A DNA stretch of 45,099 nt from an uncultured archaeon (GCA_964391885.1 CAYMNU010000068.1:1-45099), one strand, 5' to 3'. Numbered from the stretch's first letter, positions 1 to 45,099 are shown. Numbers and translations: made by a program. The notes: generated by a model not told the origin, from the letters alone.

Positions 1-19
1 TTAAACTTCTAATGAACTC

Positions 20-237
20 ATGAAGCTTCGCCCTCTTAAGCGCAGGGAAATCGTAAAGATACTTAAGAATAATGGCTACGAGCGCGACCCGAAGCACGAT
101 GTCAAAGGCAGCCATGAGATGTGGTGGAACCCTGCGAGTAAAAGGGCATTCCCCTCCCTGTTTATGAAGAGTTCGGAGTGCCGCTACTAAAGCTCATAAT
201 TCGCGAATCGGGGATACCCAGGGACAGATTTACATAA
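20..237 (+). pseudogene. hicA: HicA-family mRNA interferase toxin, frameshifted at the C-run 151-154
   Basis: ATG at 20 reads MKLRPLKRREIVKILKNNGYERDPKHDVKGSHEMWWNPASKRAF (GSH motif) and stops at 188-190. The shifted frame continues PLPVYEEFGVPLLKLIIRESGIPRDRFT* (TAA 235-237), a typical HicA C-terminus. One extra C would restore the ORF. Not in the ORF track. Confidence 0.8.
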
Positions 238-246
238 GAGCGCCGT

Positions 247-513
247 TTAACAGGCGGCAACAGCATCCTTTGTGATTTCATACGGGAGGCATATGTTTAT
301 CTCTATCTTTCCCGCCTTTCTGGCTTTTATAGGGGGCTCAACACCCTTGTCCCGATATGCCTCCAGCATGGATCTTAGCACGACATCTGCCTTCCTGACA
401 GCTTCTTCCAGTGTCTGCCCATGCGCCAAAAAACCCGGGAAGTTCTCGCTGGTGGCTGCATATCCTTCTCCAACGCCGAGATGCTCTATTTTCACCGGAA
501 TTTCATATTCCAT
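247..513 (-). CDS. hicB: HicB-family antitoxin
   Basis: GYAATSENFPGFLAHGQTLEEAVRKA...LEAYRDKGVEPP matches the HicB N-terminal partial RNase H fold pattern; adjacent to hicA. Confidence 0.85.
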   Translation of the reverse strand: MEYEIPVKIEHLGVGEGYAATSENFPGFLAHGQTLEEAVRKADVVLRSMLEAYRDKGVEPPIKARKAGKIEINICLPYEITKDAVAAC

Positions 514-582
514 GTTTATTTATTACATCCTCGCTTAAAAGCCGCCACTCCCTTTTATACTGCCACCCTCTAATTCTCCCCT

Positions 583-1527
583 ATGGTCCTAAGTGCGTCT
601 TTCGGCTCTTACCCAAGGCCATCTGCCTTGCGCGAGTACCAGATAAAGACCTACGGAAAGCAGAAGAAACTAGACTTGGTTCCCACAGAAGAGGACAGAA
701 GGCAGCTTGTGGATGCCACAAGGGAAGTCGTCGCCGACCAAATGGGCCTCGATATAATAACAGACGGCATGCTCACATGGGATGATTATCTTGCCAGCAT
801 AGCCGTAAGCTTCGACGGCATCAAGATGGGCGGCCTGATACGCTTCTATGACAACAATACATATTACCGCAGGCCTGTGATTTCCGGCTCGCTCGCCAAC
901 AAAGAACCCTGGGTAAAGGAAAAGTTCGATTTGCTGAGGGAGTTGAATCCCGGTGCCAAGCTGAAGGCAGTCATACCCGGCCCCTATTCGCTCTACGAGC
1001 TTTCAGAAGACCGCTTTTACGGCGACAGGGAAGATGGTGTTAAAGCCCTCACTGATGTCCTTAAGGTAGAAATAGAGTCCCTCACGGCAGATTATGTCCA
1101 GATAGACGAGCCCTCGCTCTCTTACGGCTTCGATCCCGCAGTTTTTGAGACTGTAAAGTCTTGCCTGAAAAAACTAGCGAATGCTGCAAAAGGAAAGACA
1201 ATTATATCTACATATTTCGGCAGGCTGAACTCATCCTTCTTAGAGCTTGAGGATATTGCCGACTATCTAGGCATCGACTGCGTCTCTTATCCGGAAAATT
1301 ATGAGCTTTTGATTAAAAGCGGCGTAAAAAAGCTGCAATTAGGCCTTCTGGACGCGCGCAACACGAAGATTGAGGATGAAGTCCAAATAAAGAACAAAAT
1401 AATGATGCTAGCCTCGGATGACGCTATAATCTCCACCAATTGCGGCTTGGAGTTCCTGCCGAGGGAATATGCTATGAGGAAGCTTGATTTGTTGAAGCGT
1501 ATAGGGAATGAGACTGCAAATGAATGA
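583..1527 (+). CDS. metE: Split cobalamin-independent methionine synthase, non-catalytic (folate-binding-like) subunit
   Basis: GSYPRP, ITDG, RFYDNNTYYRRP, PGPYS, QIDEPSL, NCGLEFLP. The Zn-binding HxC motif is replaced by STYFG. Directly upstream of the catalytic paralog. Confidence 0.8.
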   Translation: MVLSASFGSYPRPSALREYQIKTYGKQKKLDLVPTEEDRRQLVDATREVVADQMGLDIITDGMLTWDDYLASIAVSFDGIKMGGLIRFYDNNTYYRRPVISGSLANKEPWVKEKFDLLRELNPGAKLKAVIPGPYSLYELSEDRFYGDREDGVKALTDVLKVEIESLTADYVQIDEPSLSYGFDPAVFETVKSCLKKLANAAKGKTIISTYFGRLNSSFLELEDIADYLGIDCVSYPENYELLIKSGVKKLQLGLLDARNTKIEDEVQIKNKIMMLASDDAIISTNCGLEFLPREYAMRKLDLLKRIGNETANE

Positions 1528-2524
1528 AATATTAAGGACAACAGTCGTGGGCAGCCACCCGAGGTTCTCGGAAGTAGTGAAAGCTGCGCGAAGCATTAAG
1601 GAAGGGACTGCAAGCCAAGAAGATTACGATAGGCTGGTCGCAGAGGCCACAAAAAAGTGCATCGACGACCAGATAGAAGCCGGCATCGACATAATCGCCG
1701 ACGGCGAGCAGGGCCGGGAGGATATGCAGGTCTTCTTCGCCGAAAGGCTGGGCGGCTTCCAAAAGGGTGACTGGGTGCGCATTTGGGGCAACAACTACTT
1801 CAGGAAGCCCATAGTCGCAGACAGGATTAAGTTCAAAGCTGCCATGACACTGGACGACTGGAAATTCGCAGACTCCTACATGCAAGAGAGCCAGAAGAAG
1901 CTTAAGCGAGAAGGCGTGCAGATGAAGCAGATGTTCACAGGCCCCTACACGATGGCTGATTGGTCTTTCTACGAGAGCCATGCGTCACGAAGGGACCTCA
2001 CGCTCGACCTTGCAGAAGCACTTGCAAAAGAGGCGAAAGAGCTCGACAAGGCAGGGTGCCCATTTATTCAAATAGATGAGCCTGCCCTATGCACTCATCC
2101 CGGGGACGACGAGATGGAGCTTCAGCGGGAGGCGCTTGCCATAATAACCAAAGGCCTGAAGGCTTACACAGCTATCCACGTCTGCTACGGCGACTTCGGG
2201 ATGCTTTTCCCGGCTGCACTGGATTTCCCTGTCGATCTCATAGACTTGGAGTTCGCCAACAATCATTTTAGAACCCTTGGCGTCTTGAAACAATACGACT
2301 TCACAAAGGATTTGGGCTTCGGCGTGGTCGACGTGCACAAGAAAGAAGTGGAGAGCGTCGAGCAGGTCAAAGAGAATATAATGCTTGCGCTTGATTTCCT
2401 AAAGCCGGAGCAAATTTATCCAAAGCCGGACTGCGGGCTAAAGCTTCTTCCAAGCGAGGAGATAGCGTTTAAGAAGCTGAAAGCCATAGGCGATGCAGTG
2501 AGGGAGCTGAGGGAAGAGCTTTAG
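1520..2524 (+). CDS. metE: Split cobalamin-independent methionine synthase, catalytic Zn subunit
   Basis: TTVVGSHPR, DGEQGREDM, TGPYT, QIDEPAL; Zn ligands HVCYG, DLEFA and PDCGLK. Start is 1520 or 1508, overlapping the upstream stop. Confidence 0.88.
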   Translation: MNEILRTTVVGSHPRFSEVVKAARSIKEGTASQEDYDRLVAEATKKCIDDQIEAGIDIIADGEQGREDMQVFFAERLGGFQKGDWVRIWGNNYFRKPIVADRIKFKAAMTLDDWKFADSYMQESQKKLKREGVQMKQMFTGPYTMADWSFYESHASRRDLTLDLAEALAKEAKELDKAGCPFIQIDEPALCTHPGDDEMELQREALAIITKGLKAYTAIHVCYGDFGMLFPAALDFPVDLIDLEFANNHFRTLGVLKQYDFTKDLGFGVVDVHKKEVESVEQVKENIMLALDFLKPEQIYPKPDCGLKLLPSEEIAFKKLKAIGDAVRELREEL

Positions 2525-2567
2525 TGGGATTTTATTCGCATTTATATTACTAATCCATTATTACACA

Positions 2568-2714
2568 ATGGACGGCCTCTTCGACTCCTGCGATAATGAC
2601 ACCCTTGGCGGCAGTATAAGCCCCGCAGAAGAAACACTCAAATTCTGGATGGCTATCATAGTGATGGCAGCCCTTGTCGCGCTCTGCGCTGCGATATTGC
2701 TCAACCTGGTTTAG
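2568..2714 (+). CDS. 48-aa single-pass membrane microprotein
   Basis: MDGLFDSCDNDTLGGSISPAEETLKFWMAIIVMAALVALCAAILLNLV*. TATA-like TTTATAT at about 2541. Not in the ORF track. Confidence 0.6.
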   Translation: MDGLFDSCDNDTLGGSISPAEETLKFWMAIIVMAALVALCAAILLNLV

Positions 2715-2748
2715 TGCTTTTTCTTTACTGCCCCGTTTGTTACATATT

Positions 2749-2859
2749 ATGGACTTCGACAACCCCGCTAAACTCATAGTCTATGTTATAATCGCGTTTA
2801 TGGCGTTTGCTATAACCATGGCAGTCCTTTTCAGGGTATCAGAGATGTTTGGGATATAG
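2749..2859 (+). CDS. 36-aa single-pass membrane microprotein
   Basis: MDFDNPAKLIVYVIIAFMAFAITMAVLFRVSEMFGI*, read from the ATG at 2749 inside ORF 2674..2859. Confidence 0.6.
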   Translation: MDFDNPAKLIVYVIIAFMAFAITMAVLFRVSEMFGI

Positions 2860-2882
2860 CCTCACTATTGGTTTCAGATGTT

Positions 2883-2942
2883 TTTTTACTGGATTATAAT
2901 TTATACGAGACCAGTAAAAAGACGCCGCAACTGGTTGCGGCG
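2883..2942. repeat. Two adjacent perfect inverted repeats
   Basis: TTTTTACTGG-N18-CCAGTAAAAA (2883-2920) and CGCCGCAAC-TG-GTTGCGGCG (2923-2942), followed by a T-run. Confidence 0.7.
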
Positions 2943-2964
2943 CTGATTTTTATAGGCCTTTCAT

Positions 2965-2983
2965 ATAATTATAATATAATTAT
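2965..2983. promoter_or_regulatory. Putative VapBC autoregulatory operator
   Basis: Perfect inverted repeat ATAATTATA-A-TATAATTAT between the TTTTATA box (about 2947) and the ATG at 2990. Confidence 0.55.
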
Positions 2984-2989
2984 CTAAAA

Positions 2990-3202
2990 ATGGAAACCTT
3001 AGAATGCATACCTCGGAAGTGGGGCAACTCGCTGGGCATAACTATACCCAAGGACATAGTGGAGAAAGAAGGTTTCTCCGAGGGGCAGCCGATAGTCATA
3101 ACCTTGAATGCGCAGCCGGATTTGCGCAGCATCTTCGGGACATTCAAGTTCTCAAAGACCGCCCAACAGATGAAAGACGAGGAGAGAGAAGCATGGATGT
3201 AG
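2990..3202 (+). CDS. vapB: AbrB/MazE/SpoVT-family antitoxin (VapB-like)
   Basis: RKWGNSLGITIPKDIVEKEG swapped-hairpin motif; overlaps the downstream PIN gene. Confidence 0.88.
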   Translation: METLECIPRKWGNSLGITIPKDIVEKEGFSEGQPIVITLNAQPDLRSIFGTFKFSKTAQQMKDEEREAWM

Positions 3203-3561
3203 GCTATTTCCTGGACTCATACGCTATCTATGAGATGCTTGACGGCAACCGGGCATATGAGGGGTATTCCAGTAATGAGAACCGGACCTCAATTATGAAC
3301 GTCGCCGAGATATACTACCGCATATTGTTGGACTCGGACGAGTCGGTTGCTGACGAGAAGACCATACCTCTTTTCCCGTTTGTTGTGCCCATAAAGTCCC
3401 TTACCGTAAAAACTGCGATGATTTTTAGACTTAAGAATAAAAAGAAGAAATTTTCTTATGCCGATTGTTTGGGGTACGCACTTGCCAAAGAGCATGGCCT
3501 TAAGTTCCTCACCGGCGACATCCAGTTCAAAGGCCTGCCAAACGTGGAGTTCGTTAAGTAA
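3193..3561 (+). CDS. vapC: PIN-domain toxin VapC
   Basis: YFLDSYA, NVAEIY, SYADCLGYALA and LTGD carry the acidic PIN residues; start corrected to the ATG at 3193. Confidence 0.9.
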   Translation: MDVGYFLDSYAIYEMLDGNRAYEGYSSNENRTSIMNVAEIYYRILLDSDESVADEKTIPLFPFVVPIKSLTVKTAMIFRLKNKKKKFSYADCLGYALAKEHGLKFLTGDIQFKGLPNVEFVK

Positions 3562-4254
3562 TCAGATACCCTTAAACCTCTTCCTCACTTCTACAATCTT
3601 CCCGCAGGTCAGCTTTCCTTCCGGACAGGGCCCTATAACGCATCCGGGACCGGCATCGTGGAACAGCGTCGGCGCGACCTTCTTGGCGAGCTTGAGCATC
3701 TCGACGCTGACTTCTCGAAGCTCCCATTGCGTCCTCTCGCAGCTGCGCATGCGTATGAAATGCAGAAGCTCCCTGGCGTTCATGGTCACGACGATGTTCG
3801 TAGTGGCGGCATTAGGCAAAACGAACCTGGCGTCCTCCGGGGCAATGCCCTTCTTTATCAGCTTGTCATAGGCGCTGGCGAGCTGTGCCATGACCTCAGT
3901 GTAAATCTCCGTTGCTTCGGGGTCTTTACCTATCGCAGGAGGGGTCACATACTGTATCTCATCGTGGCTGAACTTGACATACCTCTGGCTCTGCTGGGTG
4001 TAAGATGCCAGCCGGTGCCTTACCAGTTGGTGCGTCAGGGCGCGCGAAACCCCAGAAATGGAAAAAGTGAATGTTGCATGCTCAGTCACGGATGCATGGC
4101 CGAAGCCCATGACCATCTTGAGGAAGTCAAGCGCCTCTTTCTCCCCTAGCTCCTCGAAGAGCTGTGCAGTAGTCTTCTTCTTCCAGCTTGTGAATGCGGC
4201 CGCAGCACATACCATATCCGGCTTTGGCGTGTGGGCAATAAGTTTGATTTCCAT
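3562..4254 (-). CDS. thyX: FAD-dependent thymidylate synthase
   Basis: GHASVTEH, SRALTHQLVRHRLASYTQQSQRY (RHRx7S motif), EDARFVLP, QWELR; start at MEIKLIAH (4254). Confidence 0.96.
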   Translation of the reverse strand: MEIKLIAHTPKPDMVCAAAAFTSWKKKTTAQLFEELGEKEALDFLKMVMGFGHASVTEHATFTFSISGVSRALTHQLVRHRLASYTQQSQRYVKFSHDEIQYVTPPAIGKDPEATEIYTEVMAQLASAYDKLIKKGIAPEDARFVLPNAATTNIVVTMNARELLHFIRMRSCERTQWELREVSVEMLKLAKKVAPTLFHDAGPGCVIGPCPEGKLTCGKIVEVRKRFKGI

Positions 4255-4305
4255 TTTATTCTCCCCCCTATTTTGGTTTAAGAAGATAAAAAAGGTAATT
4301 ATCCG

Positions 4306-5172
4306 ATGACTTCCGTAGCGATAATCGGCGGATACGGCGGCATGGGACAGCTGTTTGCGCGCATCCTGAAGAGGAACGGATTGGACGTGACGATAGCCGG
4401 CCCCAGGCCAGAAAAAGGCATCAAGGTTGCGAAAGAAATAGGTGTCGCGTTTGAAAAAAGTAACATAGAAGCAGCTAACGGCGCGGATATAGTGATAATC
4501 ACAGTCCCGATAAGGAAGACTCCTGATCTTATCCGGGAAATAGCCCCTCACATGAAAGAAGGAGCCCTCCTCACAGACTTGACGTCAGTAAAGAAAGCCC
4601 CCTGCGATGCCATGCTCAAGTCAGCCCCTGAGAGCGTGGAAATAGCGGGCTGCCATCCTGTATTCGGCCCGATGGTAGGAGACTTCAAAAACCAGAACTT
4701 TGTATTCTGTCCTATTCGTCAGGGCAAGCGCTTTGACATGCTAAAGAAGATAATAAGGAAGGAAGGGGGCCTGATAACCGAATGCAGCCCGGAAGAGCAT
4801 GATAAGGCGATGGGCGTAGTACAGGGCATGACGCATTTCATGCTGATTTCTGCGGGCGCAGCCATGCGTGACATGGGATTTGACCCAAAAAAGAGCAGTG
4901 AGTTTTCTTCTCCGGTATACCAGCTTGTCATGGATTTGATAGGCAGGATATTGGGCCAGGACCCCTCGCTTTATGGGGAAATCCAGCTCGAAAACAGGGA
5001 AACTGCCCCGGCAAGGGAAGCCTTCCTATCTGCTGCCAAAAGGATGGACGGGATAATCCGCAGCGGCGACTTGGATTCCTTCATCGCCGAGATGGAAAAA
5101 GCTGCGAAGCATTTCGGCGACACGGAAGGCGCAATGAAGAGGACTCAGAAAGCACTGAAAAATGAGGAATAA
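4306..5172 (+). CDS. tyrA: Prephenate/arogenate dehydrogenase
   Basis: IIGGYGGMG Rossmann motif, DLTSVK, HPVFGP, EEHDKAMGVVQGMTH. Confidence 0.93.
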   Translation: MTSVAIIGGYGGMGQLFARILKRNGLDVTIAGPRPEKGIKVAKEIGVAFEKSNIEAANGADIVIITVPIRKTPDLIREIAPHMKEGALLTDLTSVKKAPCDAMLKSAPESVEIAGCHPVFGPMVGDFKNQNFVFCPIRQGKRFDMLKKIIRKEGGLITECSPEEHDKAMGVVQGMTHFMLISAGAAMRDMGFDPKKSSEFSSPVYQLVMDLIGRILGQDPSLYGEIQLENRETAPAREAFLSAAKRMDGIIRSGDLDSFIAEMEKAAKHFGDTEGAMKRTQKALKNEE

Positions 5173-5632
5173 CATAGGCGTTCTCGGCAGCAAGAGCGCG
5201 TCGCTGAAAAATCTGAGGATTGCCGAAGAGGTCGGGCGGGAGATAGCGAAAGCCGGGGCCGCTCTCATCTGCGGCGGCCGGGGCGGCATAATGCGCGCAG
5301 CTGCCAAGGGATGCAAGGAAGCGGGCGGCCTTGCGATAGGCATACTCCCCTGTCTGGAAAAGGAGGGCTGCGATGAGGACTACCTGGAAGTTGCGCTCCC
5401 AACTAGTCTGGGCTTTGGCAGGAACATATTCATAGCATCTGCATGCGATGCTGTCATTGCCATCGACGGGGATTACGGGACCATGTCAGAAGTGGCCTTC
5501 GCGCTGAACTATGGGCGAAAGGTAATTGTGATAAAAAACACGGGCGGAACTGCGGATTACCTCGCCGCAGGCATTTTCGATGTGGCTGTCGCTGAAAGCG
5601 CAAAAGAGGCAGTGAAGCTGGCGCTATCATAA
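5162..5632 (+). CDS. TIGR00725/LOG-like Rossmann-fold nucleotide-binding protein
   Basis: CGGRGGIMRAAAKG, IGILP, GFGRN, GDYGTMSEVAFA. Confidence 0.85.
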   Translation: MRNNIGVLGSKSASLKNLRIAEEVGREIAKAGAALICGGRGGIMRAAAKGCKEAGGLAIGILPCLEKEGCDEDYLEVALPTSLGFGRNIFIASACDAVIAIDGDYGTMSEVAFALNYGRKVIVIKNTGGTADYLAAGIFDVAVAESAKEAVKLALS

Positions 5633-5633
5633 A

Positions 5634-6101
5634 ATGAAGATTTTAGATGCTTCGGGCGTCATAAACGCGAGAGAAGCATTTGACGGGGAATACATTACTG
5701 CCCCGGAGATAGTCAGGGAAATCAGGGATATCCAATCACGCATGAAGCTCGAGTCAGCGATAGCTGAAGGCAAAGTCAGGCTTCAGGAGCCTTCTGACGC
5801 TGCCCTGGACAAGGTCGAGGCGGCTGCCGAGAAAGCAGGAGTTTTGCCCTTACTGTCAATACCTGATATGAAGGTGCTCGCCTTGGCATACGAAACTCGA
5901 TTGCCCATAGTCACGGATGATTACGACATACAGAATATGTGCTGGCTCTTGGGGCTGGGCTTTGAGACTATAATAATGCCTGGAATCAAAAGCGCATTTA
6001 CATGGAAAAAGAAATGCACGGCCTGCGGAAAAGAGCATTCCGAGGACATTGCCGAATGCGAGGCTTGCGGCTCGACGCGCTTTAAGGTAGTCAAAAATTA
6101 G
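5634..6101 (+). CDS. nob1: Nob1-like rRNA maturation endonuclease (PIN + Zn ribbon)
   Basis: ILDAS, LSIPD, TDDYDIQN, and C-terminal CTAC...CEAC. Confidence 0.9.
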   Translation: MKILDASGVINAREAFDGEYITAPEIVREIRDIQSRMKLESAIAEGKVRLQEPSDAALDKVEAAAEKAGVLPLLSIPDMKVLALAYETRLPIVTDDYDIQNMCWLLGLGFETIIMPGIKSAFTWKKKCTACGKEHSEDIAECEACGSTRFKVVKN

Positions 6102-6571
6102 AGCAGCATGCCTATTACCCCGGCTCCAGCATAGGCTATAAGCAGGAACCGTGGGATCTTTCCAATCAGAACCCCTAAAAAGAACCTCTTTTTGTTATAG
6201 CGCAACCCGCCTGCAACAAGACCGATGAAATCCATTGGAAGGGGCGTGAATGCGAATATTATCACAGCCCAGAAACCCCATCTTTTAAACCACGACTCTG
6301 CTCGCTTATAATGCGCACCCTCCTTTTTCTTGCGGCTTATAATCCGTTCACTCCATAGGCCGATGAAATATGTCGTCAGCTCGCCAATAGCTGCAGCAAG
6401 GCCTGCGACTATACCGACCCAAAATGGATCGGCAAGGGCTCCGGCGGCAAAAACCAATGCTTCGGTCGCGAAGATAGGGAAGGGGGTGGCACTGAAGAGA
6501 AGCACTGCGATAAAGAAATACGCCCAGTCGCCAAGCCCTAGGAATTCCGGAAGCTCTGATGGTATATTCAT
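6098..6571 (-). CDS. DedA/VTT (SNARE-associated) membrane protein
   Basis: AAIGELTTYFIG, KRWGFWAVIIFAFTPLPMD, GVLIGKIPRF. Confidence 0.85.
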   Translation of the reverse strand: MNIPSELPEFLGLGDWAYFFIAVLLFSATPFPIFATEALVFAAGALADPFWVGIVAGLAAAIGELTTYFIGLWSERIISRKKKEGAHYKRAESWFKRWGFWAVIIFAFTPLPMDFIGLVAGGLRYNKKRFFLGVLIGKIPRFLLIAYAGAGVIGMLL

Positions 6572-6631
6572 TCACACAATTTTAAATCAAAATGCCCCAA
6601 GACACATACCGCCATGCCCTGCACCATTACT

Positions 6632-7453
6632 CTAATACGAGCCCAAAAGCTTATAGAATGTCCCGTTCTTTTCTACGTATTCCAATACCTTCTTGATTTT
6701 AAGGTCCTCGAAGCTACCCTCAAAATCTATGAGAAACATGTACTCCCACTTCTTCCTTCTACTAGGCCTGGACTCTATCTTGGTAAGGTTTATATCTTCC
6801 TTTGCAAATGCTTCCAGCAGACGGTAAAGGGCGCCCGACTCATTTTTGACGGCAGTTATTATGCTGGTTTTTTTACCTTGTGGTGAAGCCTTTTTTGAAA
6901 GGACAAAGAAGCGCGTCTCGTTGTCCGCCATGTCTGCCAGATTGTCTATAAGTATCCTTAGCCCGTATCGCTCAGCCGCCTTTTTGGAGCCTATCGCAGC
7001 GACTGAGGGGTCTTTCGAACGTGCCACACTTGCCATAGCCCCGGCCGTCGAGTAATCCTGCCCATTGGCCAGCCTTGTTATTATCTTGGGCATGCCGCCC
7101 CTTAGATTTAGCCTGTTCATGCACTGGCGTATTGCCTGGGGGTGGCTGCGTATCTTCTTCACCTGTGAAAGTGTCCCTGTGCCTGCAAGTACGTGCTGTA
7201 TCTGGTAATAAATCTCCGCATAGATGTTTAAGTCATACTTAAGAAGGCATTCCACGGTCTCGCTGACGCTCCCTTCACTGCTATTCTCAATCGGCACTAC
7301 ACCATAATCCACAGCTCCGGATGAAACTGCCTCGAAGACGCCGCTTATGCTTGGCGAGTAAAGTACCCTACCCTTCTTGAAATAGCTTTCTGCCGCCTCA
7401 TCAGTGAATGTGCCCTTTGGCCCGAGAACTGCTATCTTTGTTGCTTTATCCAT
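6632..7453 (-). CDS. pheA: Prephenate dehydratase (PDT + ACT, no chorismate mutase domain)
   Basis: LGPKGTFT, VPIENSSEGSV, SHPQA, NETRF, NLTKIESRP, LLGSY. Confidence 0.95.
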   Translation of the reverse strand: MDKATKIAVLGPKGTFTDEAAESYFKKGRVLYSPSISGVFEAVSSGAVDYGVVPIENSSEGSVSETVECLLKYDLNIYAEIYYQIQHVLAGTGTLSQVKKIRSHPQAIRQCMNRLNLRGGMPKIITRLANGQDYSTAGAMASVARSKDPSVAAIGSKKAAERYGLRILIDNLADMADNETRFFVLSKKASPQGKKTSIITAVKNESGALYRLLEAFAKEDINLTKIESRPSRRKKWEYMFLIDFEGSFEDLKIKKVLEYVEKNGTFYKLLGSY

Positions 7454-7510
7454 ATTCTCTCTAATTTATAAGAATCGGGCTTAAAATTACCCACGATCAA
7501 GTCACTTCGT

Positions 7511-7529
7511 TCCTTCTTTTTAAGAAGGA
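7511..7529. promoter_or_regulatory. Inverted repeat in the divergent pheA/pmm intergenic region
   Basis: TCCTTCTT-TTT-AAGAAGGA, overlapping a TTTTTAA box about 30 nt before the pmm ATG. Confidence 0.35.
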
Positions 7530-7550
7530 GCTAATATAAGCATCTTAAAA

Positions 7551-8885
7551 ATGAACGAACATATCTTTAGGGCCTATGACATAAGGGGCATATACCAAAA
7601 AGAGGTGAGCGAAGAATTTGCCGAAGAAATCGGAAAATCCTTTGGAACATTTCTTGGCAATCAGGGTCTTATAGTATTGGGCCGGGACGCCAGGCACGGC
7701 GGGCATGAGCTCGTAGACGCATCTGCCAGAGGCTTGAACGCCGCAGGCATTAACACTATTGATATAGGAATGGTGCCGACGCCCACTCTCAACTACTACT
7801 GCGCAAAGGCCGGCGCAAATGCGGGAGTTCTAATCTCAGCTTCGCACAATCCGCCGGAATACAACGGCATCAGATTCCGCAAAGGCGACGGGGCGGGTTT
7901 TCCGGAGTGCATCCCGGAAGTGAAGCGGATATACTTCGAGAAGTCGTGGCAGGAAAAGGATGCGCATGTTTCCCATAGAACGGTCGATTCGCAGAGTGTG
8001 ATTGACGAATATCTGGATTATATAGTCTCGCAGACGCAGCTCCAGAAGCCGCTTAAGGTCGTCGTGGACCCTGGCAACGGTTCGGGATCGGGCATAGGCA
8101 AGCCGCTTTTTGAGGCTCTTGGATGCGAAGTTACGACAATAAATGACTCTCCGGACGGCGATTTCCCCGGACGGAGCGCAAACCCCAAGGAATCCACCCT
8201 CATTGGGCTTGGGGAAGAAGTCCGCAAGCGGGGCGCAGACCTCGGGGTGGCCTATGACGGAGACGCCGACAGAGTTGTTTTTACGGACGAGAACGGCAGG
8301 GTGGTATCTGCTGAAGCCAGCGGGGCAATCATGGTCAACGAAGTGCTTGAAGAAGGTCTGGGCGAGATAGCCCTTAATGTAGACTGCTCCATGAGCGTCG
8401 AGGAAGCTGCGATTGCGATGGGCGGCACAGTCAGGAGAATCCGGGTGGGCGACGTCTTCCTTGCCGACGCAATCAAAGACGGCGCAGTGTTTGCGATGGA
8501 GTCCTCAAGCCACTTTGTGGTCCCGAAATATTTCGGCTTTGATGACGGCATAGCAGTTTCCGCGTACATGGCGCAGATACTGTCAGAGCGAGGCGAACCA
8601 TTGTCTAAAATAGTCTCCAAGGTTCCAAGATATCCTGTCGTGAGAAAAGAGATGCCCGTGCCCGACGATAAGAAATTCAAAGTCATCGAGGCTCTTGCAG
8701 AGCAGTTCGCAGACAGAAACCCTTTAACCATTGACGGCGTCAAGGTGAATTATAATAAAGGATGGACCCTTGTGCGAGCTTCCAACACCCAGCCGATGCT
8801 CAGGCTCACAGCAGAGGGAAAAACCGAGAAAGATGCCGAAGACCTTATGTCAGAGTTAGAGGGCTCAGTAAAGGAAAACCTTTAG
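7551..8885 (+). CDS. Phosphomannomutase/phosphoglucomutase (alpha-D-phosphohexomutase)
   Basis: IFRAYDIRG, SASHNP phosphoserine loop, DGDADR metal loop, VRASNTQP. Confidence 0.93.
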   Translation: MNEHIFRAYDIRGIYQKEVSEEFAEEIGKSFGTFLGNQGLIVLGRDARHGGHELVDASARGLNAAGINTIDIGMVPTPTLNYYCAKAGANAGVLISASHNPPEYNGIRFRKGDGAGFPECIPEVKRIYFEKSWQEKDAHVSHRTVDSQSVIDEYLDYIVSQTQLQKPLKVVVDPGNGSGSGIGKPLFEALGCEVTTINDSPDGDFPGRSANPKESTLIGLGEEVRKRGADLGVAYDGDADRVVFTDENGRVVSAEASGAIMVNEVLEEGLGEIALNVDCSMSVEEAAIAMGGTVRRIRVGDVFLADAIKDGAVFAMESSSHFVVPKYFGFDDGIAVSAYMAQILSERGEPLSKIVSKVPRYPVVRKEMPVPDDKKFKVIEALAEQFADRNPLTIDGVKVNYNKGWTLVRASNTQPMLRLTAEGKTEKDAEDLMSELEGSVKENL

Positions 8886-9274
8886 GAGTCGAGCGCCTCG
8901 TTGACCAGAGCATCCGCTTTCTTCTGCATGGGGCTCTCCCGCGGACGGTGGGTATATGTGACTTTTTTGAACCTTTTCTCTAAATCCTTCACCGCCAGGT
9001 AAAGCGCTCTCAAATGCTCTTTTTTGACCTTATACCTACCATTCAGCTGCTTCACTACAAGCTCGCTGTCTGAGAAGACCTCTACAGACTCCGAGTGGTC
9101 CAAGGCCTTTCTCAGACCCTCGATTATGGCTTTGTATTCAGCGACGTTGTTGGTTGTGGTACCTAACTTTTTACCCTCTTTGTAAAGCTCTCGCTCCTCC
9201 CCACAAATCAGGAAACCATAAGCCGCAGGCCCCGGGTTTCCGCGAGAGCCCCCGTCAGTATAGAGGTGAATCAT
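8882..9274 (-). CDS. rnhA: Ribonuclease HI
   Basis: YTDGGSRGNPG, NNVAEY, SDSELV, ADALVN (DEDD catalytic set). Confidence 0.93.
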   Translation of the reverse strand: MIHLYTDGGSRGNPGPAAYGFLICGEERELYKEGKKLGTTTNNVAEYKAIIEGLRKALDHSESVEVFSDSELVVKQLNGRYKVKKEHLRALYLAVKDLEKRFKKVTYTHRPRESPMQKKADALVNEALDS

Positions 9275-9350
9275 TTTTCGGCAAATAATAGGATTGTGCG
9301 TATATTATCAGGGTCTGATTATTTATATGGTCATTCTCTTAATTAATAAT

Positions 9351-11987
9351 ATGCCCGAAAAAGGCCTGAGCTCCAAAGAAGCAAAAGCGCTTCTTGTCAA
9401 GTACGGCCCGAATGAGATAAAAGACATCTCTAAAAGAACCCCCCTTAAAATACTGTTGGAGCAGATCAAGGGCAATTTCATATTCTACATACTAGTGTTC
9501 GCCATGGTAGCTTCCTTTGCAGTAGGCAAAGACATTACGGGGTATGTGCTTGGCGTAGTAATACTAATGGTTGTCGGAGTATCATTTGTCCAAGAATACA
9601 AGTCAGAGAAGGCCATTCAGCTATTGAAGAATATGATAGTCCCGATATCAATAGCCCTGCGCGATGGCAAGGAGTGCGAAGTCCTTTCGTCCGAGCTCGT
9701 TCCTGGCGATATAATAATCCTTCGCGGCGGCGATCGAGTACCTGCAGATTGTGTCGTGTTGCATGAGAATGAACTGAGGCTCAACGAAGCCATGCTGACT
9801 GGGGAAGCATCTGAGATCAAGAAGCGAACCATCACTACGAAAGAGCCAACAGAAGAAAATTCTTTATTTATGGGCACTTATATCGTAAATGGCAAGGGCG
9901 TTGCGAGAGTCATACACACAGGCATGAACACCCGCTTTGGAAAAATATCCAAGCTCATCTCTACTGCAGAGAAAGATATGCCCCTTCAAAGGAAAGTAAA
10001 CAAGATAGCAAAATACATGACTGTAATAGCCATAACGCTCTCGACACTGACTGCCTTATTTATGATTGCGGTAGCACCCGAAATAACCGACCAGGTACTC
10101 ATCGACTCACTCATACTTGCAATAACATTAATAGTGTCTGCATTTCCTGAAAGCTTCCCCGTCGTCCTCATAACGGCGCTGGCTACCGGTTCATATCGAA
10201 TGGCCAAGAAAAACGCGATCGTAAATCGCATGTCAATAATAGAGACTCTGGGCGAGACCACAGTTATCTGTTCGGACAAGACGGGCACGATAACCAAAGG
10301 AGAAATGACGACAAAGAAGATAGTATTGCCTTCCGGAACTATCGAACTCTCGGGTGTCGGCTACACCAGCCATGGTGAGTTCAGTTCAGGCGGAAAGCCG
10401 CTGAACCCACATAACAATAGAAATCTCAAGCTCTTCCTAGAGTCAGCAGTCCTATGCAATGATGCCATAATAGAGAGAACCGGCGAGGATAGTAACTATG
10501 CAGTGTTAGGCAGCCCGACCGAGGCCGCCTTATTGATTATGGCATCCAAGGCAGGTTTGTTTAAAGGAGATATGGCAGCAGAACGCATAGAAGAGATCCC
10601 CTTTAGTTCAGAGCGAAAGTTCATGTCAGTTCTTTGCTCAAAGGAGGGTCACAACATAGTTTACTCCAAGGGCGCACCCGAGGTCCTACTAAAGAAATGT
10701 AGTCATATTCAAAAAGGGGAAAAGATACTCAGGCTTACAAAAGAAATGGCGGCAGGCATATTAAGGGAAAGCAGCACACTTAACTCACAGGCTTTTAGAA
10801 CCATAGCCCTTGCATACAAGGAAGCCGGGCAGAAAGACTTGGAAGAACTGGAAAAGGGCCTTGTTTTTCTAGGTTTCGCAGCTCTCGAGGATCCTCCTCG
10901 CGATGAAGTCCCGGAAGCGATAAAAGAGTGCGTCCGCGCCGGGATTTCGGTGAAGCTCATAACTGGTGACCACAGGGATACCGCACTTTCGATAGCCACC
11001 CAGATAGGTCTTAGTGGAAATGTTATGGAAGGAGAAGAGATAGACAAGATAACTGATGATGAGCTTTCGGTGAGGATGGACGATATAGTGATCTTTGCAA
11101 GAGTCCGCCCCGAGCATAAGCTAAGGATAGTTCGCGCACTCAAATCCAGGGGTGAAGTCGTCACCATGACTGGCGACGGCATAAACGATGCACCTGCATT
11201 GAAAGAAGCCCAAATAGGCATTGCGATGGGCAAAAGCGGCACCGATGTGACCCGGTCGGTCGCTGATCTTACACTTAAAGACGACAATTTTGCAACTATA
11301 GTTTCAGCCATAAAAGAGGGCCGATCGATATTTTGGAATATCAGGAAATTCGTAAGTTATCAGCTTTCAGATAATATTGCCGAGCTTTTAGCCCTTTTCA
11401 TTGGGGTTTTACTCATGCCTGTTCTTGGGTGGCCCATACCCATGCTACTCGCCCTCCAGATACTCTTCATGAACCTTGTGACTGACAATACCCCCTCTAT
11501 AACTCTGGCTGTTAATAGGCCCTCACACGATATAATGACCCATCCGCCCAGGCGCAATTCAGAGATACTCAATAGAAGCCTGGTTAAACTTATCTTATTT
11601 ACTGGCTCTTTTATGGCCTTTATGGTGATTCTCACGTTTGGCATATCCTATCTTTGGGTTGGCACAAGCATTGAATATGCACGGTCATCCGCACTGGTGT
11701 GCCTCATACTCCTTGAGGTGACATCTGCCTATAACTTTAGGTCTCTCCGCAAGGGTTTTTTCCAAATGCCTATAAACAGCAACCCTTACCTAGTTTATGC
11801 CACCCTTATATCCTTGACAGCCACTCTATTAATTATCTACTCCCCGCTTAATACAATCTTTGGGACTGCCCCCCTTGCTCCGGAGTCATGGCTGCTGCTC
11901 ATGCTGCCACCGATATTGCTGATATTAGTCTTTGATCTGCTTAAGAATCTGAACCGCAAATACAGATTTTTAGATTTTGACAGTTAA
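9351..11987 (+). CDS. P2-type cation-transporting ATPase (Ca2+-ATPase-like)
   Basis: DKTGT, KGAPE, DPPR, TGD, TGDGINDAPAL, QILFMNLVTD; variant motifs TGEA and PESFP. Start at MPEKGL. Confidence 0.93.
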   Translation: MPEKGLSSKEAKALLVKYGPNEIKDISKRTPLKILLEQIKGNFIFYILVFAMVASFAVGKDITGYVLGVVILMVVGVSFVQEYKSEKAIQLLKNMIVPISIALRDGKECEVLSSELVPGDIIILRGGDRVPADCVVLHENELRLNEAMLTGEASEIKKRTITTKEPTEENSLFMGTYIVNGKGVARVIHTGMNTRFGKISKLISTAEKDMPLQRKVNKIAKYMTVIAITLSTLTALFMIAVAPEITDQVLIDSLILAITLIVSAFPESFPVVLITALATGSYRMAKKNAIVNRMSIIETLGETTVICSDKTGTITKGEMTTKKIVLPSGTIELSGVGYTSHGEFSSGGKPLNPHNNRNLKLFLESAVLCNDAIIERTGEDSNYAVLGSPTEAALLIMASKAGLFKGDMAAERIEEIPFSSERKFMSVLCSKEGHNIVYSKGAPEVLLKKCSHIQKGEKILRLTKEMAAGILRESSTLNSQAFRTIALAYKEAGQKDLEELEKGLVFLGFAALEDPPRDEVPEAIKECVRAGISVKLITGDHRDTALSIATQIGLSGNVMEGEEIDKITDDELSVRMDDIVIFARVRPEHKLRIVRALKSRGEVVTMTGDGINDAPALKEAQIGIAMGKSGTDVTRSVADLTLKDDNFATIVSAIKEGRSIFWNIRKFVSYQLSDNIAELLALFIGVLLMPVLGWPIPMLLALQILFMNLVTDNTPSITLAVNRPSHDIMTHPPRRNSEILNRSLVKLILFTGSFMAFMVILTFGISYLWVGTSIEYARSSALVCLILLEVTSAYNFRSLRKGFFQMPINSNPYLVYATLISLTATLLIIYSPLNTIFGTAPLAPESWLLLMLPPILLILVFDLLKNLNRKYRFLDFDS

Positions 11988-12010
11988 TAGGCTTAACAGG
12001 CAAATATACC

Positions 12011-12301
12011 ATGGATAATTTACGCATAGAAGTATTTACTTCACCCTCCTGCCCGCATTGCCCTGCAGCTGTCAAAGCGACCGAGGCTTTCCTGGAGGCA
12101 AACCCGGAACTCGCCAAAAGCATAAGCTGGAAAACACTCAGCCTTGCTTCTCCAGAGGGCTCTAAGCTGGCTCGGGAATACGGCATACGCTCCGTGCCCA
12201 CTATAGTCGCTACCAATGAGAAAGGCATTAAAACAGCTTATGTGGGCGCGCCTATACAACGGACTTACAAGGCCTTCATAAGCGAAGCAATGAAAGCCTG
12301 A
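12011..12301 (+). CDS. Thioredoxin/glutaredoxin-like protein
   Basis: FTSPSCPHCP, YGIRSVPT, YVGAP. Confidence 0.88.
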   Translation: MDNLRIEVFTSPSCPHCPAAVKATEAFLEANPELAKSISWKTLSLASPEGSKLAREYGIRSVPTIVATNEKGIKTAYVGAPIQRTYKAFISEAMKA

Positions 12302-12324
12302 AACGCGCATTTCCATCCGCGCCC

Positions 12325-13131
12325 TTAATCTCTTAAAAGCCTAAGGAATAGCCCTGCAGCTATCAAGTCTGCTGTGGTCCCAGGATTCTTTTTGTTGCCT
12401 TCTGCGCGCAGATATTGATCAAATTCGAGGGGACTCGTTCGCCCTTCCAGAACCTCACTCGCCATATGGGAGACATGCATAGCCTCTTCCATCCCGCACT
12501 TGCGGGCTATCAGGGTATCGGGATATTTCGAGAGCGTGAACAGATAGGCATGTATTATAAATTCAGGATCCGTCTTGATTTTCCTCCCAATTACCCGGCT
12601 TATTGGAAAGTCCCCTACCCATTCCCGTGCTATAGTATCATGAGGGGCAGCAAGTTCCATGAGCTTCAAGGGTGTTATACTCTCTTCTTCAATAACCTTG
12701 AATATGTCTTTCGAGAAAATATCATACTTTGAAAGGCTATCGTCTTTTAGCCCCATACTTCCAAGCCTCCCTTTTTGCATAGCCTTGATTATCCATTTGC
12801 TGTCTTCTGATGTGAGCGATTTCATAAGGGTTCTTGTCGAATCCCCATGCGCGGCTGCAAGAGGCATTAACATCATGATTATCCCGAAGTTGGCGTTCTT
12901 TTTTTTACTAGTTGCATCATATATGAGCTTGCCCAGAGCCGCCTTTTCAGCTTCCCTCGCTGCCTTTTCGATTATCGGCTCCAGCCTCTCCGCGCCCTTC
13001 ACAAAGTCCATGTAACCCGTGTCCCTGAAGCTCTTTGTAGGTGTCACGTTTCCCGGCTTCTCTGCGGAAACCTCCAGTAGGCAGGCCTGCCGCGCACATC
13101 TTGCAAGTTCAGCTGAACTCTTCTTTTTCAT
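12325..13131 (-). CDS. citG: CitG-family protein (archaeal type)
   Basis: LLEVSAEKPGNV, NANFGIIMMLMPL, PDTLIARK, NPGTTADL. Confidence 0.85.
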   Translation of the reverse strand: MKKKSSAELARCARQACLLEVSAEKPGNVTPTKSFRDTGYMDFVKGAERLEPIIEKAAREAEKAALGKLIYDATSKKKNANFGIIMMLMPLAAAHGDSTRTLMKSLTSEDSKWIIKAMQKGRLGSMGLKDDSLSKYDIFSKDIFKVIEEESITPLKLMELAAPHDTIAREWVGDFPISRVIGRKIKTDPEFIIHAYLFTLSKYPDTLIARKCGMEEAMHVSHMASEVLEGRTSPLEFDQYLRAEGNKKNPGTTADLIAAGLFLRLLRD

Positions 13132-13146
13132 GGCTCTAATTTATCT

Positions 13147-13806
13147 ATGCAAGAGAGAAAACTGCAGCTGGTTTATGAGCGGCTTTTAGAGCACTTTGGC
13201 CCGCAAGACTGGTGGCCTGCCAAGACTAGATTCGAAGTGGTTGTCGGTGCGATACTGACTCAGAATACGAACTGGAAAAATGTCGAGCAGGTTATCTTGG
13301 ATTTGAAGTCCAAAGGGCTGCTGGATCCAAAGGCCTTGGATGCAGTCCCCATAAATGAGCTTGCACTCTTACTAAGGAAAGCTGGATACTTCAACCAAAA
13401 GGCGAGGAAGCTAAAAGCGTTCGTGGATTATTTTAGGCAATATAACTTCAGTTTTGAGGGTCTTATGGAAAAGGACAAGGATTCCCTCAGGGAAGAGCTT
13501 TTATCAATCTGGGGCATCGGGCCGGAGACTGCGGACGACATCCTTCTATATGCCCTGGACAAGCCCTCATTCGTCATAGATGCATACACGCGCAGGGTTT
13601 TCTCCCGCATGGGATTAGCTAGAAATACCGGCTATGATGCGCTCAAAGCTTTCTTTGAGACCAACTCCCAATGGACCGAAGACAGAAAACTGGAGACCTT
13701 CAAAGAGTACCACGCTCTGATAGACGAGCTTGCCAAAGGGCATTGCCGCACAAAGCCGTTTTGCAAAAACTGCCCACTATGCGATTTATGTTTGCAGAAA
13801 ATCTAA
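13147..13806 (+). CDS. Endonuclease III-related HhH-GPD DNA glycosylase with 4Fe-4S cluster
   Basis: GAILTQNTNW, GIGPETAD (Glu where bifunctional Nth has Lys), VIDAY, CRTKPFCKNCPLCDLC. Confidence 0.9.
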   Translation: MQERKLQLVYERLLEHFGPQDWWPAKTRFEVVVGAILTQNTNWKNVEQVILDLKSKGLLDPKALDAVPINELALLLRKAGYFNQKARKLKAFVDYFRQYNFSFEGLMEKDKDSLREELLSIWGIGPETADDILLYALDKPSFVIDAYTRRVFSRMGLARNTGYDALKAFFETNSQWTEDRKLETFKEYHALIDELAKGHCRTKPFCKNCPLCDLCLQKI

Positions 13807-13815
13807 TAAAGCAAT

Positions 13816-14589
13816 ATGGGCTTTTTCACAAACTTCCTCATAATCTCGATATTCCTGGGGCCGGGGCTTGCTATATCCTACGGGATGGAAAACCCTTCTT
13901 TCCGGCCTGCAGCGCATCTCTTCACGCTCATGGCATTCCAATGTTTGGGTATAGCAATAGTCTACATACTCTTGAGCATTCTCCCTACTGACATTCGCTT
14001 CAATAATAAGGTCCTTGACAAGGTTGTTGACTACCTCCATGACACGCGCGACGGTGTTGTAAAGACACTAGACAATGTCACATCCATATTTAAAAAGAAT
14101 TTTGGCGATTTGGGTTTCTATGCTGCGCTGGGATTTATAAGTTTTGCATACGGAGTCTACATAGCGGCAGCCGTGGCTTATGTACTCAAGGTTAAGATAC
14201 GGCGGGCCATGGTTTCCATTTCAATCGGCGGTGCAATCGCAATAGTCTTTTGGTATTTCCTGGCTTTGGGCTACATACCATTCATTACGCCCGTTTCTGT
14301 ATTTATTGCGGTTACTGGACTTTCCGCAGTAATGATGATATACGGCTATTCACGGGAGAACCGCACAATACGAAGAATAGCCGGTCAGGTGATCGAAAGA
14401 AGGCAGGAGATAAAAAAACATCGGCATTCTTTTCAAAGAGAGGTAGTAAAGACTGCCAAACTGGCTGGAAAGGAGGCAATCAAAGGCGGAAAGGCAGCTG
14501 AATCGCATGCCAGGAAAGCCGCAATAAAATCAAAAGAGGCTGCAGAAGATTTTATTGAAAAAGGCTCTCAACGAATATCTCAGCTATGA
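13816..14589 (+). CDS. Multi-pass membrane protein with basic helical C-terminal tail (weak resemblance to the putative small multidrug export family)
   Basis: About 6 hydrophobic segments; GVYIAAAVAYVLKV...ISIGGAIA. The 3' end overlaps pheT convergently by 38 nt. Confidence 0.7.
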   Translation: MGFFTNFLIISIFLGPGLAISYGMENPSFRPAAHLFTLMAFQCLGIAIVYILLSILPTDIRFNNKVLDKVVDYLHDTRDGVVKTLDNVTSIFKKNFGDLGFYAALGFISFAYGVYIAAAVAYVLKVKIRRAMVSISIGGAIAIVFWYFLALGYIPFITPVSVFIAVTGLSAVMMIYGYSRENRTIRRIAGQVIERRQEIKKHRHSFQREVVKTAKLAGKEAIKGGKAAESHARKAAIKSKEAAEDFIEKGSQRISQL

Positions 14590-16171
14590 CTGCCGGATAC
14601 TCCAACCCGAAGCTCTCCAGGACCTCGGGGTGCACTTCGCCGAATACGCCTGCCCTTTTGTTTCCTATGGTTATCTCTCCGCATCGGCCTTTGATAAACA
14701 CGCTTCCCCCATCTTCCTTGAGCTTGTAATCGATACCAAGGCCCCGCAGAAGAGCCTCGATGACTGATTGCATATCCGAGAAATTTACAGAGTTATCAAG
14801 TATGGCAATGCCAAGCCTTTTTCGGTTTTCCCAATCCTTTCGTCCCGGCACCACGTCATCCACTTCAAATATCCGCTGAGGAAGCTTCTTCTTTTTGTTG
14901 TAAGCCAGCGTGCCGAGAATGCTTGCAATAGCCGATGTGCGCATGATTGTGAAATCCTCTGTCCTCGGATTCTTTATCTTAACTGGATTTGCAGACAGCC
15001 TTGCCTTTTCAAGTGCTGCGGGATTAGTTAGCGTAAAAGGCACAGTCTCCTGGAAACCCAGGCCCAGCATAAGCATCTTCAGGCCAAACACACTCTCTTC
15101 AAGGCAATCGGGCTTTCCTATTGTCGGTATTTTGGCTTCCATGGGCTCAAAATTCCCGTAACCGTAAGCGATTGCTATGTCTTCTACGAGATCTATCGGG
15201 TGGAGGACGTCCGCCCTATAACATGGAATGAGTACCTCAAGCGATGCGGCTCCCAATGATTCAACACCATAACCCATTTTCTCTAAGAGCCTTTTGATAT
15301 CCGCAGGCTCTAAATCCAGTCCCAGGAGCCGGCTTGCATAAGCAGTGTCTAGTTTCATCTTTCCCGCTGCGAGGTCAAGCCCCTTTCCATTGATATCAAC
15401 CGAGATTATCTGCCCTCCGCGATCCGCAAGCGAGCTAAGCACTATGTTGAGCGCATGTTTGAGCGACAGCTCATTGGTCCCTGTCATTTCTATAAACAGG
15501 TTGCTTGTTTTCTCAGTCACTCGCGTCCTGTCGGCATTTATCACAGGCGGCAGTGACACAACACCTTTTTGGTCCATGACAAAAGGCAGCCCTTTCTTGC
15601 CTTCCAATATATGCCCATAATCCCTGCCCTTCGGGTGTTTTTCCAGCACCTCTCCGGCAATCATCTCTTCGCCGAAGTCCAGCGGAACGAAGGAGACATC
15701 ACTGGGCTTTGCCGCAGTGTATCTGTATGGCGGCAGGGTTTTGTTGAAGTCGTGTATTCCTATGGCAACCTTCGCCCTCTTCCTGCCGTGCGAGCCGTGG
15801 AGGGCTTCCTGCATGTTTATTATCGAAAGAAGTATGTCGTCAGTCATCGGCAGGTTCTTAACGACTGCCGCGATGATGAAGGGTCTAACTCCCCTTACCA
15901 AATCATCTGTCTTGAGGGAGATGCCTGAGTCCTGCACTTTATACTCTCTGAGCCCGTCCTCAAGTCCTGTGAACGTCTTATAAGCGCGGGCAAATCCTTC
16001 TACAGAAAGCATGTCCGGGCGATTGGGAAAGACCTCTACGACAATCTTCTCTTCCGTGACCTCTTCAACACTAGTCCCCAGCATAGCCGCACGCTCTTCC
16101 AGCTCCTTCAAAGGGACTTTTTTCCCCACAAGCCTCATGAAGTCGCCAGTGGGGAATTCAGCAGTAGGCAT
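14552..16171 (-). CDS. pheT: Phenylalanyl-tRNA synthetase beta subunit (archaeal type)
   Basis: PNRPDMLSVEG, KVAIGIHD, PPVIN, YRADVLHPIDLVEDIAIAYGY, GEVHPEVL. Confidence 0.96.
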   Translation of the reverse strand: MPTAEFPTGDFMRLVGKKVPLKELEERAAMLGTSVEEVTEEKIVVEVFPNRPDMLSVEGFARAYKTFTGLEDGLREYKVQDSGISLKTDDLVRGVRPFIIAAVVKNLPMTDDILLSIINMQEALHGSHGRKRAKVAIGIHDFNKTLPPYRYTAAKPSDVSFVPLDFGEEMIAGEVLEKHPKGRDYGHILEGKKGLPFVMDQKGVVSLPPVINADRTRVTEKTSNLFIEMTGTNELSLKHALNIVLSSLADRGGQIISVDINGKGLDLAAGKMKLDTAYASRLLGLDLEPADIKRLLEKMGYGVESLGAASLEVLIPCYRADVLHPIDLVEDIAIAYGYGNFEPMEAKIPTIGKPDCLEESVFGLKMLMLGLGFQETVPFTLTNPAALEKARLSANPVKIKNPRTEDFTIMRTSAIASILGTLAYNKKKKLPQRIFEVDDVVPGRKDWENRKRLGIAILDNSVNFSDMQSVIEALLRGLGIDYKLKEDGGSVFIKGRCGEITIGNKRAGVFGEVHPEVLESFGLEYPAVIAEIFVESLFQ

Positions 16172-16214
16172 ATTCTATCATTGTATTTTTGTATATCGTG
16201 CTTAAAAGTATAGC

Positions 16215-16436
16215 ATGAAACTTATTGTACTTGCATTGGTCGTACTTTTGCTGCCGATAGCATCAGCGCAGGACGCCGAAAACGGCTCAAATGCTCTGGA
16301 TTTCATACGGGACCTCAACCCCCTCTTTTTAATAATAGCAGGCATCTTGTTGTTCTTTGCTTCCCATCTCGCCAAATTCATAGCGATAATACTAGTTATA
16401 ATCGGCATTGCGGGGCTTTTAATCTCGCTACTCTAA
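16215..16436 (+). CDS. Small secreted/membrane protein (signal peptide + 2 C-terminal TM helices)
   Basis: MKLIVLALVVLLLPIASA|Q signal; C-terminal hydrophobic hairpin similar to the next gene. Confidence 0.75.
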   Translation: MKLIVLALVVLLLPIASAQDAENGSNALDFIRDLNPLFLIIAGILLFFASHLAKFIAIILVIIGIAGLLISLL

Positions 16437-16466
16437 GGTTTTTGTTCAAAGAAGCGTTAATTAATC

Positions 16467-16865
16467 ATGAAAAGGATATTAACCCTCCTCATAGTGCTTG
16501 CAGCCCTGCAAGCGGCATGCGCCGAAGAAGTTACGTACAATACATCGGAAGCATCGGATTATAATGAAACCAACGGAATCAATGAAAGCGAGATTGCATT
16601 AAATGGCTCCAATGGCATTATTCCTGACTTTGGCATAAACTTTTCTGAGATCAATACAAGCGAGCTTTCTGAAAAAGCACTTAATGCCACAAGAACCGGA
16701 GTCGAACCCATCGATGGCACTGTGCAGTTCCTAATAGATGCGAGCCCCTTTTTGTTGCTTATAATAGGCATTGTGGTTTTTCTCTTCGCCGGTTTCGCAA
16801 AGATAATCGCAATAATAATCATAATAATAGCCGTTATCCGCCTACTGCAGATGATGTTTTTCTAA
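16467..16865 (+). CDS. Membrane-anchored surface glycoprotein
   Basis: Sec signal, acidic ectodomain with 7 N-x-S/T sequons, two C-terminal TM helices. Confidence 0.78.
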   Translation: MKRILTLLIVLAALQAACAEEVTYNTSEASDYNETNGINESEIALNGSNGIIPDFGINFSEINTSELSEKALNATRTGVEPIDGTVQFLIDASPFLLLIIGIVVFLFAGFAKIIAIIIIIIAVIRLLQMMFF

Positions 16866-17008
16866 TGATGGACGGTCTGTGCGACCATTGCGGCATGGAG
16901 TCATTCAAAATGATTTCCTGCCCTCTTTGCGGCTCAAGGGTATGCCCCTCATGCTTCAATAGCGAGAGGAGGGCATGCGATGCCTGTGCCAGGGGGCGCC
17001 AGTTCTAA
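16865..17008 (+). CDS. 47-aa double zinc-finger microprotein (4x CxxC)
   Basis: MMDGLCDHCGMESFKMISCPLCGSRVCPSCFNSERRACDACARGRQF*; TAATG coupling to the upstream stop. Not in the ORF track. Confidence 0.8.
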   Translation: MMDGLCDHCGMESFKMISCPLCGSRVCPSCFNSERRACDACARGRQF

Positions 17009-17072
17009 TGATTCAAGGTTTTAATAGATTATCACCTAATTATTATGCCCAAAAACCCGGCAAAACCCGAAG

Positions 17073-17384
17073 ATGATAACCCGCAAGGATAGTAAGCTCG
17101 TTGATTTGGAGTACATGATACCCAAAGAGCACAAAGAAGCGCACGAAGAGCCCATTTCCCAGGAATGCTTGGTACTTAAAGAAGTTTGTCATGCCTGTGG
17201 AAGGGATTCTGAGGAGATAGTGCTACTCCCAGTATTCCACAAAGGCGATGACAAGTGGATATGCCCGCAGTGCCTCAAAGGGCATTTGGGAGAACCTGTG
17301 CAAAGCTATGTTAGCGCAGAAACAACCTACTCCCAGGAAGAAACACAGCCAGAAAGTCCGGGTCCGATGTCTTTATTTGACTGA
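17073..17384 (+). CDS. Zn-ribbon-containing hypothetical protein
   Basis: VCHACG...WICPQCL and an acidic tail. Start uncertain (out-of-frame ATG at 17045). Confidence 0.7.
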   Translation: MITRKDSKLVDLEYMIPKEHKEAHEEPISQECLVLKEVCHACGRDSEEIVLLPVFHKGDDKWICPQCLKGHLGEPVQSYVSAETTYSQEETQPESPGPMSLFD

Positions 17385-17397
17385 AGCATAGAACTAG

Positions 17398-18330
17398 TCA
17401 ACATATCTCCGTACCTAGTCCTTTATCCAAGGCTTTCTGGTAGACCAGGCTTGCCATGGCGACATCTTGAAGTGCGGTTCCCACTGATTTGAAGATAGTT
17501 ATATCTTCAGGAGATTTTCTTATCTTCCTGCCATTAAGGGCGTCCTGTATCTCAATGATATCGCCTTTGTAGCCCTTCAGATCGCCCGACTTGAGGCTAT
17601 CCTTTGAATCTGCGACGATGCATTTAGCCTTCTTTATGACGTCCTCATCCAATTCTCTGGCATCCGGGGTATGCGCGCCTATGGAAGTTATATGAGTCCC
17701 GGGCTTAATCTTGCTGCCGATGACGACAGGTTTCTTGGAAAGAGTGGCGGCGACTATAATATCAGCATCCAAAACGCCTTCAGAGGTTGATTTCTCTATG
17801 GCCAGCCCTAAGCCTTTCATATCTGCGATGAAAGCATCCATCGCAGCTTCAGTGGGGTCAAAAATTTTGACTGTATCAATCTTGCGAACCTTAGTCAAAC
17901 CCTCTAATTGGGTCCTTGCCTGCACCCCGCAGCCCAATATACCGACTACTTTTGAATCCTCTCGTGATAGTTGCTTTGCTCCAAGAGCTCCAAGCGCCCC
18001 GGTCCTGACGGCCGTGAGCATGCTGCCGTCTATTATCGCTTTCACTTCACCTGTTTCGGTGTCGGCAAAGACTATAGTGGCTATAATGGTTGGCTTCCCG
18101 ATCTTCTTATTCTCCGGATAATCGCAGACTATCTTGCAGGCTATTCCCATGCCGTCAACGTAAACGGGCATGAAGCCCCACCACTTCTCGCTGTTCGGGA
18201 GCGTGAACTGTGTCTTTTGAGGATAAATAGTCCGCCCTGCGGCGTGCTTAAGAAAAGCCAGCTCGACTGCGCCAATAGCATCATCCATCGAGACGAGCTT
18301 AGCGACATCGTCTTTGTTTAAGTAGAGCAT
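17398..18330 (-). CDS. Ornithine cyclodeaminase/mu-crystallin family (archaeal alanine dehydrogenase-like)
   Basis: KIVCDYPEN, LTAVRTGA, GCGVQA, SIGAH, FKSVGTALQD. Confidence 0.9.
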   Translation of the reverse strand: MLYLNKDDVAKLVSMDDAIGAVELAFLKHAAGRTIYPQKTQFTLPNSEKWWGFMPVYVDGMGIACKIVCDYPENKKIGKPTIIATIVFADTETGEVKAIIDGSMLTAVRTGALGALGAKQLSREDSKVVGILGCGVQARTQLEGLTKVRKIDTVKIFDPTEAAMDAFIADMKGLGLAIEKSTSEGVLDADIIVAATLSKKPVVIGSKIKPGTHITSIGAHTPDARELDEDVIKKAKCIVADSKDSLKSGDLKGYKGDIIEIQDALNGRKIRKSPEDITIFKSVGTALQDVAMASLVYQKALDKGLGTEIC

Positions 18331-18395
18331 TGTAGTGTAAATTTAATTTAGCGGTAGAAAAATCCGACAAAACTCGAAACCCTCATCAGATGCTC

Positions 18396-19493
18396 CTATT
18401 CGGCCAGCCTCTTCATGCCCTCGACCAGCTTGGCAGCAACCTCTGGCTTCGGCATCGCGAAGCTGATATACTTGTTGTCCATCTCGGTGAAGGTGGCTGG
18501 AACATCCCGTATCAATACCTTGTATTTCTCGAGGAAATAATCCCTGACTTCTGTAGATGTCTTGTCGAGTGCTGATATATCCATGAATAAGAAAGAGGTG
18601 GCTGAATCCCATACCTTTATGCCGAGCTTTTCGAACTCTGCACGCATCTCTGCCTTTTCTTCTGCAATCCTCCTCCAGATTCCTTGATAGTAAGAGAGGT
18701 CATCAAGGGCGGCTATACCCCCATAAACGCCGAAGCGATTCAGCTCGAAGCCGTTCAGTACCCTCCCGAAGACCTCGCAGTTATCCTTGGATGAGATAAA
18801 ATAAGACATCCTGCCCCCTGCCAAACCAAATCCTTTCGAAAAGCTGCGCGCTACATAGAGGTTTTCGTATTCGTTGACCACATCCGCCACACTCTCTCCG
18901 CAATATTCATAATAACACTCATCAACGACAACGATTCTATCTTTTGCATTCTCCACTACTTTCAGAATGTCATCTCTCGGCATTTTCAGCGAGGTGGGGT
19001 TGTTCGGGCTGCAAACGAAGACCATCCTAGTCTTTGAATCCATCTCTTCAATCAACTGATCAGCATCAATCGCGAAATCCGGTTCCTGCATTGGCACGAC
19101 CTTTCTTACCCCTCCGCATCTCTCGACACCCAATATCAGCTCAGGGTAGGTCGGAGCCATCGAGACTATGTTGTCGCCCGGCCGTATGAAACATTTTGGA
19201 AGGCGATTGAATGCCTGGTCCAATGCCTCATCAAGCACTATCTCTCCATACTCGACACCAGCGTAATCCGCAATCCCTTGTTGTAATTCTCCTGTCGGCT
19301 CGTCACCTACATAGACATACCACTTTGCGAGTGGTGCGTTCTTTTTCAAGGCTTCGACTACCTTGGGTGATATGTCATATTGGAACTCGTTAAGGTTAAG
19401 CCTGATTTCAGGTTTGATTGTCCCCTTCGCGCCGTATGCTGCAGCCTCGCAGCTCTCTAAATAAGGCCACATTAAGTCTTTTGCAGATGCCAT
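18396..19493 (-). CDS. hisC: Divergent HisC/CobD-like class I/II PLP enzyme
   Basis: LNLNE, SPNNPT, VDECYYEY, RSFSKGFGLAGGR (PLP Lys). Several substrate-site motifs are altered. Confidence 0.72.
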   Translation of the reverse strand: MASAKDLMWPYLESCEAAAYGAKGTIKPEIRLNLNEFQYDISPKVVEALKKNAPLAKWYVYVGDEPTGELQQGIADYAGVEYGEIVLDEALDQAFNRLPKCFIRPGDNIVSMAPTYPELILGVERCGGVRKVVPMQEPDFAIDADQLIEEMDSKTRMVFVCSPNNPTSLKMPRDDILKVVENAKDRIVVVDECYYEYCGESVADVVNEYENLYVARSFSKGFGLAGGRMSYFISSKDNCEVFGRVLNGFELNRFGVYGGIAALDDLSYYQGIWRRIAEEKAEMRAEFEKLGIKVWDSATSFLFMDISALDKTSTEVRDYFLEKYKVLIRDVPATFTEMDNKYISFAMPKPEVAAKLVEGMKRLAE

Positions 19494-19560
19494 TGTGGCA
19501 TATTTTGTCGGCGCTTACATAAATATGAGCCCATCTTTGCAATGACAGCTTGCTAAACCC

Positions 19561-20424
19561 TTACTCCCTTAATTTTCCAATTAGTCGGGGGAGTTCCGTA
19601 ACGTCATCCACTACGTCATCCGCCCCCGCTTCCCTGAGCGACTCCTCACTGGCTATACCTGTGCGCACGCAGATGCATCTTATCCCCGCTCTCTTGGCGG
19701 AAAGCGCGTCTGAAACAGAATCACCCACAAACACATAGTCGTTCTCAAAATTCCCGCAACTTTCGCATCCTTCATTAGCATATATCGCATGCAGTATAGG
19801 CCAGGGATCCGGCTTTCCCAAATGCTTTCCCTGCCTCTCGCTCTCCTCAGCTATCTCGGTTTCTGTGACAATCATTTTGGAATCAAAATAGTTCCAAAGC
19901 CCCCATTTTTTGAGCGGCAGTTCGGTCTCAGACAGTGGCCTGCCGGTCACTATGCCTAGCCCAAGACCCATGCGCATAAGCTCTTTAAGTGCATTTTCTA
20001 TTTTTTCCAGCCCGATGACGGGCTCGTCGCTGTCCGCCAGCTCATAGTAGCAGGCCTGAAAGCGCTTGTGTGATTCCTTCCATTCTCCACCCTCCCTGTC
20101 ATGGCTTTCCGAGGGGTCGAGTTCGTCAAGAAGCTTTAGGTATTCAAGCCCCTTATAACCCCTCGCGGCAAGCTCTTTCAGGAATTCGCGCACATCCTTT
20201 CCAAGCTTCGCCAGTACTGAAGAGCAATAGGCGATGTCCCAGTTAGAGTTCACGCCTGCCTCCTTGAAGCCTTTTATTACCTCATCTGGCAGAACGTCTT
20301 TGGCGTCTAATTCCCTACTATTCTCTAAATCTCCGAGCGACCTCGCTACTGCCATTCCGGCGCAATTCCAGTAGATGCGCTCAGAGGTTATTACCCCGTC
20401 CAGGTCGAAAAGCACTGCTTTCAT
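19561..20424 (-). CDS. HAD-superfamily phosphatase, candidate histidinol-phosphate phosphatase
   Basis: FDLDGV (motif I), VTGRP (II), GKPDP (III), VGDSVSD (IV); lies between hisB and hisC. Confidence 0.85.
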   Translation of the reverse strand: MKAVLFDLDGVITSERIYWNCAGMAVARSLGDLENSRELDAKDVLPDEVIKGFKEAGVNSNWDIAYCSSVLAKLGKDVREFLKELAARGYKGLEYLKLLDELDPSESHDREGGEWKESHKRFQACYYELADSDEPVIGLEKIENALKELMRMGLGLGIVTGRPLSETELPLKKWGLWNYFDSKMIVTETEIAEESERQGKHLGKPDPWPILHAIYANEGCESCGNFENDYVFVGDSVSDALSAKRAGIRCICVRTGIASEESLREAGADDVVDDVTELPRLIGKLRE

Positions 20425-20456
20425 AGTTTTATTCTTTGCCAGACTAATTAAATAAA

Positions 20457-20627
20457 ATGAGGCCTAGGCAGAATCCGCGCATCTTCAGGCACAAGTGCCC
20501 CAAGTGCCCGCAAACTATAAATGTCACTGCACGGTCCGAGAGGGAAAAGCAGCCGGCGAAGTGCGTATGCGGCTGGGAAGGCTTTGTGAAAGATCCCGAA
20601 GGGAAAGTGCATAGGATAATCAGATAA
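20457..20627 (+). CDS. 56-aa basic Zn-ribbon microprotein
   Basis: MRPRQNPRIFRHKCPKCPQTINVTARSEREKQPAKCVCGWEGFVKDPEGKVHRIIR*. It fills the hisB-HAD gap on the opposite strand. Not in the ORF track. Confidence 0.7.
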   Translation: MRPRQNPRIFRHKCPKCPQTINVTARSEREKQPAKCVCGWEGFVKDPEGKVHRIIR

Positions 20628-20629
20628 TC

Positions 20630-21256
20630 CTACTTTAGCGTCCCTTTCACGCCTGCGGTAGTCCCCGCCCGCCAGGGGTTCGGATCGAACGCTTCCCGCA
20701 GCGCCTCGCCGAGTGCCCTGAAGATGCTTTCCCATGTGTGGTGCGGGTCTTTGCCTGATTCCACGACTATCCTTATGCTGGCGCCCAATCCAAGCGCCAA
20801 GCCGTCAAGAAAATCATCCAAATCACAGGTCTTTGTGTCCTCGACCATGGTCAAATCAGTAATAGGATTGCCCTCAAGCATAAGTCTAGGCCTGCCCTCA
20901 ATGCTCACAACTGCAGTCGCGCAGCCTTCGTCTATCATGCTCCTCGAGGCTCCGCTGACACCTTTCTTCAGCTTCTCCTCAAACATTGCCCTGAGCGCAG
21001 AACCCAGCACAATGCCAGAGTCCTCCGCAATCACATGAGTGAGCTTGAAGTTGGTCGTGGTGTACTTGAAATCGATGTTCAGGTTCATCCTCCATCCCAG
21101 AGTTTCAATCATGTGGTTGAGGAAGGCTAGTCCTGTGTCCATCTTCGTCTGCCTCCGCGGCTTTGAATCTATGCTACACTCTATCTTTGACTCGCGAGTG
21201 ACTCGTTCTACTATTACTTCAGTGTCCGAAACCTTCTTTATGTCTGCGCCGACCAT
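20630..21256 (-). CDS. hisB: Divergent imidazoleglycerol-phosphate dehydratase
   Basis: RVTRES, DTGLAFLNHM, THVIAED, MIDE, DPHHTWESIFRALG, C-terminal VKGTL; start at MVGAD (21256). Confidence 0.8.
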   Translation of the reverse strand: MVGADIKKVSDTEVIVERVTRESKIECSIDSKPRRQTKMDTGLAFLNHMIETLGWRMNLNIDFKYTTTNFKLTHVIAEDSGIVLGSALRAMFEEKLKKGVSGASRSMIDEGCATAVVSIEGRPRLMLEGNPITDLTMVEDTKTCDLDDFLDGLALGLGASIRIVVESGKDPHHTWESIFRALGEALREAFDPNPWRAGTTAGVKGTLK

Positions 21257-21260
21257 TTTC

Positions 21261-21773
21261 TTATTTATCCCTCTTAAGTAAGCTAATAATACTTTCCCTG
21301 TCATTAATTATTCTTGGATAAATAGCTCGATCCATTATAATGGATTTTCTCTTCAAATGCCTTCCAACCACTCTTTCAAATGTTTTTTCATCAAACCCTT
21401 CGACTCTCTTTAGATGTTCTAGTAGGGGTGGCATTTGACTAAAATCCGCACGTGGTCTTAAGCAGCTTGCAACGACAACAGCATCCGCATCTTCAAAATC
21501 CTTAGGTCGAACTCCACCCTCTGCATCATCCAAAATTACGCCTTTGGACCTCAGAAAGACTCCCCTATCCAGACCGGCTACTTTTCTCAACCTGAATCCC
21601 TCCCCGCCTATTTTTATGGAAAACCTTACGGGATCGTACTTTCTACCGCTCAATGCCGTAGCACATTGCGCACCTAAAAAACGTGAATCTCCAACTCCGC
21701 TGGGGCAAAGGAACAGCATTTTATAATCTTTCGGTCTCTTTCCTTTCCTTTTAGCAAAAGAAGGCATTTTCAT
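21261..21773 (-). CDS. Orphan protein with basic N-terminus and LMW-PTP/PTS-IIB-like Cys loop
   Basis: ATGA overlap with the hisD stop; MLFLCPSGVGDS and KDFEDADAVVV; visibly more AT-rich than its neighbours. Confidence 0.65.
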   Translation of the reverse strand: MKMPSFAKRKGKRPKDYKMLFLCPSGVGDSRFLGAQCATALSGRKYDPVRFSIKIGGEGFRLRKVAGLDRGVFLRSKGVILDDAEGGVRPKDFEDADAVVVASCLRPRADFSQMPPLLEHLKRVEGFDEKTFERVVGRHLKRKSIIMDRAIYPRIINDRESIISLLKRDK

Positions 21774-23056
21774 CTCTCAAACCTGACTTCCACCGACTTA
21801 GTGTGCGCCGGAAAGCCCTCGAACTCCGAGAGCATAGTGATATCTCTCTTCAGGCTCCTCAAACCGTCCTTGGAAAGCTTTTCGACAGTGGGCCTCTTTA
21901 GGAAAGTGTCCACGCTCACGCCAGAATACATCCTCCCGAACCGCCCCGTCGGCAGGATGGCATTAGGCCCTGCAGCAAAGTTGCCCGCAGTTATCGGCGA
22001 GTACTGGCCAAGGCAATAGGTTCCCGCGGTCGTGAGTTTATCAAGGGTTTTCTCAGGGTCCTTAGTGTTCACGACCAGATGCTCCACGGCATAGTCATTG
22101 ACAAAGGCTATCGCTTCTTCCATATTCCTGCAAAGAACAATCCCAGAATACTTTCTTATGTTCTCGAGCACATAACCCTGCCTGACCTCATCCAGCTCAT
22201 TGAGCATGAGATAGAACTCCTTCTGCACCTTAAGTGCCAGCTCCTGCGAGTCCGTCACTAAAACAGCTGCAGAGTCCGGTCCGTGCTCAGCTTCACTCAG
22301 GACATCGGCTGCAACGTAGTTTGGCTCAGCAAATTTATCTGCGAGCACCATCCCTTCACTCGGACCCGGAGGAAAATCTATGCGCACATCATTCCTGACT
22401 AGCCTTTGTGCGGCGGATACGTAAGGCCCCCCCGGACCTGCAATCACATCACATTTTGGTATCTTCTTCGTGCCGTAAGCCATAGCGGCAATGGATTGCA
22501 CACCTCCGACTTTGAACAGCTTGTCAACACCGCAGATGTCCGCAGCCACAAGGCTCGCGACGTCCAAAACCCCTTCATATTGGGGAGGGGTGCACACGAC
22601 AATCTCTTTGATGCCCGCCACCTTCGCGGGAACTGCCAGCATAAGCATCACAGAGGGGTAAACCGCTTTTCCTCCCGGCACATAAAGCCCCGCGCGCTCC
22701 AGGGGTATGACTCTTCGCCCCACTTCCACGCCCGGTTCTATCTCCATCCTGAACTCATCGGGCATCTGCCTCTCATGGAATTTTTTTATGTTTTTATATG
22801 CGCGCTGTATTGCTTTTAGGAGGGGCTCGTCTATGCTATCATAAGCAGCACTCATCTCATCTGCGCTTACTTCTATCTCCTTTAACTTTATTCCGTCAAA
22901 CTTTTCAGTATACTCCAGAACAGCAGCATCCCCACGCTTCCTGACATCCTCTATTATCGCTTCCGCAGCTTTCTCTGCTTTTGCTACGTCTTTCTCGGCG
23001 CGCAGCATAAAGTCCTGTTTCACCTCGTCCCTTGCTAATATTGGCAGCCTCATCAT
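21770..23056 (-). CDS. hisD: Histidinol dehydrogenase homolog with variant Zn site
   Basis: GLYVPGGKAVYPS, GGVQSIAA, GPSE, SEAEHG, AVEHL, GNFAAGPNAILPT, EGFPAH. Confidence 0.88.
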   Translation of the reverse strand: MMRLPILARDEVKQDFMLRAEKDVAKAEKAAEAIIEDVRKRGDAAVLEYTEKFDGIKLKEIEVSADEMSAAYDSIDEPLLKAIQRAYKNIKKFHERQMPDEFRMEIEPGVEVGRRVIPLERAGLYVPGGKAVYPSVMLMLAVPAKVAGIKEIVVCTPPQYEGVLDVASLVAADICGVDKLFKVGGVQSIAAMAYGTKKIPKCDVIAGPGGPYVSAAQRLVRNDVRIDFPPGPSEGMVLADKFAEPNYVAADVLSEAEHGPDSAAVLVTDSQELALKVQKEFYLMLNELDEVRQGYVLENIRKYSGIVLCRNMEEAIAFVNDYAVEHLVVNTKDPEKTLDKLTTAGTYCLGQYSPITAGNFAAGPNAILPTGRFGRMYSGVSVDTFLKRPTVEKLSKDGLRSLKRDITMLSEFEGFPAHTKSVEVRFER

Positions 23057-23904
23057 TTTACAAGCCTTTCTATAGGCAGGACTAATATGTCCCTGCCTCC
23101 CATCCCCTTTAATTTTTTGATTAAGTTAAATATGTCCCGTTCGCCGACTACCATCTGCACGGCGATCCACCCTTCTTTGTCAAGCCTTGTCACTGTCGGG
23201 GAAAGAGCACCCTTGCTGGTCTTCTCCAACTCGCTAAGCTTGCTCTCGGGCATGTTTGCCATCAGGTATTTCTTCTTGTCTGCGGAGACCACGCTCTTTA
23301 TGCCCAAAAGTATGTCGTCGACCATATCATCTTTTGTACTGGGGTTTGCAATCAGCGAGAATTGTGACTCCAGGAGAGTGTCCACTACTTCAAGTCCATG
23401 CGTCTTAAGCGTGGAGCCTGTGGAAGTAAGGTCGACGATTGCATCGGCAAGTCCAATCACAGGAGCAACTTCAACGGCACCCGATAGCTCTACTATCTCT
23501 ACTTTCTTCCCTGCTTTTCTGAAGTAATCCTTGCTTGCTTTTACGAACTTCGTTGCCACCCGTGAGCCTTCTTTCAGGTCGCTTACCGATTTCAGCACAC
23601 CCTCTTTTGCCGCAAGCACAAGCGAGCAGTAGCCGAAGCCAAGGTCAGCTATTCTTTTGATATTGGCTCCCTTCTCAACTATTATGTCCTGGCCCACCAT
23701 GCCCAGGTCTGCAACGCCTTCCTCGACGAACTGCGGTATATCCTCGACCCTGACAAACATTATGTCAACCCCCGGCTCATTAGTCCTGACGAAGAGCGAC
23801 TTCTCGTCATAGCTAACCGGCTTAATCCCTGCGCTCCTCAATAGCTCGAGGCACGGAGCCTTCATCCTCCCCTTGTTTGGTATTGCTATTCTCAGCTTTC
23901 TCAT
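23053..23904 (-). CDS. hisG: ATP phosphoribosyltransferase, long form
   Basis: IAIPNKGR, RVEDIP, DLGFG, VATKF, GAVEVAP, IVDLTSTGSTL, plus the C-terminal regulatory domain. Confidence 0.95.
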   Translation of the reverse strand: MRKLRIAIPNKGRMKAPCLELLRSAGIKPVSYDEKSLFVRTNEPGVDIMFVRVEDIPQFVEEGVADLGMVGQDIIVEKGANIKRIADLGFGYCSLVLAAKEGVLKSVSDLKEGSRVATKFVKASKDYFRKAGKKVEIVELSGAVEVAPVIGLADAIVDLTSTGSTLKTHGLEVVDTLLESQFSLIANPSTKDDMVDDILLGIKSVVSADKKKYLMANMPESKLSELEKTSKGALSPTVTRLDKEGWIAVQMVVGERDIFNLIKKLKGMGGRDILVLPIERLVK

Positions 23905-25142
23905 TTTAATGCCTCCACAACCTTATCCTTTGGGACTATTGCCTGGTCCCCGCTTTCCATGTCTCTCACTGTCACGTTGCCGTCTGCAAGGTCTTTCTTC
24001 CCCACTATCACGATCTTTTCCACCCCAAGCTTGTCGGCATATTTCATCTGGTTTGAAAAGTTGCGCCCGAGCAGGTCCCCCACAGTGGCAAAACCCGATC
24101 TTCGCAATTTCTGCATAATCCTCACGGCAGTGTCCTCGGACTCACTATCCGCGCGCAGTACATATACCTTAGCACTACTCTTCCTCTTGCTTAAGAGATT
24201 CTTCTCACGCATGACTTCGATTATTCTCTCGATTCCAAGGCTTATCCCCACTGCCGGAACATCCTCTTTCTCGGAAATTTTGCCGATGATTTTATCATAC
24301 CTCCCGCCCCCTGCAATAGAACCGTAATCCCCAAGCGCCACCTCGAAGATGGGCCCGGTGTAGTAATCCAGGCCACGCACCATCGAGAGATCGAGGTCAA
24401 CGCCCTTTCCGTATTCTTCAATAAGCTTGAAGAGGCGCCTCATCTCTTTGACGCCCTCAGTTTCGCCCAACAGTTTCTCAATTTCTTCAAGCGATTTTAT
24501 TTTAAGCGCATTCATGAGGCCATCCAACTTGTCTTCTGGTATTTCCTTTAGCTCTTTCCTAACTTCTTTCTCCCCCAGCTTCTCCAGCTTGTCAAGAGCC
24601 CTGAACACCGCGAGCTCTCGGTCCTTGCTAATGCCTATCTTGGCCAAAAGCTCATCCAGGACCTTCCTATTGTTAACCTTGAACTTGAATCCCTTCAAGC
24701 CAAGTGCCTCGAATGCGTCAATAGCGCATGAGATGATCTCCGCGTCTGCGTTCATGTCGGATACCCCTACGATATCCACATCACATTGCCAGAACTCGCG
24801 GAAACGCCCTTTCTGCGGCCTGTCGAAGCGCCAAACGCGCGATATGCAGTAGCGCTTGTAGGGCATAGTAAGCTGATTCATGGCGACGACACGAACCAAT
24901 GGCACAGTCAAATCATACCTGAGGGCTAGCTTCCTGCCTCCCATATCCTCGAATTTGTAGATAAGCTTTTCCTCCTCCCCGTATTTGCCTTCAAGCAGCT
25001 CCGCGTATTCGAAAGCGGGCGTCTCGGAAGGCGAGAATCCGTAAGACTCAAAACTAGCTTTAATCTTGTCGATGACCTCTTGCCTCTTCACCATTTCATG
25101 CGGGAGAAAATCCCGCGTCCCCGGAGGGGTTTCTAGCCTCAT
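23901..25142 (-). CDS. hisS: Histidyl-tRNA synthetase
   Basis: GTRDF, LRYDLT, RFDRPQKGRFREFWQCD, RGLDYYTG, GGGRYD, GISLGIER, and an anticodon-binding domain. Confidence 0.96.
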   Translation of the reverse strand: MRLETPPGTRDFLPHEMVKRQEVIDKIKASFESYGFSPSETPAFEYAELLEGKYGEEEKLIYKFEDMGGRKLALRYDLTVPLVRVVAMNQLTMPYKRYCISRVWRFDRPQKGRFREFWQCDVDIVGVSDMNADAEIISCAIDAFEALGLKGFKFKVNNRKVLDELLAKIGISKDRELAVFRALDKLEKLGEKEVRKELKEIPEDKLDGLMNALKIKSLEEIEKLLGETEGVKEMRRLFKLIEEYGKGVDLDLSMVRGLDYYTGPIFEVALGDYGSIAGGGRYDKIIGKISEKEDVPAVGISLGIERIIEVMREKNLLSKRKSSAKVYVLRADSESEDTAVRIMQKLRRSGFATVGDLLGRNFSNQMKYADKLGVEKIVIVGKKDLADGNVTVRDMESGDQAIVPKDKVVEALK

Positions 25143-25510
25143 TTTGTATAGACCTCAGAAACAAAATCAAGAGCCTTTAATTTGCGCAGAAGCTTACTAA
25201 AATCCCCTTTATACTTGCCCACGAGGTTCCATTCGGCTTTTCTTTCCCTCTCAAGGCTCCTCGACTCGCTCATTATTATGTCAAAGCCCTCATTGGACAG
25301 GAACTCGGCTATCTTTGCCAGGCTCCCCGGCGCGTCGCCCATTACTACTTTCATCTCATATACTTTTTTGTCAAATACCGGGCTCATCGTAGCTGTTTTG
25401 CCGTCAAGCCCCACTACTATTTCCATGCCCGGTTCTATGCCCAGCGCCTTGCGTATCCCCAACGGGATAAGCAGCCTTCCCTTCTCATCGATTTTAGATA
25501 TTTCCTGCAT
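25139..25510 (-). CDS. AbrB/MraZ-type DNA-binding domain fused to an ACT domain
   Basis: KIDEKGRLLIPLGIRKALGI plus DAPGSLAKIAEFLSNEGFDII; ATGA overlap with hisS. Confidence 0.85.
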   Translation of the reverse strand: MQEISKIDEKGRLLIPLGIRKALGIEPGMEIVVGLDGKTATMSPVFDKKVYEMKVVMGDAPGSLAKIAEFLSNEGFDIIMSESRSLERERKAEWNLVGKYKGDFSKLLRKLKALDFVSEVYTK

Positions 25511-25519
25511 CTTGAATTT

Positions 25520-25539
25520 AGTGGGATAAATTTCCCACT
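25520..25539. promoter_or_regulatory. Putative operator of the AbrB-ACT regulator
   Basis: AGTGGGA-N6-TCCCACT palindrome 10-29 nt upstream of the start codon. Confidence 0.6.
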
Positions 25540-25574
25540 CTTTGGTTTTTGAAGTTTGAGCTATAAAAATACAT

Positions 25575-25994
25575 ATGTCCGTGGAAACCTATGAACTATC
25601 CATTCAGTCCGGCGGAAAAGGCGACATAATCGACATCACCGATGACGTGGCTCAGACAGTTTCCAAGTCGAAAATAAGCGATGGCATAGCCAATATCTTC
25701 GTCCCCGGCTCGACTGCGAGCATCTCGACCATAGAATACGAGCCTGGCTTACTCAAAGATGTTCCGAGGGCATTAGACAAGATTGCAGCATTTGGTCCGG
25801 ACTATGCGCATCACGAGACGTGGCACGACGACAACGGCGCTTCCCATGTAAGAGCGACGCTCATGGGACCCGGAATCACTGTCCCGTTCAAGGACAAAAC
25901 GCTCCTTTTGGGCACATGGCAGCAGCTCTGCCTCATAGACCACGACACAAGGCCCAGGGAGAGGAAACTAATACTGACAATAATAGGCGATTAA
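25575..25994 (+). CDS. yjbQ: YjbQ/UPF0047 family protein
   Basis: IIDITD, GSTASISTIEYE, DNGASHVRA, LLGTWQ. Confidence 0.92.
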   Translation: MSVETYELSIQSGGKGDIIDITDDVAQTVSKSKISDGIANIFVPGSTASISTIEYEPGLLKDVPRALDKIAAFGPDYAHHETWHDDNGASHVRATLMGPGITVPFKDKTLLLGTWQQLCLIDHDTRPRERKLILTIIGD

Positions 25995-26028
25995 TATTGG
26001 TATTTATGCGCCCTACCCTTATTTTCCC

Positions 26029-27393
26029 ATGAAACTTACTTTTTGCGGTGCCGCCCGCATAGTGACCGGCTCCTGTCATCTTCTGGAAATAGGCAATGAG
26101 AAGCATCTTATCGACTGCGGCATGTTCCAGGGTCCCAAAGAGATAACAAAACTGAATTATGAGAATTTCTTATTCGACCCGAAAGAGATAAACTCAGTAT
26201 TCCTTACACACGCCCACATAGACCATTCCGGGCTTTTGCCCAAGCTGGTCGACCAGGGCTTTACCGGCAGAATCTTTGCAACGCCCGCCACTAAAGATCT
26301 CTGTAAGATAATGCTCGAGGACAGCGCGGAGGTTCAAGTATCCCAAAACGAACATGAAAACCGCAGGAGGCAAGAAGACGGGTTACCGTCGAGAGAGCCG
26401 CTTTACACGAGAATAGAAGCCAAGGATGCAATGAGGCTCTTCAGGGATGTCAGGTATGGCGAAATGCAAAGGATTAGTGATAATGTTTCGGTCAGATACC
26501 AGGATGCGGGCCACATACTCGGCTCGGCGATAATCGAGGTGTTTGCAAAAGAGGGCGGCAAGGAAAAGAAGATAGTCTTTTCAGGCGACCTCGGCCAGTG
26601 GAACAATCCAATAATCCGCGACCCCACAATCATCAGCGAAGCCGATTATCTCCTCATAGAGTCCACATACGGCGACCGCCTGCATGAAGACGTGAAAGAG
26701 CGTGAGTCGCTCTTGTTGAAATATGCGAAGGAAACCTATGACAAGGGCGGCAAGCTTTTCATTCCCTCTTTCGCGGTTGAGAGGACCCAGGAGCTGCTGT
26801 ATACGATAAAGAAATTATCTGATTTCCCAAAAGAGACTATCTTCCTGGACAGCCCGCTGGCCATGCGTGCAACAAATGTATTCATAAAACACCCTGAGTG
26901 CTATGACGAGGAGACTCGGGCAGCCAGCGAGCCGCTGAGGCTCGCCAGGATGAAATATACGGCCTCCGTACAGGACTCAAAGAAAATCAACAGGTATTCC
27001 ATGCCTTGTGTGGTCATCGCAGGAAGCGGCATGTGCACCGGCGGGCGCATACGGCATCATCTGAGGAATGGCATTGAGGACAGGAGAAACACTGTTCTTT
27101 TTGTGGGCTACCAGGCAGAGGGTACTTTGGGCAGGCATATCCTCGACGGAGAAAGCGTCATCCGAATGATGGGCATGGATTTTTCTGTGCGCATGGACGT
27201 GAGGAAAATAGACGGCTTTTCGGCGCATGCGGATTCAAACGAGCTGGTTAAATGGGCATCCGGATTCAAGACGAATCCAAAAGTATTCATAGTCCATGGC
27301 GAGCCGGCGGCGGCAGAATCCCTTAAGGAAAAACTGGATGCCATAGGCCTTAGCTCAAAGGTAGCCTCAATGCTGGAGACTGTTGAATTATAA
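26029..27393 (+). CDS. Metallo-beta-lactamase/beta-CASP ribonuclease
   Basis: THAHIDHSG, AGHILGS, SGDLG, ESTYG, FSAHAD, VHGE. Confidence 0.93.
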   Translation: MKLTFCGAARIVTGSCHLLEIGNEKHLIDCGMFQGPKEITKLNYENFLFDPKEINSVFLTHAHIDHSGLLPKLVDQGFTGRIFATPATKDLCKIMLEDSAEVQVSQNEHENRRRQEDGLPSREPLYTRIEAKDAMRLFRDVRYGEMQRISDNVSVRYQDAGHILGSAIIEVFAKEGGKEKKIVFSGDLGQWNNPIIRDPTIISEADYLLIESTYGDRLHEDVKERESLLLKYAKETYDKGGKLFIPSFAVERTQELLYTIKKLSDFPKETIFLDSPLAMRATNVFIKHPECYDEETRAASEPLRLARMKYTASVQDSKKINRYSMPCVVIAGSGMCTGGRIRHHLRNGIEDRRNTVLFVGYQAEGTLGRHILDGESVIRMMGMDFSVRMDVRKIDGFSAHADSNELVKWASGFKTNPKVFIVHGEPAAAESLKEKLDAIGLSSKVASMLETVEL

Positions 27394-27417
27394 CCCAAAC
27401 CTATAAAACAAAGCATC

Positions 27418-27594
27418 TCACGGCGGGTGGGGTGTCAGGACAGCCATCTTAGCCATCTCCCTTTGGCGGAACCTGTGCTCGCTGTTCCACCTTTCTTTTA
27501 TAGTCAGCTTATGCAAAGGGTCCGACGGCGGCTTCCTCATTTGCAGCCCCAGTTTCACGCCCATGTCTCTCCAGTGAGCCTCTTGCGGCGACAT
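27418..27594 (-). CDS. Small basic hypothetical protein downstream of enolase
   Basis: MSPQEAHWRDMGVKLGLQMRKPP...; fills an otherwise empty gap of about 230 nt; start uncertain. Confidence 0.4.
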   Translation of the reverse strand: MSPQEAHWRDMGVKLGLQMRKPPSDPLHKLTIKERWNSEHRFRQREMAKMAVLTPHPP

Positions 27595-27622
27595 GGGGCG
27601 CGTCCTTCCCAGTCCATATATG

Positions 27623-29600
<1,978 letters not shown>

Positions 29601-29664
29601 GTTAATTTATTTGACGCTACCATATAAATACTTTAACAGTATATGTCTACATAAGCGATTTAAG

Positions 29665-29952
29665 ATGAAAAGACCGATTACTCCGGGACCCAAGAGGGTC
29701 GTAGGCAGCAGGGCCAGGGGACTCAAGAACGTAGTCCCGTTCGGGGCAGAGGCTGATCGCGCAGCCCGCAGGGGGGATAAGGCGAGCACATTATCTTTGA
29801 TGCAAAAAAGCCGAACAAAGCTATTGGCAGACATGGAGCAGCTAAACCAGCTCCATAATGGAGAAAAAAATACCACACGTAGAAAGCAACTAATGAGGCA
29901 GATGAGAGTCGTAAATAACCGCCTTCTGGAGCTTGATTATCACCTTGAATAG
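29665..29952 (+). CDS. Orphan basic helical protein
   Basis: MKRPITPGPKRVVGSRARG... followed by a coiled-coil-like region; TATA-like TATAAATA/TTTAA upstream. Confidence 0.6.
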   Translation: MKRPITPGPKRVVGSRARGLKNVVPFGAEADRAARRGDKASTLSLMQKSRTKLLADMEQLNQLHNGEKNTTRRKQLMRQMRVVNNRLLELDYHLE

Positions 29953-29977
29953 TTCAGCTATATAAAAAATTAATTAA

Positions 29978-30574
29978 ATGAAACTGACGCCCGTTTTCTC
30001 GCAGGATTTTGCATCTAATATCTACCTCCTCAAAGATGAAAAGAGCGCATTAATAGATGCCAGCATGTTCCCGGAAGGCCTAGAAACTCTGGATTATCTT
30101 ATTTTGACACACTGCCACTTCGACCACACAGGTATGGCGAAAGAAATTCAAGAGAAGACGGGCTGCAAGATAATGATGAGCGAGGCAGAGTCAGAGTTCT
30201 TCGAAGCAGACCGCCCAGCCGCAAGCGCAGCGAAGTTCTTTGATTTTTCTCCTGACCTGGATTTCACAATAGACCGGAGACTCAAACCGGGGGACAAGAT
30301 AGATCTTGGCGGCACAGGGCTTGAAGTGATTCTCACACCTGGCCACACGCCCGGTTCGATATCCCTTTACGAACCGGAAAACAAGTTGCTATTCAGCGGT
30401 GATACCGTGGTCGCTGAAGGTTTTGGGAGGTATGATCTCCTCGGCGGAGATCGCGAGGCTTTGAAAAAATCAATAGCGTCGCTCGCAAAACTGGATGTCA
30501 AAGAGATGTTCCCCGGCCACGGGCCTGCAAGAGAAGGGAATGTCGCCGCTTATCTTAATTCGATTGTAGTGTAG
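29978..30574 (+). CDS. Glyoxalase II-like metallo-beta-lactamase fold hydrolase
   Basis: THCHFDH, TPGHTPGS, SGDT, PGHG. Confidence 0.9.
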   Translation: MKLTPVFSQDFASNIYLLKDEKSALIDASMFPEGLETLDYLILTHCHFDHTGMAKEIQEKTGCKIMMSEAESEFFEADRPAASAAKFFDFSPDLDFTIDRRLKPGDKIDLGGTGLEVILTPGHTPGSISLYEPENKLLFSGDTVVAEGFGRYDLLGGDREALKKSIASLAKLDVKEMFPGHGPAREGNVAAYLNSIVV

Positions 30575-30598
30575 GCTGCCAGTGACCTGTCCTAATCA

Positions 30599-31309
30599 CT
30601 ATTCTTCTGAAAGCAGGCTCTCATAAATCTCTTCATGCGAGAGTGTTTTCCCGTCTTTCATGACGCGCATGGAGTCCGCGGATATCTCGTCGACCAAGGT
30701 GACTTTGCCATCAACCAGCCCGAACTCGACCTTCATATCGACCAGGTCCAAACCCTTGGCATCCAAATCCTGTGATATCAGCTGTGCAATTCGCTTCGTC
30801 AGCTCCCTGCCCCTCTCTAACTGCTCTCGCGTCATCAGCCCGAGAGTAACGATTGCATCGTCGTTTATAAGGGGGTCCCCTCTTTCATCATCCTTAAGGG
30901 TTACTTCTACCAAGTAGTCCAAGTCCTGCATCTCTTTGGCGTACTTTTTGTAGCGCCTTAAAAAGCTGCCGTATGCGGATTTGCGGCAGACGAACTCAAG
31001 GCCGCCTGTCGGGTCCATGCCCCTTCCCGGGAGCTCAGCCTCCCTGGCTTCCATCCTGCCGTTCTCTAAATCGACGGAGACTATGTGCGAAGGTATGTCT
31101 TCCTTCTTGAGCAGCTCGTAAAAGTAGTTGGTTAGCGCGAGCGACATCCTGCCTTTGCCCTTAATCTGGCCAATGACCGTGTTACAGCCAGGGTCTACCC
31201 TATCACCCTCGCCTGTCACGTCGTCTTTGAAGACGAAGAGCAGGTTGCCGTTCTCCAACCTGTAGATATCCTTTGTTTTGCCTGTGTATACTTTCTGAGA
31301 TTCGTCCAT
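30599..31309 (-). CDS. purC: SAICAR synthetase
   Basis: GKTKDIY, FKDD, GSFLRRY, TLKDD..GDP, LVDMKVEFG, DEISADSMR. Confidence 0.93.
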   Translation of the reverse strand: MDESQKVYTGKTKDIYRLENGNLLFVFKDDVTGEGDRVDPGCNTVIGQIKGKGRMSLALTNYFYELLKKEDIPSHIVSVDLENGRMEAREAELPGRGMDPTGGLEFVCRKSAYGSFLRRYKKYAKEMQDLDYLVEVTLKDDERGDPLINDDAIVTLGLMTREQLERGRELTKRIAQLISQDLDAKGLDLVDMKVEFGLVDGKVTLVDEISADSMRVMKDGKTLSHEEIYESLLSEE

Positions 31310-31365
31310 TTTTCCAATGATTTTCGACTACTTGTATTTAGTTAGTATATTATAAAAGCAATTGG

Positions 31366-31710
31366 TCATTCATTGACTAAACCTATTTCATCCCCTTCTC
31401 GGATGTCCATAAACACTTCTAGACCTGTTTTGACTTCCCCTATAATAGCAACCTCGCTCACCGGCTGCGTCCTGCCGTAGAACACGCAGAAGCATCTCCC
31501 CGGCGGCCAGTAGGCTACGTCGCCTTGGCTCACTCTCGCGGTCATCAGTCTTATGTCCTCAGCTTTCAGTGCCACTGGAATCTCAAAGTAGAGCTCCTCC
31601 TGCCAGCACTGCGCGACTCCCTTGATCGGCAGTGCAACCTTCACGGCATTGGCCGCTTCGCTACTGTTCAATTCAATCTCAGACACAAAGTCCCCTGACC
31701 TGAGCTTCAC
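31366..31710 (-). CDS. Cyclophilin-like fold protein (TM1367/DUF369-like)
   Basis: WQEELYFEIP, GDVAYWPPG..CVFYG..QP; GTGA overlap with pheS. Confidence 0.85.
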   Translation of the reverse strand: MKLRSGDFVSEIELNSSEAANAVKVALPIKGVAQCWQEELYFEIPVALKAEDIRLMTARVSQGDVAYWPPGRCFCVFYGRTQPVSEVAIIGEVKTGLEVFMDIREGDEIGLVNE

Positions 31711-33161
31711 AGTACCTCCCTGATATTGAATGACCTCAGCCAGTCAAGATCGTTCTTGTAGAAAGTCCTAAGGTCATCCAGCCCCATCTTCAGCATAAGC
31801 GGCCTCTCCAAGCCAAGCCCCCATGCAAGAACCGGGACATCCTTGCCAAGCAGCGGCTTGACTACTTCTGGCCTGAATATGCCCGAGCCGCCCAGCTCCA
31901 CCCACTCTTTCTTCTCTTCAAAATACACTTCGGGCTCGCAGCTCATCTCAGTGTAGGGGAAGTAGGCAGGCCTAAATCTCACCTTCTTGAAGCCCAGCTT
32001 GTTGTAGAATTCTTTGAGATACCATAGGAGGTTCCTAAAGTTCACATCCTCGCCGATGACTATGCCCTCTACTTGGTGAAACTCTGCCAGGTGTTTGTAG
32101 TCAAGAGTCTCATTCCTGAAGACACGCCCGATAGAGAATGTCTTTGAGGGTATCTCTGCGTTTCTCAGACTGCGTGCCGACACCGCGGTGGTGTGCGTTC
32201 TCAAAACGGACTGCATTGCGACTTTCGGGTCCCACTTATATTGCCAGCCGCGCGAGCCGATGCCGCCGCCATCCTCATGCATGCCCTTCACTTGGGTATG
32301 TTGGCTGGGAAGATCATGCTTGATATCTTCTATGTAGAATGTGTCTGCCATCTCCCTTGCGGGGTGGTCCTGCGGCTGGAAGAGGGCATCGAAATTCCAA
32401 AATGCACTCTCTACGAAATTGCCCCCTGCCTCGTTGAAGCCCATCTCGAGGAATATCCTCCTTATCTTCTCGACTGCTATCTTCAGGGGATGCAGCTTGG
32501 CGGGCCAGACCCCCTCAGCCTCTCTAATGCCATACTCCCTGAATTTTTTACCCTTCCATGAGCCGCTCTTGAGCATCTCATGCGTGAGCGATGAAATCCC
32601 AGAGTCGCCGCTGGCCGGTTTTTTCAGTAACTCTCTTCCTTTGGGCGTCAGCTCTGCTTCAATGAGTTTGATTTCCCTGATTTCAATATTGCCCTGCCGT
32701 CTGGAAAGCAGTTCAATGGCATCCTCATAATCTCTTAGCTCGCTTCTCTTCTTATTGCCCCCGGCTAGTAGCTCCAGCAGCTCTTGGTCTTTGCCCTTAT
32801 CTGCTTTTTTGCCTGCTTCGGTTATAACAAGTTTTCCATTTTCTATACCTGCCCAGCCTTTCTTTTTTAGCCACATGACTACTATGGGAGTCTCTTTGTC
32901 AAATTCGCTTACTGGAACTGGGCCTTTCTTAACCCTTTCCAAGGCCCTGGCCTCGGGTAGCCCTTCCTTAGCGTAAAGCATACCCTCATCACCCAATGAG
33001 ATTATTTCATCACGACTTTCGGAGAGCTTTACAAGCCCCTCTTTGGCGAGGCCCTGTGCAGCCGAATACGTGCCGTCGCCCAGCCCTAACTCTCTCCCAG
33101 CCTCTTGAAGGGATTTCTTTTCCAAGAGCCTTAAAAGCCGCAGTTCAGTCTCCGAAGCCAT
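31707..33161 (-). CDS. pheS: Phenylalanyl-tRNA synthetase alpha subunit (archaeal long form)
   Basis: WNFDALFQPQDHPAR, LRTHTT, FRNE, EFHQVEG, FPYTE, WGLGLER. Confidence 0.97.
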   Translation of the reverse strand: MASETELRLLRLLEKKSLQEAGRELGLGDGTYSAAQGLAKEGLVKLSESRDEIISLGDEGMLYAKEGLPEARALERVKKGPVPVSEFDKETPIVVMWLKKKGWAGIENGKLVITEAGKKADKGKDQELLELLAGGNKKRSELRDYEDAIELLSRRQGNIEIREIKLIEAELTPKGRELLKKPASGDSGISSLTHEMLKSGSWKGKKFREYGIREAEGVWPAKLHPLKIAVEKIRRIFLEMGFNEAGGNFVESAFWNFDALFQPQDHPAREMADTFYIEDIKHDLPSQHTQVKGMHEDGGGIGSRGWQYKWDPKVAMQSVLRTHTTAVSARSLRNAEIPSKTFSIGRVFRNETLDYKHLAEFHQVEGIVIGEDVNFRNLLWYLKEFYNKLGFKKVRFRPAYFPYTEMSCEPEVYFEEKKEWVELGGSGIFRPEVVKPLLGKDVPVLAWGLGLERPLMLKMGLDDLRTFYKNDLDWLRSFNIREVL

Positions 33162-33192
33162 CGCTAAGAATTAGCAGAGGGCAGGTAAAAAA

Positions 33193-33358
33193 CGTATAAG
33201 TAACATACAACTGAATCAGTCCCAATTCTAAAACACATTGCAATAGTTGAAGTTATACGTTACTCGTATAACACAACCACCCCCGTCACTTCCCCTATTG
33301 TTGCATGTTTTAAAGCTTTTTTAGCTTTTAATTTTGAATAAAGGCGCTGTGTTATACG
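33193..33358. promoter_or_regulatory. Repeated GTTATACG half-sites in the pheS/ftsZ divergent region
   Basis: GTTATACG-N5-CGTATAAC (33252-33272), a third copy at 33351-33358, and a 7/8 copy CGTATAAG at 33193-33200. Confidence 0.55.
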
Positions 33359-33423
33359 GGGGCGACATACCGCGACGTTTGCGAGATGTTTCCCGAATCA
33401 CACTAAATTCTAAAGGGTGGAAA

Positions 33424-34533
33424 ATGAGAAAAATAATAAAGAGTGCGCTCGACAAGAACTCGACGCGCTTCGAGGGTGGAGAACTGAGCGAAGTTGACCA
33501 GCAGCTGATGAAGCTGATTGACGGTCTAAAGACTTCTATAAAGGTAGTGGGCGTAGGCGGCGCGGGATGCAACACAGTCACGCGATTGTCTGAAATGGGC
33601 ATAGATGGCTCCGAGACCATTACGATGAACACGGATGCGCAGGACTTGCTTTATGCCGTGTCAGACAAGAAGGTGCTTCTGGGCGCAGAGCTCACAGGCG
33701 GATTGGGCGCTGGTGCAGATCCCGCAGTGGGCGAAAGCGCGGCCAAAGAAAATCTGGATGAGATCGCGACAGCATTACAGGGTAGCGACCTGACATTCAT
33801 CACCTGTGGTTTGGGTGGTGGCACAGGTTCCGGCGCAGCCCCAATAGTCGCCGAGGTGGCAAAGGATTCTGGGTCGGTGACTGTTGCAGTAGTCACTCTA
33901 CCATTTACCGTAGAGGGAAAGACCCGCTGGCAGAATGCCGAGCAGGGTCTTGCGAAACTAAGGAAGAACACGGATACGGTAATTGTAATACCAAACGACA
34001 AGCTTTTGCAGATAGTCCCTGATCTGCCCCTCAATGCGGCGTTCAAGGTTTCTGATGAGCTCTTGTCCAATTCGATAAGGGGCACGACCGAGATGGTCAC
34101 CAAGCCCGGTCTTGTCAACCTGGACTTCGCAGACCTGAGGACTGTTCTTGCCAATGGTGGGACTGCTGTAATAGGCATGGGTGAATCAACAAGCGAGACC
34201 TTCTCGGAAAACAGGGCCATCGAGGCTATCGAGGAAGCACTGCAATCTCCGCTGCTTGACATAGACGTCTCGACGGCAGACCGCGCGCTCGTCAACGTCA
34301 TCGGCGGGCCTGACATGACCTTGCAGGAAGCCGAAGCCGCAGTCGAGTATCTCTCAGGCAAGATAAGCCACGATTCCAACATCCTATGGGGTGCGCAGGT
34401 AGATGAGAACCTCGGCAAGAATGTGGTCAAGGTGATGCTGGTGGTCAGCGGAGTTAAGTCCGTGTCCGAGCTGACGGCGGGCTCGCCCCTCGGCGCCAAG
34501 CAGAAGATCGACCTGGATGTCGAGTACATATAA
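33424..34533 (+). CDS. ftsZ: Cell division protein FtsZ (FtsZ1 gene context)
   Basis: GVGGAGCN, NTDAQDL, GLGGGTGSG, VNLDFAD; upstream of secE-spt5-rpl11. Confidence 0.96.
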   Translation: MRKIIKSALDKNSTRFEGGELSEVDQQLMKLIDGLKTSIKVVGVGGAGCNTVTRLSEMGIDGSETITMNTDAQDLLYAVSDKKVLLGAELTGGLGAGADPAVGESAAKENLDEIATALQGSDLTFITCGLGGGTGSGAAPIVAEVAKDSGSVTVAVVTLPFTVEGKTRWQNAEQGLAKLRKNTDTVIVIPNDKLLQIVPDLPLNAAFKVSDELLSNSIRGTTEMVTKPGLVNLDFADLRTVLANGGTAVIGMGESTSETFSENRAIEAIEEALQSPLLDIDVSTADRALVNVIGGPDMTLQEAEAAVEYLSGKISHDSNILWGAQVDENLGKNVVKVMLVVSGVKSVSELTAGSPLGAKQKIDLDVEYI

Positions 34534-34542
34534 GAAAAACAC

Positions 34543-34590
34543 GGGGGCCAACCCCCCACTTTTTTCTTTTTTTATTATATTTTTTCTTCT
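34543..34590 (+). terminator. GC hairpin followed by long T tracts after ftsZ
   Basis: GGGGG-CCAA-CCCCC then TTTTTTCTTTTTTT. Confidence 0.7.
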
Positions 34591-34699
34591 GTCCGATACT
34601 TTTCTATAATCTCGCCTATTTTTATACCCATAAGCTCTAAATTCCCGCTCTTACTGGTTTAGGGCTAACTAAGAAAAGGGCATTTGCCCTTAATGTAAA

Positions 34700-34897
34700 A
34701 TGACAGGGACATCCACGTTCTCAATACTCAGGCGTTTTCCAAGCGAAGCTTCGCGCATACTAAAGCTATCAAAGAAGCCCACGCGTTCGGAGTTCGACGA
34801 TGTTGCGAAGGTAACGGGCCTTGGAATAGTAATCTTGGGCGTACTTGGTTTGGTTTTTGTGCTTGTTCGAGCCTTCCTCGAAGGGAAGTTCGCATGA
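34700..34897 (+). CDS. secE: Protein translocase SecE/Sec61-gamma
   Basis: RILKLSKKPTRSEF..VAKVTGLG plus one TM helix; conserved synteny. Confidence 0.92.
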   Translation: MTGTSTFSILRRFPSEASRILKLSKKPTRSEFDDVAKVTGLGIVILGVLGLVFVLVRAFLEGKFA

Positions 34898-34945
34898 AAT
34901 CCTTGGCAAGATAATTGAACAGAATAAATAACTATAACAAATAAA

Positions 34946-35758
34946 ATGGACGAAACCCACTTCTATCTCTTGAGGACGACGACGACGCAGGAAGACGCCG
35001 TAGTTGATATGCTATACCAGAAGGCTGTTACGGAGCCAGACTCCGGAGTATACGGCTTATTCCACCCCGCCCTCATAAAGGGATACGTCTTCATGGAAGC
35101 AAGAGATCTTGGTGATGCCATACAGCTAGTCCAGGGTGTCCCTCATACGAAGGGTTTTGTAAAAGGCGAAGTGGATTTCGAGAAAGAGGTCAAGCCTCTT
35201 CTGCAGCCCAAATCAAGTGTTTTGGACGTGAAGAAGGGTGATATGGTGGAGCTAATAGCCGGTCCGTTTAAGGGCGAGAAAGCCAAGGTCATACGTGTTG
35301 ACGATAACAAGGAAGAAGTAACAGTCGAGCTTATCGAGGCGACTGTCCCTATCCCCGTGACTGCAAAGGGCATGCACATAAAGGTATTCGACCGGGTTAC
35401 CCAGGAGGCTGCCGAGCAAAGCCGCCAAAAGGAGCGTGAAGAGCGGCGCCCGAGCAACAGCCCCTTCATAGGCGACGGTCCATTGCCCGCACTTAGGGTG
35501 GATGATTCCGAAGAGCCGGACGAGCCTGAAATAAAAGAGAAACCCAAGCCCAAAAAGATAGTATTGGGTGCTTCCGAGGGCGCAAAAGGCGAAAAGCCTG
35601 CAGAACCCGAAACAACCAAAGGGCATTCTGAAAAAGATTCTCCAGGCGATGAAGTCGAGGAAGACTACGATGAAAAGGCCGCAGAGGAAGAAGATGCCAA
35701 TTATTTCGCAGGTGACGACGATGATCCCGAAGAGATAGTCGGAAAAAAGGCAAAATAA
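34946..35758 (+). CDS. spt5: Transcription elongation factor Spt5 with long acidic C-terminal extension
   Basis: NGN domain (KGYVFME) and KOW domain (GDMVELIAGPFKGEKAKV, ATVPIPVT). Confidence 0.93.
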   Translation: MDETHFYLLRTTTTQEDAVVDMLYQKAVTEPDSGVYGLFHPALIKGYVFMEARDLGDAIQLVQGVPHTKGFVKGEVDFEKEVKPLLQPKSSVLDVKKGDMVELIAGPFKGEKAKVIRVDDNKEEVTVELIEATVPIPVTAKGMHIKVFDRVTQEAAEQSRQKEREERRPSNSPFIGDGPLPALRVDDSEEPDEPEIKEKPKPKKIVLGASEGAKGEKPAEPETTKGHSEKDSPGDEVEEDYDEKAAEEEDANYFAGDDDDPEEIVGKKAK

Positions 35759-35794
35759 TTTAAATAGCTTTACTCTCTAACTAGCGAGCATACG

Positions 35795-36529
35795 ATGGCA
35801 CAGACAATAAAGGTCTTGGTTGAAGCAGGAAAGGCGAATGCAGGTCCCCCTTTAGGTCCTGCTCTTGGTCCTACAGGGATTAATGTAGGCCAGGTGGTAG
35901 CCCAGATAAATGAAAAGACCAAGGCGTTTGCCGGCATGAAGCTGCCTGTTGAAGTCATCATAGGCAAGGACAACAGCGTAGAGATAAAAACAGGTTCTCC
36001 TCCCGTCTCTCAGATGATATTAAAGGAATTAAATCTTCAGAAGCTTTCGGGTAATCCCAAGTTAGAAAAAGTCGGTAACCTCTCTATCGAACAGGTCATC
36101 AAGCTAGCACAGGCAAAGCTGGACTCACTTAACTGCCTCCAGATGAAGAGCGCAGTCAAGACTATGATAGGCACTTGCGTTTCAATAGGCGTTCTTGTAG
36201 AGGGTATGGAACCTGCCGATGCAATAAAAGCAGTCAACGAAGGCAGGTTTGACACTGAGATTAATGAAGGGCGCACAGAGATGTCATCTGAGAAGAAGGC
36301 TCTTATGGCCCAGGAACTCACAGATAGGAAAGCTGAACTGGCCAAGGAAATGGCGGATCTCAAGGCTGAAGAAGAGAAAGAGAAGCCCACTGCCGCAGTC
36401 GTAGATGCAGAAGGCAAGGCGAGCGAAGAAGCCAAAGACGGCGATGCCAAGGAAGGCGAGAAGAAGGAATCAAGCCTGGATCGGAAAGCAGGAGACAAGA
36501 AGGGCGAGAAGCCGGGCGAGCATAAGTAG
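35795..36529 (+). CDS. rpl11: 50S ribosomal protein uL11 with charged C-terminal extension
   Basis: GKANAGPPLGPALGP, GTCVSIGV. Confidence 0.95.
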   Translation: MAQTIKVLVEAGKANAGPPLGPALGPTGINVGQVVAQINEKTKAFAGMKLPVEVIIGKDNSVEIKTGSPPVSQMILKELNLQKLSGNPKLEKVGNLSIEQVIKLAQAKLDSLNCLQMKSAVKTMIGTCVSIGVLVEGMEPADAIKAVNEGRFDTEINEGRTEMSSEKKALMAQELTDRKAELAKEMADLKAEEEKEKPTAAVVDAEGKASEEAKDGDAKEGEKKESSLDRKAGDKKGEKPGEHK

Positions 36530-36580
36530 GCCCGCAAACATCTTTACTCGTTTTTATACCTGATGTTTCAAACTTACCGC

Positions 36581-36614
36581 ACTGCCTTTGCGAAACCCTC
36601 AGGTTTCATGCAGT
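36581..36614 (+). promoter_or_regulatory. Stem-loop in the rpl1 leader
   Basis: ACTGC..GAAACC-CTCA-GGTTTC..GCAGT, downstream of TTTTTATA (36551-36558) and 8 nt before the ATG. Confidence 0.4.
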
Positions 36615-36622
36615 AGTTCACA

Positions 36623-37249
36623 ATGAACGACCAAGATGTTCTGAAAGTACTTCCAGAAGTAAGAAAGGGTGAAAAGCGCAAGTTTACCCAGTCCATTGAT
36701 GTAGTTTTCAATCTACAGAATATAGATTTCAAGAACCCCAATAACCGCATTGATATAAAAGTTACTTTGCCAGCCGGCAGAGGAAAAACGCTTAAGGTAG
36801 GACTTTTCGGCGACACCGATTTCCTGAGCAAGGCCAAGTCGGCCGACCTCAAAATAACTGACAAGGAGATTAAGAAAAGCCCAAAAGAGATGCGGAAGAT
36901 TGCAGAGTCTATGGATTTCTTTATTGCACAAGCCACTCTCATGGTGGAGATCGGCAAGACATGGGGTAAATACCTTTCCACGAGGGGTAAGATGCCACAG
37001 CCTCTCCCCCCCGCGGCAGATCCAACACCTATGATAACAAGGCTTAAAAATACCGTAGTCCTCAAGAGCAAGGGCAATACACCCCAAACCCTATCTTGCT
37101 CGATTGGCATGGAAAGCCAGAAGGACGAGGAGATAGCAAAGAATGTAGTCGCAGTATACAATGCATTGATGGAGAAGCTACCTTCCAAAGAAAACAATCT
37201 CAAATCATTTTTCATAAAGACGACCATGGGATCGCCCCTAAAACTGTAA
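36623..37249 (+). CDS. rpl1: 50S ribosomal protein uL1
   Basis: RKFTQSID, GKYLSTRGKMP, IKTTMG. Confidence 0.95.
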   Translation: MNDQDVLKVLPEVRKGEKRKFTQSIDVVFNLQNIDFKNPNNRIDIKVTLPAGRGKTLKVGLFGDTDFLSKAKSADLKITDKEIKKSPKEMRKIAESMDFFIAQATLMVEIGKTWGKYLSTRGKMPQPLPPAADPTPMITRLKNTVVLKSKGNTPQTLSCSIGMESQKDEEIAKNVVAVYNALMEKLPSKENNLKSFFIKTTMGSPLKL

Positions 37250-37250
37250 A

Positions 37251-38339
37251 ATGCCTGCTAAGTGGAAATTCAAGGAAGTCGAAGAGCTGACGAAGCTTGT
37301 AAAGGAAAGCCCTGTGGTGGCCATAGCCAACATAACGGGACTTCCATCAAAGCAGATGCAGCAGATTCGTGCGAAGCTCCACGGCCAATTGATTATGAAG
37401 GTAGTCAAGAACAGGCTGGCTGCTATGGCTTTCGAAAAGGCGGGTGTAAAGGGTATAAAAGACCTGGAGTCAAAAATAGACGGCCCGACTGCACTCATCT
37501 TTTCAAAAGAGAACCCATTCAAGCTTTACCAGCAGTTTAAGTCTAGCAGGGCAAAGGCTCCTGCAAAGGGCGGGCAGACTGCGCCGCACGATATAGTAGT
37601 CCCCGCAGGGGATACTCCCTTTAAGCCCGGCCCGATAATCGGGGACCTTCAGGCAGTGGGCATAAAGGCTAAGATACAGGGCCCCATAATTGCAGTAATA
37701 CAAGATTCTCCCGTCATCAAAGAGGGTGAGAAGTTCTCTGCACAGCTTGCCAGTGTTTTGGCACAGTTGGAAATATTGCCAATGGAGATTGGCGTAAATG
37801 TAATTGCAGTTTTAGAGGATGGTATAGTTTATGGCTCGGATGTTCTTGATGTAAGCGTCGAAGACACGATCGCAAACATTGCAAAGGCTCACCAGAGTGC
37901 TGTGAACCTAGCGGTTGAAACAGGCTACCCGACGAAGGAGACTATCGAGATAATGATAGCTAAAGCGGCCAGAAGCGCCAGGAACTTGGCTATTGAGGCT
38001 GAGATTTACAATAAGGGTACTGTAGATTACTTCCTTTCAAAGGGCGATCGCGAGGCAAAGAGCCTTGCCTCGGAGGCCGGTTACGTCCCCGGAGCGAAGC
38101 CAGTCGAGGAAAAGAAAGAAAAGACAGAAGCTGAAGCTCCTGCCGCAGAGGAAAAAAAGGACGAAGCACCTTCTGTAGACAAATCCGCTGACCAAGAATC
38201 CAAAGAGGGCGAGGCTCTTGCAGACGATGCACATGCCGAGCAGGAGGAAAACGCAGAGGAGAAGCTGATAGAAGAGGCAGACCCACTCGTTGATGCGCCG
38301 AAAGAAGAGCCCAAGGCCGACGCCAAGGAATCAAGTTAA
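37251..38339 (+). CDS. rpl10: 50S ribosomal protein uL10 (P0)
   Basis: QMQQIRAKL, NPFKL, PAGDTPFKPGP, three stalk-binding helices. Confidence 0.95.
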   Translation: MPAKWKFKEVEELTKLVKESPVVAIANITGLPSKQMQQIRAKLHGQLIMKVVKNRLAAMAFEKAGVKGIKDLESKIDGPTALIFSKENPFKLYQQFKSSRAKAPAKGGQTAPHDIVVPAGDTPFKPGPIIGDLQAVGIKAKIQGPIIAVIQDSPVIKEGEKFSAQLASVLAQLEILPMEIGVNVIAVLEDGIVYGSDVLDVSVEDTIANIAKAHQSAVNLAVETGYPTKETIEIMIAKAARSARNLAIEAEIYNKGTVDYFLSKGDREAKSLASEAGYVPGAKPVEEKKEKTEAEAPAAEEKKDEAPSVDKSADQESKEGEALADDAHAEQEENAEEKLIEEADPLVDAPKEEPKADAKESS

Positions 38340-38378
38340 AAGGTAATTTTACCTTCAATTTAAAACAAAACAATAAAA

Positions 38379-38690
38379 ATGGAATACGTATATGGAGCGT
38401 TGCTCCTACATTCTGCGGGCCAGAAGGTCGACGAGGCATCCATGAAAAAGGTTATGGAGGCTTCAGGTGCGAAGGTCGACGACGCCAAGGTCAAAGCGCT
38501 AGTCGCGAGCCTTGACGGCGTCAACATCGAGGAAGCTATCGCAAAGTCCGCAGCTGTCGCTGTTGCAGCACCTGCTGCAGCACCAGCAGCCGCCGAGGCT
38601 GCGCCAGCTGCCGATGATAAGCCTTCCGAGGCAGACCAGGCAAAAGCAGAAGAGGAAGCAGCCGAAGGATTAGGCGCACTTTTCGGATAA
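38379..38690 (+). CDS. rpl12: 50S ribosomal protein P1 (aL12)
   Basis: MEYVYGALLLH, Ala-rich hinge, EEAAEGLGALFG. Confidence 0.97.
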   Translation: MEYVYGALLLHSAGQKVDEASMKKVMEASGAKVDDAKVKALVASLDGVNIEEAIAKSAAVAVAAPAAAPAAAEAAPAADDKPSEADQAKAEEEAAEGLGALFG

Positions 38691-38692
38691 AT

Positions 38693-38724
38693 GAGAACAC
38701 GAAGCTCTTCGGAGCTTCGTTCTC
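38693..38724 (+). terminator. cUUCGg-capped hairpin after rpl12
   Basis: GAGAA..CGAAGCTC-TTCG-GAGCTTCG-TTCTC. Confidence 0.7.
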
Positions 38725-38784
38725 TAACTTATTCTTATTAGCTTAGCTTGGGGTTTATCCTTTGTTACTATTCTCCTAGGATTT

Positions 38785-39003
38785 TTAATTCCTAAATCTA
38801 GCCATAAACTCATTATAATCAATATCCAATTGCTTTAGTATTGACTTTACAAGTTTACCGGAGAGCTCTTCATAATATGGTATCACCGTCATCCCATTTG
38901 GTGAAGAATAGAGTGCATGCGAACCCTTGCCTTCCCTAATGTACTTTACGAAGAACTCTTTAAGCAACAGGGAGACGAACCTTCTTCGCTTAATGGGTTT
39001 CAT
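38785..39003 (-). CDS. hicA: HicA-family toxin
   Basis: REGKGSH, TVIPYYEELSGKLVKSILKQL; ATGA overlap with hicB. Confidence 0.88.
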   Translation of the reverse strand: MKPIKRRRFVSLLLKEFFVKYIREGKGSHALYSSPNGMTVIPYYEELSGKLVKSILKQLDIDYNEFMARFRN

Positions 39004-39200
39004 GCGGCTACTTCAAGAACTAACTTAGATTTCTTGGACTGGTATTTCTCTTCGAGAACCAATTCAAGGGCTTCCTTGATGTTCTTAATACACTCATCAA
39101 TTGTTTTGCCCTGGCTGATTGCTTCGGGATGCTCAGTGCACTGGACTACCAACCAATCGCTGTCCGGATCCTTCTCTATGCTTATGTGATAATCATCCAT
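39000..39200 (-). CDS. hicB: HicB-family antitoxin (short, no DNA-binding domain)
   Basis: WLVVQCTEHPEAISQGKTIDECIKNIKEALEL. Confidence 0.9.
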   Translation of the reverse strand: MDDYHISIEKDPDSDWLVVQCTEHPEAISQGKTIDECIKNIKEALELVLEEKYQSKKSKLVLEVAA

Positions 39201-39258
39201 CGTTAGTATTGAACGTTAAGGGAGAAAAACTTTTCTTTCCAATAATTCAACTTAGCCT

Positions 39259-39363
39259 ATGCACGGAAGATTCAAAGGCAAGGTCTCCATCAAAGACCTT
39301 GACGACTTTGTGGCAGAGAACAAGGAAGCCTGGGATGGCAGGCTCATTCGCGGGCTTAAGTGA
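39259..39363 (+). pseudogene. Possible VapB-type antitoxin remnant or micropeptide
   Basis: MHGRFKGKVSIKDLDDFVAENKEAWDGRLIRGLK*; resembles the C-terminus IFGTFK...EEREAW of the 2990 antitoxin. Confidence 0.35.
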
Positions 39364-39409
39364 TTTTTATTAGCCTAAGCTTTAATCTAACGCATAAAGC
39401 TTATCCAAA

Positions 39410-39802
39410 ATGAAAAACGAACTTCAGCCCCCGGTAAATCCCTTCCAGAGCAAGGAGTTTATGGTGCGCGCCGAGAAGGCCCAGCCGCTGATGACCCTCG
39501 AGTACCTCAATTCCTGGGGCAACGAGTTCATGTTCATCTTCCTGCTGATGGCGTCCGCCTTCCTGCTGCTAATGGTAAACCAGTTCTCATCATCGATGCC
39601 GGAGACGGTGCCCACGATATTGGGCATAGACGTCCCGTCCTACTGGGGCACGACCGTGCCGATATTCATCCTGATAGTAGTGGCCATAGGACTTGCGATA
39701 TACTATAACATGAGGAGGAGGTATATCGAGAGTATGATGTACTTCTTCTACCAGAAGATGGCCGAGAACGAGCTGGCCGAGAAGCATGAGAAGAAAAAAT
39801 AA
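39410..39802 (+). CDS. Two-TM hypothetical membrane protein
   Basis: Two clear hydrophobic helices; strong G/C-ending codon bias. Confidence 0.75.
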   Translation: MKNELQPPVNPFQSKEFMVRAEKAQPLMTLEYLNSWGNEFMFIFLLMASAFLLLMVNQFSSSMPETVPTILGIDVPSYWGTTVPIFILIVVAIGLAIYYNMRRRYIESMMYFFYQKMAENELAEKHEKKK

Positions 39803-39862
39803 CTCTCACGCCTGTCCGGGTTTTTAGCATGGTCGGCACATTAGCTGGCTTTAGACCGAGGG

Positions 39863-42181
39863 ATGGGAAACCCTTTTAAGATGCCACGCCCACAGAAGGG
39901 GGATGAGGGTAAAGTTGCCCCCAGCACAGGCACAGACTTATTTAGGGAAAGGCTCTACGGCGAGCTCACCACCCCCGAGGCTGCTGCAGAGGCCCTCAAG
40001 GAGAAGCAGTCCAAGCAGAAGAAAGGGGGTTTCTTTGGACACGAGAATTTTTACTTCTGGCTTTATTCTTTCACGCAGAAGCATTTCGTGAAGAAGAAGA
40101 AAGAAGGGTTTGTGACTCCCGAGGAAGAGGACAAAGGGAAAAAGAAAAAGAAGAAAAAACCCATAATCTCAAAGGGGCACCAAGAGGCGATTGACTTCAT
40201 GGGCTGGGAAGTAGACCCCAGAGTAATAGCTTCCGTGCCTCTCGCTGCGGGGGTTCTGGGTCTAGTCATAGGCCTTTTGATTGCAGGCATTGGCGCTTTC
40301 TTTGTATTGACTCCCCCTGCGGTTGCTGAACCATTCTGCGGGGATGGCATATGCCAAGAACTAGCAGGAGAGACTAGGACTAATTGTCCGGAAGACTGTG
40401 TAGAGCGGGGCAGTAGGTCCGTAGTCTATGACAAATCTGCCCCCGGCGTGAACCCCATTTTTCTCATAATATTAATGACAGTCCCGCTTATCCTTTTCGT
40501 ATTGATGTTCTTCTATGCATTGAAATACCCGATAAACGCCGCCGAATCCGAGAAGATGCGTGCGTTGACATACGTCCCTGAGATAATGAATTACCTCATC
40601 ATGAAGATGAGGCTGCAGCCTAATTTGGAAACAGCAGTCGAGTTCGCGTCAGAGCACGGCGAAGGCAGAATCGCCGAGGAGTTCCGTGAGCTCCTTTGGA
40701 GGACCAAGATCGGCCAGTTCAGCAGCGTTGAAGAGGGCCTTGATGACATGGCTTACAGGTGGGAGCCGTACAGCGAAGACTTCAAGCATGCGATAACCCT
40801 CATACGCGCATCAGTTCTCATACCTAACGACGCCGAGCGAAACGCCCTATATGACAAGACACTCGACGACCTTTTGGGCTCCACAAAAGAAAAGATGGAG
40901 AAGTATGCCCGCTCTATGAAGCAGCCGTCCATGTATCTATTCTACATAGCAATACTCCTCCCATTGATGATGCTTATTATGTTGCCTGTCGCGGCTGCAT
41001 TCGCAAAACAGGCCATCGCGACAAAGGAAGTCCTGATACTGCTTTATGTCATAGCCTTCCCAATGGCAACCTACCTCTATGCCCGCAGCATATTAGGAAA
41101 GCGCCCGGGTGGATATGTCCCACCCCTGATTTCAGACGATCATCCCGAATTACCTAAAAAAGGTACGACCTTCGTAGCCGGAATGAAGCTCCCCGTAGTC
41201 CCGATAGCCATATTCTTATTGGTGGCAATAATAGTGGGTGGTTATTTCCTCGAAGAGTCGATACAGTACTCTGAACAGTACTTAAGTGATCAAAAGGAGA
41301 TATATGGAAGGGATCTGGAACAGCCGGTTTTGATGCAATTTTACATACCTCTTGCAATTGCTGGCTCGGTAGGGTTCTACCTTTATGGCAGGTCGGTGGA
41401 TAAGAAAAGGATACAAGACAAGATAATCCGCATGGAGGATGATTTCAAGGATTCGATGTATCTCATGGCCAGCCGCCTGGGAGAGAAAAAGCCTCTTGAA
41501 GACTGTCTGGGTTATGTGAGGAGATTCATGCCGGAAAGCAAGGTTGCCACGGAACTCTTTGAAAACATACAGCGCAACATCATGGTTTTAGGCCTTACCT
41601 TGCGAACAGCCATTTTTGATCCGGTCTATGGTGCAATGCGAAATACACCCTCCCGGCTCATGAACAGCGCATTCAAGATAATGGTGGATTCTATAGAGCT
41701 GGGCCCGGAGGTGGCATCTTACTCCCTAATGGCGGTTTCAGAGCAGATAAGAAACGTCCAGAAAATTAACGATTTAATGAGGAAACTTCTTGACGAGGTC
41801 ACAAGCATGATGAGCTCGATGGCGACTTTCATCGGCCCGGTTATACTGGGTATGATTGCGTCCCTTCAGGAAGTTATCGTCGGCGTGGTACCGGAATCGT
41901 CAGAGTCTGGAGCATCCTCCTCTATGGGGGGTTTTCTTGGCGGGGGCTCTGAGCAGGTGAGCATAAAAGAACTCATGGCAAGCACACTGGAATTCCAGTT
42001 CATTATCGCCATATATATATTCTTACTGGCTATAATCCTGTCGTATTTCACAGGAAAAGTAAAGTACGGCAACGACCGGAACGCAATATTCCTTCTCATG
42101 GGCAAGACTCTGCCCGTTGCAGTGATTGTCTTCTCATTCGCAATACTCGCCGGCCAGATGCTGATGGGCGGCTTGAAATAG
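39863..42181 (+). CDS. Type IV pilus/T2SS-F platform protein (TadC/ArlJ-like, two cytoplasmic domains)
   Basis: PEIMNYL..PNLETAV..GRIAEEF and FKDSMYLMASRLGEKKPLE domains flanked by TM helices; directly upstream of prepilins. Confidence 0.8.
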   Translation: MGNPFKMPRPQKGDEGKVAPSTGTDLFRERLYGELTTPEAAAEALKEKQSKQKKGGFFGHENFYFWLYSFTQKHFVKKKKEGFVTPEEEDKGKKKKKKKPIISKGHQEAIDFMGWEVDPRVIASVPLAAGVLGLVIGLLIAGIGAFFVLTPPAVAEPFCGDGICQELAGETRTNCPEDCVERGSRSVVYDKSAPGVNPIFLIILMTVPLILFVLMFFYALKYPINAAESEKMRALTYVPEIMNYLIMKMRLQPNLETAVEFASEHGEGRIAEEFRELLWRTKIGQFSSVEEGLDDMAYRWEPYSEDFKHAITLIRASVLIPNDAERNALYDKTLDDLLGSTKEKMEKYARSMKQPSMYLFYIAILLPLMMLIMLPVAAAFAKQAIATKEVLILLYVIAFPMATYLYARSILGKRPGGYVPPLISDDHPELPKKGTTFVAGMKLPVVPIAIFLLVAIIVGGYFLEESIQYSEQYLSDQKEIYGRDLEQPVLMQFYIPLAIAGSVGFYLYGRSVDKKRIQDKIIRMEDDFKDSMYLMASRLGEKKPLEDCLGYVRRFMPESKVATELFENIQRNIMVLGLTLRTAIFDPVYGAMRNTPSRLMNSAFKIMVDSIELGPEVASYSLMAVSEQIRNVQKINDLMRKLLDEVTSMMSSMATFIGPVILGMIASLQEVIVGVVPESSESGASSSMGGFLGGGSEQVSIKELMASTLEFQFIIAIYIFLLAIILSYFTGKVKYGNDRNAIFLLMGKTLPVAVIVFSFAILAGQMLMGGLK

Positions 42182-42274
42182 TTACCCTTCATTGATATGG
42201 GTATTATGAGCAAATTCCGTGTTTTTATAAACGTAGGCATTAAATAAAACAATTAACCCTACACGGGAGTAAAA

Positions 42275-42736
42275 ATGAACCCAATCGGAAAAAAAGGACA
42301 AAGCGACACATTTAAGCTGCTTATAGCCGCAGTTGTCGCCATGGCGATATTAGCTATTGTGACTGCAATTCTGACGCAGATAGACGTTGGAGCATTCGAC
42401 TGTGTGGACAGCCCCCTCAATGAGCTGACTACCCAGATAACGCAAGCTAAAACAGGCATAGAGCGTATGACTGCAAAGCTCTGCCTGAAAGAGGGAGAAG
42501 GCTTTGGTGCCGAGACCCTGCAGGGCAGGATAGCCGGGATAAACACGATAACCTTCCAATGTATGCCCAATGCAGCAGTATGTAGCTCGGGCGGCCCTCT
42601 TAGTGTGGAGTCTGGCTTCTTGAGGGCTACGAGCGACAAGGCACAGTTTGCCGCACTTATAAATTGCATCAAAGCAGGCGGCGGCACAGGTGACTTTGAC
42701 TGCACTATACAAATAAGAAGCCCGCTGGAGAACTAA
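42275..42736 (+). CDS. Class III signal-peptide pilin, probable major pilin
   Basis: KKG|QSDTFKLLIAAVVAMAILAIV; 6 Cys; own TATA box (TTTTTATAAA about 42222) and a 3' hairpin. Confidence 0.8.
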   Translation: MNPIGKKGQSDTFKLLIAAVVAMAILAIVTAILTQIDVGAFDCVDSPLNELTTQITQAKTGIERMTAKLCLKEGEGFGAETLQGRIAGINTITFQCMPNAAVCSSGGPLSVESGFLRATSDKAQFAALINCIKAGGGTGDFDCTIQIRSPLEN

Positions 42737-42740
42737 GCAC

Positions 42741-42756
42741 GCGCCCGCAAGGGCGT
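42741..42756 (+). terminator. GNRA-capped hairpin after the first pilin
   Basis: CGCCC-GCAA-GGGCG followed by TTT. Confidence 0.6.
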
Positions 42757-42765
42757 TTCATTATT

Positions 42766-42996
42766 ATGGAAAACAAGAAGGGGCAGGGGGAAAGCCTGAT
42801 AAAGCTTTTGGTTGTGGCGATAATAGCAATCATTGCCATTGCCCTAGCCAAAAGCTACTTCAGGGAATCCGCGAGGGTCACGCAAAGGACTGTAGAGGAG
42901 GTGTTCAATCCCGCGGGTGCGATGATAAGTGATGCTTGGCTACAGCCCTTTGCCAAGTCCTTGACTACTTCTACTTTCACCCAAGATGAGACCTAA
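42766..42996 (+). CDS. Short class III signal-peptide pilin-like protein
   Basis: KKG|QGESLIKLLVVAIIAIIAIALA. Confidence 0.75.
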   Translation: MENKKGQGESLIKLLVVAIIAIIAIALAKSYFRESARVTQRTVEEVFNPAGAMISDAWLQPFAKSLTTSTFTQDET

Positions 42997-43516
42997 GGGG
43001 TCGCTGGGAGGCCCCTTCCAGCTTCTTATAAACGTGGTCGTGCTCGGAATGGCGATGACCATAGGCTTCTATCTTTTCGACAATGTGCAGTGCTGGAAGT
43101 GCAACACCCTTTTGGATACCGAACTCACGAACCTTAGGGAGAGTATTGCAAGCGTCGGCAAGGGTGATGTAAACAGCCAAAAGCATTATATGGTTAAGAT
43201 GGAAGAGCTTGGCAATTGTGCCAAAGCCATATACATAAGAAAAATAAGCACGGATGATGGCCTTAGCTGCAGGTCCATATGTCCCAACCATCCCAATAAT
43301 TGCTGGGTCATGTACTCTGAGCGCCTCTGCGGAGAAACCGTGTCCCCCTTTGTGTGTATAGACATAAGCGGCGATATGAACATTGTAACAGATATTTTAC
43401 CCCCTGTCTCTGATGATACTGGTATGGTGCTTCAAGACCAATGGTACATAGGTTCGTCTACTCCCCTCTCGATAATTAAGACCGGTGTCGATACAATAAA
43501 ACTAGACAGAATATGA
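42986..43516 (+). CDS. Cys-rich minor pilin-like protein
   Basis: RPKG|SLGGPFQLLINVVVLGMAMTIGF; 8 Cys. Confidence 0.72.
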   Translation: MRPKGSLGGPFQLLINVVVLGMAMTIGFYLFDNVQCWKCNTLLDTELTNLRESIASVGKGDVNSQKHYMVKMEELGNCAKAIYIRKISTDDGLSCRSICPNHPNNCWVMYSERLCGETVSPFVCIDISGDMNIVTDILPPVSDDTGMVLQDQWYIGSSTPLSIIKTGVDTIKLDRI

Positions 43517-44085
43517 CCCGAATCATTAAAAATAAAAAGGGCATATATGAGTATCTTCTCACCAAGGTAGTTATGCTCGCCTTTATCATGGCCCTAGTGT
43601 CCGTATTCCAGGTGATGCTCAGCGACGCGCAACAGAGCAGCGCGCGCGAAATCGTACAGGCAGAAGCGACTCGGATTTCCAAACAGATAGACGATGCAAT
43701 AGGCTTTAAGGGCGTCAGTAATACAATAACTATTCATTTGAAAAGGGGTCTACAAATAGGGCGCGATTATGTCTCATATGAATTCAAGATAACCGATGAA
43801 GGCATAGTGGTATTGGATGTGCTGGATTACCCGTATCGCGGAAGTAGTGGAATCGCCAAGTTTGGCATAGGGCTTAGCCGCATCCGGGGCCAGCCACATA
43901 TAAGTTGCACCACCAACCAGGTCGACTCGGGCGTATCGCTCAAAATAGACAAAGAAAGCAGCTACAGATACGATCCCCACACAGAAAAACTTTATTTAGA
44001 TGTAAATGTAAAAATAGATGCAAGCGACTATTGCCATGATTTTATGGAATTTGAGCAGAGTTTCTGCGAATCGGGATGCGACTAA
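43513..44085 (+). CDS. Minor pilin-like protein
   Basis: KKG|IYEYLLTKVVMLAFIMALVSVF; 4 Cys. Confidence 0.75.
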   Translation: MTRIIKNKKGIYEYLLTKVVMLAFIMALVSVFQVMLSDAQQSSAREIVQAEATRISKQIDDAIGFKGVSNTITIHLKRGLQIGRDYVSYEFKITDEGIVVLDVLDYPYRGSSGIAKFGIGLSRIRGQPHISCTTNQVDSGVSLKIDKESSYRYDPHTEKLYLDVNVKIDASDYCHDFMEFEQSFCESGCD

Positions 44086-44570
44086 AGAATAAGAAGGGAC
44101 AGGGGAGCTTTCTGAGCGGTGATTTACCATCGATAATGATGATAGTGGTCAGCATAGGATTTTTCCTATCCTCTGTTTATATGGCAAATAGCCAGTTTAA
44201 CTCAAGCAAGGATGAGCTGAATATGAAAGCCGCCCTTGTAGACGCTTCATCCATCTTCCTCAAGGAAAACGCGAAGATAAGGCCTTCTGACATAAGCCCG
44301 CGTTCTGAATTTTGGTCTCTGCAGATGGCTAAGCTGGAAAACACATATGGTGTTCAGATACATGCGAAGATTCGAGCCTTCGACGGACCAAGCTGTATTG
44401 ATGCTTGCGACGACAAGAACAATCCCAATTGCTGCGCTTCCGGCGACCTGCCGCCGGACGGTTCTGACATCCTCTCAAAAAGGTTCCCGGTAGCCCTCAG
44501 GAGCGAGGGCAGTGATCTCGAGGTTTACCCCGCTTTAGTGAAAGTTACTGTTTACACACCTTTAAGATGA
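44076..44570 (+). CDS. Minor pilin-like protein
   Basis: KKG|QGSFLSGDLPSIMMIVVSIGFFL; 4 Cys. Confidence 0.75.
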   Translation: MRLKNKKGQGSFLSGDLPSIMMIVVSIGFFLSSVYMANSQFNSSKDELNMKAALVDASSIFLKENAKIRPSDISPRSEFWSLQMAKLENTYGVQIHAKIRAFDGPSCIDACDDKNNPNCCASGDLPPDGSDILSKRFPVALRSEGSDLEVYPALVKVTVYTPLR

Positions 44571-45099
44571 TTGCCATAGGGCGAAAAGGCCAGACGGAAA
44601 TAGTCGACGGGCTCATACTGCTGATGATAGCGGCCGTGTGTTCTGTAGTCCTGCTGAGCATATCTTCCGACTACGGTCGCCTACCTTCCGAGATATACGA
44701 AGAGAACTATGCACACAAACTCTCGCAAAACACCCTTCTCTCACTTTACCACATAACCTACCTTGACGACCCATCCTCCTCCTTCTACAGAAAGTCCATC
44801 ATGGTTGCAGTCTCCAATGAGCTTTCTAGTAAAACTCATCCTGAGAACACCAAATTGCAGCAAACAGGCAACGAGGCCGGCGGCATGATAGAAGATTTGC
44901 TCGACCTATATTACTCTGAGCTGGGCTGGCATTTCATGTTTGCATTGATGCAAGATAATAATATAATCGACGATTCAGTGATTTCCAGTGACAATGACGT
45001 AATTAGTGATTCGACCTTCCGGCAGAAGGCCGGCAACCCTTACTGCTCCAGCGCAGCGCTGACTTACACAAACACCGGTGAATGTAAACCGGGCGGATC
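44567..45099 (+). CDS. Minor pilin-like protein, truncated by the window edge
   Basis: MIAIGRKG|QTEIVDGLILLMIAAVCSVVLL; ATGA overlap with the previous gene; frame open to the end. Not in the ORF track. Confidence 0.78.
   Translation, partial: MIAIGRKGQTEIVDGLILLMIAAVCSVVLLSISSDYGRLPSEIYEENYAHKLSQNTLLSLYHITYLDDPSSSFYRKSIMVAVSNELSSKTHPENTKLQQTGNEAGGMIEDLLDLYYSELGWHFMFALMQDNNIIDDSVISSDNDVISDSTFRQKAGNPYCSSAALTYTNTGECKPGG

What the first reader, a model, noticed from the sequence alone, without database searches (positions are those of the whole stretch)
17398..25510. His-like gene cluster whose late enzymes (HisD*, HisB*, HisC*) all have altered active sites: candidate repurposed or variant pathway
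Seen: minus-strand order AbrB-ACT, hisS, hisG, hisD*, orphan, hisB*, HAD, hisC*, OCD/AlaDH. HisS and HisG have canonical motifs, while the three late enzymes each lose normally conserved ligands (detailed separately). hisI/E, hisA, hisF and hisH are absent from the window. Known: dehydratase, aminotransferase, phosphatase and 4-electron dehydrogenase convert imidazole-glycerol-P to histidine. Inference: parallel changes in consecutive enzymes fit co-adaptation to a different X-glycerol-phosphate substrate (a non-canonical heteroaryl amino acid or a salvage route), or an unstudied variant of His synthesis. The OCD/mu-crystallin enzyme could provide an imine-reduction or amination step. Caveat: the cluster is not one tight operon (gaps and an antisense microgene after hisB).
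Basis: partly seen in the sequence, partly recalled or inferred. Interest (0 to 1): 0.8.

Follow-up and report, generated by a model that had tools for sequence, protein, structure and literature searches.

The report
Variant histidine operon, not repurposed
This is most likely the archaeon's ordinary histidine-making gene cluster, built from a widespread but undescribed version of the late enzymes in which metal-binding residues thought to be invariant have been swapped or dropped.

Summary
The minus-strand order is AbrB-ACT, HisRS, HisG, HisD, orphan, IGPD, HAD, HisC-like, OCD. The late enzymes do differ at conserved sites.

- HisD has Gln259Glu, Asp360Asn and His367Ala.
- IGPD has His74Val and His145Asp, with its phosphate site rebuilt using Arg.
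- HisC has its C-terminal Arg replaced by Ser.

These changes are not peculiar to this genome.

- The HisD change is a strictly coupled swap: 268 Glu/Asn, 50 Gln/Asp, one Arg/Asp and no Glu/Asp or Gln/Asn combination among 319 sequences. It marks one clade.
- The IGPD changes mark a deep sister clade to the canonical enzymes.

Both variants are the only copies in this genome, which carries hisA, F, H, I and E elsewhere. The same holds for the complete genome of Petroclostridium sp. X23.

The two variants travel together in his operons, often with the same HAD family. That HAD is the likely histidinol-phosphate phosphatase. Exceptions to the pairing exist.

I read the cluster as ordinary histidine synthesis with variant active sites, co-inherited as a module. 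I do not read it as a pathway for another substrate.

The orphan is an AT-rich insertion found only in this species. The library searches I ran turned up no description of either variant.

The parts
25139..25510 (-). Small AbrB/SpoVT-like DNA-binding domain fused to an ACT domain. Candidate amino-acid-sensing regulator and first gene of the cluster.
   Evidence: TIGR01439 AbrB domain scores 26.4 bits (below the 28.3 cut-off). PF01842 ACT scores 22.8 bits (below 27). NF006352 scores 91.6 bits (below 140). The gene overlaps HisRS by 4 nt. It sits at the same place in L009 at 71% identity. The regulatory role is inferred.
23901..25142 (-). Histidyl-tRNA synthetase with an anticodon-binding domain. 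It is the only one in the genome.
   Evidence: TIGR00442 scores 417 bits against a cut-off of 286.75. PF03129 is present. It is the only match over the cut-off in the genome.
23053..23904 (-). ATP phosphoribosyltransferase HisG, long form with the C-terminal regulatory domain.
   Evidence: TIGR00070 scores 205.8 bits (cut-off 75.75). TIGR03455 scores 88.7 bits (cut-off 40.05).
21770..23056 (-). Histidinol dehydrogenase of the Glu/Asn type. The zinc ligands Gln259 and Asp360 are swapped to Glu and Asn, and His367 is Ala.
   Evidence: PF00815 scores 509 bits and TIGR00069 495.6 bits. Alignments to 6an0 and 5vlb show the changes. It is the only copy in the genome. Column counts are and the clade.
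21261..21773 (-). Orphan ORF of 170 aa inserted between hisD and hisB. Function unknown.
   Evidence: It overlaps the hisD stop by 4 nt and ends 4 nt before the hisB start. It has no family match. No homologue but itself was found among 5.8 billion proteins. GC3 is 0.34 against 0.54-0.64 in the neighbouring genes. It is absent from L008 and L009; in same-genus G059 only about 90 nt separate hisD and hisB. The AF2 model is unusable at pLDDT 32.
20630..21256 (-). Imidazoleglycerol-phosphate dehydratase of the variant clade. His74 is Val, His145 is Asp, and the phosphate site is rebuilt with Arg56 and Arg180 (window numbering).
   Evidence: PF00475 scores 88.9 bits. It is below all 13 NCBIfam cut-offs. 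It is the only copy in the genome. The AF2 model has pLDDT 89.8, and the 29 PDB matches at E <= 0.001 (25 printed) are all IGPD at TMq 0.70-0.82.
19561..20424 (-). HAD-superfamily phosphatase with one large cap insertion. Candidate histidinol-phosphate phosphatase.
   Evidence: PF13419 scores 62 bits and PF00702 55.4 bits. It is below the cut-off of every NCBIfam model listed. The motifs DLDG, TGRP, GKPDP and GDSVSD are present. Homologues follow variant hisB in many bacterial loci. The activity is inferred.
18396..19493 (-). HisC-subfamily aminotransferase from a narrow, divergent lineage. Candidate histidinol-phosphate aminotransferase.
   Evidence: It is the best TIGR01141 match in the genome (192 bits, below the cut-off). 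The three other matches align with general class I aminotransferase motifs. PLP Lys, Asn, Asp, Tyr and Arg are kept, and the C-terminal Arg is Ser. The next full-length relatives below 60% identity are at 28-36%.
17398..18330 (-). Ornithine cyclodeaminase/mu-crystallin family protein. Function open; a link to histidine is not shown.
   Evidence: PF02423 scores 243.5 bits. TIGR02371 archaeal alanine dehydrogenase scores 238.8 bits, below the 409.15 cut-off. It is syntenic in L009 at 63% identity.

Best explanation
This is the organism's working histidine cluster. I infer the steps as follows.
- An AbrB-ACT protein probably regulates the cluster.
- HisRS charges tRNA-His.
- Long-form HisG starts the pathway.
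- The middle steps (hisE, I, A, F, H) are encoded on other contigs.
- The variant IGPD dehydrates imidazoleglycerol phosphate.
- The HisC-like enzyme transaminates the product.
- The HAD enzyme removes the phosphate.
- The Glu/Asn-type HisD oxidises histidinol to histidine.

The 'altered active sites' are the signatures of old, widespread sister lineages of HisD and IGPD. These lineages are inherited, and probably transferred, together as one operon module.

**HisD.** The carboxylate and the amide in the zinc shell have changed places (Gln259Glu with Asp360Asn). Zinc would still have two His, one carboxylate and one amide.

**IGPD.** Both catalytic Glu and five of the six His/Glu ligands besides 74 and 145 are near-invariant. 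His74 is gone. His145 is Asp here. The phosphate pocket uses two Arg of the same chain in place of His55, Lys177 and the Arg99 position.

**What is shown and what is inferred.** Shown: identities, substitutions, copy numbers, clades and synteny. Inferred: that all four late enzymes keep their usual substrates, and how the metal sites are rebuilt.
For: **Sole copies in a genome that has the rest of the pathway.**
- One IGPD and one HisD.
- Two PF00977 barrels at 274 and 226.7 bits, PRA-CH, PRA-PH and hisH at 216 bits.
- One HisRS.

**The variant HisD is a large single clade.**
- Among 319 distinct HisD sequences, 268 are Glu/Asn, 50 Gln/Asp and one Arg/Asp. None is mixed.
- His262 is kept in 319, Glu326 in 319, His327 in 318 and His419 in 318.
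- The clade holds 88 of 119 rows in the tree, with SH-like support 90.

**It is the only HisD in six other genomes**: Aggregatilineales SYSU G02658, Ca. Electronema halotolerans, Ktedonobacter racemifer DSM 44963, two Bacillota MAGs and Petroclostridium sp. X23.

**The variant IGPD signature is under selection** across 121 rows.
- Kept: E21 in 118, H47 in 119, H73 in 121, E77 in 119, H169 in 120, H170 in 115, E173 in 120.
- Position 74 is never His.
- R56 occurs in 108, R180 in 118 and a new Trp in 120.

**Other support.**
- The fold is IGPD.
- Canonical IGPDs sit on one side of a branch with SH-aLRT 100.
- Variant hisB lies inside his operons in archaea and bacteria.
- Petroclostridium has only the variant pair, and the two genes are adjacent.
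- The HAD family follows hisB across domains.
- A HAD gene between hisB and hisC proved to be the phosphatase in Nitrosopumilus (PMC10804674, abstract and passages).
- The surrounding genes are housekeeping genes.
Against: - No member of either variant clade has been assayed, as far as my searches show.
- In the related DHPS dehydrogenase, changing the Asp ligand to Ala abolished activity (PMC11382572). The Asn here is therefore not trivially neutral.
- IGPD is said to need manganese for both structure and mechanism (PMC4509728), yet one ligand of Mn1 is lost.
- HisC lacks an Arg that I recall as binding substrate, and it is below the HisC equivalog cut-off.
- The genome is 84% complete, so a second copy could lie in the missing part.
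- Histidine prototrophy of the cultured strains named was not checked.
- Two Chloroflexota genomes with the variant HisD have no detectable IGPD at all. The late pathway in this clade may therefore hold surprises.
Confidence: 0.8

Rival explanations
1. Repurposed pathway. The dehydratase, aminotransferase, phosphatase and dehydrogenase have co-adapted to a different heteroaryl-glycerol-phosphate and make a non-canonical amino acid, or run a salvage route.
For: - Residues that touch the imidazole-binding metals differ in HisD and IGPD.
- The two variants co-occur in 105 of 135 typed loci.
- Within one archaeal phylum they switch together: 10 genomes carry both variants, 4 carry both canonical forms, and none is mixed among the genomes typed for both.
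Against: - There would be no enzyme left for histidine. These are the sole copies, in a genome that keeps hisG, E, I, A, F and H.
- The cluster carries hisG and the only HisRS.
- The variant HisD is the sole HisD in six other genomes.
- Mixed pairs exist: L010, L033 and L179.
- The HisD swap keeps the ligand set, and the catalytic residues are invariant.
- Each variant is a single clade, so one origin with co-inheritance explains the correlation.
Confidence: 0.05
2. HisC* is not the histidinol-phosphate aminotransferase. One of the three general class I aminotransferases does that step. HisC*, perhaps together with the neighbouring OCD-family enzyme, serves another reaction, or uses another amino donor such as alanine.
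For: - TIGR01141 scores 192.7 bits against a cut-off of 276.55.
- The C-terminal Arg is Ser in the window, L009 and P0242. It is also missing in 5 other rows of the 88 rows aligned.
- The lineage is narrow, with the next relatives at 28-36% identity.
- Variant hisB loci in other phyla carry ordinary HisC-like genes at about 26% identity to this one.
- OCD is syntenic in L009.
Against: - It is the only HisC-subfamily member and the best TIGR01141 match in the genome.
- It lies 67 nt after the HAD gene in the his cluster.
- The PLP residues are kept, as are the Asp and Tyr that I recall as contacting the imidazole.
- 4 of 14 control genomes also score below this cut-off.
Confidence: 0.15
3. Decay. 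In a small-genome archaeon the late genes are losing function, and the substitutions are relaxed-selection damage.
For: - The genome is small: 1.13 Mb at 84% completeness.
- An AT-rich foreign ORF sits inside the operon.
Against: - The same residues are fixed across hundreds of sequences from many phyla.
- The frames are intact, with tight 4-nt couplings.
- Catalytic residues are invariant.
- The AF2 model of the IGPD is confident.
Confidence: 0.03

Closest known systems
Canonical histidinol dehydrogenase (E. coli HisD 1K75/1KAE, Medicago HisD 5VLB-5VLD, PDB entry 6AN0)
   Same: - Same family, length and domain order: 296-322 bits to the solved enzymes.
- Glu326, His327, His262 and His419 are kept.
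- Over the TIGR00069 equivalog cut-off.
   Different: - The axial Gln is Glu and the equatorial Asp is Asn.
- His367 is Ala.
- The G-S-A-P-L loop reads G-K-A-V-Y.
- The solved HisD and HpsN structures compared in PMC11382572 have Gln and Asp (passages).
DHPS-3-dehydrogenase HpsN (8V35, 8WWE), a HisD relative with another substrate
   Same: Same fold family. It matches the window protein at 214-254 bits.
   Different: - HpsN keeps Gln and Asp and adds a His at the end of a G-R-Y-A/S-H motif that binds sulfonate (PMC11382572).
- The window protein has Tyr there.
- The window protein scores higher to true HisD.
Canonical IGPD (Arabidopsis IGPD2 4MU0-4MU4, M. tuberculosis HisB 4GQU)
   Same: - Same fold: TMq 0.70-0.82 over about 190 columns.
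- Glu21, His47, His73, Glu77, His169, His170 and Glu173 are kept.
   Different: - 25-30% identity.
- The Mn1 ligand His74 is Val and the Mn2 ligand His145 is Asp.
- Gln51, His55 and Lys177 are Thr, Arg and Arg, and the Arg99 position is not Arg.
- DxSGR reads SxEGR, and there is a new invariant Trp after the HH pair.
- Whether a 24-mer forms is unknown.
nmHisN (Nmar_1556) and toHisN, archaeal HAD-type histidinol-phosphate phosphatases
   Same: - It is a HAD enzyme encoded between hisB and hisC.
- There is a single large insertion after motif I.
- A Tyr lies shortly after the nucleophile motif.
- The paper (PMC10804674, passages) showed HolPase activity for the Nitrosopumilus gene at this position.
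   Different: - I hold no nmHisN or toHisN sequence, so homology of the caps and the Y-D-K-E fingerprint were not tested.
- The window family has its own motifs: YW after motif I, and N(S/T)NWD.

Membership tests
Histidinol dehydrogenase (TIGR00069 / PF00815) | Score over the curated equivalog cut-off | tested here: met
   495.6 bits against 243.8. PF00815 scores 509.2 bits.
Histidinol dehydrogenase (TIGR00069 / PF00815) | Catalytic Glu326-His327 pair, and zinc ligands His262 and His419 from the partner chain | tested here: met
   AVEHL, SEAEH and FPAHT are present in the window protein. The columns are kept in 318-319 of 319 sequences.
Histidinol dehydrogenase (TIGR00069 / PF00815) | Axial Gln and equatorial Asp as zinc ligands | tested here: not met
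   Glu and Asn stand in their place. The ligand set is described in PMC11382572. The swap is coupled in 268 of 268 cases.
DHPS-3-dehydrogenase HpsN | G-R-Y-A/S-H motif ending in the sulfonate-binding His | tested here: not met
   The window protein reads G-K-A-V-Y at that loop.
Imidazoleglycerol-phosphate dehydratase (PF00475) | Pfam gathering score and IGPD fold | tested here: met
   88.9 bits against 27. The AF2 model has pLDDT 89.8, and the 29 PDB matches at E <= 0.001 (25 printed) are all IGPD.
Imidazoleglycerol-phosphate dehydratase (NCBIfam HisB equivalogs) | Score over an equivalog cut-off | tested here: not met
   The best score is 100 bits against a cut-off of 189. All 13 models are below their cut-offs. 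Several relatives are named 'hypothetical protein' by NCBI.
Imidazoleglycerol-phosphate dehydratase | Eight metal ligands: His47, His73, His74, Glu77, His145, His169, His170, Glu173 | tested here: not met
   Six of the eight are kept. His74 is Val and His145 is Asp. The ligand list comes from Table 2 of PMC4509728.
Imidazoleglycerol-phosphate dehydratase | Catalytic Glu21 and Glu173 | tested here: met
   Glu in 118 and 120 of 121 rows.
Imidazoleglycerol-phosphate dehydratase | Manganese-dependent 24-mer | not testable with these tools
   No coordinates or assemblies could be examined.
Histidinol-phosphate aminotransferase HisC (TIGR01141) | Score over the equivalog cut-off | tested here: not met
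   192.7 bits against 276.55. Only 10 of 14 control genomes pass this cut-off.
Histidinol-phosphate aminotransferase HisC (TIGR01141) | PLP lysine and the Asn, Asp, Tyr and Arg that hold PLP | tested here: met
   SPNNP, DECYY, SFSK and GGR align with the canonical motifs. The residue roles are recalled.
Histidinol-phosphate aminotransferase HisC (TIGR01141) | C-terminal Arg in the LRI(T/S)xG motif | tested here: not met
   It is Ser in the window, L009 and P0242. The role of this Arg is recalled.
Archaeal HAD-type HolPase (nmHisN/toHisN) | HAD catalytic motifs, and a gene placed between hisB and hisC | tested here: met
   DLDG, TGRP, KPDP and GDSVSD are present. The position is shown. The precedent is in PMC10804674.
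Archaeal HAD-type HolPase (nmHisN/toHisN) | Fingerprint Tyr24-Asp25-Lys56-Glu64 in the cap | not tested
   I held no reference sequence. The logos are in supplements that I did not open.
Archaeal alanine dehydrogenase (TIGR02371) | Score over the equivalog cut-off | tested here: not met
   238.8 bits against 409.15. It is a member of PF02423 only.

The most novel reading that the evidence does not exclude
Glu/Asn HisD, His74-less IGPD and the YW/NSNWD HAD phosphatase together form an ancient alternative 'late histidine module'.

**Its chemistry differs.** The zinc site has its anionic ligand moved to the axial position. The IGPD metal and phosphate sites lean less on neighbouring chains, which may change the metal used or the 24-mer assembly.

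**It has moved as a unit between archaea and bacteria.**

**It has evolved further in some lineages.** In Desulfobacterota and relatives it became a two-copy IGPD that splits the active-site roles. In some Chloroflexota IGPD has been lost or replaced; there a kinase-fold gene is coupled to hisD.
Probability: 0.35. Interest if true: 0.7.

Novelty: new variant of a known kind. Interest (0 to 1): 0.45.

Why it matters
- **Targets.** IGPD is a herbicide target and HisD an antibacterial target. The structural papers I read treat their metal ligands as conserved. A large natural clade with a ligand swap (HisD) and a missing ligand (IGPD) is a ready-made test of what those residues are for.
- **Annotation.** Variant IGPDs fall below every NCBIfam cut-off, and some are named 'hypothetical protein'. 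Small-genome archaea and candidate-phyla bacteria may therefore be scored as histidine auxotrophs by mistake.
- **The phosphatase gap.** Histidinol-phosphate phosphatase is missing in 42 of 208 prototrophs in GapMind 2026, more than any other step (PMC13759103, passages). The HAD family found here next to variant hisB across domains is a concrete candidate for that step.

Tried and rejected
- **Orphan ORF.**
  - A protein search found only the ORF itself.
  - Pfam and PDB sequence searches at E up to 10 gave nothing credible.
  - The Atlas lead to LMW phosphatases (0.89) is below its own trust level and has no sequence support.
  - The AF2 model has pLDDT 32, so I ran no fold search.
  - There is no paralogue in the genome.
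- **RNA and signal scans.** The Rfam and tRNA scans of the window were empty. The promoter and terminator scan was at shuffle level, and it models bacterial signals only.
- **HisB-HAD gap.** The 205-nt gap is not conserved; the same-genus genome G059 has about 25 nt there.
- **Route to a known prototroph.** I tried to reach Desulfovibrio through locus L178, which is labelled Desulfovibrionaceae. Its genome falls in the same family group as a Bacillota MAG, so the label is doubtful and the route failed.
- **My own mis-mapping.** In one search I mis-mapped two IGPD columns. The Arg in 'IRIV' aligns with His159, which is not a ligand. His145 aligns with Asp148. This is corrected.
- **Crude regex typing.** My regex typing mislabelled L012 and L016. 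One search shows the variant motifs in both.
- **Complex prediction.** I did not run one. It would not show metal coordination.
- **Literature searches.** Searches found no description of either variant. Subscription papers are outside that library.

Full report
**What is there**

The window is contig C68 of a 1.13-Mb genome in 86 contigs, 84% complete. The only two relatives that the search for related loci returned for its HisB, at 81-84% identity, are an Altiarchaeota MAG and an 'uncultured archaeon'.

On the minus strand lie nine genes:
- an AbrB-ACT protein;
- HisRS;
- long-form HisG;
- HisD;
- a 170-aa orphan;
- IGPD;
- a HAD hydrolase;
- a HisC-like aminotransferase;
- an OCD/mu-crystallin protein.

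The first six overlap by 4 nt or are 4 nt apart. Gaps of 205, 67 and 65 nt follow. The flanking genes are housekeeping genes: PheRS, enolase, FtsZ, ThyX and prephenate dehydratase. The Rfam and tRNA scans found nothing.

**The substitutions are real**

*HisD.*
- It aligns with solved HisD over its whole length.
- It reads SEAEH where they read SQAEH.
- It reads SPITAGNFAAGPNAILPT where they read SPESxGDYxSGTNHxLPT.
- The passages I read of PMC11382572 say that HisD and HpsN bind an octahedral zinc. The ligands are two His (one from the partner chain), an equatorial Asp and an axial Gln.
- The spacings given there fit these motifs: Gln248/His251 and Asp352/His359.
- The E. coli numbers 259, 360, 367 and 419 are recalled.

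*IGPD.*
- Table 2 of PMC4509728 lists Mn1 as His47, His74, His169 and Glu173. It lists Mn2 as His73, Glu77, His145 and His170.
- The phosphate site is Gln51, His55, Arg99 and Lys177.
- The window enzyme has Val for His74, Asp for His145, Thr for Gln51, Arg for His55 and Arg for Lys177. It has no Arg at the Arg99 position.

*HisC.*
- It keeps the PLP motifs.
- It has Ser where relatives have the Arg of LRI(T/S)xG.

**They are clade signatures, not private changes**

*HisD.*
- Of the 120 best homologues of the window protein, 116 carry Glu and Asn and 4 carry Gln and Asp.
- Over 319 distinct sequences from all my sets, 268 are Glu/Asn, 50 Gln/Asp and one Arg/Asp. None is mixed.
- In a FastTree of 119 rows the Glu/Asn sequences form one clade of 88 with SH-like support 90.
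- By record title and source name, Glu/Asn HisD comes from Altiarchaeota, Micrarchaeota, Hadarchaeota, Chloroflexota, Clostridia, Desulfobacterota and others.
- These sets were gathered by likeness to the window or by the variant pattern, so the proportions say nothing about nature at large.

*IGPD.*
- All 120 best homologues share the signature.
- Position 74 is never His.
- Position 145 is Asp or Glu in 74 rows and something else in 47.
- Arg56 occurs in 108 rows, Arg180 in 118, SxEGR in about 118-120, and a new Trp in 120.
- In an IQ-TREE quick tree of 89 rows, the 28 canonical enzymes sit on one side of a branch of length 2.5 with SH-aLRT 100.
- The AF2 model is confident at pLDDT 89.8. 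The 29 PDB matches at E <= 0.001 (25 printed) are all IGPD.

**They are the working copies**

- The genome has one IGPD and one HisD.
- It has two PF00977 barrels, PRA-CH, PRA-PH and hisH on other contigs.
- It has one HisRS.
- It has four TIGR01141 matches, of which the window gene is the best. The other three align with general class I aminotransferase motifs.
- Five further genomes each have a single HisD of the Glu/Asn type. Petroclostridium sp. X23, a complete genome, has one variant IGPD beside one Glu-type HisD.
- I did not check whether the cultured strains grow without histidine.

**Do the variants go together?**

Yes, mostly. Among 135 loci where both genes could be typed:

| HisD type | IGPD type | Loci |
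|---|---|---|
| Glu/Asn | variant | 105 |
| Gln/Asp | canonical | 26 |
| Glu/Asn | canonical (L033, L179) | 2 |
| Arg/Asp | variant (L010) | 1 |
| Glu/Asn | truncated, not typed | 1 |

By set:
- Loci anchored on HisB: 35 typed loci among the 82 loci returned.
- Loci anchored on HisD: 25 of 80 typed. The other 55 had no IGPD-like hit within 8 kb.
- Loci anchored on Bacillota HisB: 75 of 80 typed.

Within the window's phylum (61 genomes; only the best 30 loci per search could be typed):
- 10 genomes of two families have both variants;
- 4 genomes of other families have both canonical forms;
- none is mixed.

Kin are not independent, and the genes are neighbours. Each variant is a single clade. 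One origin followed by co-inheritance or co-transfer of the operon is therefore enough to explain the pattern. The three mixed loci show that the pairing is not obligatory.

**The phosphatase**

- Homologues of the window's HAD gene were found in 97 stored loci.
- In many Bacillota loci the order is hisD, variant hisB, HAD.
- The family shares the motifs DGVITSE..YW, N(S/T)NWD, TGRP, KPxP and GDxxxD.
- PMC10804674 (abstract and passages) reports that the HAD gene between hisB and hisC of Nitrosopumilus is a histidinol-phosphate phosphatase with one large helical cap.
- GapMind 2026 (passages) names this step as missing from more prototroph genomes than any other.
- Whether the window's HAD belongs to the nmHisN family was not tested.

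**HisC and OCD**

- HisC* belongs to a narrow lineage. There is one representative at 60% identity, then 28-36%.
- Eight of the 88 rows aligned lack the C-terminal Arg.
- It is the only HisC-subfamily gene in the genome, so I keep it as the aminotransferase, with less confidence.
- OCD is linked only in the close relative L009. A role in the pathway is speculation.

**The orphan**

- It has no family and no homologue.
- Its GC3 is 0.34 against 0.54-0.64 in its neighbours.
- It is absent from L008 and L009; in same-genus G059 only about 90 nt separate hisD and hisB.
- It looks like a recent foreign insertion that kept translational coupling on both sides.

**Verdict**

- The 'different substrate' reading is not supported.
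- The 'unstudied variant of His synthesis' reading is supported.
- My searches of the held library found no description of either variant. Papers outside that library were not seen.

Noticed in passing
L137:7998-12804 (Aggregatilineales SYSU G02658) and L171 (Ktedonobacter racemifer DSM 44963): Both Chloroflexota genomes have a single Glu/Asn HisD. Neither has an IGPD detectable by PF00475 or by the variant profile. In L137, hisD is overlapped by 4 nt by a 412-aa APH-family phosphotransferase gene (PF01636, 31 bits). Convergent hisG and a HisZ-like gene follow. This may be a non-homologous replacement of IGPD or an altered late pathway.
   Followed up: partly
L103, L105, L108, L109, L112, L114, L115, L116, L159; also G063 in the window's own family and G002:C1:1371755-1372966: These loci carry two tandem IGPD-like copies, in some cases within one open frame. 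Each copy is half degenerate. Copy 1 keeps the His47 motif and the PHHxWE motif but lacks HVxxED and SxEGR. Copy 2 keeps SSHVxxED and SVEGRK but lacks the other two motifs. This looks like a heteromer that splits the active-site roles between two chains.
   Followed up: partly
window:21261-21773 (-): A species-specific AT-rich orphan ORF (GC 41.7%, GC3 0.34) is inserted exactly between the hisD stop and the hisB start. Translational coupling is kept on both sides. It has no homologue in 5.8 billion proteins.
   Followed up: yes
window:25139-25510 (-): An AbrB-like DNA-binding domain fused to an ACT domain heads the cluster. It is conserved at the same place in L009. It may be a histidine-sensing repressor of an archaeal his operon.
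   Followed up: no
L178 / G067: A contig labelled 'uncultured Desulfovibrionaceae bacterium' belongs to a genome whose family group also holds a Bacillota MAG, G004. The record label or the binning is doubtful. Contigs labelled Pleurocapsa and Xenococcaceae likewise carry HisD that nests among Chloroflexota in the tree.
   Followed up: no
window:583-2524 (+) and window:3004-3561, 5634-6101 (+): There are two adjacent cobalamin-independent methionine synthase-like genes, one for each half-size form, and two PIN-domain genes. I noted them only as context.
   Followed up: no
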